A stretch of 64,000 nucleotides of DNA from assembly GCA_020891255.1 (NCBI GenBank), contig BQFW01000004.1:2790001-2854000 (forward strand), given 5' to 3'. Made by a program: the position numbers and the translations under genes. Every line of letters starts with the position of its first letter. The stretch's first letter is position 1. This document shows, in pieces, positions 1-64,000 of this stretch. The DNA is from Entomortierella parvispora E1425 (Eukaryota; Fungi; Mortierellomycota). The notes beneath the pieces were generated by a model that worked only from the letters and a program-made list of their open reading frames with translations, did not search any database and was not told the origin of the DNA.

Positions 1-284
1 CCTGGCATCATCTGTCCCATGGGAGGAGGAGGCATGTTCATGCCCTGGAAGTATGGCTGCGAGGACATGGGCGGATGCATGTCTCCCATAGGTGAATGCT
101 GCTGTTGCTGTTGCTGGTGCTGCATCTGCTGGGGGTGAGGGTGCATTCCTGGAGGGCCATGCATGCCCTGGGGTGGTCCGAGAGGCTGACCCTGTCCCTG
201 GCCAAGTCCGAGTCCCTGGTTCTGGCCGTGGCCGCCTTGGCCCTGGCCCTGGAGCATGTCGAGAAGCGATCTGTTTTCGCTCAT
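1..284 (-). CDS. 5' end of a gene running off the left edge; Gln/Pro/Gly/Met-rich low-complexity N-terminus, function unknown
   Basis: The minus strand from ATG at 284 (in-frame TAA just upstream) reads MSENRSLLDMLQGQGQGGHGQNQG...PPGMHPHPQQMQHQQQQQQHSPMGDMHPPM... and stays open to position 1. It is divergent from PIG-U. Confidence 0.6.
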   Translation of the reverse strand, partial: MSENRSLLDMLQGQGQGGHGQNQGLGLGQGQGQPLGPPQGMHGPPGMHPHPQQMQHQQQQQQHSPMGDMHPPMSSQPYFQGMNMPPPPMGQMMP

Positions 285-587
285 TGTGCAGAGTTAATGC
301 TGGGACATGCACTGCCGAGTGGAGATCCTGATCGTGAGTGGAGGGAAGGTGCCGTGAAAGTGGAGGGCGAAGGTGCACTCGAAGGTACACGTCCTGGAGA
401 CCTCTTAAAAAAGGTGTTGACGTCAACATCACGTGACTTACACGTAGAAGAGCCGTTGGGCGAGTGCATGCATGCATGCTTCATCTCTTGACCTCTTTCC
501 ATCGTCTGGACTCGACTCGACGCTCGACGCTCTACGCCGACACACTCTGACAGGGACACACTACTCACATTCATAGACGACTCTATA

Positions 588-2539
588 TTGATGCTACAAA
601 AGACTTCTGCGGTATTTGCAGCCGCCTTCGCGCTACGCCTTGCTCTCTTTGAAATCCCTGGCTTGACGACCCTCCTGGGAGGCCGTGTCGAGATTTCAAC
701 CCCCATCACAAGTTTCAAAAGATGTACGACTACTCATGGAAGATCTCTGGTCTTTTTCTGGAAACTCTCACCTGTGGACGAAAATGACCGAAGAGCTGAT
801 CGGCTGTTTATCGTTTGATCCGCTCATTTTCTCTTTAGTGTCCGAAGGCGTCTTTCTGTTCAGTCATGGAGTTCCTCCATATGATGGCGGAGTTGTCCAC
901 CAGGTTTGTCAGGAGAGCATGGATTCTGAATGGGATGTTGAAGAGCTTCAGGTGCATCTGTTCTGACCGATTTGTCCTCTCCACACATTTCAGGCACCAC
1001 TACTTCTTGGACTCTTTTACCCCATCATCTCAAGTGCACTGCTAGTGAAGCTGCTATACATTCTTGGAGATATTTTTATCGGCTATATGTTGCAGGAGAT
1101 CACAGCTTTAAAGGACAAGGATAGCTCTCAGGAAAAGAAGATCAGACAATACGGAAACAAACCGGAGGCACCTGGCATGGATGGTCTTACAGTAGCCATG
1201 TTGTATCTGTTCAACCCGTTCACTATTGTCAGCTGTGTTGGAATGAGTACTATTCTATTCTCCAATCTCGCAACAGTTGCTGGAATCTGGATGGGCATGA
1301 AAGGTAAAGGAGTCTCTGCAATAGTGGCCCTTGTTCGTTTGTTACACAGCTGATCGCTAACGTGCTTCTATGTATTCTGCAACAGGTGTTAGAAGCCTAG
1401 CAATGTTCAGTATCGCAGCCGCTTCATACCTTTCTCTTTACCCTTCAATGCTCGTTTTCCCAGTCGTCCTCCTGTTGACCCGAGGAGTGGTGGACGAATC
1501 TCTTGTGAAAAAGGTACCGCAGCCGAGTAGATTTTGGTAGATTCGACTGGAGTTCATAGCCAGTTGAGAAACTAACTGATTCACCACTTCAATATGACCA
1601 ATAGGTCAGAATTCAATGTGCAGGACTTTACCTTGCGTCCTTGGCGTCCTTGTTTCTGCTTTCATTCGTACTTGTTGGGTCGTTGGACTTTTTCAGGAGT
1701 GTTTATGGCACAATGTAAGACCTATGTCATTACTGTGTATACGAATGGATGCGATATAGTACAACTCGCTGATGCGCGTTTCTCTTTATATTTGAACATC
1801 TAGACTGGGGGTCAGCGACTTGACCCCGAACTTGGGCCTTTTCTGGTACTTCTTCATTGAAATGTTTGACCAGTTCAGACCTTTTTTCATTGTCGTGTTC
1901 CAAATCCATGTCTTCATCTTTGCATTGCCAATTTCCATCAAGTTGAGGTAAAGAGATGAGAGTATCTGACCTTTTCATTGCTTGCACATGAAAGTTGCAG
2001 ATACCCATTGTGTGCTCAATCGTTCAATGTTTGATTCGACATGTACTAGGAAATCACCTCTGTTTGCTTGCTTCTTGCTGAGTGCAGTCATGGGCACGTT
2101 TAAAGGATACCCCTCCGTTGGAGACGCCGCTTTGTATCTTGGGCTTTTGCCCGTATGCTCCGAAATTTTCAAGTGTAAGGCACATTCGATAGAGGTTGGA
2201 CGTTGTCGTGGGCGTGTGCTAGGTCCGCGAAATATCTTGCTCATCGTATCATTTGTTTGTTTGTTGTTTTTTTTAGACATGCGTTACTCGTTCTTGATTG
2301 TGAACTTGTACATGTACTCGTCCATTTTGGCGCCTATCTTTTGGTACCTCTGGGTATACCTTGGAAGCGGAAATGCCAATTTCTTCTACGCCATTGGCCT
2401 GGTCTATAGCATTGGCGAAGTAATCCTGCTGATTGACACGACTTTTGCTCATGCCCGTCGCGAGTTTGAGGCTCAGTCGCCACCTGAGCCTTCAGGAGGG
2501 CCAGACCTGGGCTGGGACAGAGTGGTTGCTCAAAAGTAG
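588..2539 (+). CDS. GAB1: GPI transamidase subunit PIG-U/Gab1/Cdc91 (multi-exon)
   Basis: Spliced exons give [13 protein letters not shown]|[17 protein letters not shown]|[49 protein letters not shown] and [23 protein letters not shown], all characteristic PIG-U motifs. GT-AG introns join them in frame. Confidence 0.95.
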
Positions 2540-2805
2540 AATTGTACAATAAAAGATAGATAATTATTGCACTAGCCGCATGTGTGTGTGTGTGTATGTA
2601 TGGTTGAGCATGCAGTGTGTTACAAGGCCGTTGACCATCGTTCTTCGGCGCGTGCCAGAGAGTTCAGTCTTCCATGAGGGCCCTGACCAGGGATGGTGGC
2701 CCGTCCGTTTGTCCATGATGACCACGTGATGACCACACAATGCAACTGATTTTGCCACCATTTTTTTTTTTTGTCTGATGCCATTGTCCTTTCAGCACCA
2801 ACATC

Positions 2806-4650
2806 ATGTCCTCAGTCGATGAGGCGCTGCAAAACATGCGAGCCTTGCTCGTGTGCCGACTTTGCGGTGGTCAACTCCGAGCCACGGTGACACTTCAAGA
2901 ATGTGGACATCACTTTTGCCAGTACGCTTGACCTCAGACATTTCAGGGCAATTTCCTTTTTTTTTTTTTTTTTTTGTCACAAGATGCATGAGCACTCTTT
3001 GTTAATGTCAATGGCCCTCCTTTCTATTGTTATTTCTCTGTTCCTTCAATTGCTCTTTATTAGTACTTGCGTATATTCACAGGTCGGAAGCACCTGTCGA
3101 TGCCCGACTTGCCACTTGCCAGCCAGGGTTGGCAATTTGCTCAAGAACCCGACCTATGATATTTTAGTAGCGTGTGCAAGCAAACTGGTGGATCTTCGAC
3201 GAGGTAAAAAAAAGATGGGAGTCGCCATCCGGAACTCGTTTCCTCTTGTACGACACAATACTCACATATATCCTTTGTTTTTTTTAAAAAAAAATAGATG
3301 TATCCCCTGCGGTGGATGATGACTATTCTTCACAGCCTAACAGGCCTCGTCATGGCAAAGAGAATGGCGATGAGGACAGAGATAACATGGACGAGGATAT
3401 CATTGAACATGGCACTCCCCTGGGATCTGTGATCTGGACTGCCGATTGTGGACCAACATTCCCACATTCAGAACCCTTACACCTCACCGGCTCTTCTCTT
3501 TCATCTTCGATGGATTCGTCCAATGTCGACCCGCAGACCTTTCCCTCTCTCAACGCGGCCTTGGCAAATCATGGACGGGAGAAAATCCTAAAGGACAGGA
3601 AGAAAGCAGAAGCAGCAGCAGTAGCAGCAACACCCACGACTATCATAGGCCGTACAAAGGACGGAAGATCGTCCTCTCAGCCTTCAGGTCCGTCTTCTGT
3701 TGGGTCCTCCAATGTTGATATGCAAACGTTCCCATCGGTAGACGCAGCCCTGGTGATTCATGGACGGGAAAAGGCACTGCGGAAAAAGACAGCTCGGAGT
3801 GATTCTACGACAACCGCAGTCAATAATACAGGCGTACTGGTGGATCAGACTGTTGCTGGAAATGAGGCAACGAATCGGCCTGCGGAGGTGGAAGGCGTAG
3901 AGATTATACCCACAACTGCTCAAAGAGATCAATCCAGAGGTCCCGCTATGGCGCCGTCTCCGCTGGAACTGGCATCCACCAGCCTATCTATACCAGCGCC
4001 TGGAGCTGACATTGTTTCGTCGAGACCCAATCCAAGGCCGACCATATCACAGCTTCAAAGTTTGCTCAACATCCGCCATCATAAGAATCAACAGTTGCGC
4101 GAGGAGAGCTGTGTGCCTAGTTCACAGGAAAACGAGGACCAGACACAAGTATTTCCTTTACAACATGAATCTGAACAACAGGTAGAGACTGGAGACAGAA
4201 ATACGTTGTTACGTTCATCCAAATGAATGAGAGGAAAAAAAAAGGAAGTCGCATCTAATCATACTCGTTCGTTTTGTCAAATTCTTGATTTAGGAGCAAG
4301 AGGAAATGTCGTACCATACCCCACGGATGCCCTCGATGCGGTTTTACAGCCCTCTTTTACCCGATGATCCCCAATCCGGCCTGGAGTCTGAAAATGAGAG
4401 TAGCTCTTCTAGTACCGCATCTAGGAAACGCGTGGCAACGACGACAACGGGAGCGGATCAGGAATATCCACTCTCTGCTGTGAAGAAAGAGTTTCAAGAT
4501 CAGGATCAGGGAAGAGACAGGTCAAAGAGGCGATCAGTGGACAAAGATGACCGAATAACGGATCGCAGACCCCGGCCTCAAGGAGCAACGGTCGAAGTTC
4601 AATCTTCGCAACCATCAGCCGACCTCTTGTCGCCAAGTCACTTTTACTGA
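2806..4650 (+). CDS. RING (C3HC4) protein with BARD1-like RING domain and long disordered tail; 3' end uncertain (4226 or 4650)
   Basis: ATG at 2806; the spliced reading is MSSVDEALQNMRALLVCRLCGGQLRATVTLQECGHHFC|HTCVYSQVGSTCRCPTCHLPARVGNLLKNPTYDILVACASKLVDLRR. A further intron (acceptor AG at 3296-3297) joins in frame to ORF 3312-4226, and a plausible intron near 4182-4293 joins in frame to ORF 4306-4650. Confidence 0.75.
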
Positions 4651-4777
4651 ATCATTAAAGAGTCATCCGCTCTGGAACCTTTTGGACTTTTTATTGTGTT
4701 TGCTTTCTGTATATCTTTTGAGCATTTTGTACAAATTAAAAGGAGTGCAGATCTCGCAAATAGAATCTTCTCAGCGT

Positions 4778-7021
4778 TTAGCGGCGATCACGCTTTTCAC
4801 AGATATGGTTGAGACGTTGAGCATGACCAGGATTGGCGCGATTGTGTTGCGTTCTGCACTCTCTGCCATACCAACAATCACTACGGGCAACGACATGTGG
4901 TGGTAATCTGGCCGGATCCAATGTCTTGCGCCACTGGTATAATGGTCCGTTACCATAAAAGTTACGAGAGCATGCAAAACACACCTTGTCTCTACTTGTC
5001 ACGTTTGCAGCCCTGGCGTTGTTTTGATCTACTGCAGCGGCAGCAGGGGCGACGGCAGCAGGAGCGTTGGCATTGGCGGGGGCTGCCTGACCGAGGTTAT
5101 TGTTGCCATCGCCGTTGTTGTTGTTGTTATTGTTGTTGTCAGGCGGATTCACTGCAGCGGCCACAGGTGCGGGTCCCGGAGCCGTTCCCAGATAATGATA
5201 TGTCCCGTTCTCCATTCCAGTCCTAATAGCCTGCCAGACATCGCCTGTCGTGAGTCGCTCCGTCAACAAATAGTTATGGATGATTTCCTCTTCTGCAGGA
5301 TTTAAAAAACCTCGGATCGGATGGAGTTGCTGGATATATTCATCCAAGGTCTTGGTCAGACATCCGCATGTTGGGACACGGCACAGTTTGCCTGCACGAT
5401 TAGAGGACAGAAGAAAATTAGTCTTTGAAATGGTACTTTGATGTGTTTTTAAACCAGAGACCGAGCATTTACATCGAAAGCGATCTGCAACGGCATCGCG
5501 CGCGACTGGATCTGGAAGCTCAACTACGGGGAGGTGTTTCCTGCAATCGCGACACTGCGTGTGTCCTGGTTGTATTTGGAGACGCGCTTGGTATTCCTGG
5601 TAGGTGGCGTTTGGTGGCAGCTCTTGAAGTCTGACACCGTCTGGACATGTGTAACCGTTGAGATTGTTGGGGTTGCAGCAAGGACAGGTTGTTGGTGCCC
5701 TCGCCCACAACCCTCCAAATCCATATACACCTCCATTGAACTGGAACTGACCTCCGTCATCGTCATCATCATCATCATCTTCGTCATCGTCATCGTCATC
5801 GTCGTCATTGCCATAGCCGTTGTTGGGATTCCTTGGCTGAACAATGACATTGGACGTGTCGCTCTCAGCACCTTCGTCTTCTAGGTCGTCTCTGGCCATG
5901 TGGGGTCGCGTTTTGAGGAAGAGCTCGATCAAGTTGTTGATTTTAAAATCACGTTTCGTTTTTGTAACGGGCTGGCGACAAGTCGGACAGAGCGGCGAGC
6001 TATCAACAGAAAAACAAAAGCAAACAAATGGTTAGCATCTCAGCATCTCAGCATCTCATATTAAAGATACCCATCAAATATTGCCTAATTCTCCACCGTC
6101 AAAAAGAACATACTTTTGTAGGCACATCTTGCAACATTCTTTACAGAACGAATGCAGACATGGTTGAAGAACCAGGGCATTGTGCATAATGTCGTGGCAA
6201 ATCCCGCACTCAAACTCCTTTTCAAAGGCACTGTCTTCCTTTTCCTTTTCCTCCTTTTGCTTTTTTTCATCAGCTTCCAGTTTTGGTCGTTTGCTGGTTA
6301 CAGTGTTGGCTTCCGTGTCCTCCTTCGATTCCAGTGCATCAGCGACTCGTTTGGCATGCAGTTGTTGTTGTTCCGTAAACTCTGACTTTGAACGCGAATC
6401 CGTGAGGATGAAGACCGGTTCTTTGGCTAGACAGACACCATGTCAACAAATAGAAAGTCAGCCAAATAGTGAGTTGGGTCCTCCGGCATCGGAGCAAATG
6501 GTCACTTACGCTTGTCTTTAATAGGTTTGACGAGAGCGATGACATCGCCGTGTTGAATCTTTGTGGGTTCGCCTTTGGCAATCATCTTGCTGTTGACCCA
6601 AACACCGTTGGAGGACATGTCCTTGATCCAAATCACCGCGGTAGCATCGGTGAGAGAGCGCGAAGAGATTTCACAGTGGACTCCTGAGACAAATTCGCTT
6701 TCCAAGACTGCACCTTCCGTGCATCTCTCTACGAGAACATGGTTTAAAAAGAGAAAGGTCAGTGCCGGGCGGGATTTTTATCATCTTTGAAAAAAAAAAA
6801 AAAAATAGCAAAATCAGGGCAGGGTGAGGATAGTTACTTTTGTCGCGACCAACCATCGTTTTGCGTCCTCGAAGCTCAATGTTATCGGTTGTTTTGCTGA
6901 GAGACACGAGAGTCACCAGAGACTTCTCCGTCTCCTGAACTGGCTGGGGGATATCATCCTCCTGGGATAGGTCGGAGAGGTCGTCTTCGAGAGTAAGAGT
7001 GCTTGGAGTGTCCTCGGCCAT
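4778..7021 (-). CDS. CHFR: CHFR-type E3 ubiquitin ligase: FHA + RING + Cys-rich region + C-terminal PBZ (PAR-binding zinc finger)
   Basis: FHA: MVGRD, VSGVHCEI, IKDMSSNGVWVN. RING: FECGICHDIMHNALVLQPCLHSFCKECC..|SPLCPTCRQPV..KINNLIELFL. C-terminus: DCWYGRECRTQH...HAQRLNHICE, matching the CHFR PBZ pattern. Confidence 0.9.
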
Positions 7022-7685
7022 GGTTCTGTGAATGAGAAACGGATGTGTGCGTGCTCAACGAATAGGACCAACGAGGCAGACTGTACGGTAGAGAGAGAAC
7101 AGGAGGATAGGCGAGAATGGGAACAGAGATGAACAAGAGAGAGAGAAAATGGCCAAGAGAAAGAAAAGCATGCAGAATGGCATTGGCCCCGTTGCCATTT
7201 GAGAGACCTGGCTTTTGCCACCATTTCGACGCGTAGACCCTTAAGTGTGTGCACCGCCACTTTTTCTTTTTTTTTTTTTTTTCCCTTGATTGACATTTGC
7301 CACTCTTTTGCACTTTCGCACGAACCCTGCTGGTTGCTGACAACACAGCAGATTACGTAGCACTTTGCACTCAAAAGGTGGCGAGCCGCCGGCTCGGGTT
7401 GCTCAAGAGTTTTTTTTTTTGGCAAATAAACCATCTTTCAGACCCGAGGAAACATTGAAGGCAAAATAGACATGCAAATAAGGTGTTGCTGAACACGTTT
7501 TTTTTGTTTATCTGGCGTTCGCGATAGGTGCCGTATTATTTATTATTTGCGCGTAGGGATGGATGGTTTGGGTATGATACAAATATAAGTACAGAAGAGG
7601 GTAAGCAAATGGACGAGAAAGCGAAACAACTATTTACAAGGATCGAGCGTGGAAAAGCAAGCCGAACATGGGTTTTTTTGGCTCC

Positions 7686-8891
7686 TTAAAAGATGGGGAG
7701 CAAGGACGAGATTGGGGGAAGCGTCCTGCCAAAGTCCGATCCGTTTCCATTCTGATGGTTGTTGTTGTTGTTCATGCCGCTGCTAGTAGGCAAAGGAAGC
7801 GACAAGTGTGTCGAGCCATTCAAGATATCGGCGATGCGATGGCCGCCTTGAACGTGGGAGGGGTTGTTGTGGTTGATCTGGCCGGCACTGTGCTGACGAC
7901 GATGGTGCTGATGAAGGTTGTAGTTGGTCTCCATGAGCGAGGGCAGGCTCTGGGCTGCGATCGACTGGCTATGGCTCTTGTACTGGTGAGGGTAAGGAGC
8001 TGCGGCGTATCGGTTCGAGCTCACGCTACCATACCGAGGCGAGGTTGGTGGCGAATAAGGAGGCGTCTGAAGCATGGCAGAGTTGTTTCCTGCAGTCCAG
8101 GGCTGGTGACCGGTCGCGGGTGGGTGGATGGGCGTCATACGGGCCCAGGAGGGGAAGTCCATCATGGAGTCCTCCGACTCTGAGTTGGAGTTGGAGGGCG
8201 ACATGGGGAAGGGCGACATGGAAGAGCGGGCAGTGCTAGAAGGCGAGGGTGAGCTCGAGGTCTTGGCAGAGCCAGATCTGGAGCCGGCAGCCTTGTCGGC
8301 CTTGCGGGTTCTGGTGCGGGCAACATGGGTGCGAGCATGCTCGCGCAGGGCATCGGATCGCGTGAAGCCGAGGCCGCAGGTCTCGATGGGGCACACAAAG
8401 AGCTTCTCAGAAGTGTGCGAGCGGATGTGGCGGGCCAGGTGGCCGGATCGGGTGAAGGACTTGAAGCAATTGGGAACCGGGCAGATGTGCTTGCGCGCCC
8501 ACTCGGCCGACTCCTGAGCCTGCACGTAGTCCTGATACGAAGCGTAGTGGTGGGGCGAGGTCGAGAGCAGATCGGCGTTGCCGCTCTTGCAGGCCGAGGT
8601 GTGGGCCTTCATGTGGCGGGTCAGCTCATCCGAGCGCGAAAAGCGCTTGTCGCAGTTGGGAAAGTCGCAGGGGTGGGGCTTTTCGCCAGTGTGGGTGCGA
8701 ATGTGACGGGTCTGGTGCTCGAGGCGGAAGAACGACTTGTCGCACAAGTGGCACTCGTATGGACGCGCGATCTGCTCGGACGAGTCGTGGTCAGACTCTG
8801 CGCCAGAGCTGTAGGAGGAAGTCGAGCGATCCGCAGGTGACGAATCGTCGTTCATGATAGCAGCGAGAGAGAATGGAGAAGCGGAGGACAT
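7686..8891 (-). CDS. C2H2 zinc-finger transcription factor, CreA/Mig1-like, with four fingers
   Basis: Intronless 401-aa ORF. It has [49 protein letters not shown] (the CreA/Mig1 signature), a second finger pair, and C-terminal [10 protein letters not shown] resembling the CreA/Mig1 effector motif. Confidence 0.85.
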
Positions 8892-9423
8892 TGTGGTTGG
8901 ATTGTGGAGAGGATATCGAGCTTTTTCAAAAGCAGAGAAGGCTTATTTAAGGAAAGGAAAAGGGAACAGGGCACTGAAGAGCCAAAGAACCGACAGACGC
9001 TTTGATTTTTCACAGATAAGGAAGAAGGGGGTTGTTTACGTTTTGTTGTTGGCAACCAAGGAAAGAAGGACGGAAGGCAGGCAGGAAGGGGGAGAAAAGG
9101 GGGAAGGAAGAGGAGGAGGATCGAGTGTGGAGCGGCAGATTAAACGAGGACGACGAAAGGACGACGATAGGGAACAGTTGGAAGAGAGATGGCAAGGAGA
9201 GAAGAAAGAAAAGTGGCGGGCCAAAGTGAGGGCTGGCCGGTCCCTTTTATAGGCCGGGAGGAGCGAAGGTGAGAACATGCGCGTGCGAGTGGAGGTGATC
9301 GATTGATTGAATTGGGTATCGCAGACAGGCAGCGGTATTGCAATTCAATCCCTCCACGAGAGCGAGCGACTGGAGAGCGAGGCCGTGTGGGCGATAGAAT
9401 AGTTTATTTTACAATACAATCAG

Positions 9424-9424
<1 letters not shown>

Positions 9425-9458
<34 letters not shown>

Positions 9459-9786
9459 CAAGAACGAAAAATTATTTGCTGCAGCCAGACATACGGGGAC
9501 TGAGTCCCGCCACGGCGAGGCCGTTCACAGGCGCGGATCGTGTGGAAGGGAGGCAGGATGGTGTGATTGTCGAAAGAGGGGGTTGTCTCTATCTCTTGCT
9601 TCTGTGATCCACACTCCGATAGAGACAGACACCCACGACTTATCATCATCATCATCATCATCATCACTGTCTTGCTTGCCTCAGTGTGCAAACACCTGTG
9701 CTGCCTTCATTCCTCTCTCTCTCTGCCTGTCTCTATCTGTCTGTCCGTCCGTCTGTCCGTCTGTCCGTCTGTCCGTCTGTCTGTCT
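9425..9786. repeat. Microsatellite cluster: (GAGGAC)n, (ATC)n, (CT)n, (TCCGTCTG)n
   Basis: Directly visible tandem runs near 9425-9457, 9641-9666 and 9712-9786, upstream of the C2H2 gene. Confidence 0.85.
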
Positions 9787-12700
9787 CCTACGAGTTCGGC
9801 TTTTTATTACTCACGCAACCCGCTCCACTCGATCGCCACTCCCACTCCCCACTTCTCCCCCACCCCTTCCTCCTCACCCCTCCTCATTCTTGCATGCACA
9901 CACCTTCATACAGCTGCACAAACAGACGCGCCTGTTGCCGTAAGAGACCGGGTACTGGATCATTGATTGCGTAGAGAGAGATGGATGTGGTGTAGGATGA
10001 CAATGCATTGAATAAACCCTCCAGTCCTCAGCACCGTAAAGTGAAGCAAAAGAAAGGGCCAAGAGTTGGGCATCTCGAAAAGGAAACACGGTTCTGTTGT
10101 TTCCCACTTCTATTGTGTCGTCCACGCTCTGTGCATACACACACACACATATGCCAATGACCAGGCAGGCCAACAAAAAAAAAGTAGGGTCCAACTCTCC
10201 AGCGATTGAATACTGCACCGTGTATCGACAGAAGGAAGCAAACACCTGGTTCTACCGCAACCCCGTCCGCTTTCACATGCCAGCGAGCAACCCCCTTTCA
10301 AGGATGCAGAAAAGTGTGGAGCAGGATTTGCTGGGAATAAACTTTTTTCTCCCTCTGATTGTGTGCAATTGAATCGAATGGATCCTACTCAACCACAATT
10401 GGGCCCAGTCCGTCTGTCCCTTATCCCTGCCTGCCCGATTTGCCTGTCTGACTTGTAGCTCGATCCTGCTGTCCATGCTATCTATCTCTTTCCTTCGTGC
10501 CCTGTGCTGGAGAGGGGCCATCTTGCTTCTGCGGTCCAGCCCGTTCTAAAGTCCAGCCAAGCCAAGCCCCGTCCCCTGCTCTTGACCGCGCGTCGTCAGC
10601 TCGGTTCGGTTTACATAGGAACACAGCTCTTTTGGCCCGCAATGTGCAGCCGTGCCGGTCCAAAAAAGACTTTTCGCCCCTTGGCTGCTCCCTCCCTTCT
10701 CCCCCCACAACTGCCACTCCGCCTGCTTGTTCAAGCCAAGCCGGAGGGAAAGAGAAAGAGAGCGATCCACCTTTGTCTTCCGGCTGAGGACATGGGGTTA
10801 TTTTACCCACCCATGTTTCGATCGAACGTTGGAACCCAACAAAGCTAGCCACAGATTTATTCAATAAATAAACAAACAAGGGAATCGTAGATCGGCCTGT
10901 GCAACCAAGGACCATTGTGTTTGTTTGGTGTTTTGACTCTTGTTTGTTGGACCACTTTCTTGAAGAGCGAGCGAGCCGTAAACTGCTCCTCTTTCTGCAT
11001 CGTGGTTCTTTCCACGCTTTTTAACCCAACTTCTCGCTCGAGCTAATTGCATTCTGATGACTACTCCCCAGGTTGGCTCTATGTGCCCCTCCATGCGACC
11101 TGAGAGGGTTAAAAAAACTCATTGATCTATAGCACTATTGCACTTGGCAGCTCAACCACTGCAAAGCCTGACAGCCCGGATCGCAATTGACCCCGAAACC
11201 GCCACGATCGGCCACGGTAGGTCACGCCTGTGAATCGACGAAAACAACATGCCTCGCTCGTTCCTTTCAAGGAAGAGGAGGGGCTGACACCGGACTGCAG
11301 GATCTACCAGACTCCCGATCCGATATGGATCGTAGACGCGGCACGGACATGAAAGCTGAATCATAAACCGGGACGTCCTCTGAAGGAAAGCGGCTTACTT
11401 ACTCTATCGCACAAGCCCGCCTCCGTCTCGGCCTCCACTTCAAAGAACGATTGCGAAAAAACGAGAGAAAAAAAATCGGCAAGGAATTGTTCCGCATCCC
11501 CTATCATATCTCAGTGAGATACATTAATTTTTTTTTTTTTTTTTACATGGCCTCAGACCGCTTCTCTCCACGTCTCTGGTGAATCTCCGGGCTCCGCCCA
11601 AGCGAATGTTTCTTTCGTCCGTCAGTGTTTTCTATTTGGGGCGACGGAGGGCAGGCTCGCTCTCCATTTTGGTTGCTCTCTCCACAATCTGGTCCCCTCT
11701 TAAATAGAGTGCGTCTGCAATTCTTCATGACAAATGACATGTCGAAGCGATACGGTGGTCGTGGCCGTGGAGTCGGAGCGTAGAATACAATGAAAAAAAA
11801 AAGTTTGTTCTCTTTTTCTCTTTCTCCAAAGCAGACTTCGAGGATTGTCCTGTCTAAACTGAACGGACCTTCCCTCTGCTGCTCTCTCACGGGCTGGACC
11901 CCGCAATTCGCCCAGGCAATCATGTCATTTGTTCTCAATATTCCCTCGACCTTCCCTCAACATCATCAACCTCTATCTGGTCTCGACAACCAGTTTCGTG
12001 GAAGAACGTACTACTGTACAGTAAAGACTGTATCATGGCTCAAATCATTTGCGCTCCAATTCCACGTTGACACAGGTTTAGCATGCGCTAGAAGCACAGT
12101 TTAGTCTATTCCCGATCACCTAATCGGTCTCTTTTGGGAGCTCAGGTACAGACTCGGGAACGCAAGGGTGCCCTGGGTTGAGCCACAAGAAACTGGTGGA
12201 ACGGCTCAGCAGGGTCTGGGACGTAAGGGCAAAGGCGATGCACAGCAATTGCACCTGAAAATGATGTCGACCAAAGGTTACAACAAAAACATTCGCCTTC
12301 TTCTTTTGGACATCCACACCCTGACTTCCCCCCACGCCTGGCCCCTTCGCCCTCTGCGCGACTCTGTTCTTGGGATCCTAATCGGCCGCGATCGGGACCC
12401 GGATATGTTGTGCTACCCGACCCTAGCCGAGCCGCAGACCGCGCAAAAAGAAAGAAAGAAAAAGAATGCGTAACGTCGTGTCTATTTTGACGTTGTTGAC
12501 GCGATCTTTCATTGGTTATGGTCGGACCACCTCACCCCCCAGTGGCTCCTTGCAGACATGGGTTTTGAACCACCTCAACAAATCACAAAAAAAAAAAAAA
12601 AAAAATAGAGAAGAGTCATTGACACGATCCCAACAATCCCACGCCTTCTCACAGGCTCCTCTCCTTTTCCTCTTCAAAACAACGTGAGCACGTCCAAGGT

Positions 12701-15700
12701 TCTGCTTTGTCGTTATGTACATCGTTCTCATCGTCTAGACACGGGCTACGGCTTGGGCAATTGTTAAGCACGTTGAAGAGGTTTAATCATTGTTTTCATT
12801 CTTTTTCTTGACAGTGCTTTGTAAAGTAGAGTGGTCTACCTGGTGAGTTCCATCCCCATCCTTTGCCCCGTTCCAGAAAGAACATACCTGGGTCCTCCCT
12901 TGGGAGACGAAGGGGTGGGATTCACTTCTCCCGTGTGCAATTGGCGTCCCCAATTGATTTTTTTTTTGAGTCACCTTCCTTCACGGTAAGGCTGCAGTTG
13001 GCATGTTCGCCATTGTTGTTTTTGTTCGGTGCCGCTGGTGATCTATTCCTGACATGATTGTTTTGGGACCATGATTGTTTGCCAAATAAAGATATACCGC
13101 GTTGTCCAGACTCTGGCATGTGAAAATCAAATTGTTCCCTTGGACAACAATAATAATAATATGGGAGCCTGTTCTCTTCTATCATCGCTCATTCTTTCTT
13201 TTTTTTTTTTTTTTTTTTTTTTGTAGGGAGAACTAAAGGAGGAGAGGGGGGAGGGAGAGAGCGGGATTGCCGGGAGTGTGGAGCAGGAGAATAAAAAAAG
13301 AGGAAAAGCGCGTGAAATTCGCTAAAAGAGAAGACAACGTGGCGTGATCCCCCTTTTCACATCGGGGAGACTTTGTCTTCTCCACTTTTTTTTTTTTTTG
13401 CTATCATTTTCACATGCCGGCGCAAGGGCCAGGTGTGTTTGTGTTGCCGTTGTTTGTTTTGCTTGGACGGATGGAATTGGAATGCCTACCCTTTGTTTTA
13501 TCAAAGGTTGTTTGTGTTGTTATTCTTTTTTTTTTTTTTTTTTTGCTTTTGTCTTTTCACCTGTTATGTAACCTTGAACAAAACGTGGAATGTATAAGAG
13601 GTCCCCCGTACGACGTGACAATTTATTTTTTCCCCCAATTGAATGAACCCTTGGAACCCTCCGGAAAGGACCCTGGACTTTTTGTCCTTTAGTCTCCATG
13701 CTGTGTTCAATTCTGGCTCTGGTTGGGTTGAGAAACATCAACAATAATGACGATGGATCCAAGGTGGATCAGGACATGAGGGAAGGAATGTGCATCGGGG
13801 TGTACATGGGCACGGTACTCTTATCATATGGCGCCCTTTTTTGTTTAAAAAAAAAATAGAACCCAAGGATTCATTATCAGGCGCTCGGATTGCTTTGGAC
13901 TTTCGATCATCCCCCGCCGGACCACCACCTTTCAAGACCGGCGCACAATATCTTTGGCTCCGCCTCTTTTATTTTGATTCACAAAAGTTCACGGCCATGG
14001 AGACACGAGCCTCTTTTTTTTTATCTTGGTGATACACATCTTTTTTTTTGCTGGTGCGGTTCCTCTCGATTCACATTATAGCTCTGTTCTTCACTGTTGG
14101 ATGGCTCCTGCCCTCTGAATTTGCCTCAACAATTGAAGCACAGCCATGTGTGTTGAAAAACGCCTGTACCCGCGCAATTTTTGAATAAACCCCTCGTTCA
14201 TACTTTAATCGGCCTGTCTCTTTTTTTCTGTGTCTCCCTCTCCCCGTTCTATGTGCCCATTTTTAATCTTGCCCAGGTGTGGAAATTTCTCACAGTTGTT
14301 TGTCGACCTTAATCTTAATGATCTTTGTGCGTGTTGTTGCGGCAGTTGCACCAACAAACAGCAATAACAACAAGGGGTTTGGTGGCGAGATATTCGGCAC
14401 AAATCATTATCGTGCAGGGGTGGACAAAGATAAAGACCAAGATTAAAGCTAATCAAGGGCCTGGCCTTCATGGAACTCCCTCCAGTGAATCTTGCGGACC
14501 CTTTGAGAAGCCCCTGAACATTAATAGTTCATCCTCCCATCCTCCAGATTTTAAACCGCCTGTCCCCATTACGTTTGTTCGCTTAAAGAAAACCTCTCAT
14601 TCTTGATACGCGACTCCCAAAAGGACGTGCAACATCGTGTTCAAAGATTCAACGTTCCAACGCCTTTTTTTTTTTAAAAAAAAAGTCTCGACCACCTTCA
14701 ACACAGCACAAAGAAGATATCAAGTCATTGGTTCCGCTTTCCTTACCCGAATGAGCTAGTTCGGCACGGGTCGCTTCTTCCCTATCGCTTCACAGCGCTT
14801 GTCAAAACAAAAAAAGGGCTCGAGGGTGCGAAGCAGCTGTTTAGTAGGAGAAAAATTTACAGCCAGTGAAGGCGTCAAGGAAGATGAGCGCGAACACATC
14901 ATTCGCTCCTGTAGGTCAGCCTTGCCCCCCTCCCCCATGAAAAATAAGTAAAGGCGGAGTTAAGCCCTTTGACCACTGTCAGAGACTTGGGCAAGCATGG
15001 TTGAGCAATACGGCGTAATTTTTATTCGCATCCCCATGGGCGCTGACGAAAGGAGGCCGTTTTTTTCCCTCTCTTTTGCTGCTGCTGATGAGCAAAGTAC
15101 AAAAGTTACTAGCCAAGGAGTGGAGAGATAGGGTCCGCGGAGAGAAATTGAAGTAGCGAACGTACAGGTGGACAGACAATTGGCCGCATGGTAGGCGATG
15201 GCGTCTTTTTTATGAATCGCGCGTCTGGCCAAAAAAAACCACACAAATCGAAAGACCAGAGAACGGTTGGAGGTCCCTTGAATATGGAAGAATTTAGTCC
15301 GCACAGGGGGAAAGCTTTGGGACTGTGGAACCACTTCAAAAAGACGTTCGGAAAATGGTTTGGATGGTCTGTGTGGCCATTGGCTGTTTCTTTTAAGAAC
15401 CATCCACATCCCCAGCCATGTGAATGGGTCTGAGAGATTTTTAAACGTTCCGCATGGAATTATACAGTAGAGGCAATTATATCTTTGTGTGTGTTTGCGG
15501 AGTGTGTTGCTGTGCTTGACTCTCTTGCGGTGTCATTGCAGATGGTCTATGCACAACGCGGGCAATTGAGGAATCAATCATCCTCGAACCGGACATTCCG
15601 AACCGTTGCTAGGGCAAGTTGTTTCGCGATCGACATGTGCCGACGGCCTTCGAAGTCCCCATCGGTCCATAGATGTCCTTTGTGTTTCTCTTCGTGTTTC

Positions 15701-15840
15701 TCTTCGTGTTTCTCCTACCAAGGTCGAGTTCCTAGGAATAGAGAACATGGTGCATGCAAGTTCGACCCTCCGTCATTTGTCCAAAATCCAAACTTTTTGT
15801 TTTTTGCCACTCGGCCGCCAGTTTATTCTATATTCTATGT

Positions 15841-16675
15841 CTAAGCATTCAAGGCACCCGAGTGAGCATCCTTGAGAGAATCGCACCAGGCGACATGTCT
15901 CCAATTGGCCGTGTTCAAATGTTCGACCTCTCGATGACGGTCTCCGCTCCATCCTTTCATGGCCGTTTGCAAGATCTGCAAGGCATCTCCGTGGCTCACC
16001 AGAATCACCCAAGTCTTCACTGCGGATTCTTGACCAGTCTGTTCTTCGCTTTCTACTCTACGGACGACTCCTGTAGCACGCTCTGTCACCTCGTTTACAG
16101 ATTCGACCCCAAAGGAGCGATGGAAGGGGTTTCTGGAGTCCTCAATCCAGACCTGGTCATAAATGTTATCGGATGGGGTCGCCAATTCAAATTCGCCAAA
16201 GAATCTCTCCCTCAGATCTTTATCGGTCTCGATCTCTCCCTTGACAGTAAGTTGGTCAAACTCCAGACTCTTTTGCTGGATACTCTCATGAATGAGATGG
16301 GCCGTATGCTGAGTGCGGAGAAAGGGGGATGCAACGATCCGGATTTGACTGGTGGTGCCTGAAGAGGTCGACTGGAGAATGTATTCCAGCAAAGACGCGA
16401 CCGACTAAATCAAAGAAGCAAAAACGAGAAGCCTAGAATGAGTAGAGGAAACCCTTTCTCTTGCGCGGGAGCCGTTTCCTTCCACGAGAAACCATCGTTT
16501 GCAGAGGATTCTTTTTTACCTCTTTGACTTCCCCGCGCCCGCGATCCGAAAGCCCAAATCCGGTACCAAAAGGTCCGCCAGTTTTCTTGGTGCCATGCTC
16601 CAGGGATGAGACTACGCGTGACTCCAGGTTGGCGAGTGAATGCCCATGGCGAAAGAGGACGAATTCCAAGGTCAT
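15841..16675 (-). CDS. Histidine phosphatase (phosphoglycerate mutase-like family), 2 exons
   Basis: MTLEFVLFRHGHSLAN (RHG motif), GLSDRG, intron, then IVASPFLRTQHTA, DLRERFFGEFE, GVESV and ILVSHGDALQIL. Confidence 0.9.
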
Positions 16676-16924
16676 GTTCTTAGATGGGATTGAATGAACG
16701 GATTAATGAATGAATGAATGAATGGATGGATGAATGTCAAGAGCAAAAAAAGGTTGGGGACACAGACCACGTTTTTCCAACAGAGGTGGACACTCGTTCC
16801 CCTCTTTGTTGACCGTCTCAGCAGTAACTTGACCAGCCACCAACGATTACACAGATCCAAAGGTATTTATTTGTATATCAGTTCTTTCTCAACGACGCGA
16901 ACATGGACGGACACCAAAGCCTCT

Positions 16925-18972
16925 TTAAAGCCTCTTGCCAGCGACCCAGGTGTTGAACATCTCGAGCGACTCCTCGGGCTTGTCGTAGGGGAGCATGTGT
17001 CCACCTCCGAAAGCACGCAAGAAGGTCAAGGGGCCAGAGGTGCGGACATCACCAGCATGGTGACCGTTGGCAATCCACTTCTTGTCCTTCTTCTCCTGCA
17101 TCTTGAGCTGACCAGACCAGGGCAATGAGATGGCCCAGGCCTTGTTGCCCATCCAGTTGCAAATGAAATCGGCGTCACCAGCGTACAAAAGAACGCGGAT
17201 ACCATCCTCCAACAGTGGGGGGACCATGCGGTGGAAGGGCTTCATCCAGTCTCCCTGGAGCATGAAGCGCATGTTGATCTGCATGTTGCACGACTGGTAC
17301 TTCTCAACCTGGACACCGAGCTCCTCCTTGACATCCTCGCGGTTCAAGTAGTCCTGGATCACATCCAAGATGGGGTAGCACAATCCTCCACCACCCTCGC
17401 ACTTCTTGCGGACATCATAGGGGTTCTGGCCAGACATCTGGTAGGGCGAAATCATCTCCTTGTTGCAGTAGGCGGCAGCGGGCAAGCAACGGAAGACAGA
17501 CTCGGTATCGTAGCAGGCCTGAATCTGATCGGCACAGGCAGGGTAGGCAGCGGTCATCTTGTCACAGGTCTCATCGTCCAAGACGGGGCCATACGAGTTG
17601 CGGCAAGCCATCTCAGGGTAGTATTCATACTGGGTCTTGGGATCAGTCAAGCCGTTTCCGATCATGAGCGAGGCCAAGTTGATGTGCTGGATACCGGGAG
17701 CGCGAAGAAGAGGAGTAGCAATCTTCTTGTTCTGCTGGTTGATCTCCTGACCAATGGCGGGGATGTAGTGTCCAGCATAGGACTCTCCTGCAACGTGGAA
17801 ATCAAGACGCTGGTACTCGGGGAACTCCTTGAAGAAGACCTGGAGAAGAGCATAGACATCCTTGGCGGCAGTGAAGGTGTTGGAGACAGAGTCACCATAG
17901 GAGAAGCCAACGTTGGTGGGCTGGTCCAAGAAGATCATGGACGAGTTGGAGTTCCAGGAGTGGGGGTTGTAGAGAGTGCCAGAGCCATCCTCCTTGACGC
18001 TGCAGGGTCCGAGTTCCATGAAGAGTCCAGTGAGCGAAGAGCAACCTGGGCCACCGTTCAACCAGAGGGTCAAAGGATCCGACTTTGGCTTGTTGCGGGA
18101 CTCGAAAAACCAAAAGAAGAAGTGCTTGCCAGAACCGACATCAAGGTATCCAGAGTACTAGAGGAAACATCGAAAAAAGGTTAATCATCGCAAGTCCAGA
18201 GAAGGTCAAGTGGGTGGCTGGTGGTGACCAAGGACGACATCAGAAGGAACCCAAGGGGAGCTGAAGGAAAACAAGGAGAAGGGGGAAATGACCCCAGATC
18301 ACATCATTAACGGTGGCACAGAACTGAAGGCAAACGGTGACGACGCGCATTGTCATCATGCCTCCGTTCGCTTTGTTCACCTGAGCTCTGTTTGAGGAAA
18401 CCAGTGAGCCCTGCTGCTGCGTCTTCTCCCCTTGTCCTTTCGTTGCAGAAAGTCGACTGCGTTTGCCAATCCAATCCAGCTGGAGCTGGAGCTGGAGACA
18501 GTGTCTCTCCAAATATCCAATAAAACGGGCCATTCCAGGACCAAACTAACTGTGCCAAGAGTCCTTTTGTCCACCGTACGGGCGCTATAGAAGGTATCCA
18601 GTAAACTCATGGAGACAACATGGAGTATCTCTTTACCTGCTTGACGCTAGGGTCGCAGAGCTTGGGCTCCTTGAGACGCAGCTGGACACCGGGGAAGGAC
18701 TCGTGGGTGAGGGTCTTGACCCAGTCGGTAGCCTTGTCGACCTTGGACTTGAACTTGTCAGAAAGGTCCTCGAGAACATCGTGGACCTTCTCGTCGACGT
18801 TGTCCCAGCTAAAGTCAAGCTGGCTGATGGTCTGGTCGACAAAGCCGTCGGCTTCCTTGAGGAGCGAGTTGAGAGAAGGGTTGGCCTGAACGGCAGGGGT
18901 GGCGAAGAGCAAGGCCGAGGTGGCGAGCGAGAGCACACAGGCAGAGACGGCCAGGCGCTTGGAGAAGACCAT
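16925..18972 (-). CDS. PRC1: Carboxypeptidase Y (S10 serine carboxypeptidase) with signal and propeptide
   Basis: Signal peptide MVFSKRLAVSACVLSL; LCDPSVKQ|YSGYLD across intron 18158-18636; WLNGGPGCSS; GESYAGHYIP (catalytic Ser); YAGDADFICNW (Asp); GGHMLPYDKP (His). Confidence 0.97.
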
Positions 18973-19725
18973 GGTGTGTTTGGAGAGGAGAGGAAGGGGG
19001 GAGGAGGGAGGAGGGAGGGTTGATGGAGAAAAGAAGAAGAAGAAGAAGAATGGAATGAGAAAAAAAAAAAAGAAAAGGGAACAGGAAACGAATGAGCAAA
19101 CTGTCGTGCGTGTGCGATGCAACGGACGGGCAAAGGACAGACAGACAGACAGACGGACCTACCAGCCAAAAAGACAATAATGCATTCAGACCCGATGGTC
19201 GACTGCGTAGGGCTCACCTTCTCACCTTGTTTCTTCTCCTGCCGCGACTGCGTGGGGAACCATCATCGCCATCATCATTGTCAATGGTCCTAGCTGTTCT
19301 TCGCCCTTGCTCTCTCTCTCTCCCTCTTGCGCCACATCCGGGGTCTGTCAACAGTCTCATCCCTGGGGAACCATCATCTCTCCCCATAGCCACCCCCTCC
19401 GTCACCAGGTGCGTCCTGTGGAAGGGCCTGGGTGGATCGCCCTGAGAAACAACGGCAACCATGCTCCCTTCCTTTTTTGGCACGCATTTCTTCATTTGTT
19501 CGACTTTGGCTCCGTGGGACAGAAACGGGACGCTCATCCTCCATTTTATTGTTTGCTTCGGGACTATGTGGATGGATGCAAACGATAGTACGGACTTTTG
19601 TCCCCTGTTCTTTCTTGCTTTTGGAAACGATCCTTGCTTGGGAAATCAGACTCGACCACAAAAAAAAAAAAATATCTTGGCGTGAGGAAAAAAAAACTGA
19701 ACGCTTTGGGCAGAGAACCGATGGC

Positions 19726-20958
19726 TCAGAGCGCCTGTGAGGGCTCAGCGGTTGGTGCACGAGCTGCAACAGCAGGGGCAGGGGCAGCAGGGGCAGCGGT
19801 GTTGGTAGCGGTAGGCGCATCGCATGCGTTTGGCTTCGTGCTCGTGGCAGCTACATCGCGACCCTTTTGCATTCTCTCCTCCAAAGCAGCGCGCTCACCC
19901 TTGGCCTGGGCCATATCTTCAGGGCTCAAGGCCACGCCAGTGAGCTGGCTGCAAGCCTCGAGGACTTGGTCCGCCTGTGCAATATCGCCCCAGACCTTTT
20001 CCACATGCTCGTACGCGATGCCCTCATCTCCTGCCTTGACGACATACAATCCACCAAGGATGCTAATTTGTGGACAAGGATATTCACAAAGGGCAGTTAA
20101 GACACCTGCCTGTATTCCTCCATTGTCATTTGACGCAAGTCATCAGCAAATGGGAAAAGGAAGGGTACTTACTGGCCGTTGCCCTCAAAGTTGCCTTTGA
20201 CTCCTGAGCGCTTGTTTCGCAAAAAGTTGCTCCAGAACGCGGGTTTGATCAGCTGCTCCCAACTTCCCATGCGCAGGCGACCTCCACTAATCATAATTCA
20301 AATAAAGAGAAAAAAAAAAGGTCAGTTGTTGGTCATCGCCCATGAAGAAAGACGGGATCGGCGACCGTTGGGTTCATAGACAACATACCCCAGGGCCTTG
20401 TAGAAACCCTTGCTCTCGTCAAAGTAGACTTGACCCTTCCAAAAGTCCTTTTGGAAGATATCGGAGCCTTCCTTTTCGTGAACGATGCAAACCATGCGCA
20501 TGCCCTAAAAAGACATCATGACAAAATCAAACAAAGAACATCATTATGAGCTAACTGCCCTCTGCCAAACCCAAGGGCGACCAGGGTATCGCGCTGTTAA
20601 TAAAAAAAAGCGTTACCATCTTCTCCTCGATAGTCTCTCTCTGCGCGTGAAAGATTCTTGCCTCTTCACGGCAGAACTGGCATCCAGGTCGGCGGATGAC
20701 TATGACAATACACCGTCGTCATGAAGTATAAAGAGAATATGATATTTTTAGCAACAAACCAGGCAGCGCGCGAGTTGTTAGAAGGTCATAGAGAACAACC
20801 ACCAGCGCTTGGCGTCCCCACTCACCAATGACGACAGCGGGTTGGGTCTTCCAGATTTCTTGCGCTTTCACTGTCTGCTGTTGTCCATCGTTCAAAAAGT
20901 CGGTCACCGGGATATCCCTGATGGCCTCGTATTGTGTGTTGACTTTGGCTGTAGTCAT
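19726..20958 (-). CDS. Peroxiredoxin-like 2 / AhpC-TSA_2 family redoxin (PRXL2A/FAM213-like), multi-exon
   Basis: Exons read MTTAKVNTQY..AQEIWKTQPAVVI, IRRPGCQFCREEA (CxxC), MVCIVHEK, YFDESKGFYKALG, GNFEGNG and LGGLYVVKAGDEGIAYEHVEKVWGD. Confidence 0.85.
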
Positions 20959-21510
20959 GGTGATTTTGAAACGGTTGAGTGCTGGTAGCTCGGTTTGTGT
21001 GGTGGGTGTTGGGTTGATGAGAGAAGAGATGGGAGACGTGACAGAGAAGAGGAGAGAGAGAAAATTAAAAAAAAAAAAAAAAACAGAGTGCCCGGACTTG
21101 ATCGACCTTTTTGTACTTTTCATCAGTCCTTTGGTCGCGCGGTGATCGGCAGATCAAGCAATAAAAACAAAACAAAAAAATGAGCCTTCTTGCGCTGTCG
21201 CTGAAGACGTTGCCTCTCGATCACCGCCGTCTCCCTCTCTCACTCTTTTGTCACCACTTGAGGGACGAGAACAACATCCTTCTAGTCAAAGCTGCCGTAG
21301 TTTCGCGGTCCAGAAATTATCCTCTGCCGCTGCTTCGCACAGGCCTAAAGGCTAAAAAGCCTAGTTTTCAACGCCTCACCTTGACTTCATCAACAAACAA
21401 AACAGACAAAAAAAGCAAGCGGCGTCAACGGTCTCAGTAAAATTCTGGGCGAAGTGTCTGTGGCTGTAGCAATGGTGTTTATTTTCCGGTAGATGTCTTT
21501 CTGATGTAGC

Positions 21511-22230
21511 CTACTTCAGTCGCTTTTCAAATATTTCCAAAAACTCTGGCTCGTGTAGGTTCTCAAAGGGTCGGCGGCCACTCTTCCCCTTTGTCCACTC
21601 TGAGTATCGAACTTGGCCCATCTCCTCAAAGCCCAGTCGGTTCCTAAACAAGTGCTGAGTCGCAAACGCACTCGCCACAACCACCACTGCGTCACAATCC
21701 AGCTCCTTGGCCTTGCCCATTGCTGCATTCAACAGCTCCTTGGCCAATCCGAGGCCCTCGTACCTTGAATCGACTCCCAAAGCAATAAACTTCATGACCT
21801 TGGCATCTGGCTTTTCCTTGAAGAGAGTCGTCTTGTTCAACCACAGATCTGTCATATGGCTCAAAATCCCCTGCACGTCGTCACCCTCTTCAGATTCGCT
21901 GCCATCCTGACTTTGAGGCTGTTTTTTGTGCAATTTCTCTGCAGTCAAGAGACAACTGGTGCGGAATGCGACCAAACGACGAGGGCCAGCGAGAGAGGTG
22001 TCCTCCACCACAAAGGAGACTTGGTCCTTGACAGAGGCCTTTGCAATCTCGCGCCCCTCGGGCAGTCCCACGCCATGGTAGGCGCCCAATGGTTCCCGCT
22101 GGAATGTCTCGACAAAGAGTTGAGCCACTTCTCCTTGATCCTCGACAGTCATGGGCCGAAGAACCAGATGATCTGGTCGGCTGGCTACTGCTGTTGTTGG
22201 TTTGTTGGATGATCCGGTTGTTGATGTCAT
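21511..22230 (-). CDS. GNAT N-acetyltransferase (arylalkylamine NAT-like), intronless
   Basis: The likely ATG is at 22230 (MTSTTGSS). The protein contains VLRPMTVED, FQREPL, FIALGVDSRYEGLGLAKEL (acetyl-CoA motif A) and ATQHLFRNRLGFEE. Confidence 0.85.
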   Translation of the reverse strand: MTSTTGSSNKPTTAVASRPDHLVLRPMTVEDQGEVAQLFVETFQREPLGAYHGVGLPEGREIAKASVKDQVSFVVEDTSLAGPRRLVAFRTSCLLTAEKLHKKQPQSQDGSESEEGDDVQGILSHMTDLWLNKTTLFKEKPDAKVMKFIALGVDSRYEGLGLAKELLNAAMGKAKELDCDAVVVVASAFATQHLFRNRLGFEEMGQVRYSEWTKGKSGRRPFENLHEPEFLEIFEKRLK

Positions 22231-22532
22231 GGGAAGGGGGCGTGGGTATCGGTTGAAGAATAAAGAGAAGAGAAGAGAAAAGAAATGAAAGGTGAAATAT
22301 AGAAAAAAAAAACCTGTCTCAGAGGAGAACCTTCCTGGGGAACAGGCGGAGGTGAAAAGTTGACACGCCATGACGAAGAGAGAGACCGTCCTGCCGCGAA
22401 GGACGACGAAACGCCCTTTGTCCTTTATTTCAGGGTCCGCAATGCGGGTCGATGCATAGTGCCCTCCATTACAGGGCAGGATTGGGAAAGTTTTGTACAA
22501 AATGGATACTATTTTCATTGACGGCCAGGTCT

Positions 22533-25500
22533 TCAACCACCTGTGGGCTTCCTAGATGTACCATTACTACTGGTTTGACTGGGGACTTCAAAGTTTGCTG
22601 CCTCCAGTCTCGTCCTCATCAAGTACTCTATCCGACCAACAACATCGACCATCGAATATCTCTCAAGAAGCCGCTCCAACTCCTTGTTGTCCTTTGAAAA
22701 GAGGCTATGATCATCAGCACCGGTCCAGAAATGGTGTTGGATGGATTCTGTGAACAAGAGATAGAGCAATGGCATCAGTTTCTAGAGAAAACACACGGCG
22801 CTCAAAGATTCTGTTTTTTTTCTTACCATTTGCCCCTTGCCTCATATATTGTCGCGCAGCTGTTAGGTTTCCAGAGCACGCATCCAAAATGTCAATTGCC
22901 GTCAGCCTTGGTACGAGTTCAAGCACAGTCATCTTCCGGATCTGCTCTTTGTACTTGTGGCCTAGGTACAGCAAAAGGCGAGTGCGCTGCTGTTTGTCAT
23001 CGTCTGCGTCGCTGGTGCTGCCTAAGGCGATCTTAGCTTTAGGAAGATTATCCATGTAGAACTCTTTGCAAGGATCCGTGTTCCACTTGGCCCTCTTCCT
23101 AGAAGGCCCCTGAGAATCACCTGCGTGGACACGTCTTGTACGCGATGGAGCGGAAGTTGGCGAGGTCGAACGGCTCGTTTCGCTTTCCTCGCTCTCTTCG
23201 CTTTCCTCGTCACGAAGTGCTTCAATCTCTACAGCTTCCAAGATTTCAACCTGAGGGTCCTTGGCGTCTCTTGGACCGTCATCAGAATCGAGCAACAGCA
23301 CTGCCTCGACCACTTCCAGACCCCTTTGCTCCACATTGGTATTAGTTGCGCCGAGTCTTTCCGTGCTTTCCCTCTCGGTCTCCTTCGCGGTAACTATGGG
23401 ACCTTCGACAAGTCCCAAGGCCTCGACATATAAACCCTCGTCGTCGTCTTCGTCTAGATATTTCCCTTGGCTACCCTCCTCCTGCTCTGTCTCTTGGTTT
23501 ACATCTGATCTCTGGACCTCCTCTTCTGGAAATTCCCCCGACACATCTTCATTCTCAGACGAGTCCTTTGCAGAAAGCCCATCCTCAGGCTCTAGTCTTT
23601 CCGCATCTTGAGAATCAGCTACTTGCACAGGACCTTTTGCCGCCTCCTTTGCTTGGTCCAAACCTCTGTGACTAGCACTGTCGGCCTTGCTCTGGCTTAC
23701 ACTGTTAAACAGTGAGGATATGACAGAGTTGATCGCACCCACAAAGCCAAAACCGGATCGATCAAAGGTGGAGGATCCTGTGCCTGTTGTTCGCTGAGAT
23801 AGAATCTTCTCTGGGATGTGCATATCAAGGTCGACCGGCAATGGTGATTGTGACCTTTCCTCGGAACGGTTGCGGTCCCGCTTCTTCATCTTGGCTGAAA
23901 TCCGTCGCTTTACCTCCAAATCATCCTCATCGCTGAGTTCAGATGAGCTGCCTCGGTAGTCGATTTGAGGTTGGGGGCTTGGTCTGCCTTGTCCAGGCGG
24001 TATAGTATCCAAGCTTTCCTCAACCAACGAATCCTCCCTTCTGACTGATGAGCGCTTTACAGGCGAAAGCGTTTGTGGGAGAGGCAGGTTTGCTTGAGGC
24101 GAGCCTCGCCAAGCAGAGGGGCTAGACGGTGTGGCTACGTTCAACGACCAGTCCACATCTTCCTGATAGCCATCATCCTTCTCTTCCGGGTAGTTCTCTT
24201 GTTCTGGATACGAGTCAGCATTGTTATCGCCCAGAGAGAATGGCCCATCTGTAGGCAGAGTCTGTGCAGGGCGACCTAAATGCTCATCCAAAGCCGATTC
24301 TTCGCTGGGTGCTAATTCCTCGGATATCAGAGGTTCGGCCTCCGTGTTCACCTCTGGCTCTGCCTCCGGTACCACGTCTGGCGACGCAGACACAATTGTA
24401 GAAGGCAACTTCCTCTTCCGTGTGGTCTTTGTCGTTTTTGTCGTTTTTGTTGTCTTTGCCGTCTTTGCGCTTGGCGCGAGGTCCAGATTCTGTCGTTTTG
24501 ACATGGGGGTCACATACGAAACAAACTTCAAGTCTTTGTTAGGGCTTTGTGCCGTTGACGGCTTGCTTTGAGGTCGGGATTGTGAAATGCGACTCTGAGG
24601 TTCCTTCTTGGGGCTCAGCACCGAGTTGTGCTCATGATGCTGGGGAGGTGGCTGTAGTGGCTGCGAAAGTGGCTTCGAAAGTGTCCGTGATGTGCCACTT
24701 GATCGAGGTGAGAGTTTTGACATTTCCCGCTCGTGAAATTCCTGCTCGTCGTCTGAGCTGAGCTCAGTCAATCCCAACATCTCCAAGGGCATGGACGCTG
24801 ATAGGGACATATCAACTTGATGAATCTGAGACGTTGAATGCTGAGCTACGCGAGCGTCGTTGTCGTCGTCGTCGTCGTCACTATCGAGAACCTCCACAGC
24901 ATCCCTAGACACCTGCGATGGTGCCGATGGTCGCTCTGTTGGCGTGGGCTGCGATACGCGGTGTCTTTCGTTCTGATGGTTCGTTTCAGTCGTATTATCC
25001 TGCTCAGTGTCAGCGTCCAATGCCTCGTTTGTCTCGGAAGGTGCTAGTTTCGGCGCGGTTACTGCATGAGAGCTGCTTTGACTAACACTCCGTTGACTTT
25101 TCTGTAGTTCTGCCAACTTTTGTGCTCGAATAGCCTTGCTAGTCTCATATGGCGATGGAGGCTCAGTTAATCTCAGGACTTTGGCGCGATCTTTCCAGGA
25201 AGACCAAGGGTGTCTCTTGTTCTACAGGTGATTGAGATTTGGTAGGTGAGTAGAGGCTCGGGGAACACACATTTGATGCCAATTAGCAGAAACCCAGGGA
25301 TTCTTACAAATGCTGCAAAGGTATGGTATATGCGATTCCCTTTGAGATTGCTCGATCCCTTTGCTTTCAAGGATGCAATATACTTGCGAAGGTCGGCATC
25401 ATCCTGGCTGGTAAATGGGACCTTGTCCTTGCTGTTCGTTCGTCGAAGTCGATAGGTAAGATTGTCATGTTCCAGAATTCGTCCTTGCCTGATGCAATCA

Positions 25501-26013
25501 TCAACCCACGCTGTAGAAAACATGGCTTCACTATAGCTCTTGTCGGGGTCTGCCAGTTTGATGAATGCGTCTCTTTCATCAAAAGTCACCTTTCCACCAT
25601 GTGACTACAAGAGGAGGAGGAGGACCACTGATTAAACACACGTCCATGCTCATTCCATTATCTCGAACGCTCGATCGTTCTGATCGTCGTTACCTCGATT
25701 CGAAGCTGGAGTGATGGACCATCCTGAACCTCCTTTGAGATGCAAAAGAAGAGTGGCCGTCCGCTCTTGTTGACAAACAGCTTCTGATGTTGTGCTCGAG
25801 TTCTCGAGGAGGATGGCTTGTCCATGGTTGTGATTGGATCCGATGCCGGTGCACGTCGAGTTTGATGAGCTTCTCTATTTCTCTATTTTCCAGGCGTCGT
25901 GTCAAGTGGATGTACAGTGTCCCTGAGGCTGTGGTCCGAGCCGGGGTGGGGTCGAAGTGATCGGTTGAGCGCGAGAGCGAGAATGAAAACAGAGCGCGAT
26001 GTAGGTGAGGCAT
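22533..26013 (-). CDS. RAP1: Telomere protein Rap1/TERF2IP homolog (BRCT, Myb, long acidic linker, RCT); exact start uncertain
   Basis: BRCT-like HGGKVTF..LADP..STAWVDDCI; Myb PFTSQDDADLRKYI..GNRIYHTF|..RHPWSSWKDR; C-terminal ILDACSGNLTAA and WTGADDHSL..LLERY..GRIEYL fit the Rap1 C-terminal domain. Confidence 0.85.
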
Positions 26014-26228
26014 GCGCGCTCCTCCTCCGTGGGGAAGGCAGTCCAGTCCAGTCAATCCGTGGGCCACAAACAGGCTTTTTTCACCGCTCGCTCGCCGCCA
26101 CCCGCCACCAAATGAAGATCGCGCGCCCATTTTGTCCTTTTCGTGTTGTTGCTCCCTTTCGTCTTTTTCCTTCTTTCTCTCTGTCCCTCCTCCTTCTTTC
26201 TTTATTCCCCCCTCATACCCTTATTGCG

Positions 26229-28076
26229 ATGACCATTTTCTCTCTAAAGCCTGGACCCCGACCCGAAACCATCGACATTGGTGATGGTCTCCGTATGCGC
26301 TGGTCTACAAAAGCCGATGCTGACAACGTCGGAGCACTGCTTGGCGTTGCTTTCAAAGTATGAAAGTCGAGCGACAGTTGAAGTGGTTCCTCCACACGCA
26401 CGCACAGACATTAAAATATCTCTTTTCGTCGCATCAACTTAGTGGGAGGCTCTCGGCTTTCCGTTGCCTCAAGGCGACTACCCCCCTCCAAACGACATGT
26501 TAACATGGTCAGGGGTATGAATACTTTTTTTTCTCACGCGACATTGAGTCTGTTCGAACTATGTCTGAGACTCCATATTGATCTACTCGCAACCTATAGA
26601 AGCGTCTTTTGAGAGGAAACAGCGCCGTCATGACTGAATACGATTTTGCGCTAGTGGAGAATACCAGGGCGGCGGACGGCGAGAATCCAATTGTTGCCTG
26701 TGCCTGTCTGCATGCTGTTCCTGGATATTACGGCTCAGTTCCTATTCAGTTTGGAAAGCCAGAGGTCTTTGGCACCCATCCAGGTATCCACCTTTGATCT
26801 CAAGTGCGCCCCATCTCCATCTTGAATCCCTGGTTTGCTGTCTTTCTAACAAAGTCATTCCCTAGACTACCGCAACAGGGGACTCATTCGCCGGCTGCTC
26901 CTCGAGATGATACACCCTGCCTCTGACGAACGAGGAGATTTGATTCAATTTATCTATGGCATTCCGTACTTCTATCTGTAAGAGCCCTGCCACTTTGAGA
27001 GGATATAAACCACCTCACACGATAACTCTGACAAATTTACCTCTCTTACACTGGCTAGCCAATTCGGATACTCGTATGCTCTCCGAACAGGACCAAAGCG
27101 GACCAAGATTCCTTCCATTGATCATATCCCAAAGGCACATCCCTCGATCCCAGAGCCCTTTCGATTGCGGGCGGTGACCCTGGACGACATTCCGTACTTG
27201 GTCCGCATGAGTACATCCGACAAACTGAATCGTCCCGGAACCGAGGTTGGCCTGCTTTTTGATGAAGCCTACTGGAAGTACACGACCCATGATGCCTACA
27301 AAGCCAAGGAAACTATTTGGGACGCTTCTCGTTTGACTCAGATCATTGTGGATGTGAAGACTGGAAAGGATGTTGGCGTGGTCGTGTCGAACTTTATGGG
27401 CCTGTGGCAGTGGGAACTATTTGTGCTCGAAGATCATGTTCCGTATCGTGAGGCAACATATCCTGTTGTTAGGGCTATGGTGAAGATGGCCAAGGATCGG
27501 TATGACGACCCCACAGGCGTAGATGACTCGATGATTGACCATTTGATTAATGGACTGGGTCCCTATCATCCTGCAAGTATTATTCTGGCTCCCATCCTGC
27601 AAGAGGACATCAACGACCGCATCTACACTCGTATGGCCAACTATCCAGGATTCATCACCAAAGTTGCCCCTGTTCTGGAGGAACGACTGTCGAAATCAGC
27701 TCTCGCGGGAATCACTGCCAGCTTGAGATTGGATTTCTTCCGCAAGGTTGAAGGAGCATCAGCTCGTGGCCTTGAGATTGTCTTTAAGGATGGCAAGATC
27801 GTCTCTGCCAACGACTGGATGCCCCCAACAGCTGAGGAGTTGATGCTGCAAGAACGCGAGAGAATGGACAATGGGACCAATGATCTACCTCGCCCTCTGG
27901 TGTACGGAGCAAACTTCCCGCCACTATCTTTTACGCGATTGGTGACAGGCGATGTAACCGTGGACCAGTTGTTGGAACAACATGGCAAAAGCTGGTTCAA
28001 CGACAGCGAGTCTTGCCTGCTACTCAATATTTTGTTCCCCAAGGTGGATCATTACATGATCAGTCAATGGTGGTAA
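26229..28076 (+). CDS. Large GNAT (Eis-like) acetyltransferase-fold protein resembling bacterial proteins, multi-exon
   Basis: Spliced exons give IDIGDGLRMRWSTKAD, FGKPEVFGTHP|DYRNRGLIRRLL (motif A), GDLIQFIYGIPYFYL|QFGYSYAL, and a second domain from ORF 27165-28076. Confidence 0.75.
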
Positions 28077-28081
28077 AAGTT

Positions 28082-28113
<32 letters not shown>

Positions 28114-28269
28114 GGAATAAAAAGGCGGCGACATGAGATAGCGGGCTATCCCTGCCCGTTCCTTTGACCCTGACTGAAATACATTTAGTCCGCTACGATT
28201 GCATTTAGATATCTACATGCCCAAGATTTTGTTTTTATTTTATTTTATTTTTGTCAACGACGCTTTGTC

Positions 28270-29496
28270 TTAAAGACGTGCATAGCTGCTCGCCGCCATA
28301 GCAAGTTCCTTGATCTGCTTCCGATCCAAGGCCTGGCCGTTCATGAACCATGAATGGACCGCCGTCTTCCATAATTTTTCCTTGCAGCTGTTGAAGAAGA
28401 ACCCCATGTGACCGACCTTCTTCATATTCAAGTCCTTGATGGGGTCCAGTCCCACGCACCGCCTCATTGCATTGGGCATCGAATCCATGATCTTGGGTGC
28501 TGATGTGGATGAAAAGTCATCGTCCGAGAAATATAACGAGTAGACTGGGACCTTGAATCGATCAAACGCTGGCTTCCACTCTGGATTTCCACCCAACATG
28601 TATTCCTTGAACGATCCCCAGTACGACCACGTCTCGAAGCATCCCTTGGGCAGATCCTCCATTGACTTCCAGAGTGTCTTGCCCGGGTAGAACCCATACC
28701 GTGCATTCACCACGGGTGAGGCCATGTAAAAGAACCAGTACGTGAACAGAGGCGAGTTCATGTTGCGCCAATAGGCAGAAGTCACACTGATGTACAGGCA
28801 TCTCTCCAGGTTTCGCGTGTAGTAAGAGTCAATGGCGGGAAGAATGTGTCCACCGACGGAATGGCCCACAAACAGGGTTGGGTTGTGAGGGAAGCGTTCG
28901 AGGACAAAATTGAAGACGCCTGGCAAATCCTGCATGCTCCAATCGACGATCGTGGCTTCGAACCCAATCAGGGGGTTCTTCTCTTTGGTTTCCTTTCCTG
29001 CTCCTGGTTTCTCGGGTTGGGCCTGTGCTGCAAGGTGAGCGTTGGATTTGGGTGGAAGTGCTGGTGCGGTGGCGTTGCCGACTGGAAGTGATCCCCGCTG
29101 TTGCTCGGCCTTCAAAAAGGACAATTGCTGTTGCTGCGATCCTGGCATGGATCGGCCAACACCTCTGTTATCATAAGTAATGACAATCATGCCGAGCTCT
29201 TGCGAGAGATAGTTGGAAAATTTGTAATAGAAATCTTGAATGGTCGCGGTGGCGGAGGAGATGATCACGACCTTGGTCAGCGCCTCGACCTCGGTTTTGT
29301 GAGTAGCACTGGAGGAGAGATCCGAGTTGTTTTTGGGACCGGGGTGTTGCGTTGACTGAGTGGTGACAATGGGTTGTGGGGGAAGGTGCAGAGTGCCACT
29401 GAGGAGGAAACCGTCCAGGGCAGTGATCGTGATCGGCTGGGGCTTGTTGCTAGAGCCGGCCTTTGTCCCTCGTGGCGGAGTTCCTGCAGTTGCCAT
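28270..29496 (-). CDS. Alpha/beta hydrolase of the bacterial COG4757-like family, intronless
   Basis: 408-aa ORF with ITALDGFLLSGTL, SATATIQDFYYKFS, ITYDNRGVGRS, DWSMQDL, VGHSVGG (nucleophile elbow), MEDLPKG, FSDDD and VGHMGFF. Confidence 0.85.
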   Translation of the reverse strand: MATAGTPPRGTKAGSSNKPQPITITALDGFLLSGTLHLPPQPIVTTQSTQHPGPKNNSDLSSSATHKTEVEALTKVVIISSATATIQDFYYKFSNYLSQELGMIVITYDNRGVGRSMPGSQQQQLSFLKAEQQRGSLPVGNATAPALPPKSNAHLAAQAQPEKPGAGKETKEKNPLIGFEATIVDWSMQDLPGVFNFVLERFPHNPTLFVGHSVGGHILPAIDSYYTRNLERCLYISVTSAYWRNMNSPLFTYWFFYMASPVVNARYGFYPGKTLWKSMEDLPKGCFETWSYWGSFKEYMLGGNPEWKPAFDRFKVPVYSLYFSDDDFSSTSAPKIMDSMPNAMRRCVGLDPIKDLNMKKVGHMGFFFNSCKEKLWKTAVHSWFMNGQALDRKQIKELAMAASSYARL

Positions 29497-30683
29497 AGTA
29501 TGAAAGTGGACTTTGCTAGTAAATGGAGGAGTAGAAGAGGCGGAATGCCTTTGTGATGGGTAATGGAATCAAAGGAATGAATCAAAAGATGAAATGGAAG
29601 AGGGGTGTGAATGGAGTAAAAGAAAAAGCAGAGCGAAAAAGCGAGCCGGACAGGATGTTCACTTTGGGTACGCTGCCATGAGTCTACGTGTGCCTCCTGC
29701 GATCCAACATTGCTGTTTGTTTGAGCAGCGCAACTTTGTGCCATCGGATCCAGTGGCCAGTGGCCCCAGTTCTCCAGCGGGAAACCTTCTTCCCACCTTT
29801 CGGCAGAAGGACTATCCGAGTCGATCAATTGAACCTCCAGACTGGATATCCTCTAGAAAAGGGGACAAACGAAGGTGAAGAACCCAGCAATGAGGGTGGC
29901 AGACAGCAGAAACACGCTTGACAATCCAATTCACGTGTCAGAATCGCTTGTCCCATTCCTGTGGCGCCGTGTCTTTTTTGGCCTTCTTGTAGGAGATCTT
30001 CCTGGCGTGCCTTGTTTCTCCATAAGGAGTTTCTATCAAACAAGATCATCCTCAGAGCTTTCTCATCCTCAATTGAGATCTACACCTCACTCTAGGGACA
30101 AGAAGACATATACTGATTACAGAGCAGTGGCAAGGGCACTTGAGGTCGACCTTTGCCTTGAACAGTGCATGGTGATGACAATGCTTCATCTAGGATGCAG
30201 GTCGCGAAGACTAGAGGGTATCTACCCCTCTAAGTTGAATTGTGAATGACCGTGGCCAGAGTAGGTGAAAAGAGAAAGAAGAAAAAAAATCCGGTGGCAA
30301 CAAGGACAGGCGGGACTGGTGACACAGCATGCCTTTTCTGAGTTGACGACCAGAGTTGGGGATGGTGGCAAAATGGAGGCAAATTTGGCGGCAAAAAAAG
30401 AATACTGAATGAGGCAGTGCAGAGAGCTATGAAAGAAGCGTCATGCCGTGAGAGTCTCCTCTCCATCTCTTCTTATCTCATCTCATTCTCTCTTTTGCCT
30501 TCATCATTCGTCTTCATTCACTCACCATATTCCCTTTCTAGTCTTCAGCTTGACTCCATTTCAAAGAGAATCTGCATCCCGACTGTTGCATTAGAATTGC
30601 TCGACGGAACTGAATCCGTTTCCTTTGTGCCTCTAAATACCTGTCCCCTCACTTTTCGCTCTTCACCAACAAAACCAAATACA

Positions 30684-32088
30684 ATGGCAATGTCGCTCGA
30701 TGCCCAGCAGGTCATGCTGGCCCAAAGCTGGACTGAAGACTCTGGAGTGGACCCTACAGGCTACTGGATGGCTGAGAAGTTGGTGCGTCTCATATCTCCC
30801 TGCTGCCGCTTTGTTAATCTGTTGACTGACGTTTTCCTCTCTTCCCATCAATCACTCATTCAGGACGGCATCCGCGCCTACTTTGATGGCACCAACTTTT
30901 ACTCTCGTGCCGGCAACAAGTTTACGGTACCTTCGTTCTTTAGCGAACATCTCCCCAAGGATCAGCCCCTCGATGGTGAACTTTGGCTTGGTCGTGGTCG
31001 TTTTCAACAATGCACCTCGATTGTCAAAAACCAAAAGGCTGCTCGAGCGGACGAATGGAAGGAGATGACCTACCTCGTCTTTGATGCTCCGAAATTGGAT
31101 GTGGTCTATGAAAAACGGCTCGACTATCTCAGGTCGATCATGCCAACTTATGGAAAGGATCTGATTCAGGGCAGTGGATACAGCGGCAATGTTCCCCCCC
31201 ATGCAAGATTGGTACCGGTCCAAAAGTGCGTCTCGAAATCTCACCTGTTGCGAGAATTGGATCATGTTCAAACTCACGGAGGTGAGGGTATTATGGTAAG
31301 GAAATGCATCCCGAAGTCTCCATAGTTCGTGTGTACATGCCCTGCCTTTTTTGTTTATATCCTGATCTAATCCCTTTACTATTTCACCTTTCTAGCTTCG
31401 CGCTCCTCGCTCCCGTTATGAGTTTAAACGTTCAAAGACACTGCTCAAGGTCAAGACGTTCTTTGACGAGGAAGCAATTGTTGTGGGCATTCAAAAAGGG
31501 TCAGGAAAGCATTCACATCGGATGGGCCATCTTGAGGTCAAGACGCCAGATGGTCGCGCATTCTCAGTTGGTACTGGTTTCACAGACGCTCAACGCGACA
31601 AACCTCCCAAAGTTGGCACTGTTATTACCTACAAGTTTCAAGAACTGAGTACTCGACTCAACCCACGGTTCCCATCTTTCGTTGGTGAACGCATTGATGT
31701 CCAATGGGCCGATTACTGCAGGACCTACAAACCGCCAACATTGAAGCAGGCCACGCCTGCTAAAGTCGTCAGTCTGTTGAAGCAAAAGAGTTTGATCTTT
31801 CAGGATGGAGACGATGGCGATGACGATGATGTAGTGATTAGCAAGACTACTACGATCATCACAGTAAAAGACGGAGACGACAGCGACAAGGACGGCATCA
31901 GTCCCGCTACACCTGCGACGAGCTCCAGCAGCTCCGGTCCGACCTCTACCCCACAAAAGAGAGGAGCAGTGGATAATGATGACAAGGACGATAATCTTCC
32001 CCTATGCAAATACGGAGTCAATTGCTACCGCAAGAATCCCGATCACCTCAAGCAATACAGTCATCCACACAAGAAGGCACGCTCATAG
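30684..32088 (+). CDS. Compact ATP-dependent DNA ligase (LigE/Chlorella-virus-like NTase-OB) fused to C-terminal PBZ zinc finger; 3 exons
   Basis: Motif I WMAEKL|DGIRA (intron 30783-30863), III LDGELW, IIIa YLVFD, IV GEGIM|LR (intron 31296-31395), V LLKVK, OB-fold VGTGF..GTVITYKFQELS..PRFPSF. The tail ends CKYGVNCYRKNPDHLKQYSHP. Confidence 0.92.
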
Positions 32089-32343
32089 ATGATACCATTA
32101 AAAAAAAAAGCAGATCCAATTGATAACGCGAGTGCCCAAACATGAAAATCTGCATCGAGTACTAAAGGATCGAGTATCAGAGATGGAGGGGTAAAATGAA
32201 GCCAACCTTCTTGACGCAGACTGCTTGAAGACAGACGAAAAAAAAAAAGGATTTATCTATTTGACAACCCAGGTTGTTCGTTTTGTTTGACAACCCACCA
32301 GTCACACTTTGGAAAATTGCATGGAAACCTGGGTTGTCAGATA

Positions 32344-32943
32344 GTGAGCTCCACCTCGTTCGCAACAAGCCCGCAAACCCGAAGTTGCCGCCCGAAACCG
32401 CCTCCATGGTACCAGCCATCGGACACGGCTTTGTGGACATCATTGTACTCTGCCTTCCATGACTCGCCAACGACCTGACCTCCTGTGAGGGGACAGATCA
32501 CCAGCCCGTTGGCACCAGCCCCGTTGGCATCGGCTCAGTCGGTCGTCACTGCCTACCAAGGAGTGTTACACTGCGCTTCGATCAAGGCCTGGACTCCAAT
32601 TATTAAAGGCCCTCACTCGGTCGTGGTCGCAGTTGCTCATCAACTTATCCGTCGTCAGGATAGGGATACTCTTGCACGTTTCCGGAAGACACACGGCGAG
32701 GTTACTATTGCCTGGGAGAAGACTCAAGGCATCCGCTCCAAGATGAAGAAGCAAGCACAGCGAGGCCAACCTTGGAACAATGCATCTGGTACGATCTTAC
32801 CACCAGACACCTGCCAATGCGGTAAACCTCACTCCGGCCACCACCAAGGCCGTTGCCCAGATGCCCAAGATGACCCTAAGCTGGCAGACCAGCGCTTACT
32901 GGCTGGTGTGCGTGGCCAGGTTCATATATCGACACTTTTGTAA
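32344..32943 (+). pseudogene. Interrupted ORF fragment with zinc-knuckle-like end; possibly a captured 3' piece of a non-LTR retroelement ORF
   Basis: One in-frame stop near 32476; the frame reads ..TLARFRKTHGEVTIAWEKTQGIRSKMKK..CQCGKPHSGHHQGRCP. The retroelement origin is a weak resemblance only. Confidence 0.3.
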
Positions 32944-33315
32944 CATTTTATTCTTTATTAAACAGCGATGAGTCGTGGCATTTGTTGCGCGGGGATTCGG
33001 GCTTCATTGTTAGTAGTTTGTTCTCGCACTTCGCTTCACTGTCTCGACATAGCAAATAATATGTAAAAAAAAAAAAAGTCCACCGCGTCCGCCATAGCAT
33101 CAGAAGATATTTCGCAAGAATATTTTTATTGAATAATTGCGAACATAACCTGTTACACTTCGTCGACGTGGGATTGCGCACTATCTGTCTTTCACATGTC
33201 CTCGTCGTCCTGGCAGGGGCTGACCATGTAAGATGGGTCACTCTGAAGGCCTTTGAGTGCTCGCTCGCTGACTTCCAACGTGAAAGATCGATCGCGCTTG
33301 AGTGACATGAGGTTT

Positions 33316-34020
33316 CTAACCTCGTCCCTTGTAAGCCTGCTCGGCCATTATCTCTGCTTGATTGTTTTGATGGCGATTGTAGAACACTCTCTGTTCCTCA
33401 ACAGCTGCTCGCTGCATCTCAATGGCAGCTCGCTGCTCCTCTAAGGCCAAGCGGTTATGTTCAGCGATGCTGCGCTGATGTGCCACAGCTTGTTCAGCAT
33501 ACGAAGCGGTGAAGGTGTTCAGAAACGACAACTGAGACTGGGTCATGCTCTCGACGAGCTTCGCGCTCTGTCCTGTGAACGTCTCCAGGAAGGCTTGATG
33601 TTGCTCAATCAACTTTTCCTCCAGAATGCTCCCGACGCTGCGCTCCGCTACCACCAGGGCCGTTGAAGGAGGCGCCGGCGCAACAATAACGCCATTGCCA
33701 TCGCCTGCACCACCTGCACCAGGAGGAGGTGGATGTGCGATTGCATTTAGGGCGGCGTCCCTGGCAACGGCACAGTAATGGTAATGGCGATGGATCGAAG
33801 AGTTAAGGGTGAACGTCAGGCCACAGTAGCAGACGAAATCCATGTGTTTTGTGGGAATTCGACTAAAGGTGACTTGTCGATCAGTGTACCCGCACATGAA
33901 CTTGATGGGGTTGTCGACGTGATACCCTGCAACATGGTTCTTCTGATTTTTGGTCTTGGGTTCGGCAGGGGGGAGGAGACCTAGCGCGCAATAGCCGTAA
34001 GTGCAAGCACCACGAGGCAT
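33316..34020 (-). CDS. MULE cargo gene: Cys/His zinc-finger-like N-terminus plus coiled-coil C-terminus
   Basis: Intact ORF from ATG at 34020: MPRGACTYGYC..NHVAGYH..FVCYCGLTFTLNSSIHRHYHYC, a G/P linker, then LEEQRAAIEMQRAAVEEQR heptad-like repeats. It lies wholly inside the TIRs. Confidence 0.6.
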   Translation of the reverse strand: MPRGACTYGYCALGLLPPAEPKTKNQKNHVAGYHVDNPIKFMCGYTDRQVTFSRIPTKHMDFVCYCGLTFTLNSSIHRHYHYCAVARDAALNAIAHPPPPGAGGAGDGNGVIVAPAPPSTALVVAERSVGSILEEKLIEQHQAFLETFTGQSAKLVESMTQSQLSFLNTFTASYAEQAVAHQRSIAEHNRLALEEQRAAIEMQRAAVEEQRVFYNRHQNNQAEIMAEQAYKGRG

Positions 34021-34174
34021 GTTGGAAGAGGTGAGAACGATGAGGAGGACAAGATACAGAACTGGATGCCGCAAGTACACATATTTATACATGTGGGAGT
34101 TGCTGACACAAGAAGCCTGGATGTACGAGTCAGTCGAGTCAGTCCCTTTGTTTCGAACCAGAAGAACATGTGGG

Positions 34175-35224
34175 ACCATCATCCTCTATGACCTAGGGGA
34201 TGTCTGTCAATGGCATGCATACAGAGGGCAAACTGTATCTTTTTTTCTTTTGGCCGACCATGGTACACGTACCGTCTTGCGAGTCCTTGCGAGTCGCCAG
34301 AAGTCCCAATTAGGAATGGTCTACTGTTGCATGCAAAGGCTTTTTTTTTTATTTGACCGAGGGTTGACCGGGGATAGATCAATACAAGAGGAAAGAAAAC
34401 AGCTGATACCCGCTCCAGTCTTCCGGACCGGACAAGGTCAGAGCCCACTGGACTGTCACCCTCTATGACCTAGGGGATGTCTGTCAATTGCATGCATACA
34501 GAAGGCAAAATGGATCTTTTTTTTTCTTTTGGCCGATCATGGTACACATACCGTCTTGCGAGTCCTTGCGAGTCGCCAGAAGTCCCAATTAGGAATGGTC
34601 TACTGTTGCATGCAGAGGTTTTTTTTTTTATTTGACCGAGGGTTGACCGGGGGTAGATCAATACAAGAGGAAAGAAACACAGCTGATACCCGCTCCAGTC
34701 TTCCGGACCGGACAAGGTCAGAGCCCACTGGACTATCATCCTCTATGACCTAGGGGATGTCTGTCAATTGCATGCATACAGAAGGCAAAATGGATCTTTT
34801 TTTTTCTTTTGGCCGACCATGGTACACGTACCGTCTTGCGAGTCCTTGCGAGTCGCCAGAAGTCCCAATTAGGAATGGTTTACTTGCATGCAGAGGATTT
34901 TTTTTTTTATTTGACCGAGGGTTGACCCGGGGGTAGATCAATACAAGAGGAAAGAAACACAGCTGATACCCGCTCCAGTCTTCTGATTCAGACAAGGTCA
35001 GAGCCCACTGGACTATCATCCTCTATGACCTAGGGGATGTCTGTCAATTGCATGCATACAGAAGGCAAAATGGATCTTTTTTTTTCTTTTGGCCGACCAT
35101 GGTACACATACCGTCTTGCGAGTCCTTGCGAGTCGCCAGAAGTCCCAATTAGGAATGGTCTACTGTTGCATGCAAAGGCTTTTTTTTTATTTGACCGAGG
35201 GGTTGACCGACGGCAGATCAATAC
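34175..35224. repeat. Tandem array of about 3.7 copies of a 277-280 bp unit
   Basis: CTCTATGACCTAGGGGATGTCTGTCAA recurs at 34184, 34461, 34741 and 35021, with the intervening sequence nearly identical between units. Confidence 0.95.
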
Positions 35225-36403
35225 AGCCACAGTCGACTCAGCGTGTGGAGAGTATGAATGCGGCCATCAAAAGGGCCGTCAATGGCAAGACGTCCCTTCC
35301 AGCACTGTTCGAGGCAATTGAAAAGAAGCTATCAAATGAAGCCCAGACTTCAAAGTATATTCTCTACAAGACGGATACAACGGTTGATCCCGCAACGTCG
35401 ATGTTTGTTCAGCAAATGTTTGCCGATGTTATCGATGCAAACAATCGCTATCTTGGCATCGCAGCAAAAAGTCAGATGAAGTTAGAGATGTCGCGCTCTG
35501 TTTTGTATCAGTCCAATCCACACACAGGTATAGACGCCTGTGCTCCACGATCAATCGAAGGAGGTGATTTCGAGGAAGTAAGTACTTGTACATCATTCCA
35601 ATACCCAAGCGCAATCCTAAGACCAGATAGAGGTACTAAGCCGTTATTCTTCTCTTTGTCCTTAGATTGAGAGATCGTCAAAAGACAATCGCGAAATGAG
35701 CTCTCTCCAGTCCATCCAGACAATCGTTGGTTCTGATCGAATTGTACAAATCTTCGACGTGACGTTCCGCTTGGACACGGAGCGAAAGTCACTTCAGCAC
35801 ATACTTTTACTGGCTGATGGCTCGTACATTTGTACCTGCCTCCTCCTCCAAAACAGCGGATTTGTATGTCGACACTATTTCCATCTGATGCAAGTTAGTG
35901 ACAGATGCAAGTATCATGTCAGGCTTATTCCGATGCGGTGGTTTAAAGAAGAACTGCAGGACCTAACAGATCTTGATCTCTCAGGGGCGTTTTTGAGCGC
36001 AAAAACGCAGAAGACGGTCGCTCAGGTGGGGAGTGCAGAGGGAGAGCCTGCTTCTTCTTTCATGAGCGATATCATGAAGGTTTTCCCCTCAGTGCCATCC
36101 CTGTCGGGGGTTGATAAACGCAACCTTTCCAAAAAACGCCGCATTGGAGAGATATCTGGCCTGATGAAGAATATCATGGACACCGTGAACTCCAATCCAG
36201 AAGTATTCGAAACAGTTAAAGATGGCCTAAACCGTGTCATTGTGAGGGGGGCAGGCGAAGAAGGTATGAAGGATCCTCACTATACAAAGACGAAGGGCAG
36301 ACCGAGGACTTCTCGGATAAAGAGCAGCATGGAGACAAAAAAAAAATCAACGAAGTGTGGAGTGTGCAGCGGGGAAGGTCACAATTCTAGACAGCACTCA
36401 TAA
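35225..36403 (+). pseudogene. 5'-truncated MULE/FAR1-type transposase (post-catalytic part, SWIM finger, degenerate zinc knuckle) with one intron
   Basis: STQRVESMNAAIK; intron GTAAGT near 35578 to TTAG near 35666; SWIM YICTCLLLQNSGFVCRHYF; LIPMRWFKE; TKGRPR..KCGVCSGEGHNSRQH. No N-terminal or DDE region upstream. Confidence 0.85.
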
Positions 36404-36602
36404 AAATAAACGTTTGTTTGGCAACCTGGGTTGTCAATTGAGGAATGACAGGTGGGTTGCCGAATAAAAAACGAGACTAACCAAATATAGAGTGGGTTGT
36501 CAGGTAAAACGAACAACCTGGGTTGTCAAATAGATAAACCCAATCCAAAAAAAAAAGGAACGAATCCAACGTCGGACTCAGAACTGGCAAAAGCAAAAGA
36601 TA

Positions 36603-36685
36603 TCCGAAAACCCGGATTTGAACCAGGGACCTAGAGATAACAGACAAACTACAGTCTCCCGCTCTACCAACTGAGCTATTTTCGG
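36603..36685 (-). tRNA. tRNA-Tyr(GTA) with 10-nt intron
   Basis: Minus strand CCGAAAA-TAGCTCAGTTGGTAGAGC-GGGAGA-CTGTAG[TTTGTCTGTT]A-TCTCT-AGGTC-CCTGGTTCAAATCCGGG-TTTTCGG-A. All stems pair, C1:G72 and A73 are present, and T-runs follow downstream. Confidence 0.95.
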
Positions 36686-37007
36686 ATCTTTGATGTCTGC
36701 TGATTTTCTTTATCATCTTTAAATCAATTATTTACAAATTTGGTGGCGTCAAATACGGTGACGTCATCATTCCACAAAATTGGTGGCGTCTTGGTCCAAT
36801 GACCTCTTCGGCCCCCTGAGCACGGTCCACACGCGTCGGCCAGGGGGGTGCTTTGCCAGAGATGAAAAAGGCGAAGTGAAGAATGCAGCCATTTCAGCAT
36901 TCACAGCATCAATCATTCACCTACTCGCTCCATCTTTGCGGAAAAATACACCTTCTATCCCTACCTCGATGTTGGGAAGTTGCAGACAAGCTCACTTTGC
37001 CCTGGCT

Positions 37008-38928
37008 ATGGGCAAGGACCCAGCTGCTGCGGCCAGAGGAGGAGGTTTGATTTCACGACCAGTCTCCGACCACCACGACACTTTCAACTGCTGCGACAAC
37101 GAAAGCCTCTCAACCGAAGGGAGCGTTGCGGATAGGGCCACCGAGTACTACTCATCTACCGAGAGCAACAGGTCTGCTTCCGAGGAAAGCCCTTTCAAGA
37201 CATTGCGGACCGGAATCTTTCTACGGGACGAACTAGAGCACGCCAGACATGCGAGGAGAGAAAGGGTGGCGTCACTGTTCAAAGACCATGGCAGTCATCT
37301 CCACTGTGAGAGATGCGGAGTTCAAGGGAAAATTGTTCAAGAGTCCAAGGGTAAAGGTAAAATGATGGGGTAGTATATAGCTTTTTTTTTTCTTGTTGAA
37401 TCAGTTCTCTTTTCTAACATATGATGCTGCCCCCCCCCCCTCACCCTGCACTCCGCACAGGCAAGTCGCGGTATCGCTGCAGAGGGATAGTGTCGGGCAA
37501 AACACAGTGTGGCAAGACTCACGGCATCAACTCCTTGGAGACGTGGCTCAATCACGTCTCAAAGGCCGAGACAGAAGAAGACTACGCACTTGCTACTGGA
37601 GCGAAGGGTGCGAAAGAAATGCAAGAGTATCTGGCAGTTCAATCCACCTATTCCCAGGAGCATGCCCTAGAGCCAAGTCTGGTTGACATAGAGGCTGCCA
37701 ATAACCGTGGGACTGAGGATCCAGATCAAGACGAGCACATGGTGAGATCTAGCTACCAGGGGATCTAGTTTCCAGGCTTTTAGTACGTCAGTGGAACTAT
37801 TCGTGCAAAACACAGCCCTAAACAATGCCTCTTTTATATCATCTCTTTATCTAGTGCGATGAACAATTTACGGACTACACAAGCAAGGCCTTCATCGAGA
37901 AAACCCACGACTTTGTCTTTCAGCGACTTCTTGAGTGTCCACACATTGAATTATCGGCCAAAAAGCTCTCAATCCGTGAAGAGTTGAAAATTTTGGAGGT
38001 GAAGGAAGGATCGGTCAAGTTTACGTTGCTCGAGGACCAGTTTGACCCTTGGAAACGTGCTCACGAGACTGAACTCGGAATCGAACTCAGACTGGCAAAG
38101 ATCAGGAAGCTCAAAAGGACGGGGAACAAGGAAGTGAATGAGACATACCTTTGCAATTACCACGGAAAGAGGCGAGTACCAAAAACAGACTGTAGCGCCC
38201 AACAGCCAGAAGCACGCAAAATGAAGCGGAAGCGTCAGAGCTTCAAGTGTGGGTGCAAGGGCAGGATCACCAAATCCCGTAAGAACGTCGTGATTGACGG
38301 CAATCAGTCGATTACCACCTTCGATATCCTTTACTCTATCGGACACAACCATCCTGTTTTCGACAAAAACACTGCCGGATCAAGACGTATCTCACAGGAA
38401 GCCAAGGCTTGGATTGAGAGGGAGCTCTTGAGAGGCGTGTCTCCTAAAGAGGTCATGAGAACAAGCACCGAGGCTCTCAGAGAAATCCGATTGAGGGATA
38501 CTGCAGCAGGAAAGCGACCACATCGCGACCATTACATCAGCTATATGGACGTTTATAACGTTTATTATCGGGTTTTCCGAAAGACAGACGAGGAATCAAA
38601 GGGCGACGCCGAAGTCCCAGCAGCTGATGGATCGGATGATGGATCGGAGGACGAGGAGGAAGACGTTTTTGTGAAGGAGGAAGAAGATGACTCGGCCGAC
38701 GATTCGGGAGTCTCTTGTACTATGAGATCGGATGAAGAATCAGAACCCAGCCAGATGGAGAGATTACTCCTGCTAAAGAAATTGCGAGGCGAGATGAAGT
38801 GCCGAAGAGCGAAGCGGATGAAGACAGAGAGATCGGATGAAGAATCAACAAAACAACTCAAAAGTGAATTCGGCGAGAGATTAGATAAAGAATCAATGAA
38901 CGACTCGAGGGTTCTCTTGACTGAATGA
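37008..38928 (+). CDS. Putative 3-exon gene: zinc-ribbon-like domain + MULE-type WRKY/GCM1/FAR1-like DNA-binding domain + acidic tail; no DDE domain
   Basis: HCERCGVQGKIVQESKG|KSRYRCRGIVSGKTQCGKT. A phase-0 intron at 37742-37854 joins in frame to YLCNYHG..QSFKCGCKGRI..YSIGHNHP and RDHYISYMDVYNVY, typical of MULE N-termini. Confidence 0.6.
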
Positions 38929-39468
38929 TGGGACGAAGAATCAGTTGACGACTCGAAGGGTCCTTGGCTCAGAGACTGGATAAAAAAAAGAAGGGCAAAT
39001 CGGACGTTCTTTTCACGACTAAATCGGATGAAGTACCAACTGACGACTCGCAGGTTCCTTGGACTTACAGATCGGAGGAGGAATCAATGGGCGACTCGGT
39101 TGTTTCTTCGACTTTCAGATGGGAAAAAGAACAAAATTGATGACTCGGAAGTTCCTTTGGTCAATAGATCCTACAACTCGGATGTTTCTTTAGCCGAGAG
39201 ATCGGATGAAGAATCAACGGTCGACTTGGATGTTTCTATCACTGAGAGATCGGATGAAGAATCAACGGACGACTTGGATGTTTCTATCGCTGAGAGCTCG
39301 GATGAAGAATCAACGGACGACTTGGATGTTTTTATGGCTGAGAGATCGGATGAAGAATCAACGGACGACTTGGATGTTTTTATGGCTGAGAGATCGGATG
39401 AAGAATCAACGGACGACTTGGATGTTTCTATGGCTGAGAGATCGGATGAAGAATCAACGGACGACTTG
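38720..39468. repeat. 48-bp minisatellite encoding DVxxAERSDEESTDDL; six near-perfect copies at 39181-39468, degenerate copies upstream
   Basis: The unit GATGTTTYTATSGCTGAGAGATCGGATGAAGAATCAACGGACGACTTG repeats every 48 bp. AGATCGGATGAAGAATCA-like cores also occur near 38725, 38828, 38878, 38927, 39023 and 39069. Confidence 0.92.
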
Positions 39469-40530
39469 TCTATCCAGAAAAGAAGAAGTTATTAAAGCAA
39501 TCATTACTACAATATGATGAGAGAGGGTGGGAGGTTTATACGTGTTTGCCTTTGTGAGTTCCATTCCAATTGAAAGGGGTGCTGACAGCTCACGACCTTG
39601 TCGTTTTCTTGTTTGTTTACGCGGGGTTTACTCATTCTCCGCCAGATCACCGTTTGGTCTACCTCAGGAGGTATCCAAGGCAGGGGTACATGTATACAGG
39701 GCAACAACTCCACGTTCATCAGTTCGCTTTGTTTTTCTTAAAACCTCTTCCAGTATTACGAGAGGCTCATGGTAATGACTTGACATTGATATCTTGGACA
39801 ATTGTCACTCAATTGCTTCAAAAAGGAGCTACATGGACACCAGTAATTCATGATGATGATTCTTATTTAATTGTGCAAAAAGACTGAAGATAAGGGGGAA
39901 AGGGAAAGAGTGGGGAGTGGGGTTATAAAGCTAACTAAACGAAATCATAGGAGGCGAAAGGGTGGAATGCAACACGTCGCTCAAAAGAGAGGAAGAGAGA
40001 CAGAGATGACGCCTTCGTCACCTAGGGAGACGAGTTCTTTCATTGTTTTTTTCTTTCTCAAGCATTGCTGGGGCAGGGTCTTCATCAGAGAAGTCCTCTG
40101 TAACCTAGATTCAAGGCAATAAAAATAACAAAAAAAACAAAGAACTCACCACTAGATTCAGCACCGTGTCCCTGACTCTTGAAGGCGAACTGTGAGCTTG
40201 GGCGAGGTGGAGACACCTCTCCTTTTCGGCACTCGCACCTTCGAGAGGAAGGCGAGGGCTCGAGAAAAGGTGCTCGTGTTATTTGCGACGGGTGAAGGGT
40301 ATCTATTCCAAAAGAAGAGAGAGGAGAGGGAAAGATCGGGCTAAAGGGTATACACCAAGAAGAGAGTAGAGGGAGGAAGATAAAAAAAAAAGAGTCGAAG
40401 CAGGTTATTGATCTGAATCGCTTTCAAACGACCTTAGAAGCGGCAAAAGTCAGCCTGGAAACACCACGAAGGTTAGTTGACTGATCCCAGGGTATCGGAT
40501 TAGTCGGCAAGGAGACAGGTCTTTTGATAT

Positions 40531-40809
40531 CTAGACGCTTCGTCGTTTCTGCTGTTGCTGCTTTTGCATCTGCTGAGCAAGCGCATCTTGGGCCATAATC
40601 GATGGCGCCTGACCCCAGGGTGTGCGAGAAAGGGGCACGAGGCTCTCAAGGACCTCAGCGCGAGTTAGTGATCTTGGAGGAAGGGTAGAGGCGATATTTC
40701 GGAGCTGGACTACTGGTGGTTCGGAAGTAGAAGTTGAGGTGGAAGTGGCTGGCAGGACATCCTCCTCGATCTGGATGTAACCATTGCGTTGAGTTTGTTG
40801 GTGCAACAT
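40531..40809 (-). CDS. Possible small hypothetical protein
   Basis: ATG-initiated MLHQQTQRNGYIQIEEDVLP..QQMQKQQQQKRRSV in coding-like sequence; no recognisable domain. Confidence 0.25.
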   Translation of the reverse strand: MLHQQTQRNGYIQIEEDVLPATSTSTSTSEPPVVQLRNIASTLPPRSLTRAEVLESLVPLSRTPWGQAPSIMAQDALAQQMQKQQQQKRRSV

Positions 40810-41353
40810 GACTGGGGGTTGGACTTGGAAGAGGGTTGGACTTGGGGAGAGAAGGGCCTGAAAGCTGGGATTGCGCGGAAGTAAGCTTGGCTTGAGTGTG
40901 CTTGGTATTCGGTAGGTTGTAAAAAAAAGGGGGGGCCTCGAGAACAAGCCGATATTTATAAAGTGTCTTTTTACCGAGCCAAAGCTTAGATGAGTCAGAG
41001 CGCCGGGGCCTTTCAAATCTCCAATGACCCCAGTGCGTGAGCTCAAAAGAGAGTTACCTGCAGCTCAAGCACGCAAGTGCACCTGCAAGAAAGTCAATTG
41101 ATGATAACAGCCGATATCCAGGAATTGAGACTGGCTGCGGAACTTTTTTTTTTTTTTTTTGCGGCGGCGGGCGTACTCCTTACAAATCAAACTCCTCGTC
41201 TTCGCGAGCATTCATTCGCGTTCTCGACAAGGCGTGTGGGCGCTGCAGAAAATCGGACAGTCAATTGACTTTTTTTTACTTTTTTATTACCACTGGTGCC
41301 AGGATCGTCAAACAAGTCTGGACTCAAGGGGTGCGAAAGCCGATCTCTTGAAT

Positions 41354-43803
41354 TTAGAGAGCGGGCCGAGGGAGAGGAATGGTGACAACAAGAGCGTCAT
41401 GAATCTGCTGGATCTGCTTTTTGTTCAGCTGCATCTCGTTCATAAGGAAGTCGTGGATCGTTCCGTACTTTGCATGGAACTTTTCCAAGAATCGGGTCAT
41501 GTATTCGGCCCTGGCATCATTAGTAATATGAGGAAGAGTAGAGGAAGGGGAGAGAAATATTAGTTATTTCTCTTTGACTAGACCATGCAAGCGATTAAAG
41601 TTTCCCGCTTACTTCGCTGACAAGATCCCACGGACGAGCTCATCTGAGGCATCATCGCCGAGGACGGCCTTGAGGAACTTTACATCTTCTTCTTTAACTA
41701 TCAGCCAGTTCGTAGAGTGGGGTAAGTATCAATGTTGAGCGGCGTGTGTGTTTGTTCTTCCAAAATGAGCCGATAACTTACTGGCTAGGCACCTGTGCGT
41801 GAGCTCGTATTCCCAGGTAATCGTCTCTTCATCCACTCCGCAAATCATCTGCAGCAAAGCACATACCACCCCAGTGCGGTCCTTGCCTGCGGTGCAATGA
41901 ACAATAAATGGTGTTCGCTTCTGTACAATATGGTCCAACACTGGTCTGAAGAATTGATTGACATTGGGCATCATGGACATGTACGCCTCTGCAAACCCTT
42001 CAGTGCCTCCCATGTACATGCCAAATCTCGCAGCAATGTTGACAGGCGAATAATCTTCGTCCGAGAAAACTGGCGTGTGGTGTCTTCGAATCTTGTCCGT
42101 TTGGCTGACATAAGAGGAAAAAAAAAGTGTAAGCCTCATCAACATTCACACCAAATATCCCAATGGCCGCCGTATCTTTGTTGACCTACAATGTTTCCCG
42201 ACGCTCGGTCTCCGTGGTTGAGCGCAAGTCAAATACATCAGTAATATTAAGCGACTCAAGGACTCGAATACCCTCTTCGGTTGGACTCGAGATACTGTTA
42301 AATCAACATGCAGCAAGGGAAGGTGATTGGTACATGCCTCACAATTCAGAACAACGAGGGGTTTCTTTCTAGAAGCTTACTCTGCACATCGGTAGATCAC
42401 ACCTGGTCGAAGGTACTTCACAGTTCCATCATTCGAGGATGGGATCCAGGTATCGCCAACAGTTCTAAAGTTCAAAACGCCTCCAACTGCGCCCACCCAA
42501 CTTTTCCAATTGGGCGAGATGCGTCGCGTCCAGTCCTCTTTGCGGCCCTCCACCGAAAAGTACTGCGCCACAGTCTGAGCAATCTCCTGAGTATGGCCAC
42601 GGTAGTTGTGATCTGCATTGGTGATGATGCGAATGGTTGTGTTGGCGTGTGAGAGATGGGCCTGAAGTGTTGCCACGTCTTTGACCGGGACGACCTGGAT
42701 GGGAAAAATACAAGATTATTAAGATAGGTGCTCAAAGATCATCTTCCTTGCCTCGACTCTGATCTGACAAGTATAGTGTTATTCTTACAGCATCCTCAGA
42801 TCCATGGCAAAGCAGGATGTTGGTCATTGGAGGGATGTTGACCACTAAAGCAACAAACAAGGTCCAAGTGTGGTCAGCAACCTACTTTTGAAACAGCATG
42901 CCATCTCCGGCCATAGCCAAGTTCAAATCCACTCCACTTACCGGCCGCAGTGTTGAAGTCGATAAAGTCATCAAAGTTCTTCTTGGTCACCCGAATAGAG
43001 ACATCCTTTCCAGCTGCGCGCGCAACCCAGTCAAAGTAACCCTATTACAGCGTTTTGGACAGACACGTTCAATATCGATGGTTCTGACAAATGGCTCATC
43101 TTCTCTTTCACATCTTACCTCTTCGTCCAGCATGTTGATAATGTGTTTGCCATGTCGGCGCCTGACATCCGCCATGTCGAATCGAGTACTGATACTGACG
43201 ATATGAGGGATCGACGGCACATGGTTTGAGCAGGCAGCGTAGTTCAGGATCGAGATGGCCCCTCTCGAATGACCGATGAGCGCGTAGATCTGGTATCCTT
43301 GACGCTCAAAGTAGTTGACAACCGTGTCAATGTCCTCGTAATCATCTTCCCAGTTAGAGTAACCCATCTGACCGTTGCTTTCACCGTTGCCTCTGCAAAG
43401 AAGCACGCGATTAGTTTCATCAACCTCAACTGTGGACTTCATACATTCCTATCCCATTTCACTCACCTGGCATCATATCGGAATGTATCCATGTAAGGGG
43501 CCAACAAATTGGCCATCAGCGGCTGGAAGAGATAGTTTTTGTGTCCTATAGCCATGAAAGATTAATGAGCCGAAGAGCAAGAAAGACTGATACAAACAAA
43601 CAAAGAGGAGCATCCTGCTGTCTTGTCACATCAGTCCAGAAAAACGTACCCAAAACGCCGTGACAGATAATACCGAGCCGACGCGAGGGATGCCCGGTGG
43701 ACTGGAGGATACCGGCCAGCTGGATGGGTTTCCCAGGAACGGGGATCTTGAGAGTAGTAAGGGTTCCTTGGATGTCACCCAGATCAACCTTTTCCTTGGA
43801 CAT
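41354..43803 (-). CDS. Alpha/beta hydrolase fused to a Y_phosphatase3-type cysteine phosphatase (multi-exon)
   Basis: N-half: LGIICHGVLG|HKNYLFQ, FRYD|..GNGES, LIGHSRGA (GxSxG), CHGSEDA|VVPV, NADHNY. C-half: GVLNFRTVGD, LRPGVIYRCA, VFDLRS, VHCTAGKDRTG (CX5R), EYELT, ending DALVVTIPLPRPAL*. Confidence 0.85.
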
Positions 43804-45936
43804 TTGTGGCGCTATCCTTGAGAGACGGGGGTGTTTGGTTGAGAGAAGGTAGCACAGGCAGCGGGGAGGAATGAAGAGAAAAAGAAGAGATGAGAGTGGA
43901 GAGAGAAGGTTCAATGGAGAGAAGGAGAGAGGGCAGAGCGCGAATGAATGGCCATCGGATGAATAGATGCTCCCTTCCCCAAACCAAACCAAGCCAAACC
44001 CTGTCAGCGTCTCTCTGTCCGTTGCTTCCTTCGGCTGAGCTGATGGACGGCCTTGCCCTCCTGTGCCGTGGGTGTCTGCGATCAATTCCGGCCGAGAAGT
44101 AAGGTTGGTGGCGTTTTTGGGTTTGTGCAACAGCACGACCTGTTTCTTTTCTCTTCCTGTAGCCATGGCCAACTTACTTGGACGATCGATCCCACCGCTA
44201 TCGGAACGGGGTCCAAATGAACGGCACCCTGTTCTCCGAAAGAGAGACTGTAAATAGTCAGGCGACATCCAAACGCAAAAGAAATGGACAAGGAGATCCG
44301 ACACCACCGCCGCCCAGTTGACGCGATTCAAAAGTCTTGAAAAGGTAGGATACAGATTCAAAGAGGCATGCACCAAAAGACAACCTTGTCCTGTATATCG
44401 ATGGAGCTCAGACCGAGAAAAGGCCACGACCTTGATCCCAGAAGACGTCCAAATCATGACCGCAACCGGATGGGGGGAGGTGGGAAAGAGTGTGCTGGGT
44501 TGGGCACACGGAGCAGCAACAATGATAAATCCCCCGCGAAACGGAACTTTACCAACATTTGATCTAACCTCGCTGGCACGTTTCCCGTTTTTTGATGTTG
44601 CACTAGTCTTTATAATGTAGGATTCCAAGACGATGCTGAGAACTTACAGCCTGGAGTGATCCAGACACCATCAAAACTCTCGCTTTTGATATCGGACAAG
44701 CATTTGTATAGAGCCCTCAGTGGTCGGCCTCAAGAAGTGGGCAACACAGCACAGCTGTCGTACAAGCGATGGTCAAAGGCGATCAATTGTATCTTCTGCA
44801 GCGGGACATGGGTTCGCAGAATCAGAATACCTGAATTTCAAAAACTCGGAAAAGTCCCACGAACTACAAGCAGCAATATATCGGGTAGATCTTCAACTTG
44901 GTCGCGGGAATCTCGAGTGAGGAAAAGAAAATAGGAAAAAAAAAAGATCATTGAGAGTTCGATTTAGACCACTCGCATATACAGGAAAACAGCCAACCAC
45001 GGAAGAATCGAGCCCTTCAACTAGTAAGGCATCGATCAGAGAAGATGAAGGAAGCCTGTGAGCCTTGATAGCCCCTGAAGCAACATATCTTTGATCGTTG
45101 AAGACGACTGCCACGATCGTGAGCCCCACATGCAGAAACGAGAGATGCAGCGCAAGAGATGCAGTAATCATTCTCGGTGACGAGGACAAAAGTTCGTGAC
45201 TGTGACGGCCCCCCACACACTTTTCAGAGAACAACAAATAGTCGATGTTCTCTCTTTTTTCTTCTTCCCTTCAACCTTCCTCCTTGCCCTCCTGTCCCTC
45301 ACCTCCTCCCGTTACACCTCGTAAGAACTATGGATGACTCGCCTAATAAAAACAATGACTCAATCCCGCGCTCCCCCTTCTTGTTATGATGAATTGATGT
45401 TGTCATTCCCCACTATCCGCCCCACATCCATCCATACCTTTCCCCACACAAATCAGGCCACCTCGTGTTCGTGAGCTCGCTCGCTTGAAATCTCTCGTGA
45501 AGGCAGGGGGACGATCTTCCTGCTGAGAATTCTTTTCTTGCAAACAATAGCGAAATATACTCACTAGACATGGTGGCCAAGAGCCTAACTCCAGGGTCGT
45601 TTTGTATGCCATGATTGAGTCTGTCTGCTTTTTTTTACAGACAGATCCGCCTTGGTATATCTTCCCACATTCCTTTCTTTTTTTACTTCTCTATTCCAAA
45701 GGTTCGCATTGAATGTCCAATGGTTATCCTTCTCGATGGCCGATGGATGGAGGTTTGACTCCTCTCAACCTTCTTTTTTTCTTTTTCTTTTCGGCTTGTT
45801 TTATCATTCCTATTTGTAAAAAATAAAATCTTGCTGCACAGCATTCATAAGAATCGTCATCATTCAGGTTTTAATCGGTTCAACGTGGTTGGCATGAAAA
45901 AGAAGGGTGCTGGTATATTTTGAGGTTGTCATAACG

Positions 45937-48135
45937 TCATGTCATAAAGTTTTTCGATCCGGGATAGACGGTTGCTGCTCGACGATATCGTCGTGGACCT
46001 TCATCCCGGGTTCTAAAGTCTTGTTCGTCCTTGTCATTATTTTCATCACTGTCGGATCCTGTCAGAGAGGTCAAAGTGCCATCTCTACACAGATCATAGT
46101 ATTCTCCTCCATTATCTCGTTCCTGCCGAGATGCTGGTGTCGATGCTGTCGAGCAGGGGCTCCATTCGTGGGCATCGTATTCAAAGACCTTTGTCCGCTT
46201 CAGGTCAAATCCAACGCAGCGACGACTTGTTTTTTCCGCAGATGCTGCATTGCCCCTTTTAGCGACTGGCGTTGATGGTGATCGTTTGAGATGGTGGTTC
46301 GTCCCTGCAGCTGCTGCAATTGGCTGGGGTTGGTTGTTGCTACTCCAGCTTGAGGACATCAACAAAGAGGTTGGTCTTCCCTTTGCGGAATTGCTGGTGC
46401 TGTTCTTGTTATTGTTGTCGTTGCTGGGAGGAATTCCAGCAGTAAAAGATGCTCCTCGTCGACGAATCCTCCTCCAACTTTCTCGTGCCTCCCGTTCCTC
46501 ACGGAGCTTGAGCTGTCTCAATTGCTCGGCTCTCTTGCGTTGACGAGCTTGTCGCTCCTGTAGAGTGGATGGTAATGGGTATGGCAAATCTGCTTCGCCG
46601 AGGAAATCTTGAGGGGAAGGTTCACCACTGCTGGCAGAGGTACCCTTAGAAGATATGGAGCAAAATCCAGTGATGACTGACGGTGGCGAGGGTGCACGGG
46701 TCCTGTTTTGCAAAGTCGTCCTGGGTCTGACTTGTTCGAATCCTCTCGAGTTTAGGCGTGGTTGTTGCTGTTGTGGTGGAGTAAGGGGGCAATCAGAGCA
46801 GCCCAGATCGCCATTGTGGTTGTTGTTGCTGCTGCTGCTGCAACAACTGCCCGCTATCTCGTCCTTGACCCTGTCACTGCCGAGGGCACTGTCCGTTTCG
46901 GAAGAACGATCTCTTGAAGTTTCACCCTCACTCTCGGAAAGATTCCCAAGAGTAGCTCCCTGGAGCAAAAGCGGATGTTTCTCCTCAGGAGAACCCAGTC
47001 TTCCAGACTCTGTTCCTTGTCTTGGCTCCACTAACGAGACTTTGCCCGATTTCATCTCCTCCTCCGCACAGAGCAAATCACTTGGGGTCGGCCTTTGCTG
47101 CCACCAACCATGTCGGTCCTCTGCCATTGGAAAGACACAGTGTGTTGGGGGTGAGGGAGAACATGAGAGCGAAGAGAGTGAAGAGCAGGACGAGGATGAA
47201 TAAGAAGAATAAGATGAGGCAGACGAGAGCGAAGGCACTGCTGACGGCGGAGAGAGGAGAGAATGCGAGAGCGAGAGCGAAAGTGAAGGGACTTGAGCCT
47301 TTGCAGGAGCATGGTATATGGAAGGTCGCTGTTGGGGTTCCTCGAGGCGCAAAGACCACACGGGCGAAGACGATGGCGGAGAAGGTGATAATGACGAGGT
47401 CGGTGACGATGTTGTGGTGGACGCACTGTCCTCCTGCAGAGAAGGCGAGTACGATCTAAAGCTATCGCTGTCGCTGGTGGATATGCTATTGTTGCGGCTG
47501 CCACTGGCTAGTAAGCTTGCAGAGGGACCCAGTTTGGGCGAACCAAAGGCGTTGAAGCGCGGCTTTGTGATTCTAGTGAAGGTCGCCTTGGATCTGGTCG
47601 TTGTCGGTTGCTGATCCTCGGAAGGCGACGGCGAAGGCTGAAGAATGCTGTTCTCCTGGAGGAAGGACAAGGCAGCCCTTTGCGCATCCGCACGGTCGAA
47701 ACGACGGACAGAGGTAAAGTGCTGGCCTGGATCGGTCGAGGGCTGGTTGTCGAGAAAGTCGTTGGAGGGTTCTGCAAGAAGTGCCGAAGCACGGAAGCGA
47801 TCGAGACCACTGCCGTTTGTGCTGGTTTCCTTGTCAATGTCGTTGTTGTTATCGCTGACGATGCTGTCGCCCCTGTTGTGGTTATTCCCGCTAGTGCATG
47901 TCCAGGGTGTGGTATCCTGCATGGAAGGCCTTTGTATTTGGGTCGGTGATAGCAGTGTGTTTGTCAGTAAAAACGAGGCCGGGGACTGAGCTGGAGGGGC
48001 TGTCCGAGTGAGGCGGGTGAAAGTCTTTGGCCTTGCAGGCTTGTCGAGTGGAGAGAGTGAAGGGCCGAGGGGGTCGAGATGCAGGTTCCCCAAGGCATCG
48101 AGGACGCTGTAGGACGCCATGGGCGAGGCGAGCAT
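45937..48135 (-). CDS. Ser/Pro-rich, largely disordered hypothetical protein (about 730 aa, intronless)
   Basis: Long uninterrupted ORF with a short charged helix (QERQARQRKRAEQLRQLKLREEREARE) and C-terminal RRCVGFDLKRTKVFEY. Confidence 0.7.
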   Translation of the reverse strand: MLASPMASYSVLDALGNLHLDPLGPSLSPLDKPARPKTFTRLTRTAPPAQSPASFLLTNTLLSPTQIQRPSMQDTTPWTCTSGNNHNRGDSIVSDNNNDIDKETSTNGSGLDRFRASALLAEPSNDFLDNQPSTDPGQHFTSVRRFDRADAQRAALSFLQENSILQPSPSPSEDQQPTTTRSKATFTRITKPRFNAFGSPKLGPSASLLASGSRNNSISTSDSDSFRSYSPSLQEDSASTTTSSPTSSLSPSPPSSSPVWSLRLEEPQQRPSIYHAPAKAQVPSLSLSLSHSLLSPPSAVPSLSSASSYSSYSSSSCSSLSSLSCSPSPPTHCVFPMAEDRHGWWQQRPTPSDLLCAEEEMKSGKVSLVEPRQGTESGRLGSPEEKHPLLLQGATLGNLSESEGETSRDRSSETDSALGSDRVKDEIAGSCCSSSSNNNHNGDLGCSDCPLTPPQQQQPRLNSRGFEQVRPRTTLQNRTRAPSPPSVITGFCSISSKGTSASSGEPSPQDFLGEADLPYPLPSTLQERQARQRKRAEQLRQLKLREEREARESWRRIRRRGASFTAGIPPSNDNNNKNSTSNSAKGRPTSLLMSSSWSSNNQPQPIAAAAGTNHHLKRSPSTPVAKRGNAASAEKTSRRCVGFDLKRTKVFEYDAHEWSPCSTASTPASRQERDNGGEYYDLCRDGTLTSLTGSDSDENNDKDEQDFRTRDEGPRRYRRAATVYPGSKNFMT

Positions 48136-49266
48136 CCAGTGAGCGTTGCAAGATTGTGAATGAGAAAGTAAGGCGTGTGAAAGAGTGAAAGAAAGGGAGA
48201 GGAATGAGGATGTGAAGAAAGAGGGAAAGAGGGAAAGAGGGAAAGAGAGAGAGAGTGGAGAGAGTGGAGAGAGAGAGAGAGAGGAGAAAGAGTGTTGTCC
48301 TACAGAGTGAATGAGTGAGTGAATGACTGAATGAGTGGAGAATGAGCAAAGGAATGGGATTGCGGAGAGAAGAGAGAAGGGTGTCTGTCATCTCCATCTT
48401 TTGATGTCTCTCATCCTTTTGGCGGGGGTGAGTGGGTGCAGCCAACCGACGGGGTTGTCTCGTTGTTTTCTTCCCCGGGTCTCTCCTTCCCTGGCTAGTG
48501 AATACATACTCCTTCCTAGTTCTCTGACAATTCTCCCCTATCTTCCATCGTTGCCGGGCAAGTGGGCATGGCATCACCACCTCATCCGTCGTTCTTGTAT
48601 CGCACCTTTGATCCTCTCTCAGTCAGTCGTCTTTCCCTTGCAAACAAGCACTTTGCGCTCTGCCCAAGCATGGTTTTTGATCTCCGATCTATCTCTGTCT
48701 CGTCTCTCCACCGTTCCCTTTCTGATCCTGTCTGTCGTGCAAATGCAATGATGCGGGAATTATTACGATTTTTTTTATTTTTGGGTTGTGCGGTTGGACA
48801 TTGAAAGGGCAGCTCTCTCTCTCTCTCCTTCGCCCTCCGTTTTGTTCATCACGCCCTCGGTGCAGGTTCATTCCGAATCCCAGCCCAGCAGTGCGTCTGC
48901 GTCCACGCCCATGCTCTGTCTGATCAGCGCCCTGTTGCTTTTGCAATCTTTCGTGTGCCATGACCGACGCCACACGGCCAGGAGGACGTTCCTTTTCGCT
49001 CTTCCCTTGCGCCCTGCCCAGTGATCCTGGCCATTCCGATTTGTTGCAATAGGATCAGCAGGAAAAGACACTTTCAGAGCAAACTCATCGATCGATGTTT
49101 GCTCGAACCAAAAACATGAGATAAAATGAAGCACAGGTCACGTGCAGTTCGCGTTTCTTTTGAAGGCTTGACCCAGAACGCGATTTTTTTTTTTTTTTCA
49201 TGGTGTGTTGTTTGCTTTCACTCTTCACCGCGGGAGGATGCAGCCAGGACAGGACAGGAAGGACCA

Positions 49267-51462
49267 ATGCCCGTCTACCCGCCGTCGCAGTCGCTCGTCC
49301 CCTTGCTTCTCACCCAGGCAACATCAAGACGCCGCCATCACAGACGTCATCATTACAGCCTGACCCTCGACGATCACCACTCGCATGTGCCGGAATCAGA
49401 GGCGCTCTCTCCTCACAGCCAGTCCGACAATGACAGCAAGGGTGCATCCGACAATGACAGCCAGGCATCCATGGAAGAAAGCAGCAGTGTCGATTCTGAA
49501 TCAGATGAATCCGAATCTGATTCTTCCATCCTTTCGCTCACGCACCTCTCAGATGGTGAAGCTGTAAACAGTGATGCACCTTCTGTAGACCCTGTCGACC
49601 CTTCTTTTCTGGACCCTGCCGACCCTGAAGCTGCAGCAACAAAAGAGAGCCTGGATGATCTTCGACAGGCTTCCAGTCAACGTTTGGCCCAGGCATGGAA
49701 GGATATTTTCGAGCGGTACGAGGGACGGGACGAAAACGAAGCGGACGATGAGATTGACCTGATGACGGGCGAGATTATCGTAGACCAAGGCTTCCTCCGA
49801 GATCAAGATAGAAAGCTCTTTGGGACCATGACGAGGCTTGGTCTAGCATTGAAAGGACCGCAGGAGGAAGAAAAGGAAAAGCTTCGGAGAGCGAGTCGAA
49901 TGGCACGCCGTCGTTCAAAGGACAGAGAGCACAGCCATTCTGGAGCTGGCGGATCTCATCAACATTCTCGGCATCATGGAGGTCACAACAACGGAATGTA
50001 TCGCAAGGACAGCGGAGAGTCAGGTCAGATGTACGGCGGCGACGACTTTGACAATCTTTTATTTGCACCGAAAGACTCAAAGAAGGCATCGCCACCTCCC
50101 GCTACTTCCAAGCTTTTCGACGCTGAGAGTCTGAAGATTTTTGAGGATCTTTCTAATGACGAAAGCAACCATCCTCAAAGCGACGAAAGCGACGATCCTC
50201 AAAGCGACGAAAGCGACCATCCTCAGAGCGACGAAAGCGACCATCCTCAGAGCGACGAAAGCGACCTCCCCCAAAGCGAAGAGAGTGATCTTCCCCAAAG
50301 CGAAGAGAGTGACCTTCCCCAAAGCGAAGAAAGCGACCTTCCCCAAAGCAGCGAGTGCGACTCAGAAGGCGAGGACGAGGTCAAAGACCAGTATGAGGAG
50401 AAAGATAAAGAGTTCTTACAAGTTTCTGGGCGACCAACGGCCTTCGATACTCTTCCTTTCCAAAGAAGCAACTGGCAGAATGAGGACGCCGAGGGCCAGA
50501 GCCAGGACCAGTATGGAGAAGAAGAGGCATTACAGGACTTTGGGCGGCCCACACTGTTTGATACTCTTCCCTTTCAGAGAGAGTCGTCGTTGTCGAGTGG
50601 CCATTCAGGACCATTGGAGGACAGGATGACCCTAATAAGCAGACGAAGATCAAAAATGATGCCTAGAACTGTCGCTTTGGCCGACTCACTGTTCTCCAAA
50701 AGTCCGTCCTCTTCGCTGGTCCGTTCATCGCCTCCTGTTCGTTCGTCGCCGCCTGTTCGTTCGTCGCTGTCAGTTCGTTCGTCGCTGCCAGTCCAAGTTT
50801 CTTCGCCTGGTCATTCTTCTTCTCCTGTCCGATCTTCTTTGCCTGTCCAATCTTCTTTGCCTGTCCATTCCTCTTTGCCAGCCCGATCTTCTTCGCCAGT
50901 CCGATCTTCTTCGCCAGTCCGATCTTGTTCGCCAGTCCGATCTCCTTCTCCTGCCCGATCTCCTTCTTCCGTCCAATCTTTCTTACCGTCCCCTCTGTTA
51001 CCATCGGGCTCAACCTCTCCCCCACCGGAATGGTTTTCACCTTCCAGATACATACCTGCAGCAACTGTATCAATCCGTCCATCAACAGCCACTGCAACCA
51101 CAGTCTTGTCCAGCCAATTATTGACCAAGAGCGTCAAGCGGAAGCATCATGATATTGAGGAGGATACTGATATCTTGTTGACACCAAGAACCGCGCTGGC
51201 AAGGACGATCGATCTCTTGAGTCTGGAGTCACCTGGACCTTATTCGAGTCGCGCCGCATTGCCTCCATTACCTTCGTTCTCTTCTTCTTCGCCACTTCCA
51301 GCTGCTTCATCTGCATCAGCCATACCACAAGAGGCGATGATGGAGAGCCAAAAAGTTTTTTCTACAACGCCGGCAGTACCTCTACCACCTCCAACACCGC
51401 CGCCACCAAGTTGCGGTGGACCGGGCTTTTGCACCAAAGACTTTTGCTTCAGATGCATGTGA
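49267..51462 (+). CDS. SCM3: Scm3/HJURP-domain CENP-A chaperone
   Basis: LDDLRQASSQRLAQAWKDIFERYEG..ADDEIDLMTGEIIVDQGFLR is the Scm3 domain pattern. C-terminal CGGPGFCTKDFCFRC. Likely ATG at 49267. Confidence 0.85.
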   Translation: MPVYPPSQSLVPLLLTQATSRRRHHRRHHYSLTLDDHHSHVPESEALSPHSQSDNDSKGASDNDSQASMEESSSVDSESDESESDSSILSLTHLSDGEAVNSDAPSVDPVDPSFLDPADPEAAATKESLDDLRQASSQRLAQAWKDIFERYEGRDENEADDEIDLMTGEIIVDQGFLRDQDRKLFGTMTRLGLALKGPQEEEKEKLRRASRMARRRSKDREHSHSGAGGSHQHSRHHGGHNNGMYRKDSGESGQMYGGDDFDNLLFAPKDSKKASPPPATSKLFDAESLKIFEDLSNDESNHPQSDESDDPQSDESDHPQSDESDHPQSDESDLPQSEESDLPQSEESDLPQSEESDLPQSSECDSEGEDEVKDQYEEKDKEFLQVSGRPTAFDTLPFQRSNWQNEDAEGQSQDQYGEEEALQDFGRPTLFDTLPFQRESSLSSGHSGPLEDRMTLISRRRSKMMPRTVALADSLFSKSPSSSLVRSSPPVRSSPPVRSSLSVRSSLPVQVSSPGHSSSPVRSSLPVQSSLPVHSSLPARSSSPVRSSSPVRSCSPVRSPSPARSPSSVQSFLPSPLLPSGSTSPPPEWFSPSRYIPAATVSIRPSTATATTVLSSQLLTKSVKRKHHDIEEDTDILLTPRTALARTIDLLSLESPGPYSSRAALPPLPSFSSSSPLPAASSASAIPQEAMMESQKVFSTTPAVPLPPPTPPPPSCGGPGFCTKDFCFRCM
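50161..50352 (+). repeat. Coding 24-bp tandem repeat (PQS[D/E]ESD[D/H/L]) in Scm3
   Basis: About 8 copies of a CCTCAAAGCGACGAAAGCGACCAT-like unit. Confidence 0.85.
50710..50965 (+). repeat. Coding 18-bp degenerate repeat (SSPVRS) in Scm3
   Basis: The protein reads VRSSPPVRSSPPVRSSLSVRSSLPV..SSPVRSSSPVRSCSPVRSPSPARS. Confidence 0.8.
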
Positions 51463-51625
51463 ATATTTAATAAAACTTCGAGATTTTACAAAAAAAAAAG
51501 GACATGGTGGTTTGAGAAGAACAACAAAAAAAACATTATTTATTTGATAATTTACAGTGCATTGCGGGAAAGAAAGAGTGGTGAGTTTTGATGATGGGTG
51601 CTGTGCAGCGTTGTGGAATGGGCAT

Positions 51626-54600
51626 TTAAGCGCGGGCCTGAGCCTTGGCAGCCATCTGGTTCAAGGCGGAACCGAACTTGAACCACTTGATCTGGTCCTC
51701 GTTGAAGGTGTGGTTGAGCTTGATGTCAATGGAAGAGCCATCCTCCTTCTTGACGTGGAGGTTCAGGGGGACACCCTCCTTGAAGGAGGTCAAACCCTGG
51801 ATGGAGACCTTGTCGAAGGGAGCAATCTTGTCGTAATCGGCAGGGTTGGCGAAGGTCAAGGGCAAAAGACCCTGCTTCTTGCAGTTGGTCTCGTGGATAC
51901 GGGCAAAGGACTTGGTGATGACAGCGGCACCTCCGAGGTGACGAACCTCCAAGGCAGCGTGCTCACGGGAAGATCCCTCACCGTAGTTCTCGTCACCGAT
52001 AACGATCCAAGGAACGTTCTTGGCCTTGTAGTCACGGGCAACACCGGGAACGGTGTCGTACTGACCGGTCAACTGGTTCTTGACAGAGTTGACAGCGAGG
52101 TTCTCAGAGTTGAGGGCACCGATCAACATGTTGTTGGAGATGTTGTCCAAGTGACCACGGAACTTGAGCCAGGGACCAGCCATGGAGATGTGATCAGTTG
52201 TGCACTTGCCCTTGACCTTGATCAAGATGGGCATGTCGTTCATGTCCTTGCCATCCCACTTCTTGAAGGGCTCCAAAAGCTGAAGACGGTTGGAGGTAGG
52301 GGAAACCTTGACGGAGACATTGCCCTTCTCGGCGGGGGGAGCCTGGTAGGTCTCCTCACCGGGGTCGTAACCGCGGGGAGGGAGCTCGTTACCGTTGGGG
52401 TCAGAGAACTTGAAGGGCTTGCCATCGGCACCGATGAGGGTGTCCTTGGTGGGGTCGAAGGTCAAGTCACCAGCGAAGGTCATGGCAGTGACAATCTCGG
52501 GAGAGGCGACGAAGGCGTGGGTCTGGGGGTTGGCATCGTTACGTCCAGTGAAGTTACGGTTGTAGGAGGTAATGATGGAGTTCTTGGTGCCCTTGGGGAC
52601 ATCCTGACGATCCCACTGACCAATGCAGGGACCGCAAGCGTTGGCAAGAACGACACCACCGGCGGCGTTGAGGACCTCCATCTGACCGTCACGCTCAATG
52701 GTGGCGCGAATCTGCTCAGAGCCGGGGGTGATGGTGAAGATGGACTTGGTCTTCAAACCGTGGTCCAAAGCCTCCTTGGCAATGGAAGCAGAGCGGGACA
52801 TATCCTCGTAGGAGGAGTTGGTGCAGGAACCGATCAAACCGACCTCGAGCTTGGCGGGCCAGTCGTTGGCAATGACGGCCTCCTTGAACTTGCTCAGGGG
52901 AGTGGCAAGATCGGGGGTGAAGGGACCGTTGATGTGGGGCTCCAAGGTGTTGAGGTCAATCTCGATGACCTGATCGTAGTGGGCACCGGCATCGGCCTTC
53001 AAGTTGTGCTGGAAGGAATCAGCCCACTCGGCAATGTAGGGACGGGTGGTGGCCTTGAGGTAGTCCGACATGCGCGAGTTGTAGGGGAAGACAGAGGTGG
53101 TGGCACCAATCTCAGCACCCATGTTACAGATGGTGGCCATACCAGTGCAGGACAAGGTGTCAACACCGGGTCCGAAGTACTCGACAATGGCACCGGTACC
53201 ACCCTTAACGGTGAGGATACCAGCAACCTTCAAGATGACATCCTTGGCAGAGGTCCAGCCGGACATCTTTCCGGTCAACTTGACACCGATGACCTTGGGG
53301 CACTTAAGCTCCCAGGGGATATCGGCCATGACATCGACGGCATCAGCTCCACCGACACCGATGGCAACCATACCGAGACCACCGGCGTTGGGGGTGTGAG
53401 AGTCAGTTCCGATCATCAAACCTCCGGGGAAGGCGTAGTTCTCGAGAATGATCTGGTGAATAATACCGGAACCGGGTCTCCAGAAACCAAGACCGTACTT
53501 GGCGCAGGAGGAGGACAAGAAGTCGTAGACCTCCTTGTTGATGTCCTTGGCGCGGGACAAATCCTTAGCACCTCCGACCTGGGCCTCGATCAAATGGTCG
53601 CAGTGGACGGTGGAGGGAACAGCGACGTTGGGAAGACCAGCGGACATGAACTGGAGCAAAGCCATCTGTAAACACGCGTCATCACCATGGTCAACAAGGG
53701 AGCGAGAGAAAGACACAAGAAAAGAGGGGAGTAAGGTCAGCAATTGGACAGCAAATAGTCGTGTATCTGATCGGCCCTTTCCGCCCAGTCGTTCCAAAGA
53801 GTAAACAAACGGCGGCTTATTGTTGCGCCAGCAATCCCGACCGGTAGCAATCCAAACTCAGCCAGCCAGAAATACAAGAGAGCCCTTTCACGTTGATTTG
53901 CACGATTAGATAGTTTCTCGCGCCGCTGCCAGGCAGTCCTTGTCATTGTCTGGACTGATCCAGGCTGGATGCTGTTGGCGTTGATTGTCGTTTGTATCCT
54001 TCCGTTTGTTTTCCAGTCGATCAGCCATGATTTGAAAGGAAGAAAAGGGAAAAAAAAATCTTACCTGGGCAGTGGCATCCTGGCAAGCAACACGATCAGG
54101 GCGGAGCTTGAGGTAGGACTTTCCACGCTCAATGTCCTGGTTGTGGGCATCATCCAAATGACCGTAGACGATCTTCTCGGCAAGGGTCATGGGCTGGTTG
54201 AGTCTGTTGGCCACAAAGATAAAAATGATATCAAGGTCATCATCACCAGGTCAGACCGACAACGGAAGAATCAGAGGCGTTGGTGGTTTGAGAATCAGTT
54301 TCGGGAAAAGTTTTTGTTTTGTTTATCGGAGGTGGGGTGAAGGGGGGAGGAAAAATTCGAGGGGTGAAGAGGGAGAGAGAATGGTTAGATGGGAACAGGA
54401 GACTGCCAGGCTTGCAAGTGCAGTCGAGCAGGGAAGGTGGGGGGGGGGGAGGAGTGGTTGATCCTCACCCACCCTCCTTCTTCTTTGCAGGCTATTGGAA
54501 TGCATTCAGAACACGAAGTACTTGCCTCTTGCGGACGATGGCAAGGTTATCCTCGATGCGCTGGTAGTTGATGTGCTGGTCCTTCTCAAAGTTGGACATC

Positions 54601-54831
54601 TGGACCTTGCGGGCAGCGCCAGAGCCAGTAGCCTGGGCAAAGGTGCGGATGGGAGCCTTGACGGCAGCAGCCTATTTTTCATGATGGGGAAGACGACTGT
54701 CAGAACAAGGAAGAACGGAGAGGATGCAAGGTTCACGCGAGAGGGCGTCCGGGACCTTGCTTTGTCAGATCCACCATGAAGAGGAAGTTTCTTACCTTCC
54801 AGGTGCGTGAGATAGCTCCGGAAGCGAACAT
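51626..54831 (-). CDS. ACO1: Mitochondrial aconitate hydratase, 4 exons
   Basis: [12 protein letters not shown]|..IVRK|[24 protein letters not shown]|[54 protein letters not shown]. Confidence 0.98.
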
Positions 54832-57099
54832 TACGTGAATATGAGAGGAGGAAGTGAAGAAGAAGAGTGGGTTGTTCTGATCTGGAGAGGGAGGCGATTG
54901 AGCAGGGACGAGATCAAGAAGAGTGAATCAGGCCACTGAAGAGGGGGGAGATGGAGGGAGGGATGGAGGGGAGAGTGGGGAGAGGTGAAGAAAGAGTGAA
55001 GAGAAGAGAAGAAGAGAGGAAGAAGAAGAAGAGGGCGGTTCGGAGCGAGCGACCTTTATAGAGTCCGAGACGGCGACGGGAGGATGACATCGATCCATGC
55101 AAGAAGGAGTGTCGTGTGTTTGTGTGTATGTCTGTATGGTCGCGGGAAGGAGAGGGCGACACTCAGACACACACAGTGGAGCACGGCCATTCAATCGCCG
55201 TAAACAAACAGTGACATATGAAATATGTACGGCAGTATCATTCAGAGCATACCCCACTTCGGGCGTTCCTTTTCCGGACAGGCTGCCTCTGGAGGCGAGG
55301 CGAGGCGAGAGCTGCTGCTGCTGCAGCACGATTAAGAGTAGCAGCGCTCTGATTGACCGATGCAATCGTCGCTCTCCCCCTCGACGATCAACACAAAGAG
55401 AACATCTCCGAGCGACAAACCTCAGACAGAACCGAACGACGGAGTTTCGTATGAAGCAAACTCAAACTCAAGATTTTTGCATGGCCCGTCAACATTTTTT
55501 CATGGCCCGTCACGTGATGCATTCTCGGCGCTCTCGCTCCTTTTGCAAACTGGCGCTTGCGTGCGTATGTGTGTTTGTGTTTGGTTTTGTGTTTGTTGGG
55601 AACGATAACCGCAATGTAGAAGGATCAACCACTCTGCACTGTCCAAGAGGGGAAACAGCCCGAATGCGGGGAAGCGATACGCTCAAGGGTAATCCCCATC
55701 AGGAAACATTGCGTGTTCATCTGGTCTCGAAAGGGGCCGCGCGATGAATGCACAAAGGAATCTGTCCCTGATCAGACTTGGTCTGCGGGGGTTGTATTCA
55801 CTCTGGAATTGAAACCCGCTCCACACCGCCTGTCCACTTTATCCAGGCCCTCTTCAGTCCTCTCCACTTGATCTTCCAGGCTGCGCTGCGGCATGTCCTT
55901 CCTACCCAAATCGCTTCTGGCGTGGTGTTCCTCCTTGGTAGGAGCAAAGAGTGCATTCATTGCACAAAACCCTGTCAATTGGATCTTGGAAACTCGCGCT
56001 GCAGATAGCACTGCAATCGCTTACAATCTTCATGTCTCTGTCCTGTCCCCCCTAGGATAGAGTTTTCCGAATCTCCGAAACTTTGCCCTGGCTTGCAAAC
56101 TTCCGCCCCTGGATCAGCACGTTTTTTTTCCATTGATGTTTTTGTTACTTCATTTCGCACCTGTACACCTGTTGCTGTATAAATACGACGTTTTCGGGGC
56201 TCTCCAAGCCATTCCGCGCACGGCTGTCGTCCAAAGCTGCCTGAGATTGAACAGGTTGAGGCTTGTAGCTCTTTGAAGTCTGTGAATCTCTGTGAGGTCC
56301 ATTCTTCAGTGTTGCACAGCACTTACCAGCCTCCGGCTACGGAGCATCCACGTAGAATTCCCTCAATCCTCATCCCGCACTAGGAGCAAAAACAATGCAT
56401 CACATGTCCGAAGGGCTTGGCTGAGCCCCTCCAACACAGTCGTAACAGAGGACATCAAGGCGCCACCCCTTGCAACATAAAGTAGAGTGTCCTCTGACCT
56501 GGGCATTCCAAAGGAACAATCACCTCCAAAGCACCCGGTCTCCCTCTGGATGAAAGTCAAGTGAAAAGAGGAGGAGGAATTCGTGAAGTGGTCCTCAGGT
56601 AACACACTGCTGGCTCGAGGCTGTTGCCGTGGAAAAAAGACCATCTTTTTTGGAACATTCACTAGGAAACGCAACAAAAAAAGTTGGAGCCTCTCTACTT
56701 TAGTCCTGACCCCATGGCTTCTTTGCAACGCAGAGGTGAACGACTCGATGTGTATCCATATAGAGGTTACGGGGTTCTATTGAGATAAAGATGAAATGAA
56801 AAATGATGTTGAAGTGGTCAATCGCATTGTTCTTTCTTCTCCATGGGTGAGCGGGGACCATCAGCTGCCCGTACCTGGCAATGGTCACTGTCCAACACGG
56901 GGCAGTAGCCTTTTTTTTTTGCCCATGGTAGATCATGTGACCGTTTGTGGAGATGGAGTTTGAGCAGCAAAGGGACCTTAACGCTCTTTACCTCTTTCTC
57001 TCCGACTTTCTCTTCTTTCTTTCAACAATCGTTCCTCCCCTTGTTCCTGTAACCGTTTCTCACTCCTTGTCTGTGCAACCACAAACAGAAAGAAAAATA

Positions 57100-59139
57100 A
57101 TGTCCGGTGGCTTCATATCTGTTCCCTCGATCGGGGCTGTCCTGGTTCCATTGTTCGTCCTCGTCAGCGCTCTTTTTGGCCCAGGACTACTCAATGTTCC
57201 CTGCACTCCCTATCTCATCGTTGCGTTGAGTCTTGGGTATTTGGAGCGCCTTGGCCCCTGGTCTCGCTCTGTCATCTTCCCTGGTCTTTATCTACTGGCC
57301 TGTCTGACTGTCGGCACAGGTCTCGCGTACAGTGGCATGCTCCAGTCTGACGTCTGGGACAATTCCTTGATGGGGACGCCATTCTTGATCGGCCTTGGAG
57401 TTTCGATCATCAACTTAATCCCGTTATGGATCCATTTGGCCTGGCATCGTCGGTTCTTGCCCCAGGAGCGGTTCCAAAACGGAGGCCTGGCTCTCCTGGG
57501 AACCTTAGTTGCGCCTGCCGTCTGGGTGGCGCTGTTCACCATTATCTACGCGGTTAGTCCCATTGGATCTTATGGGTCGATTGCGTACACACAATTTCAG
57601 ATTGAACCTCTGGTGCAATGGGCTTCCGTGGCTGGCATCTCAGGAATCGAGTTCTATGTGGTGAGTCTTCGAGTTTTGTTTCGGCCCGTTTTTGAGAATA
57701 ATTATTGTTTGTCATGTAACAGCCGCTGGGCTCAGACTCGACAGCACGATGTTGACCAAGAAGGGCTTTCTTTTGACGCTTTTTTTCCAAATGTTTGCTT
57801 CTATGTTTACCATATTAGGTGTGGGCATCGGTCATCCTCCACAGGACCTGGAAGAACTATGTCCGCCTTGACTCCAGGGACAGCGATACACAAAATTGGG
57901 GCAACATCGGGCAAGGACGAGGAGACGGTTTGGACACCCGACGTTGTCATGGGCGCTTTAGGCTCTTTCGCCGAATTCTTTTTGCACCCGCGCCTACTTT
58001 TGTCATCGTCACCTTTGTGATCTTCCTGTATGGCTCGATGCGATTTTGGAACGGCAACGGGACTTTTTTCATGAAACCATTGAGCAGTACCATGCTCCCT
58101 ACCGTCCGCGCCAGCTGTGTGATTGGCTCCTCGGACTCTAACAATATGTCGGGGTATTTGAACCAAACGGTCGAATACGCGAAGCAGGGATCCGAAATTG
58201 TCATTTGGAGCGAAACCGCCGTCTTGATGAACAACTCTCAAATGGCTGACCAGTTTTTGAACGTCGCCAAGAACATCTCGACTACGTATGGCATTTACCT
58301 GGGTGTGACCTATTCTCAGTTTTTGGATGAGCAATTGGTCCAGAGCAAGAACATGTTCACATTGGTGGACCCCCAGGGCGAAATCGCGTTCATGTACCAG
58401 AAGGCACACCCGGTGACTATGGTGGAGACGACAGTAACCGCTGGGCCCAATGTCTTGCCGGTAGCAGATTCGGACAAGTTTGGACGACTGGGAGGTTCGA
58501 TTTGTTTCGACATGGATTTCCAGAATTTTATTGCACAAGCCGGGAAAAAGAAGGTTGATTTGATGCTACAGCCGAGCTGGACCTGGGGTAAGAGAATGAC
58601 TTGACCAAAGTTGCGAACCATGTGGACCATATCCAGCAAATGACGTTTCTGACGAGTGTCTCAAACCCTTCCCGTCGATCCTTTGTCACATAGGCTCTAT
58701 CGGGCGCCTGGAGGCTTCCATTCAATCTTTCAGAGCTGTCGAGCAAGGGTTCTCGTTGTTCCGTTGTGGCTCATGGGCACCTTCGACTGCCTGGGATGCT
58801 TACCATCAGCTCTTTGGTTACACCTACAATCTTGGTTCCGGCTCTTTCCACGCAGACATTCCCCTGCGCAAGCATGTCTCTACCATCTATACTGCTGTCG
58901 GCAGCTTGTGGTCATATATCTGCTGTGTTTACGCCATTGCCTCCTTGGTCTTGGTGCTGATCCCTCAACGGTTCTTGGACCAGGGAATGGCGCGACTTGG
59001 GGGTCACCGACTCTTTTTTAAAGTTGGATCGAATGATACCAGCATCGATGGTTCGAACGCGTCCGAGAACAATAACCAGCTTGCTTCTGTGGACCAGGAG
59101 GGTCTCGCGCATTCTGGAACTGCAGAGGAATCGGTGTAA
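57100..59139 (+). CDS. Apolipoprotein N-acyltransferase (Lnt)-like protein: multi-TM N-terminus + nitrilase-fold domain with E-K-C triad; 3 exons
   Basis: Several hydrophobic helices; PIGSYGSIAYTQ..QWASVAGISGIEF resembles the conserved Lnt GYSQ..P..G segment. Catalytic IVIWSETA, YQKAHPV and ICFDMDF; DLMLQPSWTW|G; RAVEQGFSLFRC. Introns at 57661-57818 and about 58589-58692. Confidence 0.85.
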
Positions 59140-60604
59140 GGAGACAATCTCCCAAAAATAAAGTTGTCTGTCCCAAACGGCCGGCTGAAATAAGTTGTGT
59201 AAATGACACTCCTCAAGTTTTTCTTTCTTTCCTCCCCCTTACATGAAAGATAAAAGAAATGGAGAGGTCCAAAAGTTCCCAAAGACTCTGCAGGGCCAAT
59301 GCACTCAGAGTGGATTGGACGGGTAACGCGACAGGTGGTCGAGAAATATATATGTTTTTTTTTTTTTGAAAGGTGGCGGTAAAATGTAAAAACTCAAGAA
59401 TTGGACTCTAGCAGTGCTCCCCGTTCTCACCCCTCCGGCAAAAGAAGGGTTCGCTCGACCCGAGTGGAATTTGCCAATGACGATTGGAGTGTGGATTATG
59501 GTCGGCGATGTTCCGAACATAGAGATGAAGAGTAGAGAGATGATCTATTATGAGGTCAGAGGATGTTGAAGCTAAAGGCACTGAGTGTCATATTGCACTT
59601 GTCATTAGTACCTTTGACACCCTGACCTAGCCTGACCACTCTTTATGGGATGACCGTGGAAGGATGGTCATGGTTTGGTGGTCAGCCAGCTATTCCATAC
59701 ATCCACATAGATATTAGTGATAATGAAAGGGTTGGTGGGTCATTTTGCGGGACGAGAAAAACATTTCCAGAAGAGTCTTCTACTAGGGCTGTTCCCGGTC
59801 TCTCCCAGCCCTCTCTCCACACGGTATTGAGCGCGTGCGCCTCAATCAGAAGGACACAATAGAAAAAAAAAAGCCAACAAAAAAAGAAAAAAAAAAAATG
59901 CCTCATTTTTGTCCTTGTTGCCCCTGCCTCTCCTTCACGAAGTCCACCACACCAGAACCAGGCGAGGTCTTTGGTCTGCAGTCGTGGTGTTGCGGCAAGG
60001 CAAAGAGGAGGAGCAGGGCAACCAAGGCAGGGCAACCAAGGCAAGGCAAAGGCAAGGAAAGTCAAAGCAGCAGGGCAAACGAAATAGCCGGGCAAGGGAA
60101 GGTAGCACACAGGGCAAGTGAATGGGTTGTGCTGCTATCTGGTTGAATGAGGTGGATCATGGTGTGCTGATAAAAATAATCCAGCAGGCATGGAGCAGGC
60201 AGACAGATAAGACGAGACATTGCTCTCTTCTCTCTATCTCTCCCTCTCTCTCTCTCTCTCTTCTCCAACAACTCGTTTTCTTTTGACCGTTCTTAATCAT
60301 CCTTCCATCCTTCCATCCTTCCACCCACCTCTCTCGTTTCAGACAGGCAAACAGACAGACAGTCATCCTCGTTTCCTAATTGAGCTGTCGCACTGAACAT
60401 TCTCGTCCATTGTCTCATTTGTCAGCCCCGCGTCTCTCTCCGTCTTGGCAATCGACTATTTCTACTCTATCGTTCTCCCATTTCTTCGTTTCTCTCCTTG
60501 TCTCTCGTCGCTCATCACCTCTCTCGTGTACATATTCCCTTCACTCTCCCTTGTAATCTACTCATCTTTTGTACCATACATACCCTCTTTCCACACTTTG
60601 CACA

Positions 60605-62435
60605 ATGGTTACCTTTTCAACTGACTACTGGGCTCCCGCCATGGAAGTCAATGTCCGACGACGAACCGAGAAAACCGGTGGTCTGACCGCAACAGCCGCC
60701 CCCGGTGCTCACCAGCCGCACCATGACGACCACTGGTCCACCCTGCGACAAGTCCCTACCCTCGAATCCTCCTCGACTTCTTCCTCCCACGGCGGTAATG
60801 GCAGTGTCGTCAACTTTCCCTCACCATATCCTTCAGATTCGACTCCAACTCTCAAGAAGACCCTTCTCGGTGGCGCCTCAAAACCAACGCCTCTTACTGT
60901 CCCCACCTCCAAGAAGCAGAACCTCATCCACAAGATCTTTCACCACGAGTCCAAAGGAAGCGCTTCGACTTCTCCTGAGGATGATCCTTATCTGATTGGT
61001 ACCTCCAGTCCACTCGAGAAGAAGAATCTGTTCAACTTTATGATCGGACGAGGCTCAAGCTTTGGCAGCGAGCGAGGAATCGATGCTGCTGCTGGCATGT
61101 CTGGTTCAAAAAAGAACGGCGCCCTTGGAACGAATACTGCCTTGACGATCGCCAACAATGACTGCACCCTGTTGAAGAAGTACGGACTTTGTGATAAGGG
61201 TCATATCGGCCAGGGAGCCACCGCCGTGGTCCGATTGGCACACAAGCTTGCCAGAGATGAGTCCAGCGAAAAGTTGTTTGCCGTCAAAGAGTTCCGGAAA
61301 CGGAATAAGGACGAGACCGAGAAGGAGTACGTCAAGAAGTTGACAAGCGAATTCTGTATCTCGTCCACTCTGCACCACGAAAACATTGTCGAGACGGTGG
61401 ATCTTGTCCAGGATGAACAGCACCACTGGTGTGAAGTTATGGTAAGGTTTGCTTTCATTTGTTGTCATCAGGCACTTTGGGAGGCACACCTGGAATTCCA
61501 GGGAGCCCATCATCATGGGAAGCAGGGTCAATGAGGTCAGGCAAAGGGGCGAGAACGGGCTGACATTCGTTGTTAGACTGACGCACATGTGGCACGGACG
61601 ACTTTAATCAGGAAGGCACCAAATCAAAAAAAAAAAAAAAAAGAAATCCCTCATTTGTTTGGTACTGTGCAACCATGATGATCGGGAAAGAGGACAAACG
61701 TGCGAAGGGGCTATTTTTTGGGCGCAATGAAATGCCTACCGCCTCGTACCCTACTTTTGCATGCATGTGTACTAATCTGCTTATTTTTATCTCTCTTTGT
61801 AGGAGTACTGCTGTGGCGGTGACTTGTACAACACTATCAAGCAGGGCCATATGTCCCGGATAGAGATCGATTGCTGCTTCAAGCAACTGGTCAATGGTGT
61901 CGCGTACTTGCATTCCATGGGCGTTGCCCATCGTGACATCAAGCCCGAGAACCTGCTGCTGGACGGACAGGGTCGCATCAAGATTACAGACTTTGGTGTT
62001 TCGGACGTCTTCCGGATGTGCTGGGAGAAGTCCCCTCATCTCTCCAAGGGTCTCTGCGGCTCTGAGCCCTATATCGCCCCCGAAGAGTTCCTCAGCAAAG
62101 AGTACGATGCCCGTTGTGTAGATGTCTGGGCCTGTGGTATCGTTTACTACTGCATGGTCTACCAGGGTATCCCTTTCCGAGCTGCCATGTCCCAAGATTT
62201 GAACTACAAGCACTTTTTGGAGATGCGCGCCGTCAACAATTACGAGCCATTTGAAAAGTTGCCCCTTGGATGCCGCACACTGATGAAGAAGATCTTGGAC
62301 CCCAACCCAAAGACAAGAATTACTATTGAGCAAATCAAAGAGGATCCTTGGTTCAAGAGCATTGAGACGTGTCTCCATGGCGAGAACCAGGACCCACATC
62401 GCCACCTTGAACCCTCCAATCCCTCAAAGTTCTAA
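60605..62435 (+). CDS. Ser/Thr protein kinase of the fungal HAL/Npr1/Hrk1/Ptk2 family, 2 exons
   Basis: IGQGATAVV, FAVKEF, KKLTSEFCISSTLHHENIVETVDL, WCEVM|EYCCGGDL, HRDIKPEN, DFG, CGSEPYIAPEE, DVWACG. Confidence 0.93.
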
Positions 62436-62904
62436 GGCGCTGGTCAGCCTGACTCCTCAGCGCGAAGAGTCCTAAAATGTAAAATAAAAAAAGCATTTGC
62501 AAGCGCAACTTGATTTTTCACCCATCCTGTCTTCCCAGCTTGCACCTTCTGACGTTTTGCGCCACCAATTGTGACTGCTGACAAATGAGGAGAAGGGGAG
62601 CAACGTCCTTCCATGTGCGGCTTGCATGAATGAACCTCAACTCGTTTTCATCCGCATCATCCATGGTAAAGGGCGCTTGCTTGACTCTGGAAAGGGAATC
62701 TGTCGACAGGAAACACCACCTACAGACCGCCTCACCGCTTGTGGGAGGAGCACGAGGCCGCGTCAATGGCACCCTTGTGACATGATCTCCAATAGGTCCA
62801 ATCGTGTTTCTCCCGTGGACATGTCTTTGGTGGAAATGTCCTCACTGCGTTGCCTGACCCTACTGTTCTTACTGAATTTTTTTTGGCTTCTCTTCCTCAC
62901 CTAG

Positions 62905-64000
62905 TCGCCGTTGAACCCCATCATTTATATACCCCCAACGGTCCTGGTGCTCGCGATTGGAGGGATTGTGGTCTACAACTATCATGATCGACTTTTGGAT
63001 GTCCGAGACAGTACCTTGAGGAGGCTCGGGAGACTCTGGACGTCCCGAGGTAGAGACGGTGGACGGTATGATCGGATTCAAGATCAGGATGTTATTGAGG
63101 CTGTTCAGGGATGGTCCCCCGGTCAGGATCCAGGATTGGGACAATTGGAGGACGAGGATTTCGAGTTTGATGAGGAGGAGGAAGAAGAATTGGATGGGGA
63201 GCAAGGTGATGGGGCTGGCGCTACACAGGGATTGGGAACAGAAGGCGACGAAGAAAGCGAACTGATGCCCGAGACCCTTGCAACCACAACCACTTCTGCA
63301 AGACTTCGGATGCATCACGAGATGGTCCAGCAGATGCGAGCGCGAGCTGGATTTGCACCCGAGCCATTCCCAGGTGACGAGCCAGGAGGAGGCGAGGGGA
63401 ACGATGACGAGGATGAAGACGATGAAGAGGAAGGAGGAGCAGGCACGTCGCAAGCACACGCTGCAACCGCAAATCATATTCGACGCATCGGCAAGAAAAA
63501 GGCAGAGAAACTTCAACGGAAGGAGCAAATGCGTGCTTATCGCGAGGTAACTACAAGAGACATGAAAAGCGCAGTGCGAAAGGAATCACAATGGAGAAAA
63601 GATTCCATGCTTTGAGGATCCGATTACCTGACCACATTTTCCTTTCTCTCTGCCCTTTTTGAATTAGTTTATGGATGCTCAACGAGAGGAGAGGCGACAA
63701 CAAGAGGAGATGTACAAGGCCCACGAAGCTGCACTACAGGAAGAGCGTCAACGGAAACGGGCGGCTCAAATTGAGAAGGATCGCCAGCGAAAAGAGCTTT
63801 TGAAAAAGAAGGAACTCAAGGATCAGGAATCCAAACTGAAGCAATCTCAGATCGAGAGCCTCAGAGATGAAACTGTCCGCAAGGAGCTTTTGGCTTACAT
63901 CCAGGTAAGCTACACTTTTTTGTGCTGTCTATGGGCTGCGGTCGAATATCTGCTGGTGTCTGTCTTGTTGATGTTGAATACTTGCGCTTTTTTTGCTCAT
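62905..64000 (+). CDS. Probable DDRGK1/UFBP1 homolog (TM anchor, acidic region, charged helix); start uncertain, runs off the right edge
   Basis: TM-like IYIPPTVLVLAIGGIVVY; acidic stretch; RRIGKKKAEKLQRKEQMRAYRE|FMDAQREERR..; ELLAYIQ followed by a GTAAG donor. This is similar to DDRGK1 KIGAKK..KLEEKQ and its following domain start. Confidence 0.55.

Follow-up and report, generated by a model that had tools for sequence, protein, structure and literature searches.

What is a DNA ligase of bacterial type doing in a fungus, and how does it come to end in an APLF-type zinc finger of the poly(ADP-ribose)-binding (PBZ) kind? The question is raised by a gene at positions 30684-32088 of a 64,000-nt stretch of the Entomortierella parvispora genome (hereafter the window). 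A preliminary description of the locus, which found its motifs typical of proteobacterial LigE and Chlorella-virus-type ligases, proposed that a horizontally acquired, intron-bearing ligase may have been rewired in a fungus for recruitment to breaks by PARP signalling.

Part of the answer is already in print. Nicolas et al. (2023; Nat Commun 14:7638, PMC10665377) showed that bdelloid rotifers gained a 'ligase E' by horizontal transfer and that this enzyme has PBZ domains at its C-terminus, and a Mortierella LigE with a C-terminal PBZ is known from the same work: MvLigE of Mortierella verticillata, which is induced 4–24 h after 0.2 kGy of X-rays (PMC10665377). The rotifer enzyme AvLigE gives break-ligation activity and raises the radiotolerance of human cells (PMC10665377). 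The study contains no test of PAR binding or PARP dependence of LigE (PMC10665377), and our literature search found nothing on LigE PBZ function beyond the 2023 paper.

By sequence comparison, the E. parvispora gene is the orthologue of MvLigE. Taken as a whole, the explanation that we hold to be very probable is that the locus encodes an orthologue of eukaryotic DNA ligase E, that its PBZ fusion was inherited, and that the product is a predicted PAR-tethered accessory repair ligase. The evidence for each part, and the alternatives to it, are considered below.

Gene structure and genomic setting

The gene can be read on the plus strand as three exons separated by two phase-0 introns, as in the preliminary description. 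The spliced frame (30684-30782, 30864-31295 and 31396-32088; 1224 nt) encodes 407 amino acids and is identical to the NCBI hypothetical protein EMPS_03465 of E. parvispora, on a contig of 2.9 Mb. The features, numbered from the first letter of the window, are as follows.

30684-32088, plus strand: gene, three exons and two phase-0 GT..AG introns
30684-30782, plus strand: exon 1, residues 1-33, N-terminus without signal peptide and first half of motif I
30783-30863, plus strand: intron 1, 81 nt, GTGCGT..CAG, phase 0, between EKL and DG of motif I
30864-31295, plus strand: exon 2, residues 34-177, NTase motifs I (DG), III, IIIa and first half of IV
31296-31395, plus strand: intron 2, 100 nt, GTAAGG..TAG, phase 0, between EGIM and LR of motif IV
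31396-32088, plus strand: exon 3, residues 178-407 and stop, motifs IV and V, OB domain, extension, linker, PBZ finger and basic tail
31495-31692, plus strand: Lig E-type OB domain (PF14743), residues 211-276, with motif VI PRFPSF; Pfam 1e-24, pLDDT >90
31693-31800, plus strand: post-OB extension, residues 277-312, two short helices (W..DYC..Y.PP) and then KQKSLIF
31801-31998, plus strand: acidic, Ser/Thr-rich linker, residues 313-378, disordered, pLDDT 40-54
31999-32073, plus strand: PBZ finger (PF10283), residues 379-403, with Cys381, Cys387, His394 and His400
32074-32088, plus strand: basic C-terminal tail KKARS and stop, a possible nuclear localisation signal

Both introns interrupt catalytic motifs (EKL/DG and EGIM/LR), and the family consensus appears only in the spliced product; exon 2 alone matches PRK09125 at 9.7e-32. 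The intron positions are kept in Podila minutissima and in a Mortierellaceae metagenome contig, and between this locus and other Mortierellaceae loci DNA identity is 69-81% in exons versus 37-47% in introns (76-81% in exon 1 versus 37-47% in intron 1). Because the spliced model equals the deposited annotation and restores the motif consensus, and because the intron positions and the contrast in identity between exons and introns are conserved, the three-exon model is supported, if indirectly, by annotation and by comparison within the family. Transcripts of the orthologue in M. verticillata have been quantified by RT-qPCR in published work (PMC10665377).

An alpha/beta-hydrolase-like gene lies upstream in divergent orientation (28273-29496, minus strand), and the same neighbour adjoins the LigE gene in Podila and in the metagenome contig. 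Base composition was considered as a sign of recent transfer and gave none: the GC content of the gene is 0.476-0.488 against a window mean of 0.50, which is unremarkable.

A minimal ligase core of the Lig E family

Motifs, domains and predicted fold all place the protein in the Lig E family of minimal two-domain (NTase and OB) DNA ligases, with ATP dependence and nick sealing as predicted properties. Catalytic motifs I, III, IIIa, IV, V and VI are intact, the adenylated Lys included, and the strings quoted in the preliminary description all lie at the expected places. Motif I, EKLDG, occupies residues 31-35, with the active-site Lys32 encoded at nt 30777-30779; it is followed by LDGELW (69-74), YLVFDAP (103-109), EGIMLR (174-179), LLKVK (193-197), VGTGF (235-239) and PRFPSF (motif VI, 267-272). 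In an alignment of 102 sequences the catalytic residues are invariant or almost so.

Pfam identifies DNA_ligase_A_M (PF01068, 1.1e-9), the Lig E-type OB domain (PF14743, 1e-24) and the PBZ finger (PF10283, 2.3e-13). The NCBIfam equivalog NF006592/PRK09125 matches with 280.2 bits, well above its cut-off of 200 (E 1.4e-83), with residues 5-276 aligned to model positions 26-280. Model positions 1-25 are left unaligned, and hence the bacterial leader is missing; the protein begins only 9 residues ahead of the conserved core, and no signal peptide was found. Pfam, the structural model, Foldseek and comparison with PDB sequences likewise gave no N-terminal DNA-binding domain (DBD) and no latch, in agreement with the compact architecture first proposed.

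The closest structures are bacterial. Three Lig E entries are the best PDB sequence matches (4D05, 8.8e-48; 8U6X, 1e-46; 6GDR, 6.9e-40), and Chlorella virus ligase is a far weaker one at about 1e-12. An AlphaFold2 model built from the 102-sequence alignment has a mean pLDDT of 83.7, with the core (residues 1-296) mostly above 90, residues 300-372 disordered and the finger at about 90. Foldseek places Lig E 6GDR at the top (E 3.9e-29, target TM 0.89), with 8U6X and 4D05 also among the best, while LIG1, LIG3 and LIG4 match by the shared catalytic core only (16-20% identity).

The bacterial enzymes (Psychromonas 4D05, Neisseria gonorrhoeae 8U6X and Alteromonas 6GDR) have the same minimal scaffold without DBD or latch and the same catalytic motifs, at 34-37% identity. 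They differ in having a signal peptide and neither C-terminal extension nor PBZ, the reverse of the E. parvispora protein. Published abstracts place the activity of bacterial Lig E in the periplasm or on DNA outside the cell.

The C-terminal extension, linker and PBZ finger

Beyond the OB domain the model is confident for two helices (281-287 and 293-296), and KQKSLIF itself (residues 306-312, nt 31780-31800) has low pLDDT. The peptide is an instance of a clade motif, [KR]-x-[HK]-[ST]-[IL]-[LIM]-[FY], which occurs in 59 of 71 Lig E proteins with a C-terminal PBZ, in none of 21 with an N-terminal PBZ and in 3 of 122 short, mostly bacterial proteins. Together with the helical extension ahead of it, it marks the C-terminal-accessory clade of eukaryotic LigE described below, rotifers and dinoflagellates included, as a character independent of the tree, and it is absent from the bacterial SWIM-LigE-WGR ligases, also described below. 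A linker of about 65 residues follows, predicted to be flexible. Its length varies among Mortierellaceae, its DNA identity is 43-50%, and it contains a small basic patch, QKRG.

The finger itself, as judged from its residues and profile scores, is a genuine APLF-type PBZ. Read from the sequence, CKYG..SH (381-400) has the spacing C-x5-C-x6-H-x5-H, and the Pfam match is 50.3 bits against a gathering threshold of 22.7. In the PDB search residues 371-401 match the PBZ fingers of APLF, and the finger alone aligns to both of them with an identical C.YG..CYRKNP.H core (E 2.5e-14), so that the linker and finger stand as the preliminary description had them. The residues of the C.YG..CYR.NP.H core are presumably those that contact PAR in the APLF structures. 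Spacing and core are identical in both APLF entries (2KQB, 2KUO), and APLF itself is otherwise a different protein: it lacks a ligase domain, has two fingers and serves as an FHA scaffold and a chaperone of histones. The finger is invariant in the 12 aligned Mortierellaceae. The PBZ segment also gave weak PDB hits to GFP (E 1.6e-4 to 0.2), in which the matched stretches were absent or marginal; these were put down to chance.

The pattern HP.K[KR].[KR] at the end of the protein is kept in all 12 aligned Mortierellaceae. The basic tail and the small basic patch of the linker may serve nuclear import.

Relatives and phylogenetic position

Proteins of the same architecture are found in about 30 Mortierellaceae species of many genera (58-76% overall identity). 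Orthologues in Podila and other genera share the introns and the neighbouring gene, and MvLigE of Mortierella (Podila) verticillata likewise has a Lig E core with one C-terminal PBZ, in single copy. In E. parvispora the linker is short by comparison (the protein has 407 amino acids in all, against 410-459 in its relatives), and the published radiation induction is a measurement on M. verticillata, a different species of the same fungal family.

Of the 11483 relatives returned by an exhaustive phmmer search, 907 have E-values under 1e-30. A PBZ is present in 45 of the 150 best cluster representatives (27 C-terminal, 18 N-terminal). Among the best 120 named matches, those that rank next below Mortierellaceae share 43-48% identity with the fungal protein and are, as checked with Pfam, LigE-PBZ proteins of eukaryotes. 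Such proteins come from bdelloid rotifers, EukProt/MMETSP protists including Vannella, the dinoflagellate Effrenium, the snail Biomphalaria and the chytrids Cladochytrium, Irineochytrium, Phlyctochytrium and Chytriomyces; no protein of Mucorales, Glomeromycotina or Dikarya is among these 120. Related eukaryotic LigE bear Macro, WWE, BRCT or FHA domains instead of or besides PBZ.

The nearest bacterial cores, 46-51% identical, come in part from complete chromosomes. Their sources are Kofleriaceae, Polyangiaceae, Chondromyces apiculatus, Labilithrix luteola, Myxococcus and Archangium, and further Gemmataceae, Singulisphaera, Pirellulales and some Verrucomicrobiota. In these proteins a SWIM-like finger (CxCPAW..RTCKH) stands at the N-terminus, and one WGR domain, or in some cases several, at the C-terminus. 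They have no signal peptide, in contrast to the hydrophobic leaders of the sampled classical Lig E (n=5).

A tree of the core domain was calculated with IQ-TREE (62 rows, LG+C20+F+G4, unrooted, with five classical Lig E sampled). The classical signal-peptide Lig E are set off from all other rows by a 99/96 branch, and the Myxococcota and Planctomycetota enzymes form one bacterial clade. An all-eukaryote clade (98/89) consists of an N-terminal-PBZ clade with the chytrids and Biomphalaria (99/95) and a C-terminal-accessory clade (100/99), which includes Mortierellaceae (100/100), rotifers, dinoflagellates and others, and within which the forks are poorly resolved. The rotifer proteins AvLigE-A/B (Adineta, Rotaria), 44-45% identical to the fungal protein, share its clade, its C-terminal PBZ and the post-OB peptide in the form [KR]xH[ST]ILF; they differ in having one or two PBZ, PST-rich repeats, other intron positions and a subclade of their own (100/98).

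These comparisons bear on the preliminary description in several ways. By domain content, structural matches and the published work (PMC10665377) the family is of bacterial ancestry and distinct from LIG1/3/4, and in the tree the ligase falls inside the eukaryotic Lig E clade. 'Proteobacterial' was right as to the fold family and wrong as to the nearest relatives, which on this unrooted tree are the cytoplasmic SWIM-LigE-WGR enzymes of Myxococcota and Planctomycetota; the periplasmic Lig E of proteobacteria stand further off. In that tree the SWIM-LigE-WGR proteins (Labilithrix luteola, Chondromyces apiculatus, Singulisphaera) lie with eukaryotic LigE across the 99/96 bipartition from classical Lig E. 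Like the fungal protein they have an accessory module after the OB domain and no signal peptide; their modules are the N-terminal CxC..CxH finger and the C-terminal WGR, not PBZ, and they have no post-OB motif. The idea of a rewiring in this fungus finds no support: since the gene nests in a eukaryotic Lig E clade (100/99) most members of which have a C-terminal PBZ, the tree and domain order indicate that the fusion is older than Mortierellaceae.

Origin of the fused gene

Four accounts of how the gene came to this locus were weighed against these data. The simplest form of horizontal acquisition is that a proteobacterial Lig E gene passed straight into the fungal lineage, where it acquired introns and, independently, a PBZ. 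The family is indeed mostly bacterial, with many short bacterial proteins among the 11483 matches, the core is about as similar to bacterial enzymes (46-51%) as to those of other eukaryotes (43-52%), and introns shared across eukaryotes, which would have been a sign of common descent, were not found: those of the rotifer Adineta steineri follow DGVR and GEIW or lie near residue 188, positions at which the fungus has no intron, and one eukaryotic homologue is intronless. Against this stand the position of Mortierellaceae within the eukaryotic clades (100/99 and 98/89), the rejection of a tree that forces them to the bacterial side (p-AU 0.024), the post-OB extension and motif common to eukaryotic LigE and absent from bacteria, and the C-terminal position of the PBZ, the same in most members of the clade. 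We consider direct entry very unlikely; of the proposed horizontal acquisition, the bacterial ancestry and the separation from LIG1/3/4 stand, and the bacterial-side placement does not. Still less credible, to the point of being negligible, is that the locus is contaminating bacterial DNA or a pseudogene, or that the ligase belongs to an organelle. Nothing but the bacterial affinity of the core domain speaks for an artefact, and the gene has a 2.9-Mb contig, spliceosomal introns, fungal neighbours, conserved synteny, an intact frame with intact motifs and no N-terminal extension able to act as a targeting peptide.

The remaining two accounts both take the gene to have been fused already when the family received it. 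LigE-PBZ may be an old fungal or eukaryotic gene that descended vertically into Mortierellomycota and was lost from Dikarya, Mucorales and others; chytrid fungi also carry LigE with PBZ, the gene is present and syntenic in all sampled Mortierellaceae genera, and its base composition is unremarkable. Joining Mortierellaceae and chytrids in one clade, a group named post hoc, costs 44 log-likelihood units and is not rejected (p-AU 0.076), and we make no claim of fungal polyphyly. However, the free tree puts the chytrids in the N-terminal-PBZ clade (99/95), which is without the post-OB motif, and the best 120 named matches include none of the fungal groups Mucorales, Glomeromycotina or Dikarya; vertical descent is possible, and we are inclined to doubt it. 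To an acquisition of the fused LigE-PBZ by the Mortierellomycota stem from another eukaryote, for example a soil protist, we would give an even chance. Its nearest neighbours are non-fungal LigE-PBZ from EukProt and other transcriptomes, LigE is patchily distributed over eukaryotes, and repeated horizontal acquisition is favoured by the published study (PMC10665377); on the other side, the C-terminal clade is poorly resolved, and the same AU test does not reject fungal monophyly.

Beyond the inherited fusion, which remains our preferred reading, the tree suggests a wider and more speculative history. Eukaryotic LigE could derive from the cytoplasmic SWIM-LigE-WGR ligases of Myxococcota or Planctomycetota, which are fused to break sensors, and not from the periplasmic enzymes of proteobacteria; there would have been a single early entry, with WGR repeatedly swapped for PBZ, Macro, WWE, BRCT or FHA and with the post-OB peptide as a docking motif. 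We put this forward tentatively and think it rather unlikely as it stands; if true, the peptide would be a site, so far undescribed, at which a repair partner docks. A role for KQKSLIF like that of a Ku-binding motif is one guess of ours and stays a guess, for X-KBM motifs lie at the extreme C-terminus, unlike KQKSLIF.

Predicted function and its ADP-ribose context

The mechanism that we propose combines established ligase chemistry with the known behaviour of PBZ fingers. Lys32 would be adenylated by ATP, as in other ligases, and the core would clamp the nick as Lig E does in 6GDR. The protein has lost the bacterial signal peptide. The enzyme would seal nicks and breaks in nuclear DNA. Judging by what PBZ fingers do in APLF and CHFR, the PBZ, on its flexible linker, would tether or concentrate the ligase at PAR made at strand breaks, and such tethering would make it an accessory, damage-induced ligase alongside LIG1 and LIG4. 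On our reading Mortierellaceae inherited it as an already fused gene of a wide eukaryotic Lig E lineage.

The reading as a PAR-guided minimal ligase is plausible and in line with the published view. The analogy with animal LIG3-XRCC1, in which a ligase is brought to breaks through PAR signalling, is proposed as functional only. LIG3-XRCC1 carries out PARP-dependent single-strand-break ligation. Besides a DBD, LIG3 contains a PARP-like zinc finger and a BRCT domain; it reads PAR chiefly by way of XRCC1, and in sequence it is only a distant relative, 17% identical to the fungal protein (Foldseek).

An alternative is that the finger does not recognise PAR and that its ligand is mono- or oligo-ADP-ribose, DNA or another protein. 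It arises from the possibility that a PARP able to form the polymer is missing from the fungus: PARPs are patchily distributed in fungi and have been lost several times (PMC2964712). However, the finger is near-identical in its C.YG..CYRKNP.H core to both PAR-binding fingers of APLF, its invariance in Mortierellaceae argues for a conserved ligand, and related LigE place Macro and WWE, which are readers of ADP-ribose, at the same site. A ligand other than PAR is therefore unlikely in our judgement, and the Macro, WWE, BRCT and FHA modules of related LigE are consistent with an ADP-ribose link. Scans of the large ORFs of the window found no PARP, Pfam scans of ten long LigE fusions gave WGR, BRCT, WWE and PBZ and no PARP catalytic domain, and our literature search found no survey of PARP in Mortierella.

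Significance

The locus adds little alone, and its interest is that of its family, in which a bacterial-type minimal ligase appears to have been plugged into eukaryotic damage signalling, the link to PAR being predicted. Within Mortierellaceae the LigE-PBZ gene is stable, syntenic and intron-bearing throughout. Three points go beyond the published account (PMC10665377): fusion to PBZ is common and no exception among eukaryotic LigE (it is seen in 45 of the 150 closest cluster representatives), with Macro, WWE, BRCT and FHA as alternatives at the PBZ position; the C-terminal-accessory clade has a conserved short post-OB peptide; and the bacterial sister group on the unrooted tree is a cytoplasmic SWIM-LigE-WGR ligase.

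For experimental work the family is well placed. Mortierella alpina and its relatives are transformable, and so would offer a convenient system in which to follow PAR-dependent recruitment of a minimal ligase.

Accessory modules of eukaryotic and bacterial Lig E

Lig E proteins of uncultured eukaryotes, or from eukaryotic transcriptomes, carry other damage-signalling modules at the position occupied by the PBZ in Mortierella, and two of these modules, Macro and WWE, are ADP-ribose readers besides PBZ.

Modules found in eukaryotic Lig E homologues (P-numbers, proteins)
Macro: P0296, P0134
BRCT and WWE: P0294, P0127
BRCT: P0292, P0293, P0311, P0250
PBZ and FHA_2: P0270
Ankyrin: P0298

A conserved peptide, located after the OB domain and ahead of the linker in a stretch of low confidence, is also present in homologues. 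It is specific to the C-terminal-accessory clade of eukaryotic Lig E.

31780-31800 (residues 306-312): peptide [KR]-x-[HK]-[ST]-[IL]-[LIM]-[FY]

Lig E variants of Myxococcota and Planctomycetota (loci L006-L085; proteins P0048, P0300, P0304, P0328, P0331 and P0165) are cytoplasmic, with a SWIM-like finger (CxCPAW..RTCKH) at the N-terminus and one to five WGR domains at the C-terminus, an architecture of which we found no description in the literature examined.

The 2157-nt contig L034 is binned as a Gammaproteobacteria MAG. The query match on it has 42% identity, takes in the post-OB extension of eukaryotic type and reaches residue 321; the contig is possibly a piece of eukaryotic DNA that was placed in a bacterial MAG by mistake. 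The 625-aa gene model of Phlyctochytrium bullatum (P0291) starts with the final 40 positions of a TauD dioxygenase domain, followed by PBZ and Lig E, and is probably two adjacent genes fused by annotation.

Genomic neighbourhood of the ligase gene

The ligase gene is transcribed divergently from an ORF resembling alpha/beta-hydrolases. Since the same hydrolase-like gene adjoins Lig E both in Podila minutissima, at 3722-4936 of L002, and on the Mortierellaceae metagenome contig L001, the pair is syntenic across genera. The ORFs with Scm3 and GNAT domains look like ordinary neighbours.

Other ORFs in the window
21514-22536 (-): ORF with a GNAT acetyltransferase domain
28273-29496 (-): alpha/beta-hydrolase-like ORF, 408 aa, weak Abhydrolase_1 match
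37984-38925: 314-aa ORF, sub-threshold match to the FAR1 DNA-binding domain (E 2.3e-4)
49126-51459 (+): long ORF with an Scm3 (CENP-A chaperone) domain (1.5e-14)

Follow-up and report, generated by a model that had tools for sequence, protein, structure and literature searches.

Within the analyzed stretch of Entomortierella parvispora E1425 DNA (64,000 nucleotides of contig BQFW01000004.1, referred to as the window), the gene at positions 57100-59139 of the forward strand is probably a nuclear, vertically inherited gene that encodes a membrane acyltransferase of the apolipoprotein N-acyltransferase (Lnt) superfamily, belonging to a eukaryotic clade of its own and acting on an acceptor other than a bacterial lipoprotein. 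The gene structure, architecture, conservation of catalytic residues, topology signals, purifying selection and phylogenetic placement are demonstrated below. Lnt (EC 2.3.1.269) acts after Lgt and LspA, uses a phospholipid as donor to N-acylate apolipoprotein, and is to our knowledge treated as a bacteria-only enzyme and an antibiotic target. Nor do we know of eukaryotes that have the Lgt/LspA pathway or make its substrates (e.g., PMC8689077). If fungi, algae and a land plant possess a catalytically intact Lnt-fold family that is conserved and under selection, this fold would have a second job.

The Lnt-like gene is composed of three exons (~591 codons) separated by GT-AG introns (Table 1). 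The length of intron 1 is not a multiple of three, i.e., read-through would lose the frame relative to exon 2, and its GC fraction is 0.41, compared to 0.525 in the exons. An annotated orthologue from Mortierella sp. 14UC (KAF9134723, referred to as P0002), which is 67% identical to the window protein, served as a full-length proxy. The exon translations are colinear with P0002, where exon 1 matches residues 1-187 without gaps (74% identity), exon 2 residues 188-436 (65%) and exon 3 residues 438-533 (73%); the junctions have no missing or surplus residues, and the split Gly codon is residue 437. The orthologue gene (locus L084) is interrupted by introns at both of these positions, and in the window as in Mortierella sp. 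14UC it is followed by the same protein kinase gene downstream. Colinearity, common intron positions and the frame argument confirm, at the level of sequence comparison, that the gene is real and spliced. Between the window gene and its orthologue, pN is 0.16 and pS 0.77-0.83 (pN/pS ~0.2), and a pN this far below pS indicates purifying selection.

Table 1. Features of the Lnt-like gene in window coordinates
Feature	Position	Strand	Remarks
Exon 1	57100..57660	+	187 codons; carries the start codon, five clearly recognizable membrane helices and the initial half of helix 6
Intron 1	57661..57818	+	158 nt, GTGAGT...TAG, phase 0
Exon 2	57819..58587	+	256 codons + 1 nt (first base of Gly codon); completes helix 6, followed by a charged loop on the cytosolic side, helix 7 and the bulk of the nitrilase-fold domain, including the catalytic residues and the QPSWTW signature
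Helix 7	57984-58049	+	within exon 2
Four N-x-S/T sequons	58056..58274	+	Asn codons 58056, 58161, 58230, 58272; start of or inside the predicted exoplasmic domain
Catalytic Glu codon	58212..58214	+	WSET (WSE motif); counterpart of Glu267 in E. coli Lnt
Catalytic Lys codon	58401..58403	+	YQKAHPV; equivalent to Lnt Lys335
Second active-site Glu codon	58425..58427	+	TMVET; equivalent to Lnt Glu343; the profile pairs PVPGxE of the family with LVPFGE of Lnt
Nucleophile Cys codon	58503..58505	+	ICFDMDF (ICFD motif); equivalent to Lnt Cys387
Intron 2	58588..58693	+	106 nt, GTAAGA...TAG, phase 1; splits the Gly codon after QPSWTW
Exon 3	58694..59139	+	remaining third of the nitrilase domain, with the RAVEQG motif; helix 8, basic cytosolic tail, TAA stop
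Glu codon at the Lnt His425 position	58711..58713	+	from the alignment of 43 eukaryote-clade sequences
C-terminal helix 8	58906-58962	+	aligns with the last Lnt helix (profile alignment, fold comparison)

In the family scans, each exon of the window gene was searched separately. The CN_hydrolase model (PF00795) matches exon 2 at 37.5 bits (E 2e-9; 44.5 bits in P0002), above the gathering threshold of 23.2 bits, which together with the triad places the protein in the nitrilase superfamily. For LNT_N (PF20154), exon 1 reaches 19.1 bits (E 1.6e-3) against a Pfam gathering threshold of 27.1 bits, which is slightly exceeded by full-length P0002 (28.1 bits); a precomputed match to this model is found in many orthologues. 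Among the NCBIfam models, TIGR00546 (lnt) is the best for exons 1 and 2 (20.1 bits, E 2.9e-4, and 32.3 bits, respectively) and the top one in every full-length member tested. The equivalog cut-off of this model, 132.9 bits, is missed by P0002 (64 bits), the Basidiobolus protein (82 bits) and the bacterial sister group (90-119 bits). Models of soluble amidases and nitrilases (formamidase, Nit2 and deaminated-glutathione amidase) gave 20-40 bits, where none reached its cut-off (355-500 bits).

The structural comparisons were based on an AlphaFold2 model of P0002 (pLDDT 87, pTM 0.87). In a Foldseek search of the PDB, the top 24 matches were all Lnt at full length (E 7e-16, ~560 columns), with a target TM-score of up to 0.75, and VIA-align matched residues 6-526 of the model to residues 1-508 of the Lnt chain with a Z of 27.9 and an rmsd of 3.5 Å over 449 residues. 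Eight membrane helices are predicted around the nitrilase-fold domain, with hydrophobic segments at matching places in the window exons, and the model, the profile and the hydrophobicity all reveal the Lnt architecture, i.e., a 7-helix membrane domain followed by a nitrilase domain on the exoplasmic side and a final, C-terminal helix. As in Lnt of E. coli and P. aeruginosa (PDB 5N6H, 5N6M, 6NWR, 8B0K), the nitrilase domain is located between helices 7 and 8, and the two share the eight helices, the topology signals, the Cys/Glu/Lys triad with the Glu343 equivalent and the full-length fold. The family differs from Lnt in its sequence (16-18% identity), in having ICFD for ICYE and PVxxxE for LVPFGE, in the long, charged cytosolic loop between its helices 6 and 7, and in its eukaryotic host. 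The preliminary description of this DNA, which reported an intron-containing eukaryotic Lnt homologue with two introns, a multi-pass membrane N-terminus, a nitrilase fold and the motifs WSET, YQKAHP and ICFDMDF, is thus borne out by the GT-AG introns, the colinear and syntenic Mortierella orthologue, the eight predicted helices and full-length fold match, and the intact triad; the profile search and structure prediction that it proposed yielded the CN_hydrolase, TIGR00546 and Lnt-fold matches given above.

The predicted cytosolic segments contain 20 Lys and Arg in 118 residues, versus none in the 35 residues of the short exoplasmic loops. Sequons in the predicted exoplasmic domain may be glycosylated; among 23 Mortierellaceae orthologues, two equivalent sequons are retained in all and one in 17.

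The Glu/Lys/Cys triad is invariant in 78 sequences (43 from the eukaryotic clade and 35 from bacteria). Trp237, which in Lnt is required for the transfer step, falls in a region that has no alignable counterpart in the family. Equivalents of Lnt Ser411, Trp415, Arg432 and Glu343 are retained, the last in at least 90% of the eukaryotic alignment (referred to as A1); in Lnt, Glu343 polarizes the catalytic Lys (PMC5500888). The Cys is followed by Phe in 41 of the 43 eukaryote-clade sequences and then by Asp in all 43, versus Tyr388-Glu389 in Lnt, where both changes are conservative. These two residues are, together with Trp237 and Glu343, the other essential residues of E. coli Lnt (PMC3850990). 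At the position of Lnt His425, an active-site residue with a role described in PMC5500888, 31 of the 43 sequences have His and six have Glu, the latter being found in all Mortierellaceae including the window gene.

All named eukaryotic sequences, i.e., those from Mortierellaceae, Mucorales, Basidiobolus, Chlamydomonas, Closterium, Selaginella and Paulinella, fall within one well-supported clade (support 100 in both the FastTree and the IQ-TREE LG+C20 trees) apart from all named bacteria, and the grouping of the zygomycete sequences in one clade is compatible with the data (p-AU 0.85). Intron 2 has the same position and phase in Mortierella sp. 14UC, Basidiobolus ranarum and Dichotomocladium elegans, which represent three zygomycete lineages, and in the window gene and these three relatives the boundary reads TGGACxTGGG|GTA. 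Genes of the eukaryotic family members have eukaryotic neighbors, and a GTDB scan of 185,579 bacterial and archaeal species genomes yielded no relative with the eukaryotic signature QPSWTW. A Basidiomycota cluster seen in the ESM Atlas was not recovered by a further word search, which used profile A1. Because of the broad eukaryotic spread, the separate clade and the common intron, the family is, judged from these comparisons, an old and inherited eukaryotic one (early-diverging fungi, green algae, a lycophyte and protists) rather than a recent gift from a symbiont. The label "fungal system" in the preliminary description is therefore too narrow for a family that spans wider eukaryotes.

Bacterial relatives were scanned with alignment A3, which is narrower than A2. 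The nearest ones are Lnt-like paralogues that score below the TIGR00546 cut-off (e.g., P0122 and P0114), and a TetR gene is located directly upstream of the paralogue in 30 of 80 loci (L003-L082) and also on contig L085. The bacterial sister group thus appears to be an accessory, TetR-linked paralogue, other than the housekeeping Lnt, and direct descent from canonical Lnt is not supported. These TetR-linked paralogues, found in Chloroflexota, Actinomycetota, Acidobacteriota and Verrucomicrobiota, resemble the eukaryotic family in sequence (25-34% identity), length and architecture, and in the AYTQ loop and the YxK(A/S)HPV and ICFDxDFP motifs, but where the eukaryotic family has QPSWTW and introns, they have PSxDW and no introns. 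As described in PMC7478709, bioRxiv 10.1101/2020.09.23.310854 and PMC3850990, Lnt paralogues such as the AatD-type N-acyltransferases of Enterobacterales, mycobacterial BCG_2279c and Streptomyces Lnt2 offer a precedent for an Lnt fold that acts on non-classical acceptors or fails to replace Lnt. BCG_2279c has Ser for the catalytic Cys, which the eukaryotic family keeps. A literature search yielded no publication that deals with Lnt homologues of eukaryotes or TetR-linked Lnt paralogues; the sole fungal nitrilase paper that uses the term concerns an archaeal soluble protein.

The enzyme would have eight helices with both termini in the cytosol and the Cys/Glu/Lys(+Glu) domain on the lumenal or extracellular side, just above the membrane. 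By analogy with the ping-pong reaction of Lnt, the Cys would take an acyl chain from a membrane glycerophospholipid, which would form a thioester and release a lysolipid, and the acyl chain would then be transferred to a lipid or a membrane-tethered molecule of the exoplasmic leaflet, with an amine as the likeliest accepting nucleophile. The separate eukaryotic clade and the accessory, TetR-linked nature of the bacterial sister group suggest that this acceptor differs from a bacterial lipoprotein, and the S-diacylglyceryl-cysteine of such a lipoprotein is a very unlikely acceptor. More tentatively, eukaryotes other than animals, seed plants and (probably) the ascomycetes might have an ancient exoplasmic phospholipid-dependent N-acyltransferase, which makes a still unassigned class of N-acylated membrane lipid or N-terminally acylated secretory protein by a route unrelated to the known MBOAT enzymes, while the TetR-controlled bacterial sisters perform the same chemistry with a non-lipoprotein acceptor. 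Once identified, the acceptor could point to a new way in which lipids or proteins of eukaryotic secretory membranes are modified, and could also explain the TetR-linked bacterial paralogues; among the hosts of the family, Chlamydomonas, Mucor and Mortierella alpina are genetically tractable.

A different, in our estimate unlikely, function is that of a membrane-bound amidase or hydrolase, in which the same Cys/Glu/Lys machinery would split an N-acyl lipid, either an N-acyl-phospholipid or an amide of the ceramide type, or would take water as the acceptor in a phospholipase A1 reaction. Most branches of the nitrilase superfamily are amidases, and the pantetheinases are eukaryotic ecto-amidases with the same fold. 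Soluble and secreted amidases (formamidase AmiF, Nit2, pantetheinase/vanin) share the alpha-beta-beta-alpha domain and the triad with the family, and ~230 residues could be aligned with the P0002 model (~272-515), at a Z of ~27 for the domain alone. Searches with a single sequence or with the eukaryote-only profile place the domain about as near to formamidase/Nit2 as to Lnt: a single-exon search of solved structures matched formamidase and Nit2, with Lnt absent, and profile A1 placed formamidase marginally above Lnt. A broader profile of eukaryotic and bacterial relatives also detected pantetheinases, and the absence of an alignable Trp237 and the Glu at the His425 position in Mortierellaceae are compatible with hydrolysis as well. 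However, the soluble and secreted amidases do not have a membrane domain, whereas the family retains the membrane domain of Lnt in full along with its C-terminal helix, which in Lnt together constitute the lipid portal of a reaction with two substrates, and the full-length proteins score higher with TIGR00546 than with any amidase model. The broader profile finds Lnt at E 1e-29 (positions 15-480 versus Lnt 33-516), while the best soluble nitrilase is found at 2e-20 over the domain only. A soluble nitrilase with added helices, which the single-exon and A1 results resembled, was dropped after the full-length family scans, this profile and the fold comparison. A grouping with soluble nitrilases, which the preliminary description had named as a case that would refute it, is thus not seen in whole-length profiles and folds.

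With respect to the acyltransferase function that we favor, it is very improbable that the protein is a true apolipoprotein N-acyltransferase that triacylates bacterial-type lipoproteins, whether these belong to endohyphal bacteria or to the fungus, even though it has the Lnt fold and triad and the Mortierellaceae are known hosts of endobacteria. The score of P0002 is less than half of the equivalog cut-off, the bacterial sister group is not housekeeping Lnt, and the domain is predicted to face the lumen or the outside of the fungal cell instead of a bacterial periplasm. In addition, bacterial Lnt paralogues are documented as unable to substitute for Lnt (PMC3850990). Of the substrates first considered, one other than a bacterial lipoprotein remains sensible, while the link to endohyphal bacteria is at odds with a family that is apart from all named bacterial sequences, has an intron common to three zygomycete lineages and is also found in algae (Chlamydomonas, Closterium), the lycophyte Selaginella, Paulinella, Mucorales and Basidiobolus.

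A relic or scaffold in which the fold is kept but catalysis is lost would be consistent with the change of the active-site His to Glu in Mortierellaceae, but is likewise very improbable given a triad that is invariant across diverse sequences and the low pN/pS. Bacterial contamination of the assembly or a very recent horizontal transfer, e.g., from an endosymbiont, which could be suspected from the bacterial-type family and from relatives automatically named "apolipoprotein N-acyltransferase" in some sources, has a negligible probability in view of a QPSWTW signature without bacterial or archaeal relatives, and was rejected on the two spliceosomal introns, the synteny with the Mortierella genome, the intron common to Basidiobolus and a Mucorales species, and the separate clade.

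The Lnt-like gene of the window has a GC content of 0.525 in its three exons and of 0.41 and 0.46 in its two introns. Intron 1 has a length not divisible by three, so that the N-terminal membrane region and the nitrilase domain share a frame only after splicing. A mechanically called open reading frame runs on through intron 1 in the frame of exon 1, and, were this intron retained, the transcript would code for the membrane helices and then for an out-of-frame tail, and the catalytic domain would be missing. The gene is colinear with an annotated orthologue from Mortierella sp. 14UC (KAF9134723, here P0002; 571 aa), to which each exon aligns without gaps at the junctions, i.e., exon 1 with residues 1-187 (74% identity), exon 2 with residues 188-436 (65%) and exon 3 with residues 438-533 (73%); the split Gly codon corresponds to residue 437. 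Both introns are found at identical positions in the orthologue gene, and the same protein kinase gene lies 3' of the Lnt-like gene in the window and at the orthologous locus (L084), a synteny that confirms a Mortierellaceae genome as the origin of the window. The two Lnt-like genes differ with pN 0.16 and pS ~0.8. Records of Podila epicladia hold two differing copies (P0172, 579 aa, and P0182, 444 aa; 60% and 59% identity to P0002), which suggests a duplication inside the Mortierellaceae.

Features of the Lnt-like gene and its surroundings (window coordinates)
Feature	Position	Strand	Remarks
Lnt-like gene	57100-59139	+	3 exons
Exon 1	57100-57660	+	
Intron 1	57661-57818	+	158 nt, GTGAGT...TAG
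Exon 2	57819-58587	+	
Intron 2	58588-58693	+	106 nt, GTAAGA...TAG, phase 1
Exon 3	58694-59139	+	
Open reading frame	56947-58020	+	357 aa
Catalytic Glu codon	58212	+	
Catalytic Lys codon	58401	+	
Catalytic Cys codon	58503	+	
Glu codon at Lnt His425 position	58711-58713	+	P0002 residue 443
Protein kinase gene	60587-62411	+	syntenic with kinase gene at L084 5484-7570, translated identity up to 85-90%

Scanned exon by exon, the sequence gave a Pfam LNT_N match under its cut-off in exon 1 and a CN_hydrolase match in exon 2, and the lnt equivalog model TIGR00546 was the top NCBIfam model for both, with scores far under cut-off. With exon 2 as query, an exhaustive phmmer search returned 1053 cluster representatives at E ≤1e-3 (362 at E ≤1e-10), many of which are 500-600 aa long and carry the domain near positions 210-450. 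A single-sequence search of solved structures, also exon by exon, retrieved soluble amidases only, which raised the possibility, named in the preliminary description as fatal to its proposal, that the protein groups with soluble nitrilases or amidases. This grouping is rejected, as the full-length family scan, a broader profile and the fold match all favour complete Lnt architecture. For full-length members TIGR00546 is clearly the top NCBIfam model, covering the membrane part and the nitrilase domain. A profile that includes bacterial relatives matches Lnt at E 1e-29 over the full length, and its best soluble nitrilase at 2e-20 over the domain only. The proposed structural comparison with Lnt was made using an AlphaFold2 model of P0002 built from a 29-sequence alignment (pLDDT 87, pTM 0.87). 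Lnt accounts for all of the best 24 Foldseek matches in the PDB (~560 columns), and VIA-align gave Z 27.9 and rmsd 3.5 Å over 449 aligned residues with Lnt, whereas amidases reached a similar Z over ~230 residues, i.e., the domain only. The window protein has complete Lnt architecture, and the proposal of an intron-containing Lnt homologue in a eukaryote is borne out by gene structure, orthologue, family model and fold.

The catalytic triad, described earlier as intact, could be located at codon level, and the equivalents of Glu267, Lys335 and Cys387 (E. coli numbering) are invariant in 43 eukaryote-clade and 35 bacterial sister-group sequences. With residue roles as in PMC5500888 and PMC3850990, the Glu343 equivalent is also kept, since the family motif PVxxxE aligns with LVPFGE of Lnt, as are those of Ser411, Trp415, Arg432 and Pro129. 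Tyr388-Glu389 is replaced by Phe-Asp, and nothing alignable corresponds to Trp237. At the His425 position most other eukaryotic and bacterial members have His, whereas all Mortierellaceae, the window gene among them, have Glu; judged from the alignment, this is a Mortierellaceae-specific change adjoining the nucleophile. With helices taken from the P0002 model, 20 Lys+Arg are counted among 118 residues of predicted cytosolic segments and none among 35 residues of short exoplasmic loops, which is the topology of Lnt, with the catalytic domain facing the lumen or the cell exterior. Of the sequons in this domain, two are conserved in 23/23 Mortierellaceae orthologues and a third in 17/23; glycosylation at these sites is putative, as is the subcellular location.

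Among named database sequences, members are found in nearly every Mortierellaceae genus, many Mucorales and Basidiobolus ranarum and, outside fungi, in Chlamydomonas reinhardtii, C. incerta, Closterium, Selaginella moellendorffii and Paulinella chromatophora; the last record is a transcript assembly, so that at least this member is expressed. The contigs checked are eukaryotic, with neighbours including tubulin, HORMA/PHD, Rieske, ubiquitin-conjugating enzyme, ELP6 and a ciliary dynein assembly factor, and the eukaryotic signature QPSWTW gave zero relatives among 185,579 bacterial and archaeal species genomes. P0057 (597 aa, with introns), basal in the eukaryote clade, is encoded at 6001-8403 of a contig (L090) of GCA_027972325.1, adjoining genes for a ciliary dynein assembly factor and an ataxin-10-like protein; as this genome is eukaryotic, the family reaches at least one more protist lineage. 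Database labels of named members are "hypothetical", "CN hydrolase" or an automatic "apolipoprotein N-acyltransferase". Automatic annotation already picks up this family, which forms a eukaryotic branch within the Lnt superfamily; neither a description of it nor an experiment on it was found in the literature searched.

In both trees (FastTree, 175 rows; IQ-TREE LG+C20, 83 rows) all named eukaryotic sequences, together with metagenomic ones, make up a single clade (support 100) on a long stem; a second clade holds all named bacterial sequences, E. coli Lnt and remoter Lnt-like proteins branch outside both, and neither tree singles out a donor lineage. Within the clade of eukaryotes, Basidiobolus joins the Mortierellaceae, Mucorales form one group, Selaginella is found with Closterium, and Chlamydomonas with other algal sequences. 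Constraining zygomycetes to monophyly, a group defined after tree inspection, raised the likelihood above that of the free quick search and was not rejected (p-AU 0.85). The position and phase of intron 2 (TGGACxTGGG|GTA) are common to the window, Mortierella sp. 14UC, Basidiobolus and Dichotomocladium, for which descent from an ancestor common to these fungi is the simpler explanation; parallel gain in separate lineages is less likely, though introns insert preferentially at G|GT. Collectively, the eukaryote clade, the zygomycete grouping and the common intron point to a gene that is old in eukaryotes and has been lost from many lineages.

Relatives carrying ICFD[AM]D[FH][PH] were found in 333 species genomes, chiefly of Chloroflexota, Actinomycetota, Acidobacteriota and Verrucomicrobiota. 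The bacterial sister proteins score 90-119 bits on TIGR00546, under the 132.9 cut-off, and a TetR-family gene (TetR_N + TetR_C_33) stands immediately upstream on the same strand in 30/80 bacterial loci, as well as upstream on a metagenomic contig (L085); one database protein (P0224) joins LNT_N with TetR domains. Judged from gene order, this arrangement marks an inducible accessory gene rather than a housekeeping lnt. Lnt paralogues unable to replace Lnt exist (PMC3850990). Bacterial Lnt-like proteins in the ESM Atlas also include fusions with HAD (Verrucomicrobiota) and with TatC (Latescibacterota).

By analogy with Lnt, the most likely way of working would be that Cys attacks the acyl ester of a membrane phospholipid, a thioester acyl-enzyme forms on Cys, and the acyl chain is passed on to a nucleophile at the exoplasmic face of the membrane. 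The main rival, a minority prospect of roughly one in four, is hydrolysis, the protein being a lipid amidase or phospholipase. Taken by itself, the nitrilase domain is at least as close to amidases as to Lnt, and the window gene lacks two residues that have transfer-step or active-site roles in Lnt. A classical bacterial lipoprotein as acceptor, part of the original Lnt reading, is very unlikely because of the eukaryotic distribution, the age of the clade and the non-housekeeping bacterial sister paralogue, while the Lnt-type gene with intact triad and introns stands; the earlier observation is thus confirmed and its interpretation borne out in part.

The Lnt-like fold may also occur in Dikarya as a divergent, possibly non-catalytic form. 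In the ESM Atlas, 61 proteins of 546 aa, most of them from Basidiomycota, form a cluster with the same fold over the whole length (TM 0.73/0.76, 466 residues), and only 15% of its members are recognised as CN_hydrolase by Pfam.
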